Source: Escherichia coli | GTDB lineage: Bacteria; Pseudomonadota; Gammaproteobacteria; Enterobacterales; Enterobacteriaceae | DNA: 64,000 nt | NCBI RefSeq assembly: GCF_024502345.1 | Contig: NZ_JALDNN010000001.1 | Strand: one strand, 5' to 3' | Shown: one piece after another, positions 1-64,000 of the stretch | How the letters are laid out: the number at the start of each line of letters is the position of its first letter | Position numbering within the stretch: position 1 is the stretch's first letter | Notes under the pieces: model-generated | The model's database searches: none | What the model saw: the letters and a program-made list of their open reading frames with translations, nothing else | Told to the model about the DNA's origin: nothing | Translations under genes and position numbers: made by a program

Positions 1-76
1 GTTACCCAGAGCATGGAAGCAGGTTAAGGCTTGCGGAGTGTCTGGCTGACAGATAATCGTCGATGAGGGCAGTTTT
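1..76 (+). promoter_or_regulatory. Upstream control region of the chb operon (partial, cut by window edge)
   Basis: Non-coding sequence immediately 5' of chbB start at 77; binding sites not individually resolved. Confidence 0.3.
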
Positions 77-397
77 ATGGAAAAGAAACACATTTATCTG
101 TTTTGTTCTGCGGGCATGTCTACCTCTTTACTGGTATCAAAAATGCGTGCACAGGCAGAAAAATATGAAGTTCCGGTCATTATTGAAGCATTTCCGGAAA
201 CACTGGCTGGTGAAAAAGGTCAGAATGCCGATGTCGTGTTATTAGGGCCGCAGATTGCTTATATGTTGCCCGAAATCCAGCGTTTGTTACCCAACAAACC
301 GGTTGAAGTAATTGACTCGCTGCTTTATGGCAAAGTCGATGGTTTAGGCGTGCTTAAGGCTGCGGTTGCAGCGATTAAAAAAGCCGCAGCAAATTAA
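77..397 (+). CDS. chbB: PTS chitobiose-specific EIIB component
   Basis: 106-aa [22 protein letters not shown] with PTS EIIB Cys motif; first gene of chbBCARFG order. Confidence 0.95.
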
Positions 398-481
398 TTT
401 ATTTTAAATTTTCCCGTCAAAGAGTTATTTCATAAATCAATACCGCAATATTTAAATTGCGGTTTTTAAGGGTATTTTTCT

Positions 482-1840
482 ATGAGTAATGTTATTGCAT
501 CGCTTGAAAAGGTACTCCTCCCTTTTGCAGTTAAAATAGGAAAGCAGCCACACGTTAATGCAATCAAAAATGGCTTTATACGCTTAATGCCGTTAACCCT
601 TGCGGGGGCCATGTTTGTATTAATTAACAACGTTTTTCTAAGCTTTGGGGAGGGGTCGTTTTTTTATTCCTTAGGTATTCGCCTCGACGCCTCAACCATT
701 GAAACACTTAATGGTCTGAAAGGTATTGGCGGCAACGTATATAACGGAACATTAGGGATAATGTCTTTAATGGCACCGTTCTTTATTGGCATGGCGCTGG
801 CAGAAGAGCGTAAAGTCGATGCGCTGGCGGCTGGGTTGTTATCCGTTGCAGCATTTATGACCGTCACCCCATATAGTGTCGGTGAGGCCTATGCGGTTGG
901 CGCAAACTGGTTAGGTGGGGCGAATATCATCTCCGGGATTATTATTGGCCTGGTGGTGGCAGAAATGTTTACCTTTATTGTCCGCCGCAATTGGGTCATT
1001 AAACTGCCCGACAGCGTACCTGCTTCAGTATCGCGTTCCTTCTCGGCATTAATTCCCGGCTTTATTATTCTTTCCGTGATGGGGATTATTGCCTGGGCGT
1101 TGAATACCTGGGGCACCAACTTCCATCAGATCATTATGGATACCATCTCAACCCCACTGGCATCGTTGGGTAGCGTGGTGGGCTGGGCCTATGTGATCTT
1201 TGTTCCACTGCTCTGGTTCTTCGGTATTCATGGCGCGCTGGCGCTGACCGCACTGGACAACGGCATTATGACGCCGTGGGCGCTGGAAAATATCGCGACC
1301 TATCAGCAATATGGTTCCGTCGAAGCGGCGCTGGCAGCCGGTAAGACCTTCCATATCTGGGCCAAGCCGATGCTGGACTCCTTTATTTTCCTTGGGGGCA
1401 GTGGTGCGACTTTAGGCCTGATCCTGGCTATCTTTATCGCCTCTCGCCGTGCTGATTATCGTCAGGTGGCAAAACTGGCGCTGCCGTCCGGCATCTTCCA
1501 AATTAACGAACCGATTCTGTTTGGTCTGCCAATTATCATGAACCCGGTGATGTTTATCCCGTTTGTACTGGTACAACCGATTCTGGCGGCAATCACCCTG
1601 GCAGCGTACTACATGGGCATTATTCCTCCGGTGACCAATATTGCACCGTGGACCATGCCAACCGGTCTGGGAGCCTTCTTTAACACCAACGGTAGCGTCG
1701 CCGCATTGCTGGTTGCACTCTTCAACCTTGGTATCGCAACGTTAATTTATCTGCCCTTTGTTGTGGTGGCTAACAAAGCACAAAACGCGATTGATAAAGA
1801 AGAGAGCGAAGAAGATATCGCTAACGCCCTGAAATTTTAA
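482..1840 (+). CDS. chbC: PTS chitobiose-specific EIIC permease
   Basis: 452-aa hydrophobic multi-pass ORF; position between chbB and chbA. Confidence 0.95.
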
Positions 1841-1890
1841 TCGATGCCGGTACGGGTAATCGTGCCGGTAAGAATAGAGAGGAACGATGT

Positions 1891-2241
1891 ATGATGGATC
1901 TCGATAATATTCCCGATACGCAAACGGAAGCTGAAGAGCTGGAAGAAGTGGTGATGGGGCTTATCATCAACTCCGGACAAGCGCGCAGCCTGGCGTATGC
2001 GGCACTGAAACAGGCGAAGCAGGGCGATTTTGCCGCAGCAAAAGCCATGATGGATCAGTCACGGATGGCATTGAATGAAGCACATCTGGTACAGACGAAA
2101 CTGATTGAAGGCGATGCGGGCGAAGGTAAGATGAAAGTGAGTCTGGTGCTGGTCCACGCTCAGGATCATTTAATGACGTCCATGCTTGCGCGTGAACTGA
2201 TTACCGAATTAATTGAGCTTCATGAAAAACTGAAAGCATAA
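1891..2241 (+). CDS. chbA: PTS chitobiose-specific EIIA component
   Basis: 116-aa ORF; EIIA lactose/cellobiose family; operon context. Confidence 0.95.
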
Positions 2242-2248
2242 GGAGTCG

Positions 2249-3091
2249 ATGATGCAGCCAGTGATTAACGCGCCGGAAATTGCCACTGCCCGAGAACAGC
2301 AGTTGTTTAATGGCAAAAACTTCCATGTGTTTATCTATAACAAAACTGAGAGTATCAGCGGACTGCATCAGCACGACTATTATGAATTTACTCTGGTATT
2401 AACCGGGCGTTATTTCCAGGAGATTAACGGTAAGCGCGTGTTACTGGAACGGGGCGATTTTGTTTTTATTCCGTTAGGTTCGTACCATCAAAGTTTTTAT
2501 GAGTTTGGTGCCACGCGCATATTGAACGTTGGGATCAGTAAACGCTTTTTTGAGCAGCATTACCTGCCATTGTTGCCTTATTGCTTTGTAGCTTCGCAGG
2601 TATACCGGACCAATAACGCTTTTCTCACCTATGTGGAAACAGTGATTTCTTCATTGAATTTCCGCGAAACAGGGCTGGAAGAGTTTGTTGAGATGGTTAC
2701 TTTTTATGTCATTAACCGTTTACGTCATTACCGCGAAGAACAGGTGATTGATGATGTACCGCAGTGGCTGAAAAGTACGGTAGAAAAGATGCATGATAAA
2801 GAGCAGTTTAGTGAATCGGCGCTGGAGAATATGGTGACGTTGTCAGCCAAATCACAGGAATATTTGACGCGGGCGACTCAACGATATTATGGCAAAACGC
2901 CAATGCAGATTATTAATGAAATCCGTATTAATTTTGCCAAAAAACAACTGGAAATGACCAACTATTCAGTGACGGATATTGCGTTTGAGTCCGGTTATAG
3001 TAGCCCGAGTTTGTTTATTAAAACGTTTAAGAAATTAACGTCCTTTACGCCTAAGAGCTATCGTAAGAAATTGACTGAATTTAATCTGTAA
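2249..3091 (+). CDS. chbR: AraC-family dual regulator of chb operon
   Basis: 280-aa ORF with C-terminal AraC-type HTH; operon context. Confidence 0.95.
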
Positions 3092-3194
3092 GTCGTTATA
3101 CCTGACAATTCACATATCTGTCCTGTTGCTGGATTATTTATGTCCGGGGGGCAGATATGCCAGATATCAGTATTCTGTACTGAAGGGAGAAATT

Positions 3195-4547
3195 ATGAGC
3201 CAGAAATTAAAAGTCGTCACTATTGGTGGCGGGAGCAGCTATACCCCGGAGTTACTGGAAGGATTTATTAAGCGTTATCACGAATTGCCGGTCAGCGAAT
3301 TATGGCTGGTGGATGTCGAAGGTGGCAAAGCTAAACTGGATATTATTTTCGATCTCTGCCAACGGATGATTGATAACGCTGGCGTCCCGATGAAGCTTTA
3401 TAAAACGCTGGATCGCCGCGAAGCATTGAAAGATGCTGATTTCGTTACTACCCAACTGCGCGTAGGCCAATTACCGGCGCGCGAACTGGATGAACGTATT
3501 CCGTTAAGTCATGGTTATCTTGGTCAGGAAACCAACGGCGCGGGCGGTCTGTTTAAAGGTCTGCGTACCATTCCGGTGATTTTTGACATCGTAAAAGATG
3601 TCGAAGAACTTTGTCCGAATGCATGGGTGATTAACTTCACTAACCCGGCGGGAATGGTCACTGAAGCCGTTTATCGTCATACCGGATTTAAACGTTTTAT
3701 CGGCGTGTGTAATATTCCGATCGGCATGAAGATGTTTATTCGCGATGTTCTGATGCTGAAAGACAGCGATGATTTATCTATCGATCTGTTCGGCCTCAAC
3801 CATATGGTGTTCATTAAGGATGTGCTGGTAAATGGCAAATCTCGCTTTGCCGAATTACTTGATGGTGTGGCATCCGGGCAGTTAAAAGCATCTGGCGTTA
3901 AAAATATTTTCGATCTGCCATTTAGCGAAGGCTTAATTCGTTCTCTGAATCTGTTGCCGTGTTCTTATTTGCTTTATTACTTCAAGCAAAAAGAGATGCT
4001 GGCTATTGAAATGGGCGAATACTACAAAGGCGGCGCACGAGCGCAGGTAGTACAGAAAGTCGAGAAACAACTTTTTGAGCTGTATAAAAACCCGGAGTTG
4101 AAAGTTAAGCCGAAAGAACTGGAACAGCGCGGTGGGGCTTATTACTCTGATGCAGCGTGCGAAGTGATCAACGCTATCTACAACGACAAGCAAGCAGAAC
4201 ATTACGTTAATATCCCGCATCATGGGCATATTGATAATATTCCGGCAGACTGGGCGGTAGAAATGACCTGTACGCTGGGGCGCGATGGCGCGACGCCACA
4301 TCCGCGCATTACGCATTTCGATGATAAAGTGATGGGGCTGATTCACACCATTAAAGGCTTCGAGATTGCTGCCAGCAACGCCGCACTTAGCGGAGAATTT
4401 AACGATGTGTTACTGGCGCTAAACCTTAGTCCGTTGGTGCATTCCGATCGCGATGCTGAGCTGCTGGCACGCGAGATGATTCTGGCGCACGAGAAATGGC
4501 TGCCAAATTTTGCCGACTGCATCGCAGAGCTTAAAAAAGCACATTAA
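3195..4547 (+). CDS. chbF: 6-phospho-beta-glucosidase (GH4, NAD/Mn dependent)
   Basis: 450-aa ORF from MSQKLKVVTIGGGSSYTPEL (GH4 N-terminal NAD-binding motif); ORF-track upstream start 3126 rejected. Confidence 0.93.
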   Translation: MSQKLKVVTIGGGSSYTPELLEGFIKRYHELPVSELWLVDVEGGKAKLDIIFDLCQRMIDNAGVPMKLYKTLDRREALKDADFVTTQLRVGQLPARELDERIPLSHGYLGQETNGAGGLFKGLRTIPVIFDIVKDVEELCPNAWVINFTNPAGMVTEAVYRHTGFKRFIGVCNIPIGMKMFIRDVLMLKDSDDLSIDLFGLNHMVFIKDVLVNGKSRFAELLDGVASGQLKASGVKNIFDLPFSEGLIRSLNLLPCSYLLYYFKQKEMLAIEMGEYYKGGARAQVVQKVEKQLFELYKNPELKVKPKELEQRGGAYYSDAACEVINAIYNDKQAEHYVNIPHHGHIDNIPADWAVEMTCTLGRDGATPHPRITHFDDKVMGLIHTIKGFEIAASNAALSGEFNDVLLALNLSPLVHSDRDAELLAREMILAHEKWLPNFADCIAELKKAH

Positions 4548-5318
<771 letters not shown>

Positions 5319-5328
5319 GTAAGGTGGT

Positions 5329-5356
5329 AAGGTCACTCCCCAGGGGACGTGACCTT
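5329..5356. terminator. Bidirectional hairpin between convergent chbG and katE
   Basis: Inverted repeat aaggtcac..tccccagggga..gtgacctt between the two stop codons. Confidence 0.5.
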
Positions 5357-5364
5357 ATCCATAT

Positions 5365-7626
5365 TTACGCCGGAATTTTGTCAATCTTAGGAATGCGTGA
5401 CCACACGCGGTGTGCTGCCATCAGCGTTAACAGTTCATCCATAAAACTACCGTCGGCGCTGTCAGCTTCCACAATCCCTTCTTCACCCTGGTCAGCGACC
5501 TTGATTGTTGCTTTAAACTTGCGCGCGTCTCCCGCCAGCGCAATCGGTTTAAGGTGTTTGTAGGCTTCCATCAGGTAGTAGTTGGCATCGCCGTTGTCAG
5601 CGATATCCGCGATATTGCCGCAAGGGACAATGACCGCATCGACCGTCAGCGAAGGCGCACCGGCAAAGGTAGCGGCTATAGGCAACACCGTACCGTCATC
5701 CGCAGTCACTTCACCCATTCGGGAGTAGAGCAGTTTGGCATGAACGCCTTTGGCCTTCAGGGCCTTAAGAATGGCCAGAAGGTCTGCCGATCTCACTTCA
5801 TCATTAAGTAAAATCGCTACCACGCGACCTTTCACATCACCGTCAGGAATGGCGTACAAACTTAAGGATGGATCCTTTTTCAGACCGTTGACGTCCGGAG
5901 GTGGGGTGATATTCAGCTGGTCGTCAGTCAGTTCGATACCGAGATTTTTCGCCACCGCCTGGGCCAGAGTGAGATCAATATGCGCCAGCTGGTCAACAAC
6001 GCGCTCACGAATATACGGACGAACGACTTTGCTTAACTCAAAACTGAAACCATCGACAATATGACGCTGCTCGAATGGCGTCTGACTTAGCCAGAACAGA
6101 CGCGGATGGGAATAATATTCGCCAAAAGATGGACTGCGCTCGCGAACTTTATTTCCTTCCACGCGTTCCTGATATGATTCAAAACCGCCGCGTTTCGGTC
6201 CCGGCGGTGTTTCGCGCGGCCAGTTATCGTTGATCGAGTTCGGTTCGTAATTCGCCGGGTTAGTGTCGATCCCCATACGATGCATGCCATCACGCTGGAA
6301 GTTGTGGTAAGGGCAGGTCGGACGGTTAATCGGAATCTCATGGAAATTCGGCCCACCAAGACGACTGATTTGTGTATCGGTATAGGAGAACAAACGTCCC
6401 TGCAACAGCGGATCGTTGGTGAAGTCCAGTCCCGGCACGATATGCCCAGGATGGAAAGCCGCCTGTTCGTTTTCAGCAAAGAAGTTATCCGGGTTGCGAT
6501 TGAGCACCATTTTGCCGACACGCTGAACGGGCACCAGTTCTTCCGGGATAAGTTTGGTTGGATCGAGAAGATCGAAGTCGAACTTGAATTCATCTTCTTC
6601 AGGAATCAACTGGAAGCCCAGTTCGTATTCCGGAAAATCGCCTGCTTCAATGGCTTCCCACAACTCGCGGCGGTGGAAGTCCGGGTCACGTCCGGTTAGT
6701 TTTTGTGCTTCATCCCAAACGAGTGAGGCTTTACCTGCCAGTGGTTTCCAGTGGAAACGTACAAACGTTGCCTTCCCTTCGGCATTAATCAGGCGGAAGG
6801 TATGAATACCAAAGCCTTCCATGGTGCGGTAACTGCGGGGGATGCCGCGATCCGACATCGCCCACATCACGTTGTGCAGAGTTTCAGGTTGCAGAGAAAC
6901 ATAATCCCAGAAAGTATCGTGGGCGCTTTGCCCTTGTGGAATTGCCCAGTGTGGTTCTGGTTTTACCGCATGAACAAAATCGGGGAATTTATGCGCATCC
7001 TGGATAAAGAAGATTGGCGTGTTATTGCCAACAAGGTCAAAAATACCCTCTTCGGTATAGAATTTGGTGGCAAAGCCACGGATATCACGCACGGTATCGG
7101 CAGAGCCAGCACCACCCTGAACAGTAGAGAACCTAACAAATACTGGGGTGATTTTGTTCGGATCTGAGAGGAAATCCGCTTTGGTGATATCGCTTAAGCT
7201 TTTATATGGCTGGAAATAACCGTGAGCTGCTGATCCACGTGCATGAACAATACGTTCCGGGATGCGCTCATGGTCAAAGTGGGTGATTTTCTCGCGCAGA
7301 ATAAAATCTTCCAGCAGCGTTGGACCACGGCTACCGGCACGCAGTGAGTTTTGATCGTCGGCGATGCGCACGCCCTGATTAGTGGTCAGCGCATAATTTT
7401 CACTGCCTTTGCGTACGTCTTCCAGAGAATTAAGTTTTTCGTTACGTGTATCAGGGGCTTTCAGGCTCCCAGGGGCGGTAGGTTGTGCACCTGGCGGTGT
7501 TGGTTCAGCCGCTGGACGATGAGATCCGTCCTCAGGTGCCAGTGAGTCCATCCCCGGTTTCGCTTCGCTGGAATCGTGTAGTGGTGACTGGTGCTGATGT
7601 GGGTTCTTTTCGTTATGTTGCGACAT
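5365..7626 (-). CDS. katE: Catalase HPII (large-subunit monofunctional catalase)
   Basis: 753-aa [32 protein letters not shown] with catalase core and C-terminal flavodoxin-like extension. Confidence 0.97.
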
Positions 7627-7829
7627 TGAACTCGTCTCCTTAATTTATTACTGAAAGGGCCGCTGTTTTGGTCAAAAAACTCTCTAACTATAGACCACCA
7701 GCCAGATCCCGCTTCGGAGACTATTCTGGAAACGGTGTTATGAAATACACGCAAAGCGGGACGTACAGGGGCTAAATCGGCTAAACTACAGTTTTTCTAA
7801 TTTTTAATATGCGTTTAGTGAAGCCAGTA

Positions 7830-8072
7830 ATGAAGAAACCGCTCCGCCAGCAAAACCGCCAGATTATTAGCTATATCCCACGCACGGAACCCGCGCCGCC
7901 AGAACATGCGATAAAGATGGATTCGTTTCGTGATGTCTGGATGCTGCGTGGCAAATATGTTGCGTTTGTACTGATGGGAGAGTCATTTCTGCGCTCACCG
8001 GCGTTTACTGTGCCTGAATCTGCCCAACGTTGGGCAAATCAGATCCGCCAGGAAGGGGAAGTGACTGAGTAA
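7830..8072 (+). CDS. cedA: Cell division modulator CedA
   Basis: 80-aa ORF from MKKPLRQQNRQIISYIP; ORF-track start 7809 is an N-terminal extension. Confidence 0.85.
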   Translation: MKKPLRQQNRQIISYIPRTEPAPPEHAIKMDSFRDVWMLRGKYVAFVLMGESFLRSPAFTVPESAQRWANQIRQEGEVTE

Positions 8073-8360
8073 GGATTACATACCTCCCGGTTTTGCCGGG
8101 AGTTACATGACCTGAAATTCTGCATTTCGTTGCTACATTCATTCAAACCACCTGTAACAAAAAGCTGCCTTTGACGAGCTATTGCTATAAATAAGTGATC
8201 TTTTTTCTTTAATTGTTCATTTATTTTAAAATGGTTAAGTTTTGCTAATCATGATGAGCTATTTTTGATAGTTCATCCTGTGGCGTCGCGCTTAAACTTA
8301 TATTGTAAGTGACTTAGATTTAAATGAGATAATAATTTTGTTAACAATATGAGGCGGGAG

Positions 8361-9165
8361 ATGTTTTCTACAAACTTAATACAGAGTAATTATGGTGATT
8401 TAAATATTAAAAGCCTGGCTTTCGAATCTTTTAAAGAAAGGCTTGAGTCTACCATGGCGGCACTCACTTTCTTTATATCAACGGGTCAATGTGACTGCGA
8501 TGAAATAGCAGAGTCGAACTTCAATCGTATGATTGCCTATATGTCTAACATTAACTATGATGCCTCAAAGCCAGGAGCGCCAGCACTTAGTTTTGATACG
8601 TATCTGCAGGACAATGTTAAATATAGAGTGATAATTAATAATCTTTATGGCAGTGAGTTTCGGATAAGAGATGTTAATGAGAATTTTGTTGGGATGGATT
8701 TTACCTGTGAATTCCGACCCGAAAAAATGACGAATTTGATCAATATAAAAAATAGGTTGGTTATTCATTATTTAAGGACTATATACTATGAAAAAAATTA
8801 TATACATCCTGCCGGGAGCATTTTTGCTGCGATTCAAAAAAAATGAGAGTCTCCTAAAGTTTCCTTCGATAATATCAATGCTTAATATCAATCTTCTTTT
8901 TAATCCACTAAATCTTCCGGGAATGGGAAGTGGTGTGCTTGAAGATATTATGAGTATTCCAGATAGTTCACTTAGAAAACGTCTCGGGTATGAGGTTTTA
9001 AGCTTCTCACTACAGGCACATTCATTGAGCCAGGAATGTATTGATAAGTTGGACATTTTTTTCGCTGACGATCTGTTTAAATATGAGTCAGTATGCATCG
9101 CCGCGATGGAACATTTAAAAAGTAAAGCAACGGCCCCTATACAAAACGGACCGTTGCCAGCATAA
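8361..9165 (+). pseudogene. ydjO: ydjO-like ORF split by a +1 frameshift (fragments 8361..8846 and 8788..9165)
   Basis: Two overlapping same-strand ORFs in frames 0 and +1; combined span 805 nt, one base more than a multiple of three; shift lies in 8788..8846, which contains A7 and A8 runs; low-GC locus. Confidence 0.6.
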
Positions 9166-9168
9166 GAA

Positions 9169-10560
9169 TTAACGGTGTGCCAGTTCGGCGTCGTCTTCGC
9201 TATCCAGAATGGCTTTATCGGTTTGCTTCAGCCACTGGCTGGTCAGCGTGCCAGCTGTCATCGAGCCACTAACGTTTAGCGCCGTACGGCCCATGTCGAT
9301 AAGCGGTTCAACGGAGATTAACAGCGCCACCAGGGTTACTGGCAGGCCCATCGCAGGCAGCACAATCAGTGCGGCGAAAGTTGCACCACCACCGACACCG
9401 GCAACGCCTGCGGAACTAACGGTAACAATACCGACCAGCGTCGCAATCCACATCGGGTCCAGCGGGTTAATGCCAACCGTAGGCGCAACCATCACCGCCA
9501 GCATTGCCGGATACAAACCGGCGCAGCCGTTCTGACCAATGGTCGCACCGAAAGAGGCGGCGAAACTGGCGATTGATTCAGGAACGCCCAGACGACGCGT
9601 TTGTGCTTCCACATTCAGTGGGATAGACGCAGCACTGGAACGGCTGGTAAAGGCAAACGTCAGCACAGGCCATACCTTACGGAAGTACTTCAGCGGACTC
9701 ACGCCATTAATGCCCAGCAGAATGCCATGCACTGCAAACATAATCAGCAGACCGAGGTAGGACGCGACAACGAAACTTCCCAGTTTGATGATGTCTTGCA
9801 GGTTAGAACCTGCAACCACTTTGGTCATTAGTGCCAGAACGCCGTAAGGGGTCAACTGCATGACCAGGCGAACTAGTTTCATCACCCAGCTTTGCAGGGT
9901 ATCGATAGCGGTTAAGACGCGTTCACCTTTCGGCGCATCATCCTTCAGCAGTTTCAGCGCAGCTACACCGAGGAATGCGGCAAAAATTACCACGCTGATA
10001 ATTGACGTCGGATTGGCTCCGGTCAGATCGGCAAACGGGTTTTTCGGGATAAAGGACAAGACCAGCTGCGGAACGCTCAGGTCAGAGACTTTACCAACAT
10101 AGTTACTTTCGATGGCGTTCAGACGTGCAGTTTCTGCACCACCCTGAACCAGACCTTCAGCCGTCAAACCAAACAGGTTGGTGACCAGCACACCGACCAG
10201 CGCCGCAATCAGCGTGGTAAACAAAAGCGTACCGATGGTCAGAAAACTGATTTTGCCTAACTGAGATGCGTTATGCAGACGGGCAACCGCGCTCAGAATA
10301 GAGGCGAAGACTAACGGCATAACGATCATTTGCAGCAGTTGAACATAGCCGTTACCAACGATGTTAAACCACTGTACAGAATCTTTAAGTACCTGGCTGT
10401 CAGAACCATAAATGGTATGCAGGGCAAGGCCAAAAACCACACCCATCACCAGACCCACCAGCACGTTTTTCGCCAGACTCCACTGTTTATGGCGGGTCTG
10501 AGCCAGCGCAAACAGCAGTACAACGAACACCACGATGTTCGCAATTAATGGAAAGTTCAT
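9169..10560 (-). CDS. tcyP: L-cystine transporter (sodium:dicarboxylate symporter family)
   Basis: 463-aa multi-pass membrane ORF; matches YdjN/TcyP. Confidence 0.93.
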
Positions 10561-10692
10561 CCCCGTTCTCCTGATCTTATTATTTCTATCACTGCGTAGC
10601 AGTCATAGTGTTGGCGCAAGATTAACAGAACTGTGAGCTGGCTCTTATATTCAAATGGAATTGCTTATTCCAGAAAGGTGATTTTTGCCTTT

Positions 10693-11283
10693 TTAGTATT
10701 CAACCTGATGCTTAATAAGCCGATGAAACTGGATCTGCAAGGTATTGATCATTTGCGATGACCAACGAACAGCGCTGTTCTCGGGTAATGAATGGGGCAT
10801 CCATACCGACCAGACAAATAATGCCATGCAGATAAAACGTTCCAGTTGGTTACCCTTTTGGGGAACCAGGATAGGCAAGCGGAAACGCCAGCGGCATGGC
10901 CAGAGCAGGGGAACACCGGCGGGTGTCAGCATATCGGCAAGTATGTGGCTTAAATAACCCAGCACCATTCCTTGTAGCGCATCAGCCGGAATGAACCAGC
11001 TTTCATGAACCTTAAGGTAAAAGGTTGCCAGCAGCGCAAATACCGCCAGCAGACTGTGGGTAAAACCACGATGCCCAAAAGCGCGGGCGATCGGTTTTGA
11101 TATCCACTTTAATCGCTGCCCAAGAAACGACTTTGGGTGATCGATGTCCGGTAACAAACACGTCAGGATTGCGGAAGGGACAATATGCCACCAGTCACCC
11201 TGTGCCAGCACGGGCGTCAGCTCGGCATTTTTGGCAAATACCGCACAAGCAATAGAAAAGAGAAGGTGACCTTCCGCCGTCAT
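10693..11283 (-). CDS. ydjM: Inner membrane protein YdjM (SOS-regulated, metal-dependent hydrolase-like)
   Basis: 196-aa ORF from MTAEGHLLF; LexA boxes immediately upstream. Confidence 0.9.
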   Translation of the reverse strand: MTAEGHLLFSIACAVFAKNAELTPVLAQGDWWHIVPSAILTCLLPDIDHPKSFLGQRLKWISKPIARAFGHRGFTHSLLAVFALLATFYLKVHESWFIPADALQGMVLGYLSHILADMLTPAGVPLLWPCRWRFRLPILVPQKGNQLERFICMALFVWSVWMPHSLPENSAVRWSSQMINTLQIQFHRLIKHQVEY

Positions 11284-11297
11284 GATAAAACTCACTA

Positions 11298-11335
11298 AAC
11301 TGTCGATACGTACAGTATAGGATTTTTATACAGTG
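11298..11335 (-). promoter_or_regulatory. Tandem LexA (SOS) boxes in the ydjM promoter
   Basis: Minus strand reads TACTGTACGTATCGACAGTT (CTGT-N8-ACAG) plus an adjacent second CTGT-containing box, just 5' of the ydjM ATG at 11283. Confidence 0.75.
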
Positions 11336-11445
11336 CACGGAAGTGGTGACGGTGTAACTCTTTCTCTTAAATTGACGATTAATCCGTCAGTTGAATGCAA
11401 ATTCAGATAAAGAACCAGGGGCAGCGTGATCACTGCCCCTGGTCA

Positions 11446-12114
11446 TTAACCGAGAAGGTCTTTTGCGGTGAGTTCTGTCAGCGATGAGAGTTTGACGTTT
11501 GCTAATACAAAACGTGGATCATTTTGCGCTTCTGGCGCAGGAACGACGATGGAACGCATGCGGGCTGCTTTAGAGGCGATCATGCCATTTACCGAATCCT
11601 CCAGCGCTACGCAGGTCAGTGGGTCAACGCCCAGTTTTGCTGCGCAGTCGAGATATACTTGCGGATGCGGCTTGCTGTAAGGCAGTTTTTCGGCCGAGGC
11701 GAGGGCATCGAAACTGTCGCGTAAGTCAAACATGGTCAACACTTTTTCCAGCATATGTAGTGGTGACGCGGAGGCCAGTCCCACCAATAAACCTTGTTCT
11801 TTGCATAACGCAACGGCTTCGCGCACGCCTGGTAATAATGGACGTGTCTCTTCAACCAGTGAAATGGCACGGGCAATAACCCGTTCTACTACTTCCTGAC
11901 GGCTTGGCCCATTCCACGGTTGCCGGGCGTACCAAAGATCGACCACCATATCGATGCGTAAACCTAAGGTGTCCGGCAGCTCGTTACGACGGGAGATATC
12001 CACCCCCAGGCTTGCCATCACATCCAGTTCGGCTCGATCCCATAAAGGTTCTGAGTCGATAAGTAATCCATCCATATCAAAAATTGCAGCAAGAATCTGA
12101 CGCGGGGTTGACAT
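11446..12114 (-). CDS. hxpB: HAD-superfamily sugar phosphatase (2-deoxyglucose-6-phosphatase)
   Basis: 222-aa ORF with HAD motif I (AAIFDMDGLLIDSEP). Confidence 0.92.
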   Translation of the reverse strand: MSTPRQILAAIFDMDGLLIDSEPLWDRAELDVMASLGVDISRRNELPDTLGLRIDMVVDLWYARQPWNGPSRQEVVERVIARAISLVEETRPLLPGVREAVALCKEQGLLVGLASASPLHMLEKVLTMFDLRDSFDALASAEKLPYSKPHPQVYLDCAAKLGVDPLTCVALEDSVNGMIASKAARMRSIVVPAPEAQNDPRFVLANVKLSSLTELTAKDLLG

Positions 12115-12260
12115 TACAACCTCTCCTTTAGAGCATTATGTGTAAGGTATTAAGCCGTGCTTATGATTAAGCGCCTATCATATCGCCTTTAAAGAATGGG
12201 CGAAAACAGATATCTACAGGTAAACTAAGTGAAACGACGCGTCTTAATCAAGGAGAACTC

Positions 12261-40122: not shown

Positions 40123-41061
40123 TTAGCGGCTCAACTGGCTAATCAGGGCAGGGACGACTTTGTAGATATCGCCCACCAGACCGTAGTCGGCATAGTTGAA
40201 GATTGGCGCATTTTTATCTTTATTGATGGCGACAATCACTTTTGCGCCGTTGCCGCCAACCATATGTTGGATCTGCCCGGAGATCCCCAGCGTCAGGTAG
40301 AGATCGGATTTCAGCAACACGCCGGAGACACCGATATAACGTTCACGCTCCATCCAGTTCTCGCCTTCGGCAATTGGACGTGAACAGCCGACTTCAGCAT
40401 TCAGCACCGCCGCCAGTTCGTGGACCATTTTCAGGTCATCCTGCGCTGCCAGACCACGACCGACGCCAACCACACGTTTTGCTTTGCTCAGGTCCACGCT
40501 GCTTGCGGCTTTCGCACGGCGTTCGCGACAGAGAATTTCATGACGCGGAGCAACGTAAGGTACCGTTTCTGTCGGGCACTGATGAGAGGTATCACTGGTG
40601 CACGGTTCCTGAACACCGGGTGCAAGGGTAATGATCGCCAGCGAGCTGTTGATCTTTTCCTGAGCGAACGCTAACCCGCCATACATCCGGTGTTCGGCGC
40701 AAATGTGACCATCGACAATATCCACCGCCGTGGCATCGTTCACCAGCGCCGCATTCAGTTGCACACTTAACCGTGCTGCCAGCGCTTTACCACGTTTCGT
40801 CGCGGCCAGTAGCAACATAGCGGGGTGTTTATCTTTCAGCAGAGCAGCAATGCTTTCGGCGTAATTTTCAGTGCGTTGCAGCGCGTCGTTTTGCTCAAGA
40901 ACATAAATACATTTTGGACCATAAGGCATAACTGCCTGCGCCTGGTCGGTATTTTGTACAATGGCATACACCTGTTGGCCCCATTGCTGAGCGCCGCCAA
41001 ACAGTTCAGCATAACGTTCAGGATTATCGCTAAAGACCCAGACGCTGTTTAATTGACTCAT
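40123..41061 (-). CDS. ydiR: Electron transfer flavoprotein alpha subunit
   Basis: 312-aa ORF; ETF alpha (FixB-like). Confidence 0.93.
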   Translation of the reverse strand: MSQLNSVWVFSDNPERYAELFGGAQQWGQQVYAIVQNTDQAQAVMPYGPKCIYVLEQNDALQRTENYAESIAALLKDKHPAMLLLAATKRGKALAARLSVQLNAALVNDATAVDIVDGHICAEHRMYGGLAFAQEKINSSLAIITLAPGVQEPCTSDTSHQCPTETVPYVAPRHEILCRERRAKAASSVDLSKAKRVVGVGRGLAAQDDLKMVHELAAVLNAEVGCSRPIAEGENWMERERYIGVSGVLLKSDLYLTLGISGQIQHMVGGNGAKVIVAINKDKNAPIFNYADYGLVGDIYKVVPALISQLSR

Positions 41062-41080
41062 CGTTTCTTCTCCGTAGGCT

Positions 41081-41845
41081 TCAGTTCAGGGCTTTCTTCA
41101 GATGTTCCGCCAGCTCGGCAATGGCCTCCGGCGAATCGTTATCGAGAATGATGTGCTTACGTTCTGTTTGCGGCGGTACGCGAATGCCGGTCAGTTCAGC
41201 AAGTGGTGCGCTCTGGCTCCAGCCAATATCACTTGCCTGCCACTGATTTACCGGTTTTTTACCCGCGCCGAGAATGGCTTTCATCGAAGGAATGCGTGGC
41301 ACGTTAATATCGGAGGTGACGCAGAGCACGGCTGGAACAGAGAGTTCAATAACTTCAACGTCATCTTCAAGCGTGCGTTCAATCACCAGTGTATTGCCCT
41401 GACGCTGAATAGCACTCACTGCATTAATCACCGGAAGTTGCAGAATTTCTCCGACCAGCAAGCCAACCTGCTGGGCATAAAGGTCGCCGGAACCTTCACC
41501 AAAGATCAGTAAATCGAAGCCGATCTTTTCAACTGCTGCCGCCAGCGCTTTTGCGGTATCGAGAGGCAGTGCATGCTCAAGTTGTGCATCCTGCACCATA
41601 TACAGGCTGTGCGGCCCGCGGGATAGCACGTCTTTGCGCACTTTCGAGTTCTGCAACAATGAGCCGCCAACGGTCAGCGCGGCTATCTCATCGTCATCTG
41701 TTGCAAGCTGGCTTGCAGCTTCAATGGCATTGAGATCGAACTGGCTGATTTTGGCGTCGGCATTGTCGAAATTCAGGGTGTATTCTGGAGTGACAACAAT
41801 GTCCTGTTCTTCAGGCACCAGCTTAAAGCAGGTTATTATTTTCAT
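41081..41845 (-). CDS. ydiQ: Electron transfer flavoprotein beta subunit
   Basis: 254-aa ORF from MKIITCFKLVPEEQDIVV; ORF-track 287-aa extension rejected. Confidence 0.92.
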   Translation of the reverse strand: MKIITCFKLVPEEQDIVVTPEYTLNFDNADAKISQFDLNAIEAASQLATDDDEIAALTVGGSLLQNSKVRKDVLSRGPHSLYMVQDAQLEHALPLDTAKALAAAVEKIGFDLLIFGEGSGDLYAQQVGLLVGEILQLPVINAVSAIQRQGNTLVIERTLEDDVEVIELSVPAVLCVTSDINVPRIPSMKAILGAGKKPVNQWQASDIGWSQSAPLAELTGIRVPPQTERKHIILDNDSPEAIAELAEHLKKALN

Positions 41846-42160
41846 GATTTCTCCTGTGAGTCGCATACGGAACCATCTCCGATGGAAGGTAAAAATGGCC
41901 TGAAAATAGTGTGCGATAGCGGTGCGGGGTTTTCGACGGAGCAAGCTGTTTTCCTTGCCAACAATCTTGCAAAAAAAATGCGATCGCTAAAACAAAAGTG
42001 CAATTTGCGGCAATATAGTTATTCCATGACCGTACAATCTTGCATTCAGTGTAAATAATCTTGTTTAGCTCTCGCTAAACGCGGTTGTATAACCGCAATA
42101 CACGCCGTATTTTATCCGGCATATATTGTTTTTGCTTGCTCATGGAATAGGGAGGTTGTC

Positions 42161-43072
42161 ATGTATCAACGCTGTTTTGATAACGCCAGTGAAACGCTGT
42201 TTGTCGCCGGTAAAACGCCACGGCTTTCACGTTTTGCATTTAGCGATGATCCAAAATGGGAGTCCGGACATCACGTTCATGACAATGAAACCGAGTTGAT
42301 TTACGTCAAGAAAGGGGTTGCAAGGTTTACCATCGATTCTTCGTTATATGTCGCACATGCGGATGACATTGTGGTGATAGAACGCGGCAGGCTGCATGCG
42401 GTGGCCTCTGACGTTAACGATCCGGCAACGACGTGTACCTGTGCGCTGTACGGCTTTCAGTTTCAGGGGGCTGAGGAAAATCAGCTACTGCAACCGCATT
42501 CTTGTCCGGTAATTGCCGCGGGGCAGGGAAAAGAAGTCATAAAAACCTTATTTAATGAGCTAAGTGTGATTTTGCCGCAAAGTAAAAATAGCCAAACATC
42601 TTCGTTATGGGATGCATTTGCCTATACGTTAGCCATTCTTTACTACGAAAATTTTAAAAATGCTTATCGTTCGGAGCAGGGGTATATTAAAAAAGATGTT
42701 CTGATAAAAGATATTCTTTTCTATCTGAATAATAATTATCGCGAAAAAATCACTTTAGAACAGTTATCGAAAAAATTTCGTGCCAGCGTCAGTTATATTT
42801 GCCATGAATTTACCAAAGAGTATCGTATTTCCCCTATTAACTATGTTATTCAACGGCGTATGACGGAAGCAAAATGGTCACTCACTAATACTGAATTATC
42901 ACAGGCAGAGATCTCCTGGCGTGTGGGTTATGAAAATGTCGATCACTTTGCCAAACTGTTTTTGCGCCATGTCGGTTGTTCGCCCAGCGATTACCGTAGA
43001 CAATTTAAAAACTGTTTTGCGGAACAAGAAATCCTATCTGAATTTCCTCAACCGGTAAGTCTTGTTGGATAA
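42161..43072 (+). CDS. ydiP: AraC-family transcriptional regulator
   Basis: 303-aa ORF with C-terminal AraC HTH; divergent from ydiQ. Confidence 0.9.
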   Translation: MYQRCFDNASETLFVAGKTPRLSRFAFSDDPKWESGHHVHDNETELIYVKKGVARFTIDSSLYVAHADDIVVIERGRLHAVASDVNDPATTCTCALYGFQFQGAEENQLLQPHSCPVIAAGQGKEVIKTLFNELSVILPQSKNSQTSSLWDAFAYTLAILYYENFKNAYRSEQGYIKKDVLIKDILFYLNNNYREKITLEQLSKKFRASVSYICHEFTKEYRISPINYVIQRRMTEAKWSLTNTELSQAEISWRVGYENVDHFAKLFLRHVGCSPSDYRRQFKNCFAEQEILSEFPQPVSLVG

Positions 43073-43076
43073 ATCT

Positions 43077-43108
43077 GGCGGCGCAGTTTGTTAAGAAGCT
43101 GCGCCGCC
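43077..43108. terminator. Bidirectional terminator between ydiP and ydiO
   Basis: Hairpin ggcggcgcag-tttgttaagaag-ctgcgccgcc. Confidence 0.65.
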
Positions 43109-43114
43109 TGCAGA

Positions 43115-44266
43115 TTATTTGTTCTGATAGTCTTTCAGGATCTGCCGACCTGCTACGTAAATCATAATTTCGTCTGTACCGCCGCCGATACGTTCACAAC
43201 GGACATCACGCCAGAAGCGGGAGACGCGCGCTTCATCGGTATAGCCCAGACCGCCCATGATTTGAATCGCATCATCAATGACTTCCATTGCGGTACGTGC
43301 GCAATACAGTTTTGCCAGCGCCGCGCTGGTGCGCAGTGACTGATGCTGATCGGCTTGCCATGCCACTTTCAGCACCATGTTGCGCATGTTGTCGATCTTA
43401 ATCGCCATCAGCGCCAGTTTTTCCTGGATCATCTGGTTATGACCAATGGGCTTACCAAAAGCGATACGTTGGTTGGCATAGCGGGCGGCATCTTCAAAGG
43501 CGCATTCGGCAAAGCCGGTGCTGCGCGCGGCGTTGATCAGGCGCTCCATCTCAAAGTTGTACATCACATTGAGGAAACCCATTCCTTCTTCGCCCACCAT
43601 GTCGCTCTCTTCAACTTCCACATTGTCGAGATAGACTTCGCAGGTGCTGAGCATATGCCAGCCGATTTTATGCAGCGGGTTAATCTTAATGCCGGGCTTA
43701 CTGGAGTCGACCCACCACAGGGTGAAGGCTTTTTTGGGATCTTTCGGTTGCGGATCGCGCGCCAACACCAGCATATACGGGTACTCTTTCGCACCGGTAA
43801 TAAAGGTTTTCTGTCCGTTGATGTAAACCTTGCCGTTTTTACGCGTGTAAGTGGTAGTGGCACTGTTGTTGTCTGAGCCTGCGCCTGGCTCCGTCAACGC
43901 CAGGGCATAGGCGGGATCACCCGTTTCCAGTGTGCTTTCTGCCGTTTTACGTAGCTGCTCTGCAGAACCGAAACGGCGCATACTGTGAATACATTGACCG
44001 TTGGTAATCAAAAATGCCGGAGCACCGCATTTTGACACTTCCATCAGCGCCAGCATCTGGGTAACGTAATCCGCAGGGATGCCGCCGAACTCTTCCGGCA
44101 CACCAAGCATGGAAATACCGTTATCCGCCAGTGCCCGCATAAACTCACGCGGGTATGTCCCGTTTTGATCGCAGGTGCGGAAATACTCTTCCGGAAAGTT
44201 AGTCGTAATCAACTCGCGAATACTGGCCAGCAGCAGTTCTTGTTCTTCAGTTAAAGAAAAATCCAT
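43115..44266 (-). CDS. ydiO: Acyl-CoA dehydrogenase family protein
   Basis: 383-aa ORF from MDFSLTEEQELLLASIRELI; ACAD fold. Confidence 0.93.
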   Translation of the reverse strand: MDFSLTEEQELLLASIRELITTNFPEEYFRTCDQNGTYPREFMRALADNGISMLGVPEEFGGIPADYVTQMLALMEVSKCGAPAFLITNGQCIHSMRRFGSAEQLRKTAESTLETGDPAYALALTEPGAGSDNNSATTTYTRKNGKVYINGQKTFITGAKEYPYMLVLARDPQPKDPKKAFTLWWVDSSKPGIKINPLHKIGWHMLSTCEVYLDNVEVEESDMVGEEGMGFLNVMYNFEMERLINAARSTGFAECAFEDAARYANQRIAFGKPIGHNQMIQEKLALMAIKIDNMRNMVLKVAWQADQHQSLRTSAALAKLYCARTAMEVIDDAIQIMGGLGYTDEARVSRFWRDVRCERIGGGTDEIMIYVAGRQILKDYQNK

Positions 44267-44279
44267 CGTGATACTCCTG

Positions 44280-45875
44280 TTAATGAGCCGCTTCAGGCAG
44301 GACAAAACCCATCGCCGCATCGATAAATAATCTTTCGTCCATCAGTTTGAGTTCTGGCGAAATCACTGGGGTGAAATCCATTTTGTCGAGAATATCTTTT
44401 TGTAAATCGACGCCAGGAGCGATTTCGATTAAATGCAGGCCGTCTTCTTTCAGCGTGAATACAGCACGTTCTGTGATGTAACGAACATCCAGTCCCCGTT
44501 CGAGCGCGATTTTTCCGCTGAAAGTAATTTCCGGTAGTTCCCGAATAAATTTCTTCACCCGTCCTTCCTGGACGATATTTAATTTGCCGTCGGTAATTTC
44601 TGTTTTTAAACTGCCCGCAGTTAACGTGCCGCAGAAAATAATTTTCTTCGAGGTGGCACTGATATCAATAAATCCACCGGTACCCATGATTTTGCCATTG
44701 AATTTATGCACGCCGACGTTACCGTGCTGGTCGACTTCAGCAAAACTCAAATAACAAACATCCAGACCGCCACCGTGATAAAAATCAAACTGGGACGTCA
44801 TATCCAGAATGGCACGGGTATTCACGTTCGCGCCAAAGGCGATCCCCTGTGAAGTAATTCCGCCAATCGGACCTGTTTCTACCGTCAGAATAAAGTCATC
44901 AGCACAACCTTCTTCTCGGGCGACCAGGCCAATGCCGTCAGCAATACCGACGCCGACATTCCCCACCGCGCCTTTACGCATTTCGAATAATGCGCGCCGC
45001 GCAACTAATTTACGTTGGTTTAGGGGCAGGCTAAGTTTGATACTGTCATCAAGGGTGAAGTCACCAGAAATAAAGCGGTTAACCGGTGCACCGCCATACA
45101 GTTGGCTTTGATCCGGATCGACCACCACAATATCCACCAGATAACCCGGAATACGGACAGATTTAGGATGCAGCGTGGCTTTCTTAACCATTTTCTGCAC
45201 CTGCATCATCACAATACCGCCGTTATTGTGCACCGCCTGGGCAATAACCAATGCGTCGAGATACATCACCTCATCTTCAAAAGTGGCGTAGCCTTCACTG
45301 TCGCAGGTGGTAGCGCGAATGAAGGCGATATCTGGCGCAATCGCTTTGTAATAGAGATATTCTTTGTTATCAAACTCGACCAGTTTAATCAGGTCTTCTT
45401 TCGTGACTTCATTCAGTTTGCCGCCTTGCTGGCGTGGATCGACAAATGTCCCGATGCCAATATCACTAATAATACCAGGCTGGTGGGCTGCGGCGGCGCG
45501 TAAGGTTTGTGTAAGTACACCTTGTGGATAGTTATAAGCAATAATTTTATTTTGTTCTGCGAGTTCAGAAATACGCGGCGATTGTCCCCAGTGACCACAT
45601 AATGCCCATTTCACCAGACCTTCTTGCGCCAGAGGACTAATACCACGGTCGGCGCGATCGCCAAGCCCTGTCGGACTAATAATCGATAAATTACGTGGCG
45701 TTTGAGTCTGTTTATATTTATCAGCAAGAGCTGTAATTAACGTGGTGGCTTCCAGAATACCGCCGCCAGCGCCTAACACACAAAGTGTTGCTTCGTCGGG
45801 AATATAATTCACCGCTTCCTGTGCCGACAGGACCGGCACTCGTCCATTAATACGAGGTGGTTTTACAGGTTTCAT
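44280..45875 (-). CDS. ydiF: Acetate/acyl-CoA:acetoacetate CoA-transferase (fused alpha/beta)
   Basis: 531-aa ORF; family I CoA transferase. Confidence 0.93.
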   Translation of the reverse strand: MKPVKPPRINGRVPVLSAQEAVNYIPDEATLCVLGAGGGILEATTLITALADKYKQTQTPRNLSIISPTGLGDRADRGISPLAQEGLVKWALCGHWGQSPRISELAEQNKIIAYNYPQGVLTQTLRAAAAHQPGIISDIGIGTFVDPRQQGGKLNEVTKEDLIKLVEFDNKEYLYYKAIAPDIAFIRATTCDSEGYATFEDEVMYLDALVIAQAVHNNGGIVMMQVQKMVKKATLHPKSVRIPGYLVDIVVVDPDQSQLYGGAPVNRFISGDFTLDDSIKLSLPLNQRKLVARRALFEMRKGAVGNVGVGIADGIGLVAREEGCADDFILTVETGPIGGITSQGIAFGANVNTRAILDMTSQFDFYHGGGLDVCYLSFAEVDQHGNVGVHKFNGKIMGTGGFIDISATSKKIIFCGTLTAGSLKTEITDGKLNIVQEGRVKKFIRELPEITFSGKIALERGLDVRYITERAVFTLKEDGLHLIEIAPGVDLQKDILDKMDFTPVISPELKLMDERLFIDAAMGFVLPEAAH

Positions 45876-45981
45876 TGTTAATTCCTGATTCAGATGTGAT
45901 TTTCCCTACGCCAGATGGAGAATTAGCGCACAGAGACTCACGAAATATTTTTATTAAATACGGTTAAATATATTTTTTAAG

Positions 45982-46008
45982 TTCGGCGGGGAGGGTGTTC
46001 CCGCCGAA
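45982..46008 (-). terminator. Hairpin downstream of aroD
   Basis: Inverted repeat ttcggcgggg-agggtgtt-cccgccgaa. Confidence 0.55.
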
Positions 46009-46018
46009 ATATTATTGC

Positions 46019-46777
46019 TTATGCCTGGTGTAAAATAGTTAATACCGTGCGTAAATCATTTACCGAGATTTGCCCTGGTGCAGAGGCTTTTTTTACCGCA
46101 CCAAAAGTTGCCGCCGAGCCAAATACTTCACCAGCCAGACGAGAAATTACGCCAGTTTTTGCCATCGACATCGTGATGATTGGACGATCGGCATACTGCT
46201 CCTGCATCTCCAGGGTCGCGGTAAGCAACGTCAGCACATCGCTGGTACTTTGCGGCATCAGCGCAATCTTAGGAATATCGGCGTCGAAGGACTGCATTTT
46301 GCGCAGACGGGCAATGATTTCTTCGGCTTCCGGCGTTTTATGGAAGTCATGGTTGGACATGACAACTTTCACATCATGCGCGTGGGCGTAGGCGACGGTT
46401 TCTTTAACCTGATCATCGCCGGTAAATAACTCCAGATCGATCATATCAACCAGGCCGCTGTCGATGGCTGCACGATTGAGAGCAATATAAGCCTCGGTGG
46501 AAATCGCCTGCTCGCCGCCTTCTTTGGCACTGCGGAAGGTAAACAGCAGCGGTTTTTCTGGCATGGTTTCACGGAGAATTTTTGCCGCCGCCATGACAGA
46601 CTCCACATTGGAGAGGTCGGCAAAGTGGTCCACACGCCATTCCAGAATATCAAAGTCCGCTTCACGATAGGCGAGAGCTTCGGATTTCACGCGGGCGATA
46701 TCTTTCGCCATCAGCGAGACGATGATTTTAGGTGCGCCCGTACCAATGACGAGATCTTTTACAGTTACGGTTTTCAT
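46019..46777 (-). CDS. aroD: 3-dehydroquinate dehydratase (type I)
   Basis: 252-aa [31 protein letters not shown]. Confidence 0.97.
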
Positions 46778-46807
46778 TTTTTACCCTTTCTGCACGCGGT
46801 CAGCCTG

Positions 46808-47674
46808 TCAGGCACCGAACCCCATGACCTGTTTAACATATTCCAGAGGGAAATCTTTGCCAGTCCATAACGTGAACTGTTCAGCCCCTTGCCACAACAA
46901 CATGCCGTATCCATCAATCGTTTTGCAACCAGCTTGTTGCGCCTGCTGCAATAACTTCGTCATATGCGGGTTATACACGCATTCAGTGACCAGCAGTCCC
47001 GGATGTAACAGACTGATATCATTAACTAATGATTCATTCTCAAGGGGTTTCATACCCACTTTTGTGCCATTGGTTAAAATGTCGGCGGAAGCCAGGGCTT
47101 CAGCAAAGGCTTGCTGATCGGCGAGATCGGTAACCGTGACGACACAATCGGTGTTTTCGTTAACCCGCTGCGCGAAGGCGAGGGCTTTATCGAAGAACTC
47201 ATCCCGACGGTTAAAGAGTTTAATTTCTTTTAAACCTTCAATTGCCCCCTGCGCGCCAATCGCCGTTGAGGCACCTCCGGCCCCTAACAGCACCATTGTT
47301 TTGCCTTTGATATCAAAACCGCTCTCTTTAATGGCGCGAATATGGCCCGTGCCGTCGGTGTTATAGCCGCGCAGGTAGCCATCATCATTAACGATGGTGT
47401 TGATGGCACCCACCAGTTTGGCTGCTGGCGTTAATTCATCAACATATTCACACGCCAGTTGTTTGTTCGGCATTGATATACCAGTTCCGCGCATTTTGAG
47501 GGCTTTTAATCCTTCAATTGCTCCGGGAAAACTATCGTTATCCACTTCAAAGGCCATATAGGTAAATGGCAATCCCGCTTTTTCTAAGGCTTTATTCTGC
47601 ATTTCAGGCGATAAACTGTGGCGGATAGGATAGGCCATCAGCCCAATCAATTCGTATTTTGCGGTAACATCCAT
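46808..47674 (-). CDS. ydiB: Quinate/shikimate dehydrogenase (NAD(P))
   Basis: 288-aa [38 protein letters not shown]. Confidence 0.96.
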
Positions 47675-47685
47675 AATTAACTCCT

Positions 47686-48951
47686 TTAACCTCTATGCTT
47701 AATTGTGTTTAACCGGGTGCTAAATTTACGCTCGCCAAACCGCACATCATTCTCAGGAATAATAAAAACGCGGTAATAGCGGATAAAAACAATAATTGCG
47801 GTAATCAGGGCCAGCAGCGCGAAAGTAAAATCGAGAACAATGATATATTGCAGGCCGATGTTCGACAGATAACCGGTAATCAGCGGAATAACAAAGTTAG
47901 CCAGTCCACCCATCATCATATAAATACTGGTGACTTTGGCTTTGCTTTTTGGGAAAAACTCTGACATGACCGAAACACCGAGCTGTAAAATGCCGCCAGC
48001 TGCTGAGAAACCGATAACAAAGGCGCCGGCATTACACACCAGTGGAGAAGGGTACAGATAGATAATGGCTGCTGTTATTGTTGCCAGTGCAGAGTTAAAT
48101 ACATTAGCCCAGATGGGCCGGACCATTTTTTTCAGTAGTGCGGCAAAAATAAAGACACAGACCAACGAGCCCATACTGTAATAAGAGATGGTTTTTAATG
48201 CCTCAGCTTCTGACATACCAGCAAAAGCCATCGCATATTTGGGCATCCACACCACAATCACATAAAAGGTCGAGAATGCGGCTACACCGAACAGTACCGA
48301 TGAAACACCTTCCAGCCAGACTAATGGTTTGCTGTTCATTTGCGGTAATTCATTAGCTACGCTGGCGTCCACCAACTGGCTGGGGAATTTGCTTTTCAAC
48401 AGCATCAGCGTGATCAGTACAAACAGAATACCCGGAATAATCAGCCCATAGCCGTACCAGATATTATTGAGCAACATATAGCTCACCAGCATTGGGTAGA
48501 ACATTTGCCCAAATGACACCATCGCTTTAACCAGTATGACCGCCGAACCAGAGGCTTTCGGAAAGCATTCCATGAGCGCGGGGTAGCCACCCGTATCCAG
48601 CGCTGAGTTAGCGATACCTACGCACACTGCCAGACCGTAGGCGAGAGTTAAATTCGGGCAAGCGGGAATACCAAAGAAGAATAGCAGATACATTATTACT
48701 GCCATTAATATCACCGCCCGACGACCAAACTTATCGGAGATCACACCGAAGAATAAAATACTGATCAATCGCCCCAAACCGATACCGGAAATTAAATAGG
48801 CAATGCCCGCGTTGTCAGTGGAAAACTTTTCTGCCAGAGATGTCATATTTTGGGCAAGCGTAATAACACTAATGCCGTGCAGGAAATAGCTGAAGTAAAT
48901 ACAAAGAACAGCCAGGATAAATGGCGTGCTGAAAGCCTTATTTTGAGACAT
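47686..48951 (-). CDS. ydiN: MFS transporter
   Basis: 421-aa 12-TM ORF from MSQNKAF; adjacent to ydiB/aroD. Confidence 0.9.
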
Positions 48952-49177
48952 TTTCACAGCTCCTTGCTGAAAGATAATTTCGTTACCGTACGTATTGTTC
49001 TTCGACGGTTTACATAATTACTATACTGAAGATGATTTTCCCTGGGTACATGGCATAAAGTTTATGTTTCCAGGAATATTGCATGTCATAGTTTGTTTTT
49101 GATCGCGATTTTCCTTAGTTAGCGCAGAAAGAGTTATTTATCCGTAAGATCTTGCATGACCTGAAAAGAATATTGCA

Positions 49178-50392
49178 TTACCCACCCGGAGCGACATTTT
49201 CCTTTAGCGAGTGATGCCGCGTTTTTTTGCGGCTGCGTAAGCCGATAAACAGTGCCAGTAAAAAACCGATGGCAGCGATGGCGGTATCGAACCACATAAT
49301 ATCGGCAATACTTCTTTGGGACAGATGAGCCGTAATCAACGGAATAGTAAAGGTCGCAATACTGCCCGCACTGTAATAGATCCCTGTAGCTTTACCTTTA
49401 GCGTAAGGGAAACGTTCAGCCATTAACGTCAGGCCAATTTGCACAACACCTCCAGCAGAGGTAAAACCAATGACAAAAGCAAATATTATCACCACATAAA
49501 ATGTGGGATGCAGGCAGACGGTAAACAGAGCAATAAATGAGATAAAGGTGTACAGCATCAGTAATGTTGTTGAGCGAACGGTATTACGAATGAGTGGAGC
49601 GGTAATAAATACACAAAGCAGCGAACCCACGGTGTAGATACTGAGTAGTTTAATCGACATAGTGTATGACATGCCTGCAACAAATTGTCCGTACTGTGCC
49701 AGCCACTGGCTAACCAGATAAAACGTTGCCATTGAGATATAGCCATATAAGGTATAACTGGCTAAATCGATAATTGAACAGCGATGTTCCGTAGAGCTGG
49801 TGGTTTTCTTTATGACAGGTAAGCGACGACCCGGATGGGGTGGGAACGTACAACGGTATAAAAACAGAGCGTTAATAAACATAATGCCTGCAGCAATCAT
49901 AAAGGACCAACCGAACCACAGTTCAGCCCACACTAACAGGCTAATGATTAGCGGTAATAAAAATTGTCCGCTGGAAACAAATGCTTTAATTAAAATATTG
50001 GCTGTCCCAGGTGAGCGTGGAAAAGCTTCCATCAAACTGGGATAAGTGCCTGCATCGAGAAAACTGTTTGCCATTCCCGCCAGAAAGCCAAAAACATAAG
50101 CGATAATGATGTTATTGGTGTGCAGGATGCCAAAAAAGAAGGCCATATAGCAGCACATCCCGAGCATGATAAAAGGGCGGCGACCAAAGCGATCGGATAA
50201 TAATCCTGCAAAAAGCAAGACACTTAATCGACCAATGCCCAGCGATGAGATAACTATCGAGACACCCGCGGCATTAGTCTGCCAAAGTGTCTCCAGCGAG
50301 GCCATATTCAGGCTCATCAAAATGACGCCCATACCATGCACCAGGTAATTAAAATACAACCCAAGTGCGGTAGGGTAATAGGGATTTTTCAT
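49178..50392 (-). CDS. ydiM: MFS transporter
   Basis: 404-aa multi-pass ORF; paralogous to ydiN. Confidence 0.9.
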   Translation of the reverse strand: MKNPYYPTALGLYFNYLVHGMGVILMSLNMASLETLWQTNAAGVSIVISSLGIGRLSVLLFAGLLSDRFGRRPFIMLGMCCYMAFFFGILHTNNIIIAYVFGFLAGMANSFLDAGTYPSLMEAFPRSPGTANILIKAFVSSGQFLLPLIISLLVWAELWFGWSFMIAAGIMFINALFLYRCTFPPHPGRRLPVIKKTTSSTEHRCSIIDLASYTLYGYISMATFYLVSQWLAQYGQFVAGMSYTMSIKLLSIYTVGSLLCVFITAPLIRNTVRSTTLLMLYTFISFIALFTVCLHPTFYVVIIFAFVIGFTSAGGVVQIGLTLMAERFPYAKGKATGIYYSAGSIATFTIPLITAHLSQRSIADIMWFDTAIAAIGFLLALFIGLRSRKKTRHHSLKENVAPGG

Positions 50393-50491
50393 AGGTTCTA
50401 CTTAGCAAAGGTGCTTTAAAAAGTGTAGCGATGTTGTGTCAGTATTCATTCATTATTGTTGTAACAACGACAATTCCTTTCTGTGGAAAAA

Positions 50492-50848
50492 TTAACAAAG
50501 CCGCTCCAGATCGTGTGCATATAATTCAGCGGCTACCGATTGATAGATCTTCCAGTCAATAAAATTGCCATCAGGGTAGACTCGTTGAAATGCGGTTAAG
50601 TCGGGGAAAAAACGCATGGTGTTGTTGCCGATGCGGTTATTTATTTTCTCTATGATGGCATGAAGATGTTTTTTTCTTTGCTGACGCATAGCCAACAGTT
50701 GCTCGACTACACGATCAGGAATGGCACACTTGCCATTTTCCCACTGACGCCAGCTTTCACTGTCACCGGTCTGGGCAATCCAGGTCGCGCATTCATCAAT
50801 AGTCATGGCAAAAATATGGCGGAGTGCCTGGAGTTCATAAGCGTTCAT
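50492..50848 (-). CDS. ydiL: Uncharacterized protein YdiL
   Basis: 118-aa ORF from MNAYELQALRHIFAMTIDE. Confidence 0.8.
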   Translation of the reverse strand: MNAYELQALRHIFAMTIDECATWIAQTGDSESWRQWENGKCAIPDRVVEQLLAMRQQRKKHLHAIIEKINNRIGNNTMRFFPDLTAFQRVYPDGNFIDWKIYQSVAAELYAHDLERLC

Positions 50849-50985
50849 CGTGTAATGGCTGCATGAAATAAACAATAAAATATAAATAACATTATCAGCC
50901 TGCTGACGGCTTGAAGAGAGTCACAGTATCTTGTGCAACATTATTGGAAAGAGTGAGGGGCGAGGTAGCGAAGTGGAAAAATGTT

Positions 50986-51091
50986 AAAAAAAAGCCCATC
51001 GTGGGAGATGGGCAAAGACTACACACAGCAATTCGTTGTTTCACTCAGGGGATTTCCATGCTTATAAATCAATATGTTGATTTATAACCGT
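50986..51091 (-). ncRNA. rprA: Small regulatory RNA RprA (Hfq-dependent activator of rpoS translation)
   Basis: Minus strand reads ACGGTTATAAATCAACATATTGATTTATAAGCATGGAAATCCCCTGAGTGAAACAACGAATTGCTGTGTGTAGTCTTTGCCCATCTCCCACGATGGGC followed by a T-run; between ydiL and ydiK. Confidence 0.9.
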
Positions 51092-51276
51092 GAGCTAATA
51101 GTAGGCATACGGACTTTTTGCGTCGATCAGATTCGTCTCATTAGTTTAAAAACTGTAAATAATTTGCGACAGGTACTACCAGCTGAATGGCGGTAAGCAG
51201 GAAAATATGGGGAAGAGCAAGCAAATATCAATTAGCGGGGGTTAACAATCAGGCGGCAGAGCCGCCTGATGAGAAA

Positions 51277-52389
51277 TTACTTATTCGGTTTCTCGATTTC
51301 GCCCAGTTCTTCGAGAATTTCTTCCGGTTGGTCCGTCGGCGGCGGGACTTCTTCCACCCACGCGGCAAACAGACGCCAGGAAACGGCTAACAGAACCGGA
51401 CCAATAAACAGACCGATCATCCCGAAAGCAATCAAACCACCAATAACACCAGAGAGGATCAGGATCAGCGGTAAATCGGCACCCATGCGAATTAACATTG
51501 GGCGGATGACGTTATCCAGCGTGCCAACCACACCGCTCCACACTAACAATACCGTTCCCCAGGTGGTATCGCCAGTCCAGTAGAGCCAGATAATCGCCGG
51601 AATCAGTACCGGCAACGGGCCAAGCTGGACAAGGCAGGAGAGGATCATTAACACCGTTAGCAACGTTGCATAAGGTACGCCGGATACGGCGAGGCCGATA
51701 CCGCCAAGCACTGCCTGTACTAACGCCGTCACCACCACACCCAGCGCCACCGCGCGGATAGCCTGTGCCGCCAGCAGCACGGCGGCATCTCCGCGAACGC
51801 CTGCCAGACGGGTTGCAAAATGGCGAATGCCTTGTGCCACCTGTTCACCGCGCCAGTACAGCAGGGCACTGAAGAGAAGCATCAGCGCACAATGCACCAT
51901 AAAGCGCCCGATATGCGCCGCTTGCCCAACGAACCAGGTGGTGGTGGTGCCAATATAAGGGCGGACTTTCGCCATGATCGCCGTCCCCCCCATATCCAGC
52001 AAGTTGTGCCAGCCTGCATACAGCTTCGCGCCAATCACCGGAATGGTATTAAGCCACGCCAGATCGGGTAACGTCATGTCACCGCTGGAAATGGCTTTAA
52101 TTAGCGGGCCGCTGCCGTCGACGATACTGTTAACCAGCAAAGCAATAGGGATGATAAACACCATCACTAATAACAGCGTCATCACCAGAACGGCGAGAGA
52201 GCGGCGGCCAAACATGATCTTTTGCAAACGTAACAATACCGGCCAGGTGGCGATAACCACCGTACCGGCCCATGCAAAGCCGAGAATAAAGGGTTGAACA
52301 ATCCACAGACATGCCACAATCATGATGGCTAAAAACAGCACCGAAAGCAGAATTTGTGCGACATCCCTGGGCTGACGAACATTTACCAT
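51277..52389 (-). CDS. ydiK: AI-2E/PerM-family inner membrane transporter
   Basis: 370-aa multi-pass ORF. Confidence 0.9.
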   Translation of the reverse strand: MVNVRQPRDVAQILLSVLFLAIMIVACLWIVQPFILGFAWAGTVVIATWPVLLRLQKIMFGRRSLAVLVMTLLLVMVFIIPIALLVNSIVDGSGPLIKAISSGDMTLPDLAWLNTIPVIGAKLYAGWHNLLDMGGTAIMAKVRPYIGTTTTWFVGQAAHIGRFMVHCALMLLFSALLYWRGEQVAQGIRHFATRLAGVRGDAAVLLAAQAIRAVALGVVVTALVQAVLGGIGLAVSGVPYATLLTVLMILSCLVQLGPLPVLIPAIIWLYWTGDTTWGTVLLVWSGVVGTLDNVIRPMLIRMGADLPLILILSGVIGGLIAFGMIGLFIGPVLLAVSWRLFAAWVEEVPPPTDQPEEILEELGEIEKPNK

Positions 52390-52602
52390 AACTACTTTTC
52401 ACCTTTTTTGTGCGTCAAATCGTCGACGCGACGTGAACACGCGAAACTCACCTACATAATGATGAGCAATTTCAGCGGTTTTTAACAGGCCGATTCTGCC
52501 CTTAATTCTGATGGGCGTGTTAGAAAAAAATGTGGTACAACAACTCAGGCAACACGCAAACGATTAATCTCTCATCACAGACCGCAGGAAAGGGTCAATA
52601 TA

Positions 52603-55600
52603 ATGATTCCACAGATTTCCCAGGCACCCGGCGTCGTTCAACTGGTGCTTAATTTTTTGCAAGAGCTGGAGCAACAAGGTTTTACCGGCGATACGGCGAC
52701 AAGTTATGCCGATCGTCTGACAATGTCGACCGACAACAGTATTTACCAACTTCTCCCCGATGCGGTGGTATTTCCGCGTTCAACCGCAGATGTGGCGCTG
52801 ATCGCCCGTCTTGCCGCGCAGGAACGCTATTCATCGCTGATCTTTACCCCCCGCGGCGGCGGCACCGGCACTAACGGTCAGGCGCTCAACCAGGGGATTA
52901 TTGTTGATATGTCCCGCCATATGAACCGCATCATCGAAATTAACCCTGAAGAGGGCTGGGTGCGCGTTGAGGCCGGGGTGATAAAAGATCAACTCAATCA
53001 GTACCTGAAACCGTTCGGCTACTTTTTTGCGCCGGAACTTTCGACCAGCAACCGGGCAACGCTCGGTGGGATGATCAATACCGATGCATCCGGTCAGGGA
53101 TCGCTGGTCTATGGCAAAACGTCAGATCACGTACTTGGCGTACGCGCGGTGTTGTTGGGGGGCGATATTCTCGATACGCAACCTTTACCCGTCGAATTGG
53201 CGGAAACGCTGGGTAAATCCAATACCACAATCGGGCGAATTTATAACACGGTTTATCAACGTTGCCGTCAGCAACGCCAGTTAATTATCGACAACTTCCC
53301 CAAACTTAACCGCTTTCTTACCGGTTACGATCTGCGTCATGTCTTTAACGATGAGATGACCGAGTTCGACCTGACGCGCATTCTGACGGGTTCAGAAGGG
53401 ACGCTGGCCTTTATTACCGAAGCGCGGCTGGATATTACGCGCTTGCCTAAAGTGCGCCGTCTGGTGAACGTCAAATATGACTCTTTTGACTCTGCGCTGC
53501 GTAACGCGCCGTTTATGGTTGAGGCGCGGGCGCTTTCGGTAGAGACGGTGGACTCAAAAGTGCTGAATCTGGCGCGGGAAGATATTGTCTGGCATTCCGT
53601 CAGCGAGTTGATTACCGATGTGCCTGACCAAGAGATGCTCGGGCTGAACATTGTGGAATTTGCTGGTGATGATGAGGCGCTGATTGATGAGCGGGTAAAT
53701 GCACTCTGTGCGCGGTTGGATGAGCTGATCGCCAGTCATCAAGCAGGTGTCATCGGCTGGCAGGTGTGCCGTGAGCTGGCGGGGGTTGAACGTATCTATG
53801 CAATGCGCAAAAAAGCCGTTGGTCTGCTTGGCAATGCCAAAGGTGCCGCTAAGCCAATTCCGTTTGCTGAGGATACCTGCGTACCGCCGGAACACCTGGC
53901 GGATTATATTGCTGAATTTCGCGCGCTGCTCGACAGCCACGGCTTAAGCTACGGTATGTTCGGTCACGTCGACGCAGGTGTCTTGCACGTCCGTCCAGCG
54001 CTGGATATGTGCGATCCTCAACAAGAGATTTTGATGAAGCAAATCTCTGATGACGTGGTGGCGCTGACTGCGAAATACGGTGGTTTGTTGTGGGGCGAGC
54101 ACGGCAAAGGTTTTCGCGCTGAATACAGCCCGGCGTTTTTCGGTGAGGAACTTTTTGCAGAACTGCGCAAAGTGAAAGCGGCATTTGACCCGCATAACCG
54201 ACTCAACCCAGGGAAGATTTGCCCGCCAGAAGGTCTCGATGCGCCGATGATGAAAGTGGACGCGGTGAAGCGCGGTACATTCGATCGGCAGATCCCCATT
54301 GCGGTACGCCAGCAGTGGCGCGGTGCGATGGAGTGTAACGGCAACGGTTTATGCTTCAACTTTGATGCCCGTAGTCCGATGTGTCCGTCGATGAAGATCA
54401 CCCAGAACCGGATTCATTCACCGAAAGGGCGCGCAACGCTGGTGCGTGAATGGCTGCGTTTGTTGGCGGATCGCGGCGTTGATCCACTCAAACTGGAACA
54501 AGAACTGCCTGAATCCGGCGTCAGTTTGCGGACGTTAATTGCCCGCACGCGCAATAGCTGGCATGCGAATAAAGGCGAATATGACTTCTCACACGAAGTC
54601 AAAGAGGCGATGTCGGGCTGTCTGGCCTGTAAAGCGTGTTCGACCCAGTGCCCCATCAAAATTGATGTGCCGGAGTTTCGCTCTCGTTTTCTGCAGCTCT
54701 ATCACACCCGTTATTTACGCCCGCTGCGCGACCACCTCGTCGCTACGGTCGAGAGCTACGCGCCGCTGATGGCACGCGCGCCGAAAACCTTTAACTTCTT
54801 CATTAACCAGCCGCTGGTGCGCAAACTCTCGGAAAAACATATCGGCATGGTTGATTTGCCGCTGCTGTCGGTCCCCTCGCTACAACAACAAATGGTGGGG
54901 CATCGCTCGGCAAACATGACGCTGGAACAGCTTGAATCTCTCAATGCAGAGCAGAAAGCGCGCACAGTGTTGGTGGTGCAGGACCCCTTTACCAGCTATT
55001 ACGATGCGCAAGTGGTGGCGGATTTTGTCCGTCTGGTCGAAAAATTAGGTTTCCAGCCTGTGTTACTGCCATTTTCGCCAAATGGCAAAGCCCAGCATAT
55101 TAAAGGTTTTCTTAATCGTTTTGCGAAGACGGCGAAAAAGACGGCGGATTTCCTCAACCGTATGGCGAAGCTGGGTATGCCAATGGTGGGCGTCGATCCG
55201 GCGCTGGTACTTTGTTATCGCGATGAATATAAACTGGCGCTGGGCGAGGAGCGTGGCGAGTTTAACGTCTTACTGGCGAATGAATGGCTGGCAAGCGCAC
55301 TTGAGTCACAGCCAGTGGCTACAGTCAGCGGTGAATCATGGTATTTCTTTGGTCACTGTACCGAAGTTACCGCCTTGCCGGGTGCGCCAGCACAATGGGC
55401 CGCGATATTTGCCCGTTTTGGCGCGAAACTGGAAAATGTCAGCGTGGGTTGCTGCGGCATGGCAGGGACTTACGGACATGAAGCGAAAAACCATGAAAAT
55501 TCGCTCGGGATCTATGAGTTATCCTGGCATCAGGCTATGCAGCGACTGCCGCGTAACCGCTGTCTGGCGACCGGATATTCCTGCCGTAGCCAGGTAAAAC

Positions 55601-55659
55601 GGGTTGAAGGCACGGGGGTACGCCATCCTGTGCAGGCTTTACTGGAGATTATTAAATGA
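52603..55659 (+). CDS. ydiJ: Large FAD-linked oxidase with Fe-S/CCG domains (D-2-hydroxyglutarate dehydrogenase-like)
   Basis: 1018-aa ORF; N-terminal FAD-binding PCMH-type domain, Cys-rich C-terminal half. Confidence 0.93.
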   Translation: MIPQISQAPGVVQLVLNFLQELEQQGFTGDTATSYADRLTMSTDNSIYQLLPDAVVFPRSTADVALIARLAAQERYSSLIFTPRGGGTGTNGQALNQGIIVDMSRHMNRIIEINPEEGWVRVEAGVIKDQLNQYLKPFGYFFAPELSTSNRATLGGMINTDASGQGSLVYGKTSDHVLGVRAVLLGGDILDTQPLPVELAETLGKSNTTIGRIYNTVYQRCRQQRQLIIDNFPKLNRFLTGYDLRHVFNDEMTEFDLTRILTGSEGTLAFITEARLDITRLPKVRRLVNVKYDSFDSALRNAPFMVEARALSVETVDSKVLNLAREDIVWHSVSELITDVPDQEMLGLNIVEFAGDDEALIDERVNALCARLDELIASHQAGVIGWQVCRELAGVERIYAMRKKAVGLLGNAKGAAKPIPFAEDTCVPPEHLADYIAEFRALLDSHGLSYGMFGHVDAGVLHVRPALDMCDPQQEILMKQISDDVVALTAKYGGLLWGEHGKGFRAEYSPAFFGEELFAELRKVKAAFDPHNRLNPGKICPPEGLDAPMMKVDAVKRGTFDRQIPIAVRQQWRGAMECNGNGLCFNFDARSPMCPSMKITQNRIHSPKGRATLVREWLRLLADRGVDPLKLEQELPESGVSLRTLIARTRNSWHANKGEYDFSHEVKEAMSGCLACKACSTQCPIKIDVPEFRSRFLQLYHTRYLRPLRDHLVATVESYAPLMARAPKTFNFFINQPLVRKLSEKHIGMVDLPLLSVPSLQQQMVGHRSANMTLEQLESLNAEQKARTVLVVQDPFTSYYDAQVVADFVRLVEKLGFQPVLLPFSPNGKAQHIKGFLNRFAKTAKKTADFLNRMAKLGMPMVGVDPALVLCYRDEYKLALGEERGEFNVLLANEWLASALESQPVATVSGESWYFFGHCTEVTALPGAPAQWAAIFARFGAKLENVSVGCCGMAGTYGHEAKNHENSLGIYELSWHQAMQRLPRNRCLATGYSCRSQVKRVEGTGVRHPVQALLEIIK

Positions 55660-56066
55660 TATGGAAACGGAAAATCACCCTGGAAGCACTGAATGCTATG
55701 GGTGAAGGAAACATGGTGGGGTTCCTGGATATTCGCTTTGAACATATTGGTGATGACACCCTTGAAGCGACAATGCCAGTAGACTCGCGGACAAAGCAGC
55801 CTTTCGGGTTGCTGCATGGAGGAGCATCCGTGGTACTGGCCGAAAGTATCGGTTCCGTTGCCGGTTATTTATGTACCGAAGGTGAGCAAAAAGTGGTTGG
55901 TCTGGAAATCAATGCTAACCACGTCCGCTCGGCACGAGAAGGGCGGGTGCGCGGCGTATGCAAACCGTTGCATCTCGGTTCGCGTCACCAGGTCTGGCAG
56001 ATTGAAATCTTCGATGAGAAAGGGCGTTTGTGCTGTTCGTCACGATTGACGACCGCCATTTTGTGA
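55656..56066 (+). CDS. menI: 1,4-dihydroxy-2-naphthoyl-CoA thioesterase (hotdog fold)
   Basis: 136-aa ORF; 4-nt overlap with ydiJ stop. Confidence 0.93.
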   Translation: MIWKRKITLEALNAMGEGNMVGFLDIRFEHIGDDTLEATMPVDSRTKQPFGLLHGGASVVLAESIGSVAGYLCTEGEQKVVGLEINANHVRSAREGRVRGVCKPLHLGSRHQVWQIEIFDEKGRLCCSSRLTTAIL

Positions 56067-56165
56067 CGTTGTCACCAGAAAAGTGTGACGCATATTGCTT
56101 TTGGTCATTATCTGCACAGTAAACGGTGGTATACTGTGCAGGTCTTGTCTAAAAGCGAGGATGCT

Positions 56166-56354
56166 ATGTCTACTCAACTTGATCCCACCCAGCTGGCCAT
56201 TGAATTTTTACGCCGTGACCAGAGCAATCTTTCACCTGCCCAATATCTCAAACGTCTGAAACAACTAGAACTTGAATTTGCTGACCTGCTTACTCTCTCT
56301 TCTGCTGAATTAAAAGAAGAAATCTACTTTGCCTGGCGTCTGGGCGTGCATTGA
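56166..56354 (+). CDS. ydiH: Uncharacterized small protein YdiH
   Basis: 62-aa ORF from MSTQLDPTQLAIEFLRRDQ; ORF-track 89-aa extension rejected. Confidence 0.75.
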   Translation: MSTQLDPTQLAIEFLRRDQSNLSPAQYLKRLKQLELEFADLLTLSSAELKEEIYFAWRLGVH

Positions 56355-56529
56355 TCCTGACTTAATGCCGCAAGTTCGCCAAATCGACCTGGATTAACCT
56401 CCGTCCAGGTTCGATGACCTTCTTAATACTGCTTATCTACCGCCTGATATTGTTCAAAAATAATACTAATCGCAGTTTGTGTTAAAACGGCGGGTTAGCT
56501 TTATGAGATTATTCTTATCGCCCCTTCAA

Positions 56530-56612
56530 GAGCTAAGCCACTGAGAGTGCCGGAGATAAGCGCCGGATGGGGTAGAAACCCTTAAGCCTGTGTCGCACAG
56601 ACTTAAGGGTTT
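56530..56612 (+). ncRNA. rydB: Candidate small RNA with intrinsic terminator (position fits RydB)
   Basis: Hairpin cccttaag-cctgtgtcgcacaga-cttaaggg followed by ttttcttattt, about 200 nt past ydiH stop in the ydiH-sufA spacer; 5' end and strand not verified. Confidence 0.4.
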
Positions 56613-56703
56613 TCTTATTTCTGAACGCTGCACTTTTTTACCTATCTCTTAAATAGTCATTTTCAATACAACTTTTTCTTTTTCATCACAGCCTTAATGC
56701 TCC

Positions 56704-56725
56704 TTAGATAATAACCATTATCTAA
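56704..56725 (+). promoter_or_regulatory. Fur-box-like site in the sufA promoter region
   Basis: agataataaccattatct resembles the GATAAT-N-ATTATC Fur consensus, about 180 nt upstream of sufA. Confidence 0.55.
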
Positions 56726-56901
56726 CAATGAGATACCTAATTCTTAGCGTGCCTGTTAACCCACACATCAGGGTCTATGCTTATTAAAAGCAGGCAAAAA
56801 GCATGTTTTACGGTAAAGCCCCTGCGTTTGCTGGGTTGAACTGATAATCATTATCACTAACATGCTGTTATACGCTGAAAGCGATGAAGTGAGGTAAATC
56901 G

Positions 56902-57270
56902 ATGGACATGCATTCAGGAACCTTTAACCCACAAGATTTCGCCTGGCAAGGCTTAACGCTGACACCCGCAGCGGCGATACACATCCGTGAGCTGGTGGCA
57001 AAGCAGCCGGGTATGGTCGGCGTGCGCTTAGGCGTGAAGCAAACGGGCTGCGCGGGCTTTGGCTATGTGCTCGACAGTGTTAGCGAGCCGGACAAAGACG
57101 ATCTGCTGTTTGAACACGACGGCGCGAAGCTGTTTGTCCCGCTGCAAGCGATGCCGTTTATTGATGGCACGGAAGTCGATTTCGTTCGTGAAGGACTTAA
57201 TCAGATATTCAAATTTCACAACCCTAAAGCCCAGAATGAATGTGGCTGTGGCGAAAGCTTTGGGGTATAG
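56902..57270 (+). CDS. sufA: Fe-S cluster A-type carrier
   Basis: 122-aa ORF with C-terminal CGCGESF motif. Confidence 0.96.
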
Positions 57271-57278
57271 GCGGTACT

Positions 57279-58766
57279 ATGTCTCGTAATACTGAAGCAA
57301 CTGACGATGTCAAAACCTGGACCGGCGGCCCGCTGAATTATAAAGAAGGATTCTTCACCCAGTTAGCCACCGATGAGCTGGCAAAGGGGATAAACGAAGA
57401 GGTGGTGCGCGCAATTTCGGCGAAGCGTAATGAGCCGGAGTGGATGCTGGAGTTTCGTCTAAACGCCTATCGCGCATGGCTGGAGATGGAAGAACCGCAC
57501 TGGTTGAAAGCGCACTACGACAAGCTGAATTATCAGGATTACAGCTACTACTCAGCACCATCGTGCGGTAATTGTGACGACACTTGCGCGTCTGAACCTG
57601 GCGCGGTGCAGCAAACTGGCGCGAACGCCTTTTTAAGTAAAGAGGTGGAGGCGGCGTTTGAGCAGTTGGGCGTTCCCGTGCGGGAAGGCAAAGAGGTGGC
57701 GGTGGATGCCATTTTCGACTCAGTTTCGGTTGCCACTACTTATCGCGAAAAACTGGCGGAGCAGGGAATTATTTTCTGTTCCTTTGGTGAGGCGATCCAC
57801 GATCACCCGGAACTGGTGCGTAAATATCTCGGCACCGTGGTGCCGGGGAATGACAACTTCTTTGCCGCGCTTAATGCGGCGGTAGCCTCTGACGGTACGT
57901 TTATTTATGTGCCTAAAGGCGTGCGCTGCCCGATGGAACTTTCCACCTATTTTCGCATTAACGCGGAAAAAACCGGGCAGTTTGAGCGCACCATTCTGGT
58001 GGCCGACGAAGACAGCTACGTCAGCTACATTGAAGGCTGTTCCGCTCCGGTGCGTGACAGCTATCAGTTACACGCGGCAGTGGTGGAAGTCATCATCCAT
58101 AAAAACGCCGAGGTGAAATATTCCACGGTACAAAACTGGTTCCCTGGCGATAACAACACCGGCGGTATTCTCAACTTCGTCACCAAGCGTGCTTTGTGCG
58201 AAGGCGAAAACAGCAAAATGTCATGGACGCAATCAGAAACCGGGTCAGCGATTACGTGGAAATATCCCAGCTGCATTTTGCGCGGCGATAACTCCATTGG
58301 TGAGTTTTACTCAGTGGCGCTGACCAGCGGTCATCAGCAAGCGGATACCGGCACCAAGATGATCCACATCGGTAAAAACACCAAATCGACCATTATCTCG
58401 AAAGGGATCTCTGCCGGACATAGTCAGAACAGTTATCGCGGCTTAGTGAAAATCATGCCGACGGCAACCAATGCGCGCAATTTCACTCAGTGCGACTCAA
58501 TGCTGATTGGCGCTAATTGTGGGGCGCATACCTTCCCGTATGTCGAATGTCGCAATAACAGCGCACAACTGGAGCACGAGGCAACGACATCACGTATTGG
58601 TGAAGATCAACTGTTTTACTGCCTGCAACGCGGGATCAGCGAAGAAGACGCCATCTCGATGATTGTTAACGGTTTCTGCAAAGACGTGTTCTCAGAACTG
58701 CCGCTGGAATTTGCCGTTGAAGCACAAAAACTCCTCGCCATCAGTCTTGAACACAGCGTCGGATAA
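57279..58766 (+). CDS. sufB: Fe-S cluster assembly scaffold SufB
   Basis: 495-aa ORF from [24 protein letters not shown]; ORF-track 508-aa extension rejected. Confidence 0.96.
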
Positions 58767-58775
58767 GGAATAAAC

Positions 58776-59522
58776 ATGTTAAGTATTAAAGATTTACACG
58801 TCAGCGTGGAAGATAAAGCTATCCTGCGTGGATTAAGCCTCGACGTTCGTCCCGGCGAAGTTCACGCCATTATGGGGCCAAACGGTTCGGGCAAAAGTAC
58901 CTTATCGGCAACGCTTGCCGGGCGAGAAGATTATGAAGTGACGGGCGGCACGGTTGAGTTCAAAGGCAAAGATTTGCTTGCGCTGTCGCCGGAAGATCGT
59001 GCAGGCGAAGGCATCTTTATGGCCTTCCAGTATCCGGTGGAGATTCCCGGCGTCAGTAACCAGTTTTTCCTGCAAACGGCACTTAATGCGGTGCGCAGCT
59101 ATCGCGGCCAGGAAACGCTCGACCGCTTTGATTTTCAGGATTTGATGGAAGAGAAAATCGCTCTCCTGAAGATGCCGGAAGATTTATTAACCCGTTCGGT
59201 AAACGTTGGTTTTTCCGGCGGCGAGAAAAAGCGCAACGATATTTTGCAAATGGCGGTGCTGGAACCGGAGTTATGCATTCTTGATGAGTCGGACTCCGGG
59301 CTGGATATTGACGCATTAAAAGTGGTCGCCGATGGCGTGAACTCGCTGCGTGATGGCAAGCGCTCATTCATCATTGTTACGCACTACCAACGCATTCTCG
59401 ACTACATCAAGCCTGATTACGTTCATGTGCTATATCAGGGACGAATTGTGAAATCCGGCGATTTCACGTTGGTCAAACAACTGGAGGAGCAGGGTTATGG
59501 CTGGCTTACCGAACAGCAGTAA
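58776..59522 (+). CDS. sufC: Fe-S cluster assembly ATPase SufC
   Basis: 248-aa ORF with Walker A (GPNGSGKST). Confidence 0.97.
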   Translation: MLSIKDLHVSVEDKAILRGLSLDVRPGEVHAIMGPNGSGKSTLSATLAGREDYEVTGGTVEFKGKDLLALSPEDRAGEGIFMAFQYPVEIPGVSNQFFLQTALNAVRSYRGQETLDRFDFQDLMEEKIALLKMPEDLLTRSVNVGFSGGEKKRNDILQMAVLEPELCILDESDSGLDIDALKVVADGVNSLRDGKRSFIIVTHYQRILDYIKPDYVHVLYQGRIVKSGDFTLVKQLEEQGYGWLTEQQ

Positions 59523-60768
59523 TGCGCTGCAACAGTGGCATCACTTGTTTGAAGCTGAAGGGACAAAACGCTCACCGCAAGCACAGCAGCATTTACAACA
59601 ATTGCTGCGTACCGGACTGCCGACACGTAAACATGAAAACTGGAAATATACGCCGCTGGAAGGGCTGACCAATAGCCAGTTTGTCAGCATTGCGGGAGAG
59701 ATATCCCCACAGCAGCGAGATGCCTTAGCGTTAACGTTAGACGCTGTGCGGCTGGTATTTGTCGATGGACGTTACGTGTCAGCACTGAGCGATGCGACTG
59801 AAGGCAGCGGGTATGAAGTGAGCATTAACGACGACCGTCAGGGGGTACCCGACGCTATTCAGGCGGAAGTGTTTCTGCATTTGACGGAAAGCCTGGCACA
59901 AAGCGTGACGCATATCGCCGTGAAGCGCGGTCAACGGCCGGCAAAGCCATTGCTGTTAATGCATATTACCCAGGGCGTGGCAGGTGAAGAGGTCAACACT
60001 GCCCATTACCGACATCATCTGGATCTGGCGGAAGGTGCCGAAGCAACGGTGATCGAACATTTTGTCAGCCTTAATGATGCTCGTCACTTCACCGGCGCAC
60101 GGTTCACTATCAATGTCGCAGCGAACGCCCACTTGCAGCATATCAAGCTGGCGTTTGAAAACCCGGTCAGTCACCACTTTGCCCATAACGATTTGTTGCT
60201 GGCTGACGATGCCACCGCATTTAGCCATAGTTTCCTGCTGGGTGGCGCAGTGTTACGACACAACACCAGTACGCAACTCAATGGCGAAAACAGCACGCTG
60301 CGGATCAATAGCCTGGCGATGCCGGTGAAAAACGAGGTGTGTGATACCCGTACCTGGCTGGAACACAATAAAGGTTTTTGTAACAGCCGACAGTTGCACA
60401 AAACTATCGTCAGCGACAAAGGCCGCGCGGTATTTAACGGTTTGATCAACGTCGCGCAGCACGCCATCAAAACGGATGGTCAGATGACCAACAATAATCT
60501 GCTGATGGGCAAACTGGCGGAAGTGGATACAAAACCGCAGCTGGAAATCTATGCAGATGATGTGAAATGCAGCCACGGCGCGACGGTGGGGCGTATTGAT
60601 GATGAACAGATGTTCTATCTGCGCTCGCGCGGGATCAATCAGCAGGATGCCCAGCAGATGATCATTTACGCCTTTGCTGCCGAACTGACGGAAGCACTGC
60701 GTGATGAGGGGCTTAAACAGCAGGTGCTGGCCCGAATCGGTCAACGGCTGCCAGGAGGTGCAAGATGA
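59497..60768 (+). CDS. sufD: Fe-S cluster assembly protein SufD
   Basis: 423-aa ORF; overlaps sufC 3' end by 26 nt. Confidence 0.95.
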
Positions 60769-61985
60769 CTTTTTCCGTCGACAAAGTGCGGGCCGACTTT
60801 CCGGTGCTTTCGCGTGAGGTAAACGGTTTGCCGCTGGCTTATCTCGACAGCGCCGCCAGTGCACAGAAACCGAGCCAGGTGATTGACGCCGAGGCCGAGT
60901 TTTATCGTCATGGCTACGCGGCGGTGCATCGCGGTATTCATACCTTAAGCGCTCAGGCGACCGAGAAAATGGAGAACGTGCGCAAGCGGGCATCGCTGTT
61001 TATTAATGCCCGTTCGGCGGAAGAGCTGGTGTTCGTCCGCGGCACGACGGAAGGGATCAATCTGGTCGCCAATAGCTGGGGCAACAGCAATGTGCGGGCG
61101 GGCGATAACATCATCATCAGTCAGATGGAGCACCACGCTAACATTGTCCCCTGGCAGATGCTTTGCGCACGCGTTGGCGCAGAGCTGCGTGTGATCCCTC
61201 TCAACCCCGACGGTACGCTGCAACTGGAGACGCTGCCTACGCTGTTTGATGAGAAAACTCGCCTGCTGGCAATTACTCATGTCTCCAACGTGCTGGGAAC
61301 AGAAAATCCGCTGGCGGAAATAATCACGCTTGCGCACCAGCATGGCGCAAAAGTGCTGGTGGATGGCGCTCAGGCGGTGATGCATCATCCGGTGGATGTT
61401 CAGGCGCTGGATTGCGACTTTTACGTGTTCTCCGGGCATAAACTGTATGGCCCCACCGGAATTGGCATTCTTTATGTGAAAGAAGCCTTGTTGCAGGAGA
61501 TGCCGCCGTGGGAAGGGGGCGGTTCTATGATCGCCACCGTCAGCCTGAGTGAAGGCACTACCTGGACCAAAGCACCATGGCGGTTTGAAGCCGGTACACC
61601 CAATACCGGGGGCATCATTGGTCTTGGCGCGGCGCTGGAGTATGTTTCGGCGCTGGGGCTTAATAACATAGCCGAGTATGAACAGAATCTGATGCACTAC
61701 GCGCTATCACAGCTGGAATCTGTACCGGATCTCACTCTCTATGGCCCGCGGAACAGGCTTGGCGTTATTGCTTTTAATCTTGGTAAACACCACGCCTATG
61801 ATGTTGGCAGTTTTCTCGATAACTACGGCATTGCTGTGCGTACCGGACATCACTGCGCGATGCCATTAATGGCCTATTACAACGTCCCTGCTATGTGTCG
61901 GGCGTCGCTGGCCATGTATAACACCCATGAAGAAGTGGATCGTCTGGTGACCGGACTGCAACGTATTCACCGTCTGCTGGGATAA
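60765..61985 (+). CDS. sufS: Cysteine desulfurase SufS (PLP-dependent)
   Basis: 406-aa [39 protein letters not shown]; 4-nt overlap with sufD. Confidence 0.97.
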
Positions 61986-61997
61986 CAGGGAGGCACT

Positions 61998-62414
61998 ATG
62001 GCTTTATTGCCGGATAAAGAAAAATTGCTGCGTAATTTTTTACGCTGCGCCAACTGGGAAGAGAAATATCTCTACATTATTGAGCTGGGCCAGCGTCTGC
62101 CAGAATTACGCGCCGAAGACCGAAGCCCACAAAATAGCATTCAGGGCTGCCAGAGTCAGGTGTGGATTGTCATGCGCCAGAATGCGCAGGGAATTATTGA
62201 ATTGCAGGGCGACAGCGATGCGGCGATTGTGAAAGGGCTTATTGCGGTCGTCTTTATTCTCTACGATCAGATGACGCCGCAGGATATTGTCAATTTCGAT
62301 GTGCGTCCGTGGTTTGAAAAAATGGCGCTCACCCAACATCTCACCCCATCTCGTTCACAAGGTCTGGAAGCGATGATTCGCGCAATTCGCGCCAAAGCCG
62401 CTGCACTTAGCTAA
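61998..62414 (+). CDS. sufE: Sulfur acceptor SufE
   Basis: 138-aa [34 protein letters not shown]. Confidence 0.96.
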
Positions 62415-62562
62415 ACTAAAGGGACAGCTTTCATCCGGTTGGCTCACATTGCCGGATGGTCAATGTTTACACTGACCTGCACAGGAGTGTTTTGGTTTCA
62501 GGTGAACATAAGCGCCATCCGACGTTTCAGCGTGAGTCTCCGGCAAATACAGGAGGTTTACA

Positions 62563-64000: not shown

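Follow-up and report, generated by a model that had tools for sequence, protein, structure and literature searches.

The E. coli ORFans described by Daubin and Ochman in 2004 are said to be short, AT-rich and fast-evolving genes of a narrow clade, with a dN/dS that is elevated but sub-neutral, and phage was reportedly proposed as a frequent source. Classical genomic and pathogenicity islands are characterized by deviant composition, variable presence and a position between conserved core genes, together with a size of at least 10 kb, an association with tRNA genes and a resident integrase. A much closer system has been described at the cedA–ydjO locus of E. coli K-12 itself. A PlatProm-based list of 'promoter islands', a class described as transcriptionally suppressed, includes the cedA–ydjO spacer as a 320-bp element at position 1811053 of MG1655 (PMC3661553 Table 1, row 1811053_320). 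It adjoins a gene that both Nakamura et al. and Lawrence et al. predicted to be foreign, and its H-NS binding is recorded as 'K' in the H column, from the datasets of Kahramanoglou et al. and Oshima et al. (PMC3661553). In genomic SELEX, the K-12 spacer was marked 'HNS', and the RpoD holoenzyme bound in vitro to a ydjO promoter, ATGACT-16-AATAAT (PMC3946193 Table 2). In addition, ydjO was listed, together with the convergent ydjN, among the genes upregulated in serum in an array study of an ExPEC strain (PMC4145685). An independent report of 2024 found YdjO in E. coli and Shigella exclusively and proposed its gene as a 'conserved signature' qPCR marker for both (PMC11057252).

Here we analyzed the same locus in a 64-kb stretch of E. 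coli DNA (the window). The original prediction for positions 8073–9168 was an AT-rich, probably horizontally acquired and H-NS-silenced island around ydjO, with a disrupted gene inside. The locus is identical to that of the H-NS-bound K-12 promoter island, and the two spacers are 98% identical. Compared with K-12, for which H-NS occupancy is known, the window strain carries an A-to-G change in the -35 hexamer, which reads GTGACT instead of ATGACT, and its ydjO is frameshifted (PMC3661553 for the K-12 locus). We consider it likely that the block at 8055–9168 is an old foreign AT-rich insertion, specific to Escherichia, that replaced a cedA/tcyP terminator of about 50 bp, that is coated by H-NS in K-12, and whose gene ydjO is dispensable and polymorphic for presence and absence.

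Layout and composition of the locus

The genes of this part of the window are arranged in the order chbF–chbG, katE, cedA, ydjO, tcyP (ydjN), ydjM, hxpB (yniC), yniB and onward. Positions 8073–9168 extend from the base after the cedA stop to the base before the tcyP stop, tcyP being on the minus strand, and ydjO is the sole gene inside the block. The features are as follows.

7809–8072, plus strand: cedA, core flank, GC 0.51 (Pfam PF10729, NCBIfam NF007510)
8055–9168: variable block (insertion haplotype) that takes in the final 18 nt of cedA, one hairpin, the AT-rich spacer and ydjO; from alignment with the empty site of Eco889 and with outgroups
8084–8102, plus strand: GC-rich hairpin CUCCCGGU-UUU-GCCGGGAG, just 3' of the cedA stop; belongs to the insertion haplotype
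8105–8360: AT-rich cedA–ydjO spacer (about 260 bp), corresponding to the published K-12 promoter island with its H-NS site
8254–8273, plus strand: invariant 20-mer ATGAGCTATTTTTGATAGTT, an imperfect palindrome AGCTAT-n5-ATAGTT; candidate regulator site
8309–8336, plus strand: sigma-70 promoter-like site GTGACT-16-AATAAT (ATGACT-16-AATAAT in the K-12 allele)
8361–8846, plus strand: 5' part of ydjO, running for 161 codons up to a premature stop; start codon taken from the RefSeq annotation of L003, with translation and ORF list
8836–8843, plus strand: A8 homopolymer, A7 in intact alleles, giving a +1 frameshift
8844–9165, plus strand: 3' part of ydjO, codons 162–267, shifted to the +1 frame with respect to the 5' part and inside the ORF 8788–9165
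9126–9158, minus strand: intrinsic-terminator-like hairpin for tcyP, followed by UUUACUUUUU (9125–9116), within the last ydjO codons
9169–10560, minus strand: tcyP (ydjN), core flank, GC 0.53

The hairpin behind cedA was also detected as an inverted repeat, and the RNA fold of 8066–8125 has an energy of -19.2 kcal/mol (z = -3.5); it is terminator-like but lacks a U tract. On the minus strand, the fold of 9175–9105, which covers the terminator-like hairpin of tcyP and its U-rich tail, reaches -20.0 kcal/mol (z = -3.2). An Rfam search of the block yielded just a chance snoRNA match, well under the gathering score.

Compositional analysis revealed a GC content of 0.356 across 8073–9168, against 0.492 for the whole window. 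Within this segment the value is 0.330 for the cedA–ydjO spacer (8073–8348) and 0.365 for the ydjO body, whereas the flanking genes katE, cedA and tcyP are richer in GC, at 0.516, 0.511 and 0.530, respectively. Among all 1096-bp windows of the 64 kb, the lowest GC content (0.354) is found at start position 8075, with 0.07% of the windows equally low. The edges are sharp: in 50-bp bins, GC content falls at about 8100 and rises again at about 9150, with minima of 0.18 in the bins 8200–8249 and 8300–8349. The long A/T runs that had been claimed are also found, runs of at least five nucleotides occurring at 10.0 per kb in the block compared with 4.1 per kb in the window (2.5-fold). Furthermore, the GC3 of ydjO (0.336, z = -3.06) is the lowest among 44 long ORFs, and its GC1 is 0.414 (z = -2.4 against the same 44 ORFs). 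Judged by GC3, the codon usage of ydjO is atypical relative to the neighbouring core genes. The contrast in AT-richness with katE and tcyP was thus predicted correctly, and neither the GC content of the block nor the codon usage of its gene resembles that of the flanking core genes.

Two parts of the prediction need qualification. The TA-rich, promoter-like tracts are present, with TA steps at 88 per kb in the block and 49 per kb in the window (1.8-fold), but the number of sites does not exceed that in shuffled sequence. A simple scan found five sigma-70-like sites, and composition-preserving shuffles of 7600–9400 gave 4.2 ± 2.0, so any excess is due to AT content. On the left, the haplotype boundary falls at 8055 rather than 8073, which puts it within cedA, some 18 nt before its 3' end.

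Elsewhere in the window, a second and larger AT-rich island is found at 16350–18750 (GC 0.36–0.41; GC3 0.38), between ydiY and thrS. The minus-strand ORF at 16736–18370 (544 aa) carries the name of a type III secretion effector, EspL1 (ShET2/EspL2 family), in the RefSeq annotation of E. coli, and about 20% of complete genomes cover just about 79% of the segment 15000–19000.

Polarity of the insertion

The block is present in 4297 of the 5426 RefSeq complete E. coli genomes (79%), as a single copy without paralogue, and absent from 1124–1129 of them (21%), with an intact empty site in 1124. The empty haplotype has 64 bp at the position of 8055–9168. In the empty-site strain Eco889, the gap between cedA and tcyP is 46 bp and contains a single bidirectional terminator, AAAAACACCTGTC-GGGAT-GACAGGCGTTT. 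An outgroup scan with one genome per species, covering Citrobacter, Salmonella, Klebsiella, Enterobacter, Kluyvera, Leclercia, Kosakonia and others, recovered 80 cedA loci. In about 70 non-Escherichia species of Enterobacteriaceae, the convergent genes cedA and tcyP are separated mostly by 50–150 bp, and no match to ydjO was found between them. The inspected outgroup loci share a bidirectional terminator of AAAAA-stem-loop-TTTTT architecture, and E. whittamii and two or three further Escherichia lineages also have an empty site with an outgroup-type terminator. The C-terminus of cedA follows the same division, reading QEGEVTE in haplotypes with ydjO and the outgroup-like QENEVEE (also QENEIEE) in empty ones.

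Since the outgroups and the empty sites of E. coli share both the terminator and the QENE ending of cedA, the empty cedA/tcyP site is the ancestral state and the block an insertion, not the remnant of deletions elsewhere. By the same alignments, the block at 8055–9168 took the place of the old terminator and of the six final codons of cedA. It brought replacement terminators for both neighbours, namely the hairpin on the cedA side and the hairpin on the tcyP side. Escherichia sp. MOD1-EC7003 has undergone a later, clean internal deletion of the block; exactly the two block ends were kept, including the tcyP hairpin, because the insertion had supplied the replacement terminators. Horizontal acquisition, as originally proposed, is supported by the empty layout in the outgroup species, its retention in 1124 of the E. 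coli genomes and the lack of a YdjO homologue beyond Escherichia.

Alternatively, ydjO might be ancestral to the Enterobacteriaceae and have been lost in B2-like E. coli and in the other genera, its AT-richness resulting from relaxed selection and a mutational AT bias. In its favour are the MOD1-EC7003 deletion, which is clean and leaves both block ends, and the repeated decay of the gene. However, this scenario needs scar-free independent deletions in about 70 species of many genera, with the bidirectional terminator remade each time. Moreover, the empty sites of E. coli carry the outgroup-type terminator along with the outgroup-type cedA C-terminus, and a YdjO homologue is absent from every other genus searched. 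An ancestral ydjO is thus already disfavoured, and we regard it as extremely improbable.

For the insertion, a search of the block for an integrase, another mobility gene or a tRNA/tmRNA site gave none, and a repeat scan detected short chance-level repeats only, with neither direct repeats at the flanks nor inverted repeats at the termini. The block resembles classical genomic and pathogenicity islands in its deviant composition, its variable presence and its location between conserved core genes. Unlike those islands of 10 kb or more with their tRNA association and integrases, it measures 1.1 kb, holds one gene, lacks direct repeats as well as any tRNA, integrase or mobility gene, and is old enough for a diverged copy to exist in E. 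albertii.

Orphan status of ydjO

A word-indexed search of 5.8 billion proteins gave YdjO matches that were all from E. coli, at no less than 74% identity. HMMER, run exhaustively on 1.84 billion cluster representatives, returned Escherichia fragments only, plus one artefact. No match to YdjO was found among Pfam, NCBIfam, PHROGs and PADLOC models or PDB sequences. In the search for a donor, tblastn against plasmids hit just three mislabelled chromosomes, and phages and IMG/VR viral contigs gave no match; across the protein, plasmid, phage and viral-contig searches, no donor or homologue in another lineage or mobile element was found. As is characteristic of an ORFan, or taxonomically restricted gene, ydjO has no homologue beyond Escherichia and is a real coding sequence. 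It matches the ORFans of Daubin and Ochman on all points (AT-richness, dN/dS and narrow clade), and differs from their proposed phage source in that relatives in phages, plasmids and viral contigs were not found.

The artefact is a 299-aa protein (P0154) with 26% identity to YdjO at E = 1.5e-36, which was considered as a distant homologue and rejected as a product of sequencing or assembly. Its DNA, a contig of Logan SRR33321306, corresponds to E. coli cedA–ydjO with nearly all differences being A-to-G or G-to-A swaps. This artefact pollutes protein databases.

Our searches agree with the exclusivity of the same gene reported in the marker paper (PMC11057252). In contrast to that report, the gene is not universal, being absent from the 1124–1129 genomes counted above, and E. 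albertii has a homologue, though a very diverged one. For a universal E. coli/Shigella qPCR marker, this means that about 21% of complete genomes are without the target. The forward-primer site of that assay, at 9006–9025 in the window, has one mismatch in the window allele (A for G).

Coding status and decay of ydjO

The gene inside the island is disrupted, as had been noted. One additional A in the A7 run, giving A8, splits ydjO of the window into 8361–8846 and a second ORF ending at 9165; the reading frame stops after 161 codons and the C-terminal 106 codons are displaced to the +1 frame. In the closest complete genome, which is 99.8% identical, ydjO is annotated as 'frameshifted', and 2273 sequences cluster as a truncated YdjO of 165 aa whose allele background is different. 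The frameshift is hence real; it has either arisen more than once or been spread by recombination. On the window's frameshifted allele, a putative ORF of 125 aa (8788–9165) begins at an ATG that follows AAGGA by about 9 nt, and it runs into the intact C-terminal third of YdjO.

Intact ydjO encodes 267 aa, and a length of exactly 804 nt is common to the five intact alleles that were compared. Across 15 allele pairs its dN/dS is 0.12–0.29, against 0.01–0.09 for katE, tcyP and ydjM. By this constant length and the dN/dS values, ydjO is a genuine protein-coding gene under weak purifying selection. Its losses are of several kinds. E. coli O157:H7 BB24-1 (L088, 3751–4553) carries a separate frameshift, the loss of one T in a T7 run (T7 to T6) near codon 232, and other losses comprise IS1 insertions and the near-total deletion in MOD1-EC7003. 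The gene is dispensable, since it is missing in 21% of genomes and has been broken independently several times (A7 to A8, T7 to T6, IS1 and deletion).

These data also bear on a local birth of the block within Escherichia, in which ydjO would be a de novo or fast-evolving native gene that arose, for example, through duplication followed by divergence or out of non-coding DNA, and AT-rich since young genes and intergenic DNA are. However, the ancestral spacer was only about 50 bp, so that 1.1 kb of new DNA needs a source, and the block occupies one place per genome and has no paralogue. In addition, a constant 804 nt and a dN/dS of about 0.2 even at a dS of about 0.8 are unlike a nascent ORF. 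We therefore find a local birth unlikely.

Age, alleles and a conserved 20-mer

In E. albertii, an AT-rich open frame (GC 0.32) with 39% identity to YdjO over 114 residues sits behind a cedA ending in QEGEVAE, and the contig ends inside the frame. A protein search for a full-length E. albertii YdjO returned a single 79-aa fragment. Given this 39%-identical copy at the same site, and the deep allele class of E. coli described below, the acquisition is ancient, and E. albertii has it too in a diverged form. About 100 nt upstream of the ydjO start, the 20-mer at 8254–8273 is identical in 10 of the 10 ydjO-positive loci including that of E. albertii, while the neighbouring spacer has diverged. As judged from sequence conservation, it may be the binding site of some regulator.

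The block is also a diversity hotspot in E. coli, with a pi of 0.09–0.115 over 8300–8800 compared with 0.01–0.04 in the flanks. In the allele class L004 (GCA_025283635.1, 5713–6480, against window 8073–8840), ydjO is 83.6% identical and tcyP 97.9%. The divergence is limited to the spacer and codons 1–160, where dS is 0.74–0.92; for codons 161–267 it is an ordinary 0.08–0.18, and the flanking genes likewise show the usual divergence for the species. This ydjO allele is a recombinant mosaic, which implies that a very old allele was imported, the breakpoint lying close to the A7 run.

A further reading is that the ydjO block is a long-lived balanced polymorphism, combining presence and absence with very deep allele classes. 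Homologous recombination via the conserved flanks would exchange alleles among Escherichia lineages, the 20-mer would mark a dedicated regulator, and YdjO would be under diversifying or frequency-dependent selection, for instance as a target of phage, colicin or host interaction. We hold this to be speculative and unlikely.

H-NS binding and expression of ydjO

Comparison with the published H-NS data, which are from K-12, places the protein on the cedA–ydjO spacer (PMC3661553, PMC3946193). The binding is documented for the orthologous K-12 DNA and would presumably extend to the window strain. The high-affinity H-NS motif TCGATAAATT has three sites in the block at up to two mismatches and is not notably enriched. 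Silencing of ydjO is probable, as deduced from the binding and from the way H-NS is known to act on AT-rich DNA. The gene is not always silent, as indicated by the RpoD promoter in vitro (PMC3946193) and the upregulation in serum (PMC4145685).

These two observations, together with the purifying selection on intact alleles and the invariant 20-mer kept in E. albertii, would suit a block that is bound by H-NS yet not functionally silenced. In that case, ydjO would be expressed conditionally under a dedicated regulator, and the occupancy by H-NS would be incidental to composition. Against this, the published promoter islands are described as transcriptionally suppressed (PMC3661553), and the frequent pseudogenisation and 21% absence argue for little fitness effect in most conditions. 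Moreover, the array signal in serum could be antisense read-through from the convergent tcyP/ydjN. Binding with no functional silencing is accordingly, in our judgement, very unlikely.

Discussion

Our analysis enables us to propose a putative history of the insertion. Initially, foreign AT-rich DNA would have displaced the ancestral intergenic terminator of cedA and tcyP. The insert contains the hairpin behind cedA, the spacer of about 260 bp, an orphan gene, ydjO, with 267 aa in its intact form, and a tcyP terminator in the 3' end of ydjO. Owing to its AT-rich composition, H-NS would coat the spacer and the ydjO body, polymerising on the DNA and occluding the promoter-like sites, with the result that ydjO would be largely off. 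The gene segregates as a presence/absence polymorphism, with weak purifying selection on intact copies and repeated inactivation of others. Several points count against a foreign insertion as the best explanation: there is no mobility signature, no donor was found and the insertion is not recent. After so long a time, amelioration toward the GC content of the host would be expected, yet that of the block is still about 0.35.

In summary, the AT-richness first described is confirmed and the original interpretation is supported with the refinements given above; the main points are already in the literature for K-12, and the locus is an ordinary, known feature. The block is a textbook case of small foreign AT-rich DNA in E. 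coli, with nothing conceptually new. If the reading as a balanced polymorphism were true, the ydjO block would be more than decaying junk.

What the first reader, a model, noticed from the sequence alone, without database searches (positions are those of the whole stretch)
8788..8846. ydjO reading frame broken by a +1 shift inside a poly-A-rich stretch
Two overlapping plus-strand ORFs (8349..8846 frame 0; 8788..9165 frame +1) together span 8361..9165 = 805 nt, one base more than the 804 nt expected for a 267-aa protein (the K-12 YdjO length as I recall it). The overlap contains A7 (8791..8797) and A8 (8836..8843) runs, typical slippage or homopolymer-error sites. This is either a real phase-variable or inactivating indel in an H-NS-type AT-rich gene, or a sequencing artefact.
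Basis: partly seen in the sequence, partly recalled or inferred. Interest (0 to 1): 0.45.

Follow-up and report, generated by a model that had tools for sequence, protein, structure and literature searches.

The report
Frameshifted ydjO pseudogene (A7→A8)
An E. coli-only gene of unknown function (ydjO) is broken here by one extra A in a run of As; this common, inherited, already-annotated pseudogene allele is ordinary.

Summary
Plus-strand ORFs 8349..8846 and 8788..9165 are the two halves of ydjO, which lies between cedA and tcyP/ydjN. Against intact K-12 ydjO (804 nt, 267 aa) the window has exactly one extra base, in the run at 8836-8843 (A8 versus A7). This puts TGA (8844-8846) in frame. The other run (8791-8797) differs from K-12 only by a substitution and is not the shift site.

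It is not an assembly artefact. The same 78-nt A8 segment is exact in 643 of 5,426 complete E. coli genomes (A7 in 2,709, A9 in 137). The window's exact allele recurs on at least 10 independent metagenome or read-archive contigs. RefSeq (PGAP) already labels identical alleles "frameshifted" pseudogenes.

Intact alleles evolve under purifying selection (dN/dS 0.12-0.18), and an intact allele four bases from the repaired window sequence exists. The A8 is therefore a derived loss-of-function mutation, most simply from replication slippage. Many A8/A9 alleles carry further lesions, and ydjO is also lost through IS insertion, other frameshifts or complete absence.

No recoding signals were found, and published E. 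coli RNA polymerase data show no deletion-slippage rescue on the A runs tested (up to eight As). Verdict: ordinary, known, low interest.

The parts
8361..9165 (+). ydjO pseudogene (805 nt; the intact orthologue is 804 nt / 267 codons)
   Evidence: Synteny cedA-ydjO-tcyP and 95-99.9% nucleotide identity to annotated ydjO. PGAP annotates the co-linear 805-nt feature in AREA_C483 and O121 RM8352 as 'frameshifted'.
8836..8843 (+). A8 homopolymer, the site of the +1 A insertion (A7 in intact alleles)
   Evidence: Alignment A1; run lengths in 21 sampled alleles; census A7 2,709 / A8 643 / A9 137 genomes.
8844..8846 (+). Premature TGA stop brought into frame by the extra A; ends the N-terminal product after ...AAIQKK
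8361..8846 (+). N-terminal fragment ORF (161 aa from the annotated start; the mechanical ORF begins at ATG 8349)
   Evidence: This exact 161-aa sequence is present in public collections on at least 10 contigs.
8788..9165 (+). C-terminal fragment ORF (125 aa). Its first 18 codons (8788-8841) are out-of-frame sequence; from 8842 (AAT = Asn161 of YdjO) it is the native YdjO frame to the native stop
   Evidence: The identical 125-aa ORF is seen on at least 1,000 contigs.
8791..8797 (+). A7 run inside the overlap; not the shift site (K-12 has AACAAAA, a substitution only)
8073..9168 (.). AT-rich ydjO segment (G+C 30-42% in 300-nt windows) between cedA and tcyP, present in some genomes and absent in others
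   Evidence: Composition. In AVS0536 cedA and tcyP lie 46 nt apart with no ydjO, and about 1,160 genomes match only the tcyP end of the query.

Best explanation
This is a non-functional (pseudogene) allele of ydjO, an E. coli/Shigella-restricted accessory gene of unknown function. One extra A was added to the A7 run (now A8, 8836-8843). The most likely cause is strand slippage during DNA replication in an ancestor of this lineage. Translation from ATG 8361 now reads CAA AAA AAA TGA and stops at 8844-8846, giving a 161-aa N-terminal fragment that lacks the last 107 residues. The allele is inherited, widespread in B1-type lineages, and one of many independent ways in which ydjO has been lost in the species. 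Shown here: the indel position, the premature stop, the population frequency, the independent recurrence of the exact allele, purifying selection on intact alleles, and further decay on A8/A9 alleles. Inferred: replication slippage as the cause, and that the truncated product is inactive.
For: One-base insertion in the A run relative to intact K-12 ydjO. An intact allele differs from the repaired window sequence at only 4 bases (strain 190, WP_001384536.1; also O20:H12). dN/dS between intact haplotypes is 0.12-0.18, so the intact gene is a real coding gene. The A8 78-mer is exact in 643 complete genomes, A7 in 2,709 and A9 in 137. PGAP marks the same allele 'frameshifted'. The exact window allele (with its private 8426 A, Glu22) plus the 125-aa ORF occurs on at least 10 independent ENA/Logan/JGI contigs, and all six fetched have A8, including 99.985% identity over 6.5 kb. 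Secondary lesions on A8/A9 alleles include CGA-to-TGA at 8715, A6-to-A5 at 8747-8752 and an extra A near 8861. Other routes of loss are a T7-to-T6 frameshift in O157:H7, IS1/IS5 insertions and complete absence (IS interruption in O104:H4, PMC3486847).
Against: No expression or protein data exist for this allele. The window allele carries only this single lesion, so low-level rescue or reversion cannot be formally excluded. Raw reads of this assembly were not available. YdjO has no known function, so 'loss of function' cannot be tied to a phenotype.
Confidence: 0.9

Rival explanations
1. Sequencing or assembly artefact: the true sequence is A7 and the extra A is a homopolymer miscall.
For: Homopolymers are typical error sites for some platforms, and raw reads could not be inspected.
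Against: The A8 allele is exact in 643 complete genomes from many laboratories and platforms. The nearest haplotype (AREA_C483, 1 SNP in 805 nt) has A8. The window's exact N-terminal ORF, with its private Glu22 variant, is followed by the 125-aa ORF on at least 10 independent contigs, and all six fetched have A8.
Confidence: 0.03
2. Phase-variable contingency locus: the A tract switches ydjO on and off reversibly (A7 on; A8 and A9 off).
For: Tract length is polymorphic in the species (A7/A8/A9). All four combinations of CGA/TGA at 8715 with A7/A8 exist (strain 190, window, AQ15/ECC-1470, L3_CS7). This needs either recurrent tract mutation or recombination.
Against: Many 'off' alleles carry additional irreversible lesions such as a nonsense codon and second indels, which is not expected if switching back were selected. 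Whole serogroup lineages sampled (O111, O121) uniformly carry A8. An A8 tract is short for high-rate switching in a mismatch-repair-proficient E. coli (general knowledge, not tested here). The four-gamete pattern is equally explained by recombination in this visibly mosaic gene.
Confidence: 0.05
3. Recoding: full-length YdjO is still made from the A8 allele, either by RNA polymerase slippage (deleting one A in the mRNA) or by +1/-2 ribosomal frameshifting on AAA AAA before the TGA.
For: Frameshifted genes with A/T runs can be rescued at the mRNA level in bacteria (PMC1088944). The stop codon lies immediately after the slippery run.
Against: Selection against runs, taken as the sign of slippage, appears at about 9 nt in many bacterial genomes (PMC1088944). 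With E. coli RNA polymerase, no rescue by deletion was detected on any poly(A) run examined, in a series where no activity was seen below eight As (PMC6260861, section 19). There is no Shine-Dalgarno-like stimulator just upstream of the run. The 87 nt downstream fold worse than shuffled sequence (z = +2.1). No Rfam element is present. The site is not conserved, since 71% of alleles holding the segment are in-frame A7. A8 alleles accumulate further stops.
Confidence: 0.03

Closest known systems
ydjO (b1730) of E. coli K-12, uncharacterised protein YdjO, 267 aa (WP_001310874.1)
   Same: Same locus (katE-cedA-ydjO-tcyP-ydjM). It is 95.2% identical over 901 nt and collinear from start to stop.
   Different: The window has A8 instead of A7 at 8836-8843, which causes a premature TGA. 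A divergent haplotype block lies at about 8441-8780.
RefSeq/PGAP 'frameshifted' ydjO pseudogenes, e.g. QEO87_RS10845 (strain AREA_C483) and I3S_RS24810 (O121 RM8352)
   Same: The same 805-nt feature with the same A8 tract and no other lesion. AREA_C483 differs from the window by one base (8426).
   Different: Essentially nothing: the window has a private A at 8426 (Asp22Glu).
Homopolymer-frameshift pseudogenes that are candidates for rescue by transcriptional slippage (Baranov et al. 2005, PMC1088944)
   Same: A disrupted ORF whose two halves overlap at an A run, with an intact single-ORF orthologue in another E. coli strain.
   Different: The run is A8, not 9 or more. Rescue here needs deletion of an A, which E. 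coli RNA polymerase did not detectably do on the poly(A) runs tested (PMC6260861). No conservation of the split arrangement is maintained by selection.
Simple-sequence contingency (phase-variable) loci
   Same: A homopolymeric tract within the coding sequence, with length polymorphism (A7/A8/A9) in the population.
   Different: The tract is short, the alleles are stably inherited, and the 'off' alleles carry irreversible secondary lesions. No within-clone switching has been shown.

Membership tests
ydjO orthologue (E. coli K-12 b1730) | Position between cedA and tcyP (ydjN), same orientation | tested here: met
   cedA 7809..8072 (+), ydjO 8361..9165 (+), tcyP 9169..10560 (-).
ydjO orthologue (E. 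coli K-12 b1730) | Full-length collinear nucleotide similarity to annotated ydjO | tested here: met
   95.2% identity to K-12 and 99.9% to AREA_C483 over 901 nt.
ydjO orthologue (E. coli K-12 b1730) | Uninterrupted 267-codon reading frame | tested here: not met
   805 nt, with the frame broken at 8836-8846. It is therefore filed as a pseudogene allele of ydjO.
Frameshift pseudogene (PGAP sense) | An intact orthologue exists, and the query differs by an indel that is not a multiple of 3 and leads to a premature stop | tested here: met
   a single +1 A. Deleting one A restores a 267-aa protein 94-99% identical to intact YdjO proteins.
Frameshift pseudogene (PGAP sense) | The lesion is real (reproducible in independent sequences) | tested here: met
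   643 complete genomes; at least 10 independent contigs with the exact allele.
Frameshift pseudogene (PGAP sense) | Signs of relaxed constraint after the lesion | tested here: inconclusive
   In related A8/A9 alleles further stops and indels accumulate. In the window allele itself there are only 3 nonsynonymous and 1 synonymous changes versus the nearest intact allele, too few to test.
Phase-variable contingency locus | Tract-length variation among otherwise near-identical (clonal) genomes, reversible | not tested
   Only species-level polymorphism was measured. Within-clone switching needs per-genome phylogeny or deep reads.
Phase-variable contingency locus | 'Off' alleles remain otherwise intact, so they can switch back | tested here: not met
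   Ten of the 14 sampled A8/A9 alleles other than the window also carry TGA at 8715 and/or additional indels.
Programmed ribosomal frameshift (prfB-type +1) | Frameshift site conserved across orthologues | tested here: not met
   71% of alleles holding the segment are in-frame A7.
Programmed ribosomal frameshift (prfB-type +1) | Stimulatory elements (an SD-like sequence a few nt upstream, or a downstream structure) | tested here: not met
   No GGAGG-like motif lies within about 15 nt upstream of the run. The downstream 87 nt fold at -7.2 kcal/mol against a shuffle mean of -12.7. No Rfam hit.
Transcriptional-slippage-expressed gene | A/T run long enough for productive slippage by the host polymerase (about 9 or more in many bacteria) | tested here: not met
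   The run is A8. Threshold from PMC1088944. For E. coli RNA polymerase, no deletion rescue was seen on the poly(A) runs tested (PMC6260861).
Transcriptional-slippage-expressed gene | Heterogeneous A-run length in the mRNA and full-length protein | not testable with these tools
   Needs RNA sequencing or a Western blot.

The most novel reading that the evidence does not exclude
The A tract of ydjO (A7/A8/A9 across E. coli) could act as a slow on/off switch for an orphan, lineage-restricted gene. Alternatively, the A8 allele could still yield useful products: a 161-aa N-terminal fragment, and a 125-aa C-terminal protein started at ATG 8788, which has an AAGGA motif 10 nt upstream. The C-terminal protein would carry the only confidently modelled part of YdjO (residues 192-257). 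Either way the 'pseudogene' would be a functional split or switchable gene.
Probability: 0.04. Interest if true: 0.3.

Novelty: already known. Interest (0 to 1): 0.07.

Why it matters
It matters little beyond annotation hygiene. The two ORFs should be annotated as one frameshifted ydjO pseudogene, not as two hypothetical proteins, which is how they appear in several public collections. There are two small practical points. First, ydjO has been proposed as a 'conserved signature' qPCR marker for E. coli/Shigella (PMC11057252). The census here shows the gene is absent or mostly missing in roughly a fifth of complete genomes and broken in many others. Frameshifts do not affect a DNA-based assay, but absence does. 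Second, the locus is a clear example of repeated, independent decay of an AT-rich orphan gene through homopolymer indels, a nonsense mutation, IS insertions and deletion.

Tried and rejected
1. Function of YdjO. There was no significant hit in Pfam, NCBIfam, PADLOC, PHROGs or PDB sequences.

2. Remote homologues. An exhaustive HMMER scan of 1.84 billion representatives returned only YdjO fragments plus two doubtful hits. P0044 looks like an A-to-G-converted copy of YdjO. P0062 is a 6,478-aa repetitive adhesin-like protein with eight weak stretches. No true remote homologues were found.

3. Structure. The AlphaFold2 model built on a 13-sequence alignment was poor (mean pLDDT 43; only residues 192-257 reach 60-83). 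No fold search was run because matches to such a model would be meaningless.

4. Recoding signals. The promoter/terminator scan was no better than shuffled sequence. There is no downstream RNA structure and no Rfam family.

5. Exact repaired haplotype. I searched for the 180-nt window sequence with A7 restored. No 100% match exists in complete genomes (best 99.4%), but intact alleles one to four bases away do exist.

6. Source strain. The best match to a complete E. coli genome is only 99.2% over 25 kb, so the isolate itself is not in that collection. Near-identical contigs were found in read-archive assemblies instead.

7. Census limits. Tract-length counts come from an exact-match trick with 77-79-nt queries. 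About 303 genomes that hold the segment but have another SNP within it are unclassified.

Full report
**1. Observation**

The window holds two overlapping plus-strand ORFs, 8349..8846 (165 aa) and 8788..9165 (125 aa). The second is in the +1 frame relative to the first. An A7 run lies at 8791-8797 and an A8 run at 8836-8843, followed at once by TGA at 8844-8846. The neighbours are cedA (7809..8072, +) and a 463-aa minus-strand ORF (9169..10560) that RefSeq names tcyP (older name ydjN). In K-12 this interval holds ydjO, annotated as 804 nt / 267 aa (WP_001310874.1).

**2. Where the extra base is**

I aligned window 8330-9180 with K-12 and three close relatives (alignment A1). The window has exactly one length difference from K-12, in the 8836-8843 run (A8 versus A7). 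The 8791-8797 run is AACAAAA in K-12, so that difference is a substitution and has nothing to do with the frame.

In the upstream frame the window reads ATT CAA AAA AAA TGA (…I Q K K stop). K-12 reads ATT CAA AAA AAT GAG (…I Q K N E…). Deleting one A restores a 267-aa protein that is 94-99% identical to intact YdjO proteins.

**3. Real or artefact**

I used short queries for which only an exact match reaches 99% identity.

| Allele of the 77-79-nt segment around the run | Complete genomes with an exact match (of 5,426) |
|---|---|
| A7 | 2,709 |
| A8 | 643 |
| A9 | 137 |
| Segment present, other SNP within it | about 303 |

In total 3,792 genomes hold the segment.

- RefSeq's PGAP pipeline annotates the collinear A8 feature as a pseudogene, "frameshifted". 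Examples are AREA_C483 (which differs from the window's 805 nt at a single base), O121 RM8352, O111 strains and E2865.
- The window's exact 161-aa N-terminal product, including its private Glu22 (A at 8426), is in public collections. It occurs on at least 10 contigs from ENA, Logan and JGI assemblies.
- All six contigs I fetched have A8 and the same two-ORF layout. One is 99.985% identical to the window over 6.5 kb.

An assembly-specific homopolymer error is therefore very unlikely.

**4. Is ydjO a real gene, and is A8 derived?**

- ydjO is AT-rich: 36% G+C against 49% for the whole window.
- Intact haplotypes (K-12, I2, O1:H42 CLSC36, strain 190) differ with dN/dS of 0.12-0.18. When intact, the gene is protein-coding and under purifying selection.
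- An intact A7 allele (strain 190, WP_001384536.1) differs from the repaired window sequence at only four bases. A second intact allele is in an O20:H12 strain.
- A8 is therefore a derived insertion on a haplotype whose intact form still circulates. The simplest cause is replication slippage in the A7 run. This step is inferred.

**5. What happened afterwards, and elsewhere**

Sampled A8 and A9 alleles often carry further lesions:

- CGA-to-TGA at 8715.
- A6-to-A5 at 8747-8752.
- An extra A near 8861.
- All three sequenced A9 alleles also have the TGA.

Other lineages lost the gene in other ways:

- O157:H7 lacks one T of the T7 run at 9056-9062.
- IS1 and IS5 insertions interrupt the gene. 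O104:H4 isolates are IS-interrupted (PMC3486847).
- About 1,160 genomes match only the tcyP end of the query. In strain AVS0536, cedA and tcyP sit 46 nt apart with no ydjO at all.

The window allele, with A8 as its only lesion, is an early stage of a decay that is common in the species.

**6. Rival readings**

*Phase variation.* The tract is polymorphic (A7/A8/A9). All four combinations of CGA/TGA at 8715 with A7/A8 occur, which requires either recurrent tract mutation or recombination. The gene is visibly mosaic: K-12-to-window divergence is packed into about 8441-8780. Irreversible secondary lesions on 'off' alleles, and the uniform A8 in the O111 and O121 strains sampled, argue against selected switching.

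*Recoding.*
- There is no SD-like stimulator near the run.
- The downstream 87 nt fold worse than shuffled sequence (z = +2.1).
- There is no Rfam element.
- The site is not conserved, since in-frame A7 predominates.
- Rescue here would need RNA polymerase to drop one A. Published reporter data for E. coli RNA polymerase found no rescue by deletion on any poly(A) run examined, and no detectable slippage activity on runs shorter than eight As (PMC6260861, section 19).
- Genome-wide, selection against runs is evident at about nine A/T in many bacteria (PMC1088944).

**7. What YdjO is**

- No Pfam, NCBIfam, PADLOC, PHROG or PDB-sequence match was found.
- An exhaustive scan of 1.84 billion representative proteins found only YdjO fragments and two doubtful hits. 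Many fragments begin MKKIIYILPG…, which is the ORF2-type product of frameshifted alleles.
- This agrees with a report that YdjO is confined to E. coli/Shigella and uncharacterised (PMC11057252).
- The AlphaFold2 model was poor (mean pLDDT 43). Only residues 192-257 are modelled with some confidence, and they lie downstream of the frameshift.
- The function lost cannot be named.

**8. Verdict**

This is a genuine, inherited +1 frameshift (A7 to A8) that makes ydjO a pseudogene. It is common (12% of complete E. coli genomes) and already annotated as such in RefSeq. Interest is low and the novelty class is "already known". The only non-excluded unusual readings are slow tract-based switching or functional split products. 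I put these at about 4% probability with modest interest if true.

Noticed in passing
window 8073-9168 (compare L028 2461-2508): The whole AT-rich ydjO segment is present in some genomes and absent in others. In strain AVS0536 cedA and tcyP are 46 nt apart, and about 1,160 of 5,426 complete genomes match only the last 33-39 nt of the 8300-9200 query. Whether absence is ancestral or a deletion was not resolved.
   Followed up: partly
window 9056-9062 (T7 run); L015: O157:H7 ATCC 35150 carries an independent -1 frameshift of ydjO in this T7 run (T6) and is annotated 'frameshifted'. This is a second homopolymer hot spot in the same gene.
   Followed up: partly
window 8715; 8747-8752; about 8861: Related B1-type alleles carry extra lesions that the window lacks: CGA-to-TGA at 8715, A6-to-A5 at 8747-8752 (FDAARGOS_1059, JNE181771), and an extra A near 8861 (a mussel ExPEC isolate). 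The TGA occurs with both A7 and A8, which implies recombination or recurrent tract mutation.
   Followed up: partly
window 8441-8780: Divergence from K-12 ydjO is concentrated in this block, while the flanks are nearly identical. Strain I2 has the window-like 5' part and a K-12-like middle. This indicates a mosaic, recombining gene.
   Followed up: no
protein P0044: A 299-aa database protein aligns to YdjO over its full length at 27% identity, but with N/K/I systematically replaced by G/R/V, as if the DNA had undergone A-to-G conversion. It is probably a read-chemistry or hypermutation artefact in a public assembly, not a homologue.
   Followed up: no
protein P0062: A 6,478-aa repetitive, adhesin-like protein gives eight weak matches to YdjO residues 75-170 (summed E = 1.6e-11, 23% identity). 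This is possibly spurious accumulation over repeats and was not examined further.
   Followed up: no
window 1-25000: The best identity to any of 5,426 complete E. coli genomes is only 99.2% over 25 kb. The closest genomes are B1-type, many bovine or STEC-like, and carry the T3SS effector gene espL1 in this stretch. The source isolate is not in that collection, but a Logan contig (ERR14375843) is 99.985% identical over 6.5 kb around ydjO.
   Followed up: partly
window 41971-41978, 50986-50993, 63583-63590; 51985-51991: The other three A8 runs in the window fall outside all ORFs of 150 aa or more, so they appear intergenic. A C7 run lies inside the intact minus-strand ORF 51277..52389. The ydjO tract is the only A8 within coding sequence here.
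   Followed up: partly
window 8773-8790: An AAGGA motif lies 10 nt upstream of ATG 8788, the start of the 125-aa ORF. This could allow independent translation of the C-terminal part of YdjO. No evidence was sought beyond the sequence.
   Followed up: no

Follow-up and report, generated by a model that had tools for sequence, protein, structure and literature searches.

The stretch of DNA analysed here, called the window in what follows, comprises 64,000 nucleotides of Escherichia coli. On its minus strand RefSeq places the genes tcyP (ydjN), ydjM, hxpB (yniC), yniB and yniA, and the features described below lie directly in front of ydjM, in the spacer that separates it from hxpB. A 901-bp stretch around this site showed 99.9% identity to the corresponding region of the O145 strain RM9872 and was found in 5,423 of the 5,426 complete E. 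coli genomes. The coordinates are collected in Table 1.

The RefSeq product name for ydjM is 'metal-dependent hydrolase'. Its protein falls into Pfam family PF04307 (YdjM, E 1e-35) and is an inner-membrane protein that the literature calls 'poorly characterized', in agreement with the original prediction, which had described a membrane protein of unknown role. An in-frame GTG at 11295 was considered as the start of the gene and was rejected, since its conservation does not extend to other genera and the RefSeq start is the ATG. The GG/GAG at this place is kept in those genera and the GTG is not, from which the ATG is taken to be the real start of ydjM.

A search of the ydjM-hxpB spacer against Rfam returned no RNA family. 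Elsewhere in the window, matches above the gathering score were obtained for the sRNAs RprA (50984-51091, minus strand) and rydB (56520-56580, plus strand), for the phenylalanine leader of pheST (22188-22312, plus) and for STnc540 (26152-26310, plus), all of which are to be expected in this region of the E. coli chromosome.

Table 1. Features of the ydjM upstream region (positions are those of the window)
Feature	Position	Strand	Remarks
ydjM CDS	10693..11283	minus	196 aa, coordinates including the stop codon; ORF and RefSeq, start ATG at 11283
Shine-Dalgarno-like GTGAG	11291..11295	minus	8-12 nt 5' of the ydjM ATG; read from the sequence
LexA box 1, primary operator, TACTGTACGTATCGACAGTT	11317..11298	minus	-34..-15 from the ydjM ATG
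LexA box 2, weak, half-site only, CACTGTATAAAAATCCTATA	11335..11316	minus	-52..-33 from the ydjM ATG
Candidate -10 hexamer TATACT	11319..11314	minus	relaxed scan
Candidate -10 hexamer TATAAA	11330..11325	minus	relaxed scan
Conserved segment AAGAGTTACACCGTCACCACTTCCGTG	11336..11362	minus	directly upstream of box 2; presumed -35/upstream promoter part
Terminator-like hairpin of hxpB (yniC)	11413..11444	minus	14-pair stem, then a T-rich tail
hxpB (yniC), upstream gene of ydjM	11446-12114	minus	RefSeq/ORF

The LexA (SOS) box of gammaproteobacteria has a 16-bp core, CTGT-N8-ACAG, within the 20-bp palindrome TACTG(TA)5CAGTA. On the minus strand the sequence 5' of ydjM reads ...CCGTG CACTGTATAAAAATCCTATACTGTACGTATCGACAGTT tagtgagttttatc ATG and holds two such elements, one complete and one partial. 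The core of box 1 is a perfect CTGT-N8-ACAG, the only one in the window, and the box ends 14 nt from the RefSeq ATG, so that the placing of the boxes shortly before the ydjM start was confirmed, as were the positions, strand and sequences that had been given for the double box. Box 2, 32 nt from the ATG, carries CTGT in its left half only; its right half reads CCTATA, so that the core is present by half. As 20-mers the two boxes overlap by 2 bp (TA) and their starts are offset by 18 bp. A second CTGT-containing box does thus adjoin the first one, but it does not follow it as had been proposed: box 2 comes after box 1 in plus-strand coordinates only and lies upstream of it in the direction of the gene. 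Moreover, the 23-mer that had been put forward for box 2 extends by 5 nt into box 1.

The bare pattern CTGT-N8-ACAG occurs once in the window, against 0.67 occurrences expected, and 52 of 100 shuffled sequences contained at least one; neither this count nor that of CTG-N10-CAG was significant on its own. The bare-pattern counts were for this reason replaced by a scan with a symmetrised LexA matrix built from 18 published boxes (PMC3009722 Table 4), of which ydjM is not one. Box 1 was the best match among the approximately 64,000 positions of the window (14.6-14.7 bits) and box 2 the second best (12.2-12.5 bits), and the poor matrix score that would have spoken against the original prediction was therefore not seen. 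The training sites themselves scored between 13.1 and 28.4 bits, a range that includes box 1, whereas box 2 falls just short of the weakest of them (polB, 13.1). Divided into halves, box 2 obtained 11.8 bits on the left, which is a near-perfect half-site, and 0.6 bits on the right, which is essentially non-specific. A heterology-type index computed here for box 1 gave 11.0. The next matches in the window, at 34121-34140 (10.0 bits), 48070-48089 (9.8) and 60539-60558 (9.1), are at chance level.

Per random 64 kb, 0.15 sites as good as box 1 and 0.45 as good as box 2 are expected, and two such sites 15-30 bp apart were found in none of 300 first-order Markov sequences of the size of the window. 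The idea that the site is a chance resemblance to an SOS box with no function can appeal to the 0.67 bare cores expected per window, but it is hardly credible in view of this result, of the position directly before ydjM, of the arrangement kept across genera and of the published lexA-dependent induction.

The gene ydjM is listed among the LexA-regulated genes in a review of the SOS response (PMC6590174) and its LexA site is shown in a figure of PMC3444427. Tandem LexA sites at E. coli ydjM were reported experimentally by Fernandez De Henestrosa et al. in 2000, as cited in PMC4951493. Box 2 has an entry for b1728 at -52 with identical sequence (PMC4576408), and RegPrecise holds no entry for it. 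A closely similar arrangement is known from Salmonella enterica, where ydjM is preceded by two SOS boxes whose distances from the ATG, 14 and 32 bp, are those found here, with HI values of 9.12 and 12.85 (PMC8072944 Table 1), and where the gene is induced by nalidixic acid (PMC8072944). Salmonella box 1 (TACTGTATGAATTGACAGTT) is nearer to the consensus than that of E. coli, for which the published HI is 9.0; all of these published ydjM values are below the usual cut-off of 15.

The double operator before ydjM thus matches the tandem sites cited in PMC4951493, as well as the LexA-regulon entry and the two boxes of Salmonella. The feature is the published ydjM operator of E. coli K-12 itself, at the same locus and with the same sequence, with no difference; the operator was already known and there is nothing new in its presence here. 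We take the site to be the tandem LexA operator already described for the SOS gene ydjM, both boxes being bound by LexA dimers, and give this reading a probability of about 0.88. Its sequence, scores, position and conservation were computed in this work, while LexA binding and lexA-dependent induction are taken from the literature, the evidence of binding at second hand.

Conservation was assessed with one genome per species in 80 Enterobacteriaceae loci whose YdjM is 84-99% identical, which together with the window make 81 promoters. The genera include Escherichia, Citrobacter, Salmonella, Enterobacter, the Klebsiella-related Raoultella, Kosakonia, Leclercia, Atlantibacter and Franconibacter. 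Box 1 was present in all 81 promoters, mostly 14 nt from the ATG, and box 2 stood at an offset of exactly 18 bp from it in 79. Invariant throughout are CCTATACTG and ACAG (in box 1, CTG and ACAG), the ACTGTA part of box 2 is at least 96% conserved, and positions 8, 9, 10 and 13 of the box 1 spacer are variable. Within E. coli the exact 38-mer operator was found in 4,038 of the 5,426 complete genomes, K-12-like strains included. A second allele, with one base changed in the box 2 spacer (ATCC to ACCC), occurs in 1,099 genomes, which brings the two alleles together to 5,137/5,426; another 237 genomes differ by one base near an end of the 38-mer.

A few lineages depart from this layout. In Leclercia adecarboxylata (L060) the offset is 19 bp and not 18, and in Citrobacter amalonaticus S646 (L014) and Intestinirhabdus alba (L023) box 1 has been kept but box 2, some 50 nt from the ATG, no longer has its CTGT. 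The E. coli box 1 itself has a spacer richer in G+C (ACGTATCG) and lies about 5 bits below its counterpart in the majority of other genera (ATGAATTG, L006-L080). The usual sequence in those genera is the one given above for Salmonella, which scores 19.6 bits, as opposed to 14.7 for E. coli, and LexA may accordingly control ydjM less strongly in Escherichia than in related genera.

The conservation extends over the whole stretch from -80 to -15 and is not confined to the LexA-informative positions, so that conservation alone cannot tell LexA constraint from promoter constraint. This leads to an alternative in which box 1 is the sole working operator and box 2 is conserved as core promoter (a TATAAA or TACTGT -10, the A-tract, TATACT), its CTGT being incidental. 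The extent of the conserved stretch would suit such an arrangement, as would the mere 0.6 bits of the right half of box 2, the two lineages that have lost its CTGT and kept box 1, and the lack of a RegPrecise entry. We nevertheless consider it unlikely, because the left half scores 11.8 bits in what is the second-best match of the window, because the 18-bp offset with a common TA recurs at recN boxes 2 and 3 (see below), because lexA dependence is stronger than one box with an HI of 9 would predict, and because PMC4951493 cites an experimental report of tandem binding at ydjM.

A strict scan before ydjM detected no consensus sigma-70 promoter. When the scan was relaxed, three weak candidates appeared, among them CCGTCA-16-TATAAA (8/12) and TTCCGT-17-TATACT (7/12), and in other genera GTTACA-17-TACTGT (7/12). 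All -10 candidates of the relaxed scan fall inside the LexA boxes, which occupy the region 14-52 nt before the ATG. In addition, genomic SELEX has predicted a constitutive sigma-70 promoter in the yniC-ydjM spacer, CTGAAA-17-ATTAAT (PMC3946193), whose counterpart in the window is CTGAAT at 11406..11401 and ATTAAT at 11383..11378 on the minus strand, with a spacing of 17, some 45 nt further upstream than box 2. As this predicted promoter is upstream of both boxes, LexA would act on it as a roadblock and not as an occluder. Its stretch is not conserved outside Escherichia, since in other genera a different gene ends there, some 10 nt short of the conserved segment.

The conserved segment that adjoins box 2 on its upstream side (AAGAGTTACACCGTCACCaCTTCCGtg) has no match to the consensus -35. 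Its GTTACA, CGT, AC and CTT are invariant or nearly so in the 81 promoters. In other genera it takes the form GTGAC-N5-GTTAC-N3-GTCAC; the majority sequence of E. coli, an identical 60-mer common to the window and 4,175 of the 5,426 genomes, lacks the left GTGAC. GTGAC-N5-GTTAC was tried as a CpxR- or OmpR-like site and set aside as a weak lead, the left repeat being absent from the majority of E. coli, and the literature yielded no direct link of ydjM to CpxR regulation.

With both boxes bound, the tandem operator could work as follows. One LexA dimer would occupy the full palindrome of box 1, and a second would be held on box 2 by the one half-site of good quality, CACTGTAT, probably with the help of the neighbouring dimer. 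Together they would cover 38 bp (-52..-15) and with them every plausible -10 hexamer, so that RNA polymerase could not start, provided that the promoter overlaps the boxes as the candidate hexamers suggest. After DNA damage, RecA-stimulated self-cleavage of LexA would empty the boxes and allow modest transcription of ydjM within minutes.

The design resembles that of other LexA operators. The 60-bp recN operator of E. coli (positions 401-460 of L082) is found 8 nt before recN in 5,425 genomes, and its boxes 2 and 3 are like those of ydjM: a strong and a weak 20-mer share a terminal TA at an offset of 18 bp, with a poor half-site beside the strong box. In recN, however, the weak box (box 3) is downstream and a third, strong box stands 22 bp further up, whereas the weak box of ydjM is upstream. 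The recN boxes of Salmonella are at 8, 26 and 48 bp. Since the layout of ydjM is that of recN boxes 2 and 3, it may represent a recurring design of LexA operators.

Colicin operators likewise have two overlapping SOS boxes, a strong one and a weak one that overlaps it terminally. The ydjM boxes, with 2 bp in common and 14.7 versus 12.5 bits, are of this strong-plus-weak, end-overlapping kind, a likeness that concerns the tandem arrangement. Colicin operators differ from ydjM in their very tight repression without detectable basal expression, ydjM being induced early and by a few fold. For the colicin operators and for lexA of Verrucomicrobia, LexA has been reported to bind cooperatively to a strong site and a weak one that overlaps its end. 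The lexA gene itself is also preceded by two adjacent boxes in one promoter, as is ydjM, but there both boxes are full and do not overlap, and no inter-dimer cooperativity was observed in vivo (PMC7440846); two boxes do not by themselves, then, imply cooperativity.

A more speculative extension, which we regard as a long shot, is that the segment upstream of box 2 (GTTACAcCGTCACC..CTTCC) may bind a second regulator, giving LexA-independent control of ydjM such as the induction observed when the membrane toxin TisB is expressed, and that the full-box/half-site design with its 18-bp offset, common to ydjM and recN, might constitute a distinct, dimer-contact class of LexA operators.

The published expression data agree with the original prediction in that ydjM is inducible by DNA damage in a lexA-dependent way. 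With AZT the gene was induced 2.5-fold and its lexA dependence was 8.6-fold; with ciprofloxacin the log2 changes between 10 and 120 min were 1.59, 1.53, 2.61, 2.60 and 1.81, the gene being already up by 10 min. Induction is thus early (10 min) and modest (2.5- to approximately 6-fold). The further proposal that the tandem boxes would bring about tight repression could not be upheld, because an early response of at most about 6-fold, and of 2.5-fold with AZT, is not the tight and late one of the colicin type. On the other hand, among the genes of the AZT table with an HI of at least 7.4, none shows a stronger lexA dependence than the 8.6-fold of ydjM, which fits a contribution of box 2.

It is quite possible, if somewhat doubtful, that the two boxes are bound independently and additively with no dimer-dimer cooperativity, box 2 merely widening the blocked region. 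The non-cooperative double operator of lexA (PMC7440846) is a precedent for this, the early and modest induction of ydjM is consistent with it, and an offset of 18 bp, about 1.7 helical turns, would not place the dimers on the same face of the DNA. However, a dimer is expected to bind an isolated half-site poorly, and it is therefore difficult to see how box 2 could be occupied unless box 1 assisted; the cooperativity at the colicin operators and at the lexA gene of Verrucomicrobia, both with strong and overlapping weak sites, points the same way, as does an offset that is nearly invariant (79/81 promoters). For the tandem operator as we read it, a role of box 2 is favoured by this offset, by the same design in recN and by the 8.6-fold lexA dependence, while the early and modest induction, the non-cooperative lexA operator and the two lineages without box 2 argue against a strong claim of cooperativity. 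We would give real dimer-dimer cooperativity at the ydjM boxes, which had also been part of the original prediction, about even odds.

Since the tandem LexA sites of ydjM were published in 2000 and have entered the regulon databases, finding them in this genome does little more than confirm them. The 18-bp offset kept across genera and its recurrence at recN give, nevertheless, a modest reason to ask whether a half-site such as box 2 binds LexA cooperatively. The loci of Citrobacter amalonaticus S646, Intestinirhabdus alba and Leclercia adecarboxylata are natural variants that could be used for probing the role of box 2.

Follow-up and report, generated by a model that had tools for sequence, protein, structure and literature searches.

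The 106 nt on the minus strand at positions 50986..51091 of the analysed window, a stretch of 64,000 nucleotides of Escherichia coli DNA, are almost certainly the rprA gene of K-12 type, encoding the small regulatory RNA RprA. This is an already known gene, present here in its usual place and in the same form as the copy of the laboratory strain. When the whole window was compared with Rfam at gathering thresholds, the RprA family (RF00034) was matched with 118.5 bits (E = 1.6e-16; the gathering score is 70), and the alignment spans positions 50984-51091 on the minus strand and model positions 1-108, that is, the full model. Moreover, the minus strand of 50986-51091, ACGGTTATAAATCAACATATTGATTTATAAGCATGGAAATCCCCTGAGTGAAACAACGAATTGCTGTGTGTAGTCTTTGCCCATCTCCCACGATGGGCTTTTTTTT, shares 106 of 106 bases with rprA of K-12 MG1655 (b4431, NC_000913.3 1770372-1770477), whose annotated 5' end, taken as the reference, sets the +1 position at the A at 51091. 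The site carries the annotation rprA in near-identical E. coli genomes. The first-pass annotation of this DNA had claimed an RprA match of about 106 nt on the minus strand and had named an Rfam/Infernal scan and an alignment to K-12 rprA as checks; both bear it out, with a family score far over the threshold, every base identical and coordinates that are exact to the base.

Chance similarity is excluded, since the 23-nt core of the RNA gave no match at up to three mismatches in 100 shuffles of the window. Among 5426 complete E. coli genomes, the 106-nt rprA is found at 99% identity or more in 5421, and the 701-nt region around it is present in 5424. Over 390 nt around the gene, MG1655 and the window differ by three substitutions, at -148, at -69 and 12 nt beyond the 3' end, none of which falls inside the rprA gene or its core promoter, and these flanking changes probably touch no known element. 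The window copy agrees with K-12 RprA in its bases and promoter elements, in its terminator, and in its neighbours and their strand arrangement. Because the sequence equals that of the K-12 gene, the experimental literature on RprA applies directly, and with an intact gene all that is known of this RNA carries over to the source strain, which, judging from the sequence, probably expresses it. The finding confirms the standard annotation and by itself advances no open question.

The genomic neighbourhood is likewise that of K-12. Upstream lies ydiK (51277..52389, minus), a 370-aa open reading frame ending in ...EEILEELGEIEKPNK and annotated as the AI-2E family transporter YdiK. Downstream lies ydiL (50492..50848, minus), a 118-codon open reading frame starting with MNAYELQ and identified by the K-12 annotation. 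All three genes are on one strand, as in NC_000913.3, and the proposed position of the RNA between ydiL and ydiK is confirmed, with both neighbours present in the K-12 order. Near-identical genomes also have rprA between these two genes. Among the Enterobacterales loci from other species (L003-L122), 88 of 89 have a YdiK homologue whose end is no more than 600 nt upstream of the core, whereas ydiL is found downstream of rprA in only 8 of 106, which indicates that the linkage of ydiK and rprA is old and that the downstream junction is variable. Indeed, the junction directly after the rprA terminator differs among lineages.

The proximity of ydiK, directly upstream and on the same strand, is what could suggest that rprA is merely the 3' untranslated region and terminator of ydiK rather than an independent gene. 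Such a reading is extremely improbable. The ydiK gene has its own stop codon and a GC hairpin at about 51264..51240, ahead of the rprA promoter; between ydiK and the RNA there is a promoter whose RcsB box is kept in nearly all of the sites compared; and RcsB-dependent transcription from the rprA promoter has been published (PMC3465796, PMC7913699).

To locate the promoter, the K-12 5' end was used together with the spacing and the RcsB box. A predicted RcsB site, TGAGACGAATCTGA at 51127..51140 on the minus strand (-49..-36 from the start), fits the pattern TN(G/A)GAN4TC(T/C)NA and abuts a putative -35 hexamer, TCGACG (51121..51126, minus), which agrees with the consensus in four of six positions. 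The putative -10 hexamer, TACTAT, occupies 51098..51103 on the minus strand (-12..-7), and the spacer between the two hexamers is 17 nt; both were assigned from the spacing, the -10 also with the K-12 5' end. The pattern of the box derives from crystallographic work on RcsB bound to the rprA promoter of Salmonella, for which a 23-mer of PrprA spanning -33 to -53 was crystallised (PMC7913699); the window sequence around the box differs from this 23-mer by one base. The box recurs in 117 of the 118 Enterobacterales sites for which 200 nt of upstream sequence were available, whereas the background rate is 0.026 per 200 nt; nearly all of the boxes are positioned about 107 nt upstream of the core 23-mer. 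The pattern alone is not rare, with three matches in the window versus 2.99 expected, and therefore the weight of the box comes from its position and conservation. A generic sigma-70 scan missed the rprA promoter, its one prediction being a TTGATA/CATATT pair that lies about 110 nt upstream; the miss is explained by the weak -35 hexamer and is what an activator-dependent promoter of this kind would lead one to expect. Taken together, these elements indicate that rprA has its own promoter, with a predicted site for RcsB immediately before the -35 hexamer.

The RNA is predicted to fold with an energy of -25.8 kcal/mol (z = -2.5 versus shuffles) and to consist of three parts. The first is an A/U-rich 5' stem-loop of RprA nt 3-32 (51060..51089, minus), found in both the minimum-free-energy and the centroid fold. 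It is followed by a central pairing region, nt 32-72 (51020..51060, minus), which contains CCCCUGA and AACGAAUU and is single-stranded in the centroid fold. The core 23-mer AATTGCTGTGTGTAGTCTTTGCC covers nt 59-81 (51011..51033, minus) and marks the start of the processed 47-nt form. The third part, detected by a terminator scan, is an intrinsic terminator at 50986..51013 on the minus strand, in which the hairpin GCCCATC-TCCCAC-GATGGGC (51013..50994; nt 79-98 of RprA) has seven pairs, five of them G-C, and a loop of 6 nt, and is followed by U8 (50993..50986). The terminal GC hairpin and U-run of the first-pass annotation are therefore found as described, as GCCCATCTCCCACGATGGGC at 51013..50994 and then eight T. 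The predicted structure shows the three-part fold that is characteristic of RprA, namely a 5' stem-loop, an open centre and a terminator with a long U tail, the Hfq-binding 3' module of the family.

Support for the helices comes from an alignment of the window copy with 49 homologues of the Enterobacteriaceae type (n = 50). Standard pairs occupy 98.7% of the alignment cells that belong to the predicted structure, compared with 36-44% when the partners are slid by one to three columns. The 5' helix is 97-100% paired, and A-U is replaced by G-U in 9-10 sequences at two pairs. The terminator is 100% paired, with compensatory changes at two pairs, from A-U to U-A at one and from U-A to A-U or C-G at the other. 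The helix of nt 60-74 is itself part of the pattern used for the search, and its invariance is consequently uninformative.

The core AATTGCTGTGTGTAGTCTTTGCC occurs exactly in at least 120 species-representative Enterobacterales genomes, and among the matches listed the genera are Escherichia, Salmonella, Citrobacter, Enterobacter, Klebsiella, Pantoea, Erwinia, Serratia, Yersinia, Dickeya, Pectobacterium, Hafnia and Providencia. The RprA homologues of other Enterobacterales, such as Salmonella and Erwinia amylovora, have the RcsB box, the 23-nt core, the terminator and the upstream ydiK in common with the window copy. The 3' module is near-invariant across genera, whereas the 5' half differs between families and is divergent outside Enterobacteriaceae. 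In Pantoea, Erwinia, Serratia, Providencia and Dickeya, RprA has other 5' hairpins; the window copy is of the Escherichia type.

The same pattern of conservation bears on the possibility that the segment encodes a small protein, as the mechanical list of open reading frames contains a 49-codon frame with a GTG start (51044..50895, minus) that begins within the RNA. This frame crosses the terminator hairpin and the U-run, and in other genera conservation ends right after the U-run, with unrelated sequence beyond. The core is invariant at every position, with no third-position variation, and the preservation of the helices by G-U and compensatory changes argues for a constraint on RNA rather than on coding. 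The probability that this frame accounts for the segment is negligible, and a structured regulatory RNA is by far the preferred reading.

The function of RprA has been described experimentally. Rcs-induced transcription and anti-antisense activation of rpoS are published for the identical sequence (PMC3465796, PMC4152358). The first-pass annotation had characterised RprA as an Hfq-dependent activator of rpoS translation, which agrees with these reports and is incomplete: the physiological effect on RpoS is weak, as a knockout of rprA hardly alters sigma-S levels, and further targets were omitted, of which csgD and ydaM/dgcM respond at lower levels of RprA (PMC3465796, PMC4152358). Repression of csgD involves RprA nt 28-45 and 60-97, and that of ydaM/dgcM involves nt 45-75 (PMC3465796). 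Another repressed target is hdeD (PMC5861431). The narP gene is repressed through nt 30-70 and also by another route, for which the last 47 nt are sufficient (PMC9262595). These 47 nt are the processed form of RprA, which coexists with the full-length RNA (PMC3465796, PMC9262595). Moreover, RprA is shielded from RNase E and RNase III by Hfq and rpoS mRNA (PMC4152358).

From this literature and the elements identified in the window, the following course of events can be proposed. The Rcs phosphorelay of envelope stress has phosphorylated RcsB as its output; this regulator would activate transcription of rprA, as reported for the identical sequence, and would bind the box at -49..-36 beside the weak -35 hexamer. 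Transcription would proceed from the A at 51091 to the GC hairpin and U8, yielding a predicted RNA of 106 nt, and a cut by RNase E would also give the 47-nt 3' form. RprA would then bind Hfq and act in trans by imperfect base pairing, in line with the literature. The long rpoS leader contains an inhibitory hairpin, to whose upstream arm the central region of RprA would base-pair, and this pairing would free the ribosome-binding site (anti-antisense activation) and protect the mRNA. Overlapping regions of RprA would pair with csgD, ydaM/dgcM, hdeD and narP, leading to their repression. In effect, RprA would couple envelope stress both to the general stress response and to a shut-down of curli and the biofilm matrix. 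The significance of RprA lies in tying Rcs envelope stress to RpoS, to the control of curli and biofilm, to acid resistance and to nitrate-response regulation.

The pairing with rpoS was also assessed by calculation, in which the open region of RprA was set against the K-12 rpoS leader, 45 nt at a time. The most stable duplex joins nt 32-72 of RprA with positions -135..-93 of the leader at -32.4 kcal/mol. This part of the leader is where the published RprA pairing site is expected. Since 6 of 100 shuffles reach the energy of this duplex, it is by itself only consistent with pairing, and it argues modestly for complementarity between the central region and the upstream arm of the rpoS leader hairpin. 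A full-length RNAduplex calculation against the 597-nt rpoS leader returned an unrealistic duplex of 99 nt that was equalled by 61 of 300 shuffles, and it was discarded.

Two other Hfq-dependent sRNAs that activate rpoS, DsrA and ArcZ, also base-pair with the arm of the inhibitory leader hairpin that lies upstream. Their mode of action on the rpoS leader is that of RprA (PMC4152358). Their sequences and loci are unrelated to those of RprA; neither gave a match at the rprA site, to which Rfam assigns RprA only. The inducing signals also differ, being low temperature for DsrA and, for ArcZ, aerobic conditions and stationary phase.

An unusual arrangement of rprA was observed in Phytobacter massiliensis, where NZ_HE578945.1 carries, at about 1410116-1418297, a full rprA and a partial copy 8.07 kb downstream on the same strand (L048 810-924 and L049 1173-1287). 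The partial copy begins at about RprA nt 38 and is the sole one of the 118 sites without an RcsB box. Between the copies there are phage-remnant genes, including a 709-aa tape-measure-like open reading frame and a Ner-like regulator; no integrase was seen between them in this 8-kb island. The segment looks like an island that was inserted or recombined at the 3' end of rprA.

Outside the window, the last approximately 47 nt of RprA, comprising the 22-mer ATTGCTGTGTGTAGTCTTTGCC, the GC hairpin and the U-run, recur without annotation in phages, prophages and phage-plasmids. The phage-borne copies lack the 5' half of RprA, and all but a few of them also lack an RcsB box; the invariance of the 22-mer among them follows from the exact-match search by which they were found. 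Examples include the lytic, N4-like Erwinia phage Ea9-2, in which the module lies between thymidylate synthase and rIIA (L124 1501-1544), and the temperate Escherichia phage vB_EcoM-606R2 (L125 1501-1546). Phage LLS, also temperate and of E. coli, has the module as well (L127 1501-1548), as do the temperate E. coli phages Eeyore and Flotzy. Another carrier is the 89-kb phage-plasmid of E. coli CH468 (L123 6001-6047), and phage-plasmids of about 90 kb from E. coli, Enterobacter, Citrobacter and Pantoea harbour the module too.

An exact search of IMG/VR returned at least 120 contigs (L128-L247), and the chromosomal 5' half was present in none of the matches listed. By a crude clustering, these listed matches comprise 37 upstream contexts and 37 distinct hairpin sequences. 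The terminators of the phage copies vary in sequence and are still paired. A 55-nt query from the RprA 3' end was found at 6039 places in 5424 E. coli records, which corresponds to at most about 615 additional copies; this ceiling may include similarity of the terminator only. The Rfam RprA model gave the phage copies 40.8-63.4 bits, which is below the threshold, and no other family covers them. A literature search found no paper describing RprA-like copies in phages or rprA as an integration site.

One RprA-like element lies in NZ_AP022003.1 of E. coli WP3-W18-ESBL-08 (near 1349016-1348971; L248, about 20152-20197), in a prophage situated beside yfhL, flanked by a repressor-like HTH gene on one side and an early operon (DUF2800, DUF2815 and DNA polymerase) on the other. 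This type of prophage matches 158 complete E. coli genomes. The idea that such an element is a phage attachment site was rejected for NZ_AP022003.1, where it is internal and about 10 kb from the integrase of a prophage located beside yfhL and not at rprA. The attachment-site reading is also implausible for the lytic N4-like phages and for the phage-plasmids; it may apply to the 8-kb island of Phytobacter.

A different and tentative reading, to which we give somewhat less than an even chance on sequence grounds, is that the 3' module at 50986-51033, which corresponds to the processed 47-nt RprA, may be the chromosomal member of a larger, unannotated RprA-3'-like set, and that the phage copies may be expressed as sRNAs mimicking processed RprA, and thereby the envelope-stress sRNA of the host. 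The phage part of this putative set would encompass temperate prophages, lytic N4-like Erwinia phages and phage-plasmids. The phage copies of the RprA 3' module could matter for the use of host sRNA networks by phages.

About 300 nt downstream of the RprA-like element in the phage-plasmid of E. coli CH468, a 'tRNA-Met' of 129 nt is annotated (L123 6353-6481), which is much longer than a normal tRNA. It reaches 27.6 bits with the Rfam tRNA model, versus a threshold of 29, and may be an intron-containing or a mis-called tRNA.

Several other RNAs were identified in the window. The rydB sRNA lies on the plus strand at 56520-56580 (Rfam 81.6 bits, gathering score 50), and a match to the RcsB-box pattern, TGAGATTATTCTTA at 56504-56517, ends 3 nt before its 5' end; this match fits chance, given three matches in the window for 2.99 expected. 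Two known features of the region were recovered as well, both on the plus strand: the Phe_leader at 22188-22312, with 75 bits versus a gathering score of 55, and the enterobacterial sRNA STnc540 at 26152-26310, with 67.4 bits versus a gathering score of 38.

Follow-up and report, generated by a model that had tools for sequence, protein, structure and literature searches.

The ydiJ-menI operon of Escherichia coli: a D-2-hydroxyglutarate dehydrogenase fused to an HdrD-like module

In a window of 64,000 nucleotides of E. coli DNA (the whole stretch that was analysed, contig NZ_JALDNN010000001.1), the gene of a large flavo-iron-sulfur protein, YdiJ, runs into that of a menaquinone-pathway thioesterase, MenI, and the arrangement raises the question of where the electrons of YdiJ go and whether its neighbor tells us anything about it. 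The preliminary description of the locus reported a 1018-aa open reading frame that overlaps menI by 4 nt (ATGA) and is followed by ydiH; our coordinates agree, and the RefSeq annotation of the identical DNA carries the same three genes (Table 1). The window holds an ordinary E. coli ydiJ-menI operon and a separately transcribed small gene, ydiH. The ydiJ that it carries is a common E. coli form: other RefSeq copies are 99.9-100% identical to it in DNA and protein, and nothing material differs.

Table 1. Features of the ydiJ-menI-ydiH locus, in window coordinates
Feature	Position	Strand	Description	Evidence
ydiJ CDS	52603..55659	+	1018 aa, ATG start; D-2-hydroxyglutarate dehydrogenase (FAD + Fe-S)	ORF, RefSeq annotation, NCBIfam, published biochemistry/knockouts
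FAD_binding_4 (PF01565)	52756..53178	+	YdiJ residues 52-192	Pfam 2.6e-38
FAD-oxidase_C (PF02913)	53443..54219	+	cap/substrate domain, YdiJ residues 281-539	Pfam 2.2e-68
Ferredoxin-like (HdrC-like) Fe-S segment	54331..54663	+	YdiJ residues 577-687	Fer4_8, Cys map, invariance, PDB profile match to HdrC
HdrB/LutA-like two-repeat CCG fold	54955..55656	+	YdiJ residues ~785-1018	predicted structure
ydiJ/menI junction	55644..55659	+	Shine-Dalgarno-like GGAG within the ydiJ 3' end, then ATGA start/stop overlap	sequence
menI (ydiI) CDS	55656..56066	+	136 aa; hotdog-fold 1,4-dihydroxy-2-naphthoyl-CoA thioesterase	Pfam, NCBIfam, PDB
sigma-70 promoter for ydiH	56069..56096	+	TTGTCA-16-CATATT, menI-ydiH spacer	consensus scan, published hexamers
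ydiH CDS	56166..56354	+	62 aa, YdiH family	RefSeq annotation, Pfam

The identity of the first gene is clear. YdiJ scores 1727.9 bits against the NCBIfam equivalog NF049975, for which the curated cutoff is 1350 bits and a full-length match is required, with residues 1-1016 aligned on profile positions 1-1017 of 1018. E. coli K-12 YdiJ (D2HGDH-Ec, NF049975, PMC9504171) has the same length, the same domains, and the same neighbors. The substrate, which the preliminary description had left to a literature check, is D-2-hydroxyglutarate (D-2-HG) (PMC9504171, PMC12297413): D-2-HG arising from SerA is recycled by YdiJ (Samsonov 2022; Nat Commun 2025), with a Km of 83 uM (PMC9504171), and ydiJ knockouts build up D-2-HG (PMC9504171, PMC12297413), a build-up that is suppressed by deletion of serA. 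PMC9504171 describes strict specificity for D-2-HG and cites a report of FAD and one 4Fe-4S cluster in the isolated enzyme. In vivo, the GlcD-like and the GlpC-like halves are both needed. The genes, their enzyme activities, and the D-2-HG-clearing role are thus already published and in routine annotation, so the locus matters little as a discovery; of some interest are the natural acceptor of the YdiJ electrons, which bears on proposals for YdiJ-type enzymes as self-contained D-2-HG scavengers, and the persistence of the link to menI.

YdiJ joins two modules in one chain: a VAO/GlcD-type FAD module at the N terminus and, fused to it, an HdrD-like module that consists of an HdrC-like ferredoxin segment and an HdrB-like double CCG fold. 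The FAD-linked oxidase domain of the preliminary description is borne out by the two Pfam matches, at 131.3 and 231.1 bits for PF01565 and PF02913 versus cutoffs of 26.4 and 21.2, which place the module in the VAO/PCMH (GlcD-like) group; its PDB relatives are LctD, glycolate oxidase, LDHD, and D2HGDH. For residue conservation, a search that returned only relatives of at least 89% identity was replaced by an exhaustive representative search, and among the 60 homologs, His455, His462, Glu499, and His500 of the FAD-oxidase_C domain are invariant.

The Fe-S/CCG character assigned earlier to the C-terminal half holds for its ferredoxin part at a narrow margin (Fer4_8, residues 577-687, 2.1e-6, 28.6 bits versus a cutoff of 27). 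A dicluster ferredoxin of the Fer4_8/HdrC-like type has two CxxCxxCxxxCP motifs; the second motif of YdiJ is canonical (C673-xx-C676-xx-C679-xxx-C683-P), and the first has three cysteines only (C578-x5-C584-x9-C594-P). All seven are invariant in the 60 homologs. The cysteine pattern of YdiJ could hold more clusters than the one 4Fe-4S reported.

The CCG part, by contrast, has no counterpart in Pfam: CCG (PF02754) was matched neither by whole YdiJ nor, with the threshold relaxed to E<=10, by its C-terminal half, and structure prediction was therefore used. Sequence and profile searches of the PDB with the C-terminal half returned the HdrC-like ferredoxin motif only, with no HdrB or LutA. The predicted structure supports two tandem Rossmann-like CCG-domain folds. 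Repeat 2 carries the invariant pairs and triplet His918-Cys919, Cys950-Cys951-Gly952, and Ser993-Cys994, with four invariant cysteines in the spacing C919-x30-C950C951G-x41-C994; Cys987 is not conserved. Repeat 1 is devoid of conserved cysteines and has instead invariant Asp794, Gly828, Lys829, and Gly835, of which the first three lie at positions apparently equivalent to those of the repeat-2 cysteines, in a register drawn from secondary structure. In HdrB, each repeat carries the cluster signature C-x(31-39)-CCG-x(35-36)-C-xx-C, a pattern that YdiJ does not reproduce. YdiJ thereby departs from the CCG modules of HdrD, GlpC, LutA, HdrB-HdrC, and EtfD in its lack of a Pfam CCG match, in its cysteine-less repeat 1, in the four cysteines (HC...CCG...SC) of repeat 2 versus the canonical five (C...CCG...CxxC), and in having the electron-transfer module fused to its own dehydrogenase. 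By sequence score, the C-terminal part is a homolog of GlpC and not a GlpC, with 109.9 bits over residues 664-1016 against the equivalog NF008369, whose cutoff is 278. More speculatively, the cysteine-less repeat could bind quinone or offer a new site for some other ligand.

Taken together, the best explanation, to which we give a probability of roughly 0.85, is that YdiJ is a D-2-HG dehydrogenase in which a FAD module and an HdrD-like module would deliver electrons to quinone, with menI co-transcribed and ydiH transcribed apart. YdiJ is a soluble or peripheral homotetrameric enzyme that oxidizes D-2-HG, formed as a by-product of the 2-oxoglutarate reductase activity of SerA in serine synthesis, back to 2-oxoglutarate. 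From FAD, electrons would travel by way of the ferredoxin-type cluster(s) and then the CCG-repeat cluster into the membrane quinone pool, by analogy with GlpC, EtfD, and the Fe-S D-lactate dehydrogenase PP4737 of Pseudomonas; since three cysteines are all that the first ferredoxin motif offers, the path is a model. PP4737, compared here by citation only, shares the multidomain FAD, Fe-S, and GlpC-like architecture of YdiJ and, going by the title of a 2017 paper, reportedly uses quinone as its electron acceptor, which would make it a precedent for the acceptor proposed here; unlike YdiJ, it acts on D-lactate and is a paralog, not an ortholog. Quinone as the acceptor, proposed in the preliminary description, is plausible by likeness to HdrD/GlpC-type modules, while it stays unproven since the published assays used PES/DCIP as acceptors. 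A literature search found no experimental link of ydiJ to quinone and no functional study of ydiJ with menI/ydiI. YdiJ has no membrane anchor, which counts against delivery to the quinone pool, and is free of the membrane or cytochrome b part found in EtfD.

The single-domain D2HGDHs (human, PDB 6LPN; P. stutzeri) perform the same reaction on the same VAO/PCMH FAD fold. They are half as long as YdiJ, share about 23-25% identity with it, are devoid of the Fe-S/CCG module, and pass electrons to ETF and ETF-QO (PMC12297413), a relay that direct quinone delivery would spare YdiJ. The ortholog of Pseudomonas putida, PP_4493, has the same GlcD plus GlpC-like fusion at about 51% identity and, as testified by knockouts, the same D-2-HG-oxidizing role; unlike YdiJ, it serves D-lysine catabolism under the control of HgcR (PMC12297413), and no MenI-like gene adjoins it.

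The second gene is the hotdog thioesterase named in the preliminary description, as evidenced by Pfam 4HBT (1.3e-18, 67.5 bits), by NCBIfam NF007631 (1,4-dihydroxy-2-naphthoyl-CoA hydrolase; 312.2 bits, cutoff 226), and by the best PDB matches, which are full length to the E. coli YdiI entries 4K49/1SBK/1VH5 (E 4e-90). MenI/YdiI is known as the DHNA-CoA thioesterase, with solved structures. The model of its E. coli paralog EntH/YbdB gives the MenI of the window 197 bits, below the cutoff of 237, and the gene is therefore the menaquinone-pathway paralog and not the enterobactin-proofreading one. No other men gene lies at the locus. At the junction (...ATTAAATGATATGG...), the ATG of menI (55656-55658) overlaps the TGA of ydiJ (55657-55659), and the GGAG at 55644-55647 stands 8 nt upstream of that ATG. 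From this geometry only (ATGA overlap plus upstream GGAG), menI is probably translationally coupled to ydiJ. The same ATGA junction is found in 11 other Enterobacterales species, and GGAG and ATGA are kept while the final codons of YdiJ vary. By itself, an ATGA overlap is nothing special, since genes in bacterial operons overlap in this way more often than in any other. Co-transcribed with ydiJ, menI supplies the thioesterase of menaquinone synthesis.

We compared the neighborhoods of ydiJ in 79 species; outside E. coli, the sequence downstream of ydiJ was usable in 76 loci. A MenI-family thioesterase adjoins ydiJ in 12 of the 13 non-E. coli Enterobacterales loci, in three of the four from Pasteurellaceae, and also in Psychromonas and Aeromonas; in most of these, the junction measures between -4 and +15 nt. 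The adjacency is kept even when YdiJ identity is down to 57-63% and ydiK and sufA have disappeared from the neighborhood. Insertions separate ydiJ from menI in Aeromonas and Rodentibacter, and the adjacency is lost in a Rosenbergiella locus and a Haemophilus sp. locus as well as in Vibrio and Shewanella. In all, 56 of the 76 loci have a YdiJ ortholog with no MenI-like neighbor, among them seven of the Vibrio group, several Shewanella, and about eight Pseudomonas; no other conserved partner takes the place downstream of ydiJ in such loci. Outside the core enteric families, the neighbor reaches only 113-215 bits with the MenI equivalog (cutoff 226), and it sometimes scores higher with EntH. The question is why, throughout Enterobacterales, Pasteurellaceae, Aeromonas, and Psychromonas, a menaquinone-pathway thioesterase has kept its place beside ydiJ.

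One answer would be that YdiJ, as a dehydrogenase, depends on (demethyl)menaquinone in particular, such that co-expression of a menaquinone step with a menaquinone user would let D-2-HG recycling, and with it SerA-driven serine synthesis, run in anaerobic respiration. The outlasting of the surrounding synteny by the adjacency speaks for this, and the lineages concerned are facultative anaerobes containing menaquinone or demethylmenaquinone; so does the resemblance of YdiJ to GlpC, part of the anaerobic, menaquinone-linked glycerol-3-phosphate dehydrogenase, and to EtfD, a menaquinone-reducing enzyme of mycobacteria and the best structural match. We nevertheless consider it unlikely: most loci have no MenI-like neighbor, even though the Vibrio group and Shewanella are menaquinone producers; the ortholog of Pseudomonas, which has ubiquinone only, is still a functional D-2-HG dehydrogenase; the more distant neighbors fall below the MenI cutoff and menI is alone among men genes here; and the literature search turned up no link. 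The coupling to menI, used in the preliminary description to argue for quinone, is thus a weak argument: among the 79 species, the adjacency stops at these lineages, with none in Vibrio, Shewanella, Pseudomonas, or any other, and in Pseudomonas the ortholog has the same function. The stronger proposal that in enteric and related facultative anaerobes the electrons go specifically to (demethyl)menaquinone, the operon tying quinone supply to D-2-HG recycling, is a speculation that we hold to be quite unlikely; if true, anaerobic serine biosynthesis would depend on the naphthoquinone pool. A link through 2-oxoglutarate, the product of YdiJ and a substrate consumed by MenD, was rejected as too weak for so abundant a central metabolite.

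We lean slightly toward a linkage that carries no mechanistic meaning, an operon arrangement inherited in one gammaproteobacterial lineage and kept for the promoter and ribosome entry site that menI gains from it, while the two enzymes serve unrelated pathways. Both products have well-defined and unrelated published activities, the linkage is confined to one lineage and has been repeatedly lost, insertions between the genes are tolerated, and no substitute partner follows ydiJ where menI is absent. Its survival at 57-63% YdiJ identity is nonetheless the usual sign of selection for co-expression, and the junction is conserved despite the variable last codons of YdiJ. A generic glycolate or D-lactate dehydrogenase, built as a GlcD plus GlcF/GlpC fusion, is a highly improbable identity for YdiJ, although the older annotation "FAD-binding and (Fe-S)-binding domain-containing protein" would fit it, LctD, glycolate oxidase, and D-lactate dehydrogenase rank ahead of human D2HGDH among the PDB matches of the FAD module, and the GlcD, GlcE, and GlcF models match in part. 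The GlcD, GlcE, GlcF, and GlpC scores are far below their cutoffs (e.g., 189 versus 568), the YdiJ equivalog passes its cutoff by a wide margin, and model scores together with the published substrate profile (PMC9504171) and the D-2-HG build-up in knockouts rule this identity out for E. coli.

The third gene, ydiH, encodes a full-length member of its family (Pfam PF15930, 146.5 bits, positions 1-62 of 62) with no PDB relative found; among the 79 loci, it occurs in Escherichia and Citrobacter only. A GAGGA lies 5 nt upstream of the annotated start at 56166, while in the mechanical ORF list the frame extends up to a GTG at 56085. A scan of the locus gave promoter-like and terminator-like signals not above chance (four versus 4.5 expected and four versus 5.3 expected, respectively), and no ydiJ promoter was identified in it. 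Of these signals, we accept only the ydiH promoter, as it matches one already described: in PMC3946193, where the upstream operon is listed as ydiJI, the same hexamers appear as the constitutive RpoD promoter of ydiH. The gene is transcribed independently.

In the window, the RefSeq annotation gives the gene order ydiK (divergent), ydiJ, menI, ydiH and sufA. The preliminary description, a 1018-aa ydiJ overlapping menI by 4 nt with ydiH next in line, is confirmed in every particular by the mechanical ORF list, the raw sequence and RefSeq. The two genes meet in ATTAAATGATATGG, where the menI ATG (55656-55658) and the ydiJ TGA (55657-55659) form an ATGA overlap, and a GGAG lies 8 nt upstream of the menI start. 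We infer that menI is co-transcribed with ydiJ and, judging by the geometry of the junction, is probably also translationally coupled to it. The 5 kb round the locus (52000-57000) match at 95% identity or more in 5423 of 5426 complete E. coli genomes, leaving three of these without a match; 2 of the 5425 matching places are on records labelled plasmid. The locus is an ordinary, well-annotated part of the E. coli core genome that the preliminary description had delimited and named correctly; it was already known, and its main question, the substrate of YdiJ, was settled in 2022.

Coordinates of the features of the ydiJ-menI-ydiH locus and its surroundings in the window
Feature	Position	Strand	Basis
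MFS transporter ORF, 404 aa	49178-50392	-	
RprA small RNA, between ydiK and ydiL	50984-51091	-	Rfam RF00034, 118.5 bits; RefSeq annotation
ydiJ, 1018 aa	52603..55659	+	mechanical ORF list
First ferredoxin-like motif of YdiJ (C578-C594)	54334-54387		
First CCG-fold repeat of YdiJ (residues ~785-900)	54955-55300		
GGAG upstream of menI	55644-55647		
menI, 136 aa	55656..56066	+	mechanical ORF list
Sigma-70 promoter of ydiH, TTGTCA-16-CATATT, menI-ydiH spacer	56069-56096	+	consensus scan
Extended -10-like element, menI-ydiH spacer	~56128-56136	+	
ydiH, small ORF	end at 56354	+	mechanical ORF list
rydB small RNA, between ydiH and sufA	56520-56580	+	Rfam RF00118, 81.6 bits (gathering score 50)
Stem-loop with T-run	~56583-56625		

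The literature check on the substrate led to D-2-hydroxyglutarate (D-2-HG): P. ananatis ydiJ and its E. coli counterpart define a new D-2-HG dehydrogenase family (Samsonov et al. 2022, PMC9504171). In E. coli, 110-kDa subunits form a homotetramer with a Km of 83 uM that is described as strictly specific for its substrate, and SerA overexpression in ydiJ knockouts yields up to 25 g/L D-2-HG (PMC9504171). That isolated YdiJ contains FAD and a 4Fe-4S cluster is credited in the same paper to Estellon et al. 2014. Deletion of either the GlcD part or the GlpC part abolishes function in vivo, and serA deletion suppresses D-2-HG accumulation (2025 Nature Communications, PMC12297413). The P. putida ortholog PP_4493 plays the same role in D-lysine catabolism. 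YdiI/MenI is the DHNA-CoA thioesterase of menaquinone synthesis, according to a source citing E. coli work.

MenI carries a 4HBT domain (Pfam), scores 312.2 bits against its NCBIfam equivalog (NF007631, cutoff 226) and has full-length E. coli YdiI entries as its top PDB matches (E 4e-90). The whole of YdiJ falls in the equivalog "D-2-hydroxyglutarate dehydrogenase YdiJ" (NF049975; 1727.9 bits, cutoff 1350), and the FAD-linked oxidase domain described earlier is borne out by FAD_binding_4 (residues 52-192) and FAD-oxidase_C (residues 281-539). Farther along, Pfam gives a marginal Fer4_8 (residues 577-687; 28.6 bits, cutoff 27) and no CCG domain, even with the C-terminal half alone at E<=10; the NCBIfam GlpC model aligns to residues 664-1016 (1.3e-31), well under its own cutoff.

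The "CCG-type" label of the C-terminal half was considered separately at the levels of fold and of sequence signature. Residues 546-1018 give a confident AlphaFold model (mean pLDDT 93.4, pTM 0.91), and its only significant Foldseek matches in the PDB are CCG-domain proteins, namely M. smegmatis EtfD (3.8e-6, 490 columns), LutA and HdrB (three complexes), so that the label is right at the level of the fold. An exhaustive homolog search places the ~1000-aa fusion in many more than 100 clusters (50% identity), and eleven Cys are invariant among 60 diverse full-length homologs (33-58% identity) and again in a second alignment of 55 species. Three of them (C578, C584, C594) belong to the first ferredoxin-like motif, which is C-x5-C-x9-CP, with N579-G580-N581 also invariant, rather than CxxCxxCxxxCP; four (C673, C676, C679, C683) form the second, canonical CxxCxxCxxxCP motif; and four (C919, C950, C951, C994) belong to the second CCG-like repeat, HC...CCG...SC. 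By signature the label thus holds only in part: the first repeat has no conserved Cys among the 60 homologs, while D794, G828, K829 and G835 are invariant there and, by secondary-structure register rather than superposition, appear to occupy the corresponding places. These residues mark a conserved site in a repeat predicted to be unable to bind an HdrB-type cluster. The C-terminal module resembles HdrD, with an HdrC-like ferredoxin stretch followed by an HdrB-like double repeat.

To follow the pairing with menI, we looked for MenI, YdiH, YdiK and SufA at 79 loci that carry a YdiJ homolog, taken from species-representative genomes, and measured the junctions. A MenI-family gene lies directly 3' of ydiJ, on the same strand, at 12 of the 13 Enterobacterales loci from outside E. 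coli, Rosenbergiella being the one without it; ten of the twelve junctions are ATGA overlaps, one is a 1-nt overlap (TAATG) and one a 15-nt gap. The junction of L071, a locus from an uncultured Enterobacterales MAG, is a 1-nt gap. Gaps of +13 and +63 nt are found in Haemophilus and of +11 nt in Psychromonas, and Aeromonas and Rodentibacter retain menI with one ORF inserted. The gene is absent after ydiJ in the Vibrio group (7 loci), Shewanella, Pseudoalteromonas, Pseudomonas (~8 loci), Halomonas, Methylobacterium, Rhizobium, Gluconobacter, Delftia and others, and no other conserved ydiJ neighbour was found in these lineages within the 79 loci. Synteny of the flanking ydiK and sufA does not extend beyond Enterobacterales, so the pair of ydiJ and the thioesterase gene outlasts its surroundings, a pattern that usually points to selection on an operon. 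In lineages beyond the core enteric families, this neighbour reaches 113-215 bits, under the MenI equivalog cutoff of 226, and EntH sometimes scores slightly above MenI, so the MenI-family label there does not imply DHNA-CoA specificity.

The inserted ORF of Rodentibacter rarus (L036, 7269-7706; 145 aa) resembles by eye a DUF559/Vsr-like endonuclease, and a ferrochelatase-like ORF follows menI; that of Aeromonas caviae (L039, ~7058-7545; ~160 aa) has a TGATG junction with ydiJ.

The coupling to menI had been taken as a pointer to a quinone-linked dehydrogenase. Pseudomonas is not known to make menaquinone, and because its YdiJ orthologs do the same chemistry without menI, the linkage cannot define the acceptor of the family; the most it suggests is an acceptor preference confined to one lineage. 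We consider a quinone of some kind the probable acceptor (about 0.65), and a preference for naphthoquinone in enterics unlikely. The literature shows that YdiJ converts D-2-HG made by SerA to 2-oxoglutarate, that it contains FAD and Fe-S and that it needs both halves. The second half is an HdrD-like electron-transfer module with eleven invariant Cys; in the proposed scheme, electrons would pass from FAD to the ferredoxin-type cluster(s), then to the CCG-repeat cluster and on to the quinone pool. PES and DCIP, both artificial, served as acceptors in the published assay, and direct quinone use thanks to the GlpC part is a suggestion made in PMC12297413; our literature search found no paper establishing the natural acceptor or treating the ydiJ-menI link. 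YdiJ has no hydrophobic segment, its highest 19-residue hydropathy window being 1.2.

ydiH is a neighbour, outside the ydiJ-menI pair. The hexamer pair found in the menI-ydiH spacer is its constitutive RpoD promoter in RpoD SELEX, the upstream unit being given as "ydiJI" (Shimada et al. 2014), and the gene was present only in Escherichia and Citrobacter among the 79 loci. The mechanical ORF begins upstream with a GTG at 56085 (89 aa); the RefSeq ATG at 56166 (62 aa) has a better SD (GAGGA) and positions 1-62 are fully covered by the Pfam YdiH family, so the 56085-56165 extension is probably not translated. No structural relative of YdiH was found. The spacer also holds an extended -10-like element, TGGTATACT.

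In the best-matching strain, E. coli EC21Z-137 (locus L001, 10-1393), the MFS transporter gene beside ydiL is truncated by an IS1 element; the ORF is intact in the window. On the other side of the locus, a stem-loop with a T-run follows rydB.

Follow-up and report, generated by a model that had tools for sequence, protein, structure and literature searches.

Hfq-dependent sRNAs use a terminator hairpin and its U-tail. The terminators of M1 RNA of RNase P, tmRNA and tRNA transcripts are removed during maturation. RydB of Escherichia coli (synonyms tpe7 and IS082) has been classed as Hfq-independent; in a Hfq co-immunoprecipitation in Salmonella rydB was weakly enriched (10 vs. 4 reads), and Salmonella RydB has been reported as ppGpp-repressed. 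AZT treatment represses RydB strongly, and this repression depends on SspA; multicopy RydB is reported to lower rpoS-lacZ expression. The literature knows no direct target of RydB.

The rydB locus was analyzed in a window of 64,000 nucleotides, the whole stretch of E. coli DNA considered here. Window positions 54788-57788 are the exact reverse complement of positions 1763500-1766500 of the MG1655 genome (NC_000913.3; 100% identical), and the genes on the + strand are arranged in the order ydiJ, menI, ydiH (56166-56354), rydB, sufA (56902-57270) and sufB. A preliminary description had noticed an orphan terminator in the spacer between ydiH and sufA and had proposed RydB as a candidate, without fixing the strand. 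The Rfam scan returned a match to RF00118 (rydB) at 56520-56580 on the + strand, which covered model positions 1-61 of 61 with 81.6 bits (E = 9e-18; gathering score 50 bits), and the MG1655 gene b4430 aligned to the same strand with an identical sequence. The proposed identity was right, and rydB shares its strand with both ydiH and sufA. The terminator is not an orphan, since rydB sits here on the + strand. The interval is the already catalogued E. coli sRNA gene rydB together with its own terminator hairpin, and what is added to the known picture is the position of the hairpin, beyond the limits of both the annotated gene and the dominant RNA. The limits given at first, 56520-56612, begin exactly at the start of the Rfam match and merge the RydB RNA (56520-56580) with most of the hairpin. 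The hairpin, which had served as the hallmark of RydB, falls outside both b4430 as annotated and RF00118. The coordinates of the features are collected in the table.

Features of the rydB locus in window coordinates
Feature	Position	Strand	Remarks
Conserved upstream block GCAgTTTGTGTTAAAA	56472-56487	+	∼-48 to -33 relative to the start of the RNA; conserved in 25 orthologues
Extended -10-like element TGaGATTAT	56504-56512	+	TG and GAnnaT near-invariant; putative promoter activity
rydB as annotated in MG1655 (b4430, 68 nt)	56508-56575	+	NC_000913.3 1764713-1764780 (-), mapped at 100% identity
RydB RNA, 61 nt	56520-56580	+	Limits set by the Rfam model and, at the 3' end, by Term-seq
Three-stem 5' domain	56520-56573	+	P1 56520-56524/56569-56573; P2 56532-56534/56546-56548; P3 56550-56555/56561-56566
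Terminator hairpin	56575-56613	+	12 bp, 1x1 internal loop, 5 bp (17 bp total), UCG loop; GAAACCCUUAAG-C-CUGUG-UCG-CACAG-A-CUUAAGGGUUUU
T-tract TTTTCTTATTTCT	56610-56622	+	Read from the sequence

The 61-nt RydB sequence was present at ≥95% identity in 5421 of the 5426 complete E. coli genomes, with one copy in each. E. coli records annotated by PGAP carry no feature at the rydB site, and the curated MG1655 record alone has the gene; its coordinates there start within the probable -10 element and end 5 nt before the mapped 3' end. RydB is an expressed transcript of ∼60 nt, whose 3' end is given by Term-seq and whose putative 5' end is placed by the Rfam boundary and the promoter geometry. Scanned with a permissive E-value, the other Rfam families gave only chance hairpin matches to miRNA models. 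A tRNA- or tmRNA-like origin was rejected, as ARAGORN found none in 56300-56800. An antisense ORF of 35 aa (56526-56633) was also rejected, because E. coli and the Sodalis-type copies have different antisense frames across the invariant core, and a two-codon AUG-GGG-UAG mini-ORF after an SD-like GGAG was not conserved across subtypes. Elsewhere in the window, the Rfam scan matched the phenylalanine leader peptide (22188-22312, +, 75 bits), the enterobacterial sRNA STnc540 (26152-26310, +, 67 bits, with a strong terminator) and the known gene for the RprA sRNA (50984-51091, minus strand), the last with a full-length match of 118.5 bits that includes the terminator.

The 3' end of RydB was obtained from published Term-seq data. 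For rydB, Supplementary file 1 of Adams et al., 2021 (PMC7815308) gives position 1764708 (-) as a "primary" 3' end. This corresponds to window position 56580, so that the RNA terminates in ...GGGGUAGAAACC. The sequence column of the file consists of 50 nt upstream, the end itself and 10 nt downstream, and read in this way the lpp end lands in its T-tract. Position 56580, with which the Rfam model also ends exactly, is located 7 nt past stem P1 and marks the 5' foot of the hairpin. In the three-condition file the rydB end is present three times, with scores of 2,174,030 and 4,136,120 in two of them; the lpp terminator has scores of 175,710 and 82,465 in the same lists. The Rho-termination table of that study does not contain rydB. 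The curated list has no end in the T-tract; it retains only the strongest peak within 100 bp, which here is 56580, and a weaker T-tract end could be masked. The dominant, very abundant cellular RydB ends at 56580, upstream of the hairpin loop and the T-tract. The preliminary description would have been refuted if no transcript ended at the hairpin; on this point the data are ambiguous, because the list gives the strongest end per 100 bp, and that end is before the loop and T-tract.

The hairpin starts 221 nt past the ydiH stop codon, and 289 nt separate its end from the sufA ATG (56902), with the suf promoter ∼250 nt downstream of it. A strong hairpin with a T-tract, described as lying ∼200 nt past ydiH and upstream of the suf promoter, is indeed present. 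Its MFE was -21.3 kcal/mol, compared to -6.3 ± 2.2 kcal/mol in 200 dinucleotide shuffles (z = -6.86), none of which was as stable (0/200). The stem-loop contains GC pairs and is followed immediately on its 3' side by the U-rich tract UUUUCUUAUUUCU, as in an intrinsic terminator. A simple terminator scanner, which counts uninterrupted stems only, did not call the hairpin because the C56587/A56601 mismatch splits the stem, and this miss was not counted against it. A repeated palindrome of the REP/BIME type was ruled out, since the hairpin is single-copy: one match was found in the window (≤3 mismatches), and the median was one place per E. coli genome.

The same hairpin, recognized by its CTTAAG, was found in 25 orthologues from Escherichia, Citrobacter, Salmonella, Leclercia and Silvania among the matches listed. 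The lower stem CCCTTAAG/CTTAAGGG was invariant in the 25 orthologues across these five genera, the upper stem showed compensatory changes at 4 pairs, and the T-rich tail was kept in 25/25. The C/A mismatch was lineage-specific, some orthologues being fully paired on the + strand. In the minus-strand version of the hairpin the mismatch becomes a G-U pair, giving a perfect 17-bp stem with an MFE of -25.2 kcal/mol (z = -8.1). A second hairpin was observed at ∼56383-56415, 29 nt past the ydiH stop codon (-16.5 kcal/mol, z = -4.7), and it has no T-tract. ydiH may be without a canonical terminator of its own.

The MFE structure of a 103-nt RNA contains both the 5' domain and the hairpin, next to each other, so the two are not mutually exclusive. 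The 5' domain is thermodynamically ordinary (z = -0.01 for its MFE), and its structure therefore rests on covariation. Over the 25 orthologues, 97.5% of the cells in the proposed structure were paired, compared to 28-59% with slid partners. Within this E. coli clade, P1 changed on both sides at 3 of its 5 pairs (for example GCUCC/GGAGY and GUUCC/GGAAC). After family-wide realignment to the covariance model all 5 pairs varied on both sides (67 cells), and 96.9% were paired, compared to 33-50% in slid controls. P2 and P3 were nearly invariant, and covariation neither supports nor contradicts either of them; P3 was fixed by the search pattern, and one copy without the exact pattern still has P3. 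The invariant parts of RydB include the AGAGCUAA junction and the GAGAUAAGCG loop. Conservation thus concerns junctions and a hairpin, and no single-stranded seed is obvious. Family-wide, conservation stops at P1, and the hairpins further downstream are unrelated in sequence and position. An alternative pairing, suggested by the likeness of the RydB 5' end CCCCUUCAAG to the 5' arm of the hairpin ACCCUUAAG, was rejected, as it is absent in clades with other terminators.

The 70 nt upstream of 65 distinct subtype-A copies contained TG at -15/-14 and GAnnaT at -12 to -7, counted from the G that opens P1. This spacing points to the geometry of an extended -10 promoter. The discriminator of E. coli rydB has one extra base compared to most copies. 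A sigma70 -35 assignment was dropped, as there is no candidate hexamer at the normal spacer, and the extended -10 geometry was used instead. The Cappable-seq supplements contain no entry near rydB. Both ends of rydB are probably misplaced in the MG1655 annotation, whose start (56508) probably lies 12 nt too far upstream. The TGTTAAA part of the conserved upstream block was kept in the 65 subtype-A copies, which have unrelated genomic contexts, and judged from the sequence this block is a candidate regulator site or promoter-upstream element. Since the promoter module is kept in unrelated contexts, rydB appears to be an autonomous gene. In Klebsiella, Raoultella, Pantoea and Hafnia, two palindromes accompany the RNA gene, TTAGC-nn-GCTAA at ∼-70 to -55 and TAGCAA-nnn-TTGCTAA at ∼-50 to -33 (upstream of the RNA in L004, L048, L094 and others), and both are degenerate in E. 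coli (AATCGCAGTTTGTGTTAAAA, window 56468-56487). The second palindrome is the form that the conserved upstream block takes in other genera. Together they look like an operator for a dimeric regulator.

When one genome per species was scanned for exact matches to the P3 core TGCCGGAGATAAGCGCCGG, at least 120 loci were obtained, at least 114 of which passed the family filter, an RGAGCTR motif upstream of the core; six were chance matches and one passing locus (L090) is doubtful. The RydB-like RNAs (L002-L121) extend across the Enterobacterales in at least four sequence subtypes. Two to three copies at unrelated positions, some of them of different subtypes, were observed in Pantoea, Raoultella, Rouxiella, Serratia sp., Sodalis and Enterobacter sp. 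(examples are L042/L043, L038/L039, L022/L023 and L004/L077/L078). RF00118 recognizes most subtypes, while L069 (subtype D) and L105 (the Phytobacter form) score below its gathering score. Among the matches listed, synteny of RydB with menI and sufA was confined to the E. coli clade, with unrelated contexts elsewhere. In Citrobacter other genes lie between ydiH and rydB, yet the same hairpin is attached to rydB.

By our own criteria, a terminator-like hairpin was located ≤130 nt downstream in 77 of the 111 copies among the matches listed. These hairpins had unrelated sequences; those of the E. coli clade adjoin P1 directly, and elsewhere most start ∼5-45 nt after P1, a few being further away. 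The copies without a terminator precede unrelated genes, for a PrpA-like phosphatase, an MscS-type channel, OsmC and a CheV-like protein. The second RydB-like copy of Rouxiella and Serratia sp. (L057, L063, L065) lies directly upstream of osmC, and the TCTATACTTA element between this copy and osmC resembles a sigmaS-type -10. Pantoea sp. AS-PWVM4 has, ∼1 kb upstream of an intact copy, what is possibly a decaying duplicate, a degenerate RydB-like copy (L013:6794-6854; 28.6 bits) whose P3 shows one compensatory change from G-C to U-A.

We consider it likely that rydB is an autonomous sRNA gene, with its own extended -10 promoter, a 61-nt structured RNA and an abutting intrinsic terminator that is later removed. 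RNA polymerase would start at ∼56519/56520 from the rydB extended -10 promoter and transcription would stop at the hairpin and T-tract, which would give a precursor of ∼95-100 nt. The same terminator would shield the regulated suf promoter, ∼250 nt downstream, from the very active rydB promoter. The hairpin would then be removed by an endonuclease and/or by 3' exonucleases stalling 7 nt past P1, and the product would be a stable 61-nt RNA without hairpin and U-tail. An overhang of 7 nt past P1 would fit a stalled 3' exonuclease. Position 56580 is within the base of a stable stem and thus no obvious cleavage site, which counts against the processing model.

The 61-nt species might instead be an abundant decay or processing intermediate, and the functional RydB the full-length RNA of ∼95-100 nt with hairpin and U-tail. 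The interval listed for Salmonella rydB has 105 nt and would include the terminator, RepRanger tags rydB with a Rho-independent terminator, and the sequence of the lower hairpin stem is conserved beyond the needs of termination. A full-length functional form is nevertheless unlikely, given the very high counts and the three listings of the dominant 3' end at 56580, the stop of family-wide conservation at P1 with unrelated hairpins downstream, and an Rfam model and an MG1655 annotation that both end before the hairpin. We regard it as quite unlikely that the hairpin has no role in RydB biogenesis and mainly stops read-through from ydiH (and menI-ydiH), insulating the suf promoter, while the RydB 3' end is made otherwise: no terminator-like element upstream of 56580 could make that end directly, the Citrobacter hairpin stays attached to rydB where ydiH is separated from it, and most RydB copies in other genera have a nearby terminator whatever their neighbours. 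Transcripts of ydiH may still reach 56613, as the hairpin after ydiH is without a T-tract, and the region downstream is that of a tightly regulated promoter. The suf promoter is controlled by Fur, OxyR and IscR.

The order of the elements, with invariant junctions and loop, a covarying outer stem and then a terminator, recalls an aptamer, and the 5' domain and hairpin could be read as a cis-acting attenuator or riboswitch for read-through into sufABCDSE. This is very improbable: domain and terminator can form together, the MFE showing no fold in which they compete, sufA begins 289 nt further on, the RNA is not next to suf outside one clade, and the terminator-less copies precede unrelated genes with no conserved class downstream. 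It is just as hard to believe in a minus-strand role of the hairpin, or in a protein-bound DNA palindrome, in place of a + strand terminator. The tail of the minus-strand version (UUUCUACCCC) is U-poor and there is no convergent gene here in E. coli; moreover, the upper stem varies by compensatory substitutions, as is expected of an RNA helix, and the + strand T-tract is always conserved. The greater stability of the minus-strand fold and the invariance of CCCTTAAG-N-CTTAAGGG across five genera would fit a minus-strand or DNA function.

In a more tentative extension of the autonomous-gene model, RydB is possibly a stable, structure-dependent RNA that binds a protein or a small molecule and is not a base-pairing regulator. 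It would belong to an Enterobacterales family with 1-3 copies per genome, each with a portable promoter and operator, and would be matured by terminator removal like housekeeping stable RNAs. Compatible with this are the invariant junctions and P3, the covarying P1 and the great abundance of an RNA that lacks both an Hfq-type 3' end and a known target. The orphan terminator has herewith been assigned to a catalogued sRNA gene, and RydB appears to be among the few E. coli sRNAs whose abundant species lacks the terminator. The absence of the terminator from the abundant RNA speaks against Hfq dependence of the classical kind and suggests a simple processing model. As a very active promoter would lie ∼380 nt upstream of sufA, terminator efficiency may matter for the silence of the stress-regulated suf operon.

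The locus is the same gene as the described RydB of E. coli (b4430, RF00118), without any sequence difference, and the annotation, the Rfam model and the Term-seq end all exclude the hairpin. As in intrinsic terminators such as that of lpp, a stable stem-loop is followed by a U-rich tract and shows compensatory changes. The lpp Term-seq end lies in the U-tract, whereas the dominant rydB end precedes it by 30-40 nt and falls at the foot of the stem, and the rydB hairpin further differs from canonical terminators by one internal mismatch and by a U-tract interrupted by C and A. RydB resembles Hfq-dependent sRNAs such as RprA in being short and independently transcribed, with a terminator encoded at the 3' side, and in its reported multicopy effect on rpoS-lacZ. 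In its mature form it is unlike them, as it is without the terminator hairpin and U-tail and is classed as Hfq-independent, and with its dominant 3' end upstream of the hairpin it does not group with the Hfq-dependent base-pairing sRNAs. RydB is comparable to the M1 RNA, tmRNA and tRNA transcripts, being an abundant structured species without the terminator that is encoded immediately downstream, which in RydB would be lost by trimming, and the reported ppGpp repression in Salmonella is a further likeness; unlike in such stable RNAs, its discriminator is AT-rich and not GC-rich.

What the first reader, a model, noticed from the sequence alone, without database searches (positions are those of the whole stretch)
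59497..60768. Overlapping junctions consistent with translational coupling
sufC-sufD overlap by 26 nt; sufD-sufS, ydiJ-menI and ydiT-ydiS overlap by 4 nt; btuE-btuD overlap by 1 nt. These tight junctions are consistent with coupled translation and stoichiometric expression. They are ordinary operon features, reported for completeness.
Basis: seen in the sequence. Interest (0 to 1): 0.12.

Follow-up and report, generated by a model that had tools for sequence, protein, structure and literature searches.

The report
Overlapping gene junctions in E. coli operons
Five pairs of neighbouring E. coli genes overlap by 1 to 26 bases exactly as described; this is an ordinary, well-known feature of bacterial operons, and only the 26-base sufC-sufD overlap has a small twist, because it is strictly conserved but too long for the usual stop-and-restart coupling of translation.

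Summary
The window is E. coli chromosome. All five overlaps are real and match RefSeq annotation:
- sufC/sufD: 26 nt (59497-59522)
- sufD/sufS: ATGA (60765-60768)
- ydiJ/menI: ATGA (55656-55659)
- ydiS/ydiT: ATGA (38778-38781, minus strand)
- btuE/btuD: TAATG (27905)

That is 5 of 45 same-strand neighbour pairs (11%), about the roughly 15% reported for prokaryotic genomes, so it is not more than expected.

The sufD start is not misassigned. Its ATG, the GGAGGAG Shine-Dalgarno and the 26-nt overlap are identical in 79 of 81 Enterobacteriaceae loci. Synonymous sites of sufC are frozen there (entropy 0.15 against 1.10 upstream, p = 5e-7). Overlaps of 17-29 nt anchored on the same SufC 'GYG' motif persist down to 34% SufD identity.

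Overlaps of 4 and 1 nt are the classic termination-reinitiation geometry. Published measurements, however, show reinitiation falling to about zero at a 25-nt overlap. sufD is therefore more likely started through its own strong internal ribosome-binding site, perhaps helped by sufC ribosomes unfolding the mRNA. SufB:C:D is 1:2:1, not 1:1, and three of the pairs are not known complex partners. No coupling was measured here.

Verdict: ordinary, already known, low interest.

The parts
58776..59522 (+). sufC coding sequence (Fe-S cluster assembly ATPase), upstream gene of the 26-nt overlap
   Evidence: ORF; RefSeq annotation mapped at 99.5% identity
59483..59489 (+). Shine-Dalgarno GGAGGAG for sufD, encoded inside sufC codons L-E-E, 7 nt before the ATG
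   Evidence: Anti-SD duplex -9.3 kcal/mol. The sufC wobble positions at -14, -11 and -8 are invariant or nearly so in 79 species, while neighbouring wobble sites vary.
59497..59522 (+). sufC/sufD overlap, 26 nt; sufD is in the +1 frame relative to sufC. The sufD ATG is formed by the SufC Tyr-Gly codons TAT-GGC.
   Evidence: Identical length in 79/81 Enterobacteriaceae loci. Wobble entropy 0.15 (sufC frame) and 0.00 (sufD frame) against about 1.1 outside the overlap.
59497..60768 (+). sufD coding sequence, 423 aa (the coordinates given in the finding)
   Evidence: ORF; annotation; matches residues 1-423 of the solved SufD chains 2ZU0/5AWF and residues 3-425 of 1VH4
60753..60759 (+). Shine-Dalgarno AGGAGGT for sufS, inside the 3' end of sufD
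   Evidence: Anti-SD duplex -11.6 kcal/mol, spacer 4-5 nt
60765..60768 (+). sufD/sufS ATGA start/stop overlap (4 nt)
   Evidence: ATGA in 78/81 related loci; the other three have +1/+2 nt gaps.
60765..61985 (+). sufS coding sequence (cysteine desulfurase)
55656..55659 (+). ydiJ/menI ATGA overlap (ydiJ 52603-55659, menI 55656-56066)
   Evidence: moderate SD (UGGAGA, -6.4 kcal/mol)
38778..38781 (-). ydiS/ydiT ATGA overlap (ydiS 38778-40067, ydiT 38488-38781, both on the minus strand)
   Evidence: SD AAGGGAG, -7.6 kcal/mol
27905..27905 (+). btuE/btuD TAATG overlap of 1 nt (btuE 27354-27905, btuD 27905-28654)
   Evidence: btuD has essentially no SD (best duplex -1.5 kcal/mol)

Best explanation
These are ordinary compact junctions inside E. 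coli polycistronic operons, and the annotated start codons are correct.

The four short junctions have the canonical geometry for termination-reinitiation: ATGA at sufD-sufS, ydiJ-menI and ydiS-ydiT, and TAATG at btuE-btuD. A ribosome finishing the upstream gene sits on, or next to, the next start codon and can restart there. btuD lacks a Shine-Dalgarno, so it is the junction most likely to depend on this.

The sufC-sufD junction works differently. The sufD ribosome-binding site (GGAGGAG, 7-nt spacer, ATG) is written into the codons of the conserved SufC C-terminal motif L-E-E-Q-G-Y-G-W. SufC then runs on for 8 more codons, giving a 26-nt overlap. At that distance a terminating ribosome would have to move about 26 nt backwards against oncoming traffic, which published measurements find to be ineffective. 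sufD is therefore most likely initiated by ribosomes recruited directly to its strong internal Shine-Dalgarno. Translation of sufC may modulate this by unfolding local mRNA structure (positive effect) and by transiently covering the site (negative effect). Such an arrangement allows a SufC:SufD output different from 1:1, as the SufBC2D complex requires.

Shown: the overlaps, the RBS positions, their purifying selection and their phylogenetic depth. Inferred: every statement about ribosome behaviour.
For: - Coordinates and annotation.
- SD strengths: sufD -9.3, sufS -11.6, ydiT -7.6, menI -6.4, btuD -1.5 kcal/mol.
- The sufD start is under selection. The 26-nt overlap, ATG and GGAGGAG are identical in 79/81 Enterobacteriaceae loci with SufD identity 74-98%. 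sufC third-codon-position entropy is 1.10 upstream against 0.15 in the SD plus overlap (Mann-Whitney p = 5e-7). sufD third positions are 0.00 inside against 1.11 downstream (p = 7e-6). The Tyr codon is always TAT, while the adjacent Gly wobble uses all four bases.
- In eight distant sufABCDSE-type loci (SufD 34-52% identity) the ATG is still inside SufC 'GY(G/A)', and the overlap is 17-29 nt.
- The alternative start TTG at 59545 is present in only 7 of 79 sequences.
- No promoter-like site lies near the suf junctions on the + strand, and counts are not above shuffles.
- Literature: -4 and -1 are the most enriched spacings, and coupling is most efficient from -4 to +3 nt (PMC12548453). Four of five native E. 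coli ATGA pairs showed strict coupling (PMC6728339). Reinitiation decreases with overlap beyond -10 nt, and overlaps of 25 nt or more are advised to abolish it (PMC4538824).
- SufBCD is 1:2:1 (PMC5571166). In Salmonella ribosome profiling its proportions are reported to be set mainly by translation efficiency (bioRxiv 10.1101/2023.05.25.542305).
- The predicted cost of opening the sufD initiation region is 14.8 kcal/mol against a median of 9.0 for 58 starts in the window. The median is 14.1 across 79 species.
Against: - No expression data were available, so dependence of any downstream gene on upstream translation is untested.
- One of five native E. coli ATGA pairs (bioBF) was not coupled, so geometry alone does not prove coupling.
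- Backward reinitiation over tens of nucleotides has been described in some systems. The MS2 coat/lysis pair at -50 is cited, though there it is attributed to RNA unfolding. Some reinitiation at sufD is therefore not excluded.
- The predicted hairpin over the sufD SD/ATG has no covariation support: 0 compensatory pairs and a consensus energy of only -10 kcal/mol. Its columns are invariant because they are dual-coding, so the unfolding component is neither supported nor refuted.
- AT-rich distant loci have low opening energies of 5.8-9.4 kcal/mol.
- Conservation of the overlap could largely reflect protein-level constraint on the SufC C-terminus. This would not explain the frozen synonymous sites.
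Confidence: 0.7

Rival explanations
1. All five junctions, including sufC-sufD, are coupled by termination-reinitiation: the terminating ribosome or its 30S subunit scans locally, backwards by 26 nt at sufD, and restarts. This ties downstream output to upstream output.
For: - There is a strong SD just upstream of the sufD ATG that could capture a scanning subunit.
- The suf operon is spatially tight throughout: +8, +9, -26, -4, +12.
- Coupling at short overlaps is well documented.
Against: - Reinitiation efficiency falls with increasing overlap, to none at -25 nt in E. coli reporters.
- SufC:SufD is 2:1, not 1:1.
- Overlap length varies from 17 to 29 nt among relatives while the RBS stays anchored to the SufC motif. 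This suggests the position of the stop relative to the start is not the constrained quantity.
Confidence: 0.15
2. The overlaps have no regulatory role. They are neutral by-products of genome compaction and of start/stop codon turnover, and each downstream gene is translated independently from its own ribosome-binding site.
For: - The overlap frequency in the window (11%) is not above the genomic norm.
- Modelling shows that the observed length distribution of unidirectional overlaps, including long ones, can arise without selection (PMC3887535 abstract).
- ydiJ/menI and btuE/btuD pair functionally unrelated proteins according to their annotation.
- The sufD-sufS junction drifts between -4, +1 and +2 among relatives.
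- bioBF is an uncoupled ATGA pair.
Against: - btuD has no recognisable SD (-1.5 kcal/mol), so independent initiation there would be weak.
- 4 of 5 tested native E. coli ATGA pairs were strictly coupled.
- The sufD SD and ATG are under clear purifying selection at synonymous sites. This shows selection on the start site, though not on the overlap as such.
Confidence: 0.15
3. The sufC-sufD overlap is an annotation artefact: sufD really starts downstream of the sufC stop, for example at TTG 59545.
For: An in-frame TTG exists at codon 17 (59545), beyond the sufC stop.
Against: - That codon is TTG in only 7 of 79 relatives; elsewhere it is CTG, CTC, CTT, CTA or CAT, and it has no SD.
- ATG 59497 and its SD are invariant, with frozen synonymous sites.
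- tblastn matches begin at SufD residue 1 in all 80 loci.
- Independent gene calls in distant genomes choose the homologous ATG.
Confidence: 0.02

Closest known systems
Start/stop-overlap gene pairs (ATGA, TGATG/TAATG) coupled by termination-reinitiation, e.g. E. coli hyfHI, astDB, ydbH/ynbE, menDH (Huber et al. 2019, PMC6728339)
   Same: sufD-sufS, ydiJ-menI, ydiS-ydiT (ATGA) and btuE-btuD (TAATG) have exactly this geometry. Three of them have an SD inside the upstream gene, as is typical.
   Different: None of these four pairs was tested here, and I found no test of them in the literature. btuD lacks an SD. Three pairs are not known to encode subunits of one complex.
Longer out-of-frame overlaps with an internal ribosome-binding site, where coupling (if any) works by ribosome-assisted unfolding of mRNA structure rather than reinitiation (model of Tian and Salis 2015, PMC4538824; MS2 coat/lysis at -50 nt cited in PMC12548453)
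   Same: sufC-sufD has d = -26, a strong SD inside the upstream gene, and a predicted above-median cost of opening the initiation region.
   Different: No conserved inhibitory hairpin could be demonstrated, since there is no covariation to test. The dependence of sufD on sufC translation is unmeasured.
E. coli sufABCDSE operon / SufBC2D scaffold complex (structures 2ZU0, 5AWF, 1VH4)
   Same: The locus is this operon: 99.8% DNA identity to annotated E. coli genomes, and SufD matches the solved chains over residues 1-423.
   Different: Nothing differs. It is an allele of the known operon.

Membership tests
Co-directional overlapping gene pair with start/stop codon overlap (-4 / -1 spacing) | Adjacent genes on the same strand whose start codon shares bases with the upstream stop codon (NTGA or TAATG/TGATG) | tested here: met
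   sufD-sufS, ydiJ-menI and ydiS-ydiT are ATGA; btuE-btuD is TAATG. sufC-sufD does not fit this class (-26).
Translationally coupled gene pair (functional definition) | Translation of the downstream gene depends on translation of the upstream gene at constant mRNA level | not testable with these tools
   This requires a premature-stop reporter assay or ribosome profiling. No such data for these pairs were found in the literature.
Termination-reinitiation coupling applied to sufC-sufD | Stop and restart codons within the efficient range (about -4 to +3 nt; still active at short positive spacings; lost as overlap approaches 25 nt) | tested here: not met
   d = -26.
Termination-reinitiation coupling applied to sufC-sufD | Shine-Dalgarno motif upstream of the restart codon, inside the upstream gene | tested here: met
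   GGAGGAG at 59483-59489, -9.3 kcal/mol, conserved at synonymous sites
Coupling by ribosome-assisted unfolding of an inhibitory mRNA structure | Stable structure that sequesters the downstream SD/AUG and lies within the path of ribosomes translating the upstream gene | tested here: inconclusive
   In E. coli the MFE hairpin spans the SD, the ATG and the sufC stop. The opening energy is 14.8 against a window median of 9.0 kcal/mol, and the median is 14.1 in 79 species. The alignment fold is weak (-10 kcal/mol), with no compensatory changes and invariant columns.
Single transcription unit (operon) spanning each junction | No promoter or terminator between the two genes; co-transcription | tested here: inconclusive
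   The overlaps leave no intergenic space. The consensus scan finds no + strand promoter or terminator near the suf junctions, and counts equal shuffles. No RNA data were available.
E. coli sufABCDSE Fe-S cluster assembly operon | Gene order sufA-B-C-D-S-E with proteins matching the characterised ones | tested here: met
   99.8% identity to 5,400+ E. coli genomes with this annotation. SufD matches PDB SufD over its full length.

The most novel reading that the evidence does not exclude
The long (17-29 nt) sufC-sufD overlap, conserved across Enterobacterales down to tiny endosymbiont-sized genomes, could be a ratio-setting device. It would place the sufD ribosome-binding site under the last codons of sufC and push the stop codon out of reinitiation range. 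That would deliberately replace 1:1 stop-restart coupling with a balance of unfolding and occlusion by sufC ribosomes, yielding about half as much SufD as SufC, as the SufBC2D complex needs.
Probability: 0.15. Interest if true: 0.3.

Novelty: already known. Interest (0 to 1): 0.08.

Why it matters
It matters little. Overlapping start/stop junctions and their link to translational coupling have been textbook material since the 1980s, and the suf, btu and ydi operons are annotated with exactly these coordinates.

Two points are useful:
- The sufD start codon is firmly validated by comparative data.
- The 26-nt overlap should not be lumped with the 4-nt and 1-nt ones when inferring mechanism or when re-engineering the suf operon. 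Separating sufC from sufD would destroy the native sufD ribosome-binding site, or else alter the SufC C-terminus.

Tried and rejected
1. A conserved RNA structure at the sufC-sufD junction. The alignment fold of 79 sequences gave a weak consensus with no compensatory pairs. The dual-coding columns do not vary, so the test has no power.
2. The search for homologous proteins with SufD. The list was saturated with relatives of at least 78% identity and did not reach distant lineages. I used the 50%-cluster representative search plus contig look-ups instead.
3. Literature searches for direct evidence of coupling in suf and btuCED found nothing specific.
4. Misassigned sufD start at TTG 59545: rejected.
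5. A longer sufB ORF starting at 57240 would overlap sufA by 31 nt. It was not pursued. RefSeq places the start at 57279, 8 nt after sufA, and from my own recollection the K-12 SufB protein begins MSRNTEAT.
6. Internal promoters or terminators in the suf operon: none above shuffle expectation.
7. Programmed frameshifting to make a SufC-SufD fusion was considered because sufD is in the +1 frame. The fused proteins seen in the database (P0001, P0003, P0006, P0008) each stand for one sequence on one contig. The two whose junction I could read, P0001 and P0006, have deletions inside the overlap, consistent with rare mutations or assembly errors.

Full report
**Identity of the window.** The region is E. 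coli chromosome. Window 56800-62500 matches 5,424 of 5,426 complete E. coli genomes, the best at 99.8% identity, with the annotation sufA-sufB-sufC-sufD-sufS-sufE. The rest of the window carries chbBCARFG, katE, thrS-infC-rpmI-rplT, pheMST-ihfA, btuCED, ydiQRST-fadK, ydiJ-menI and ldtE. I mapped the RefSeq coding sequences onto the window by BLAST.

**Check of the observation.** Every overlap claimed is present, both in the raw ORFs and in the RefSeq coordinates:
- sufC 58776-59522 and sufD 59497-60768 share 26 nt.
- sufD and sufS (60765-61985) share ATGA.
- ydiJ (52603-55659) and menI (55656-56066) share ATGA.
- ydiS (38778-40067, minus) and ydiT (38488-38781, minus) share ATGA.
- btuE (27354-27905) and btuD (27905-28654) share the A of TAATG.

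The finding's coordinates are simply the sufD gene. Five of the 45 same-strand neighbouring pairs in the window overlap (11%). A 720-genome survey reports about 15% for most prokaryotic groups (PMC6728339). Overlaps of 4 and 1 nt are the two most enriched spacings, and more than 80% of overlaps are shorter than 30 bp (PMC12548453). Ten more pairs in the window are only 3-14 nt apart.

**Ribosome-binding sites.** Scoring the 25 nt upstream of each start against the 16S rRNA 3' end gives the following:

| Gene | Shine-Dalgarno | Duplex energy (kcal/mol) | Note |
|---|---|---|---|
| sufD | GGAGGAG | -9.3 | 7-nt spacer, at 59483-59489 inside sufC |
| sufS | AGGAGGT | -11.6 | |
| ydiT | AAGGGAG | -7.6 | |
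| menI | UGGAGA | -6.4 | |
| btuD | none usable | -1.5 | |

Four downstream genes thus have an RBS inside the upstream gene's 3' end. btuD does not, which makes it the junction most likely to need a ribosome handed over from btuE.

The ATG at 59497 is the first start codon after the in-frame stop, so no longer version exists. A scan of one genome per species returned 80 loci from Enterobacteriaceae with SufD identity of 74-98%, and all of them match from SufD residue 1.

- In 79 of 81 sequences (window included) the overlap is exactly 26 nt with an ATG start. The two exceptions have an early stop inside sufC, but the same junction sequence.
- Column entropies show the signature of dual constraint. 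Third positions of sufC codons average 1.10 bits in the 55 codons upstream. They average only 0.15 bits at the three SD wobble sites plus the eight overlap codons (Mann-Whitney p = 5e-7).
- sufD third positions are 0.00 inside the overlap against 1.11 downstream (p = 7e-6).
- The Tyr codon that supplies the 'AT' of the ATG is always TAT. The Gly wobble base immediately before it uses all four nucleotides (1.59 bits), so the invariance is not just lack of divergence.
- The only downstream alternative, TTG at 59545, is TTG in 7 of 79 sequences and a non-start Leu/His codon elsewhere.
- SufD as annotated matches the crystallised protein over residues 1-423 (2ZU0, 5AWF, 1VH4). This shows only that structural biologists used the same start.

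**Phylogenetic depth.** I took representatives of 50%-identity clusters and looked up their contigs.

- Eight sufABCDSE-type loci with SufD identity of 34-52% were examined. Three sit on records of only 0.46-1.08 Mb.
- Their sufC-sufD overlaps are 26, 29, 20, 26, 23, 17, 26 and 23 nt.
- In every one the sufD ATG lies in the SufC motif G-Y-(G/A), and the SD lies in the preceding (L/I)-E-E codons.
- What varies is how many residues SufC carries after that motif.
- A more distant sufBCD locus without sufS (33% identity) has a +12 nt gap although SufC still has 'GYSW'. The overlap is thus a lineage trait, not universal.
- The sufD-sufS junction is ATGA in 78 of 81 loci and +1/+2 nt in the remaining three. 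In the distant loci it ranges from +6 to -32 as called. This junction drifts.

**Mechanism.** For -4 and -1 spacings, the literature supports termination-reinitiation. Coupling is most efficient from -4 to +3 nt, and four of five native E. coli ATGA pairs were strictly coupled, with one (bioBF) not coupled. I therefore rate coupling at sufD-sufS, ydiJ-menI, ydiS-ydiT and btuE-btuD as likely but unproven.

For sufC-sufD the same literature argues against that mechanism. In systematically varied E. coli operons, reinitiation fell linearly once overlaps exceeded about 10 nt and was absent at -25. This was attributed to backward-moving 30S subunits colliding with elongating ribosomes, and the authors advise overlaps of 25 nt or more to avoid reinitiation coupling (PMC4538824). 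By their definition sufC-sufD has d = -26.

The remaining routes are direct recruitment to the strong internal SD, and assistance by sufC ribosomes unfolding structure.
- The E. coli minimum-energy fold pairs the SD/ATG with the region around the sufC stop.
- The ensemble cost of opening -18..+13 is 14.8 kcal/mol, against a median of 9.0 for 58 starts in the window (rank 52 of 58).
- The median is 14.1 across 79 species.
- The alignment fold is weak and has no compensatory pairs, because the columns are invariant. AT-rich relatives give low values.
- The unfolding component is therefore an inference only.

**Stoichiometry.** SufB:SufC:SufD is 1:2:1 (PMC5571166). A Salmonella ribosome-profiling preprint reports that SufBCD proportions are set mainly by translation efficiency. 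That fits tuned, unequal initiation rates better than 1:1 hand-over at sufC-sufD. YdiJ (annotated as a D-2-hydroxyglutarate dehydrogenase) and MenI (a thioesterase) have no known fixed-ratio relationship. Neither do BtuE (a peroxidase) and BtuD (a transporter ATPase), or SufD and SufS. YdiS/YdiT resemble FixC/FixX partners, which I state from general knowledge and did not test here.

**Comparison and verdict.** The four short junctions belong to the well-described class of start/stop-overlap pairs. sufC-sufD belongs to the less common, but also known, class of longer out-of-frame overlaps with an internal RBS. Nothing here departs from existing annotation or concepts. The one modestly interesting detail is that the sufD RBS is anchored in a protein-constrained SufC motif and kept, with a long overlap, across Enterobacterales. 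I rate the finding as already known and of low interest. The most novel reading not excluded is that the long overlap is a device to set the 2:1 SufC:SufD ratio. I give that a probability of about 0.15, and only moderate interest if true.

Noticed in passing
window 59498-59505 (inside the sufC/sufD overlap): The overlap contains a tandem 4-nt repeat, TGGCTGGC. The protein database holds four SufC-SufD fusion proteins (P0001, P0003, P0006, P0008), each standing for one sequence on one contig. In P0001 the junction reads ...LEEQGYG|LPNSS..., as expected from loss of one TGGC copy; P0006 has a larger deletion at the same place. These are probably rare slippage mutants or assembly errors.
   Followed up: partly
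window 30218-31654 (selO): selO carries a premature stop: the ORF ends at 31567 (449 aa), against the 478-aa RefSeq gene that maps to 30218-31654 at 98.5% identity. It may be a pseudogene allele in this strain.
   Followed up: no
window 8361-9165 (ydjO) and 16736-18370 (espL1): ydjO aligns at only 94.8% identity and is out of frame, with many stops. The type III effector gene espL1 matches only from base 313 of 1899, leaving a 544-aa ORF. Both look like disrupted genes.
   Followed up: no
window 50984-51091 (-), 56520-56580 (+), 22188-22312 (+), 26152-26310 (+): There are four Rfam matches above gathering score: RprA sRNA, RydB sRNA (between ydiH and sufA), the Phe leader, and STnc540 (overlapping the ihfA 3' end and the ihfA-btuC spacer).
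   Followed up: no
window 60253-60993 (-) and 60945-61697 (-): Two long ORFs (246 and 250 aa) run antisense to sufD and sufS. They were not examined and are most likely chance ORFs opposite highly biased coding sequence.
   Followed up: no
window 57240-57278: The longest sufB ORF starts at ATG 57240 and would overlap sufA by 31 nt. RefSeq uses ATG 57279, 8 nt after the sufA stop. The choice of start was not tested comparatively.
   Followed up: no
L073, L075, L078-L081, L083 (Cedecea, Buttiauxella and related loci), about +26 from the sufD ATG: A 6-nt insertion (two extra SufD residues) sits immediately after the sufC stop codon, in the first position where an indel no longer affects both reading frames.
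   Followed up: no
window about 26210-26311 (ihfA-btuC spacer), compared with L002 7247-25945: E. coli strain TUM1887 has an approximately 19-kb block of phage tail, baseplate and integrase genes (with a Hok/Gef gene) between ihfA and btuC. This block is absent from the window, so the spacer appears to be a prophage insertion site in some strains.
   Followed up: no
window 27875-27907 (btuE-btuD junction): btuD is the only one of the five downstream genes with no recognisable Shine-Dalgarno (best duplex -1.5 kcal/mol). Its initiation region has an above-median opening energy of 12.7 kcal/mol. It is the best candidate in the window for obligatory coupling.
   Followed up: partly
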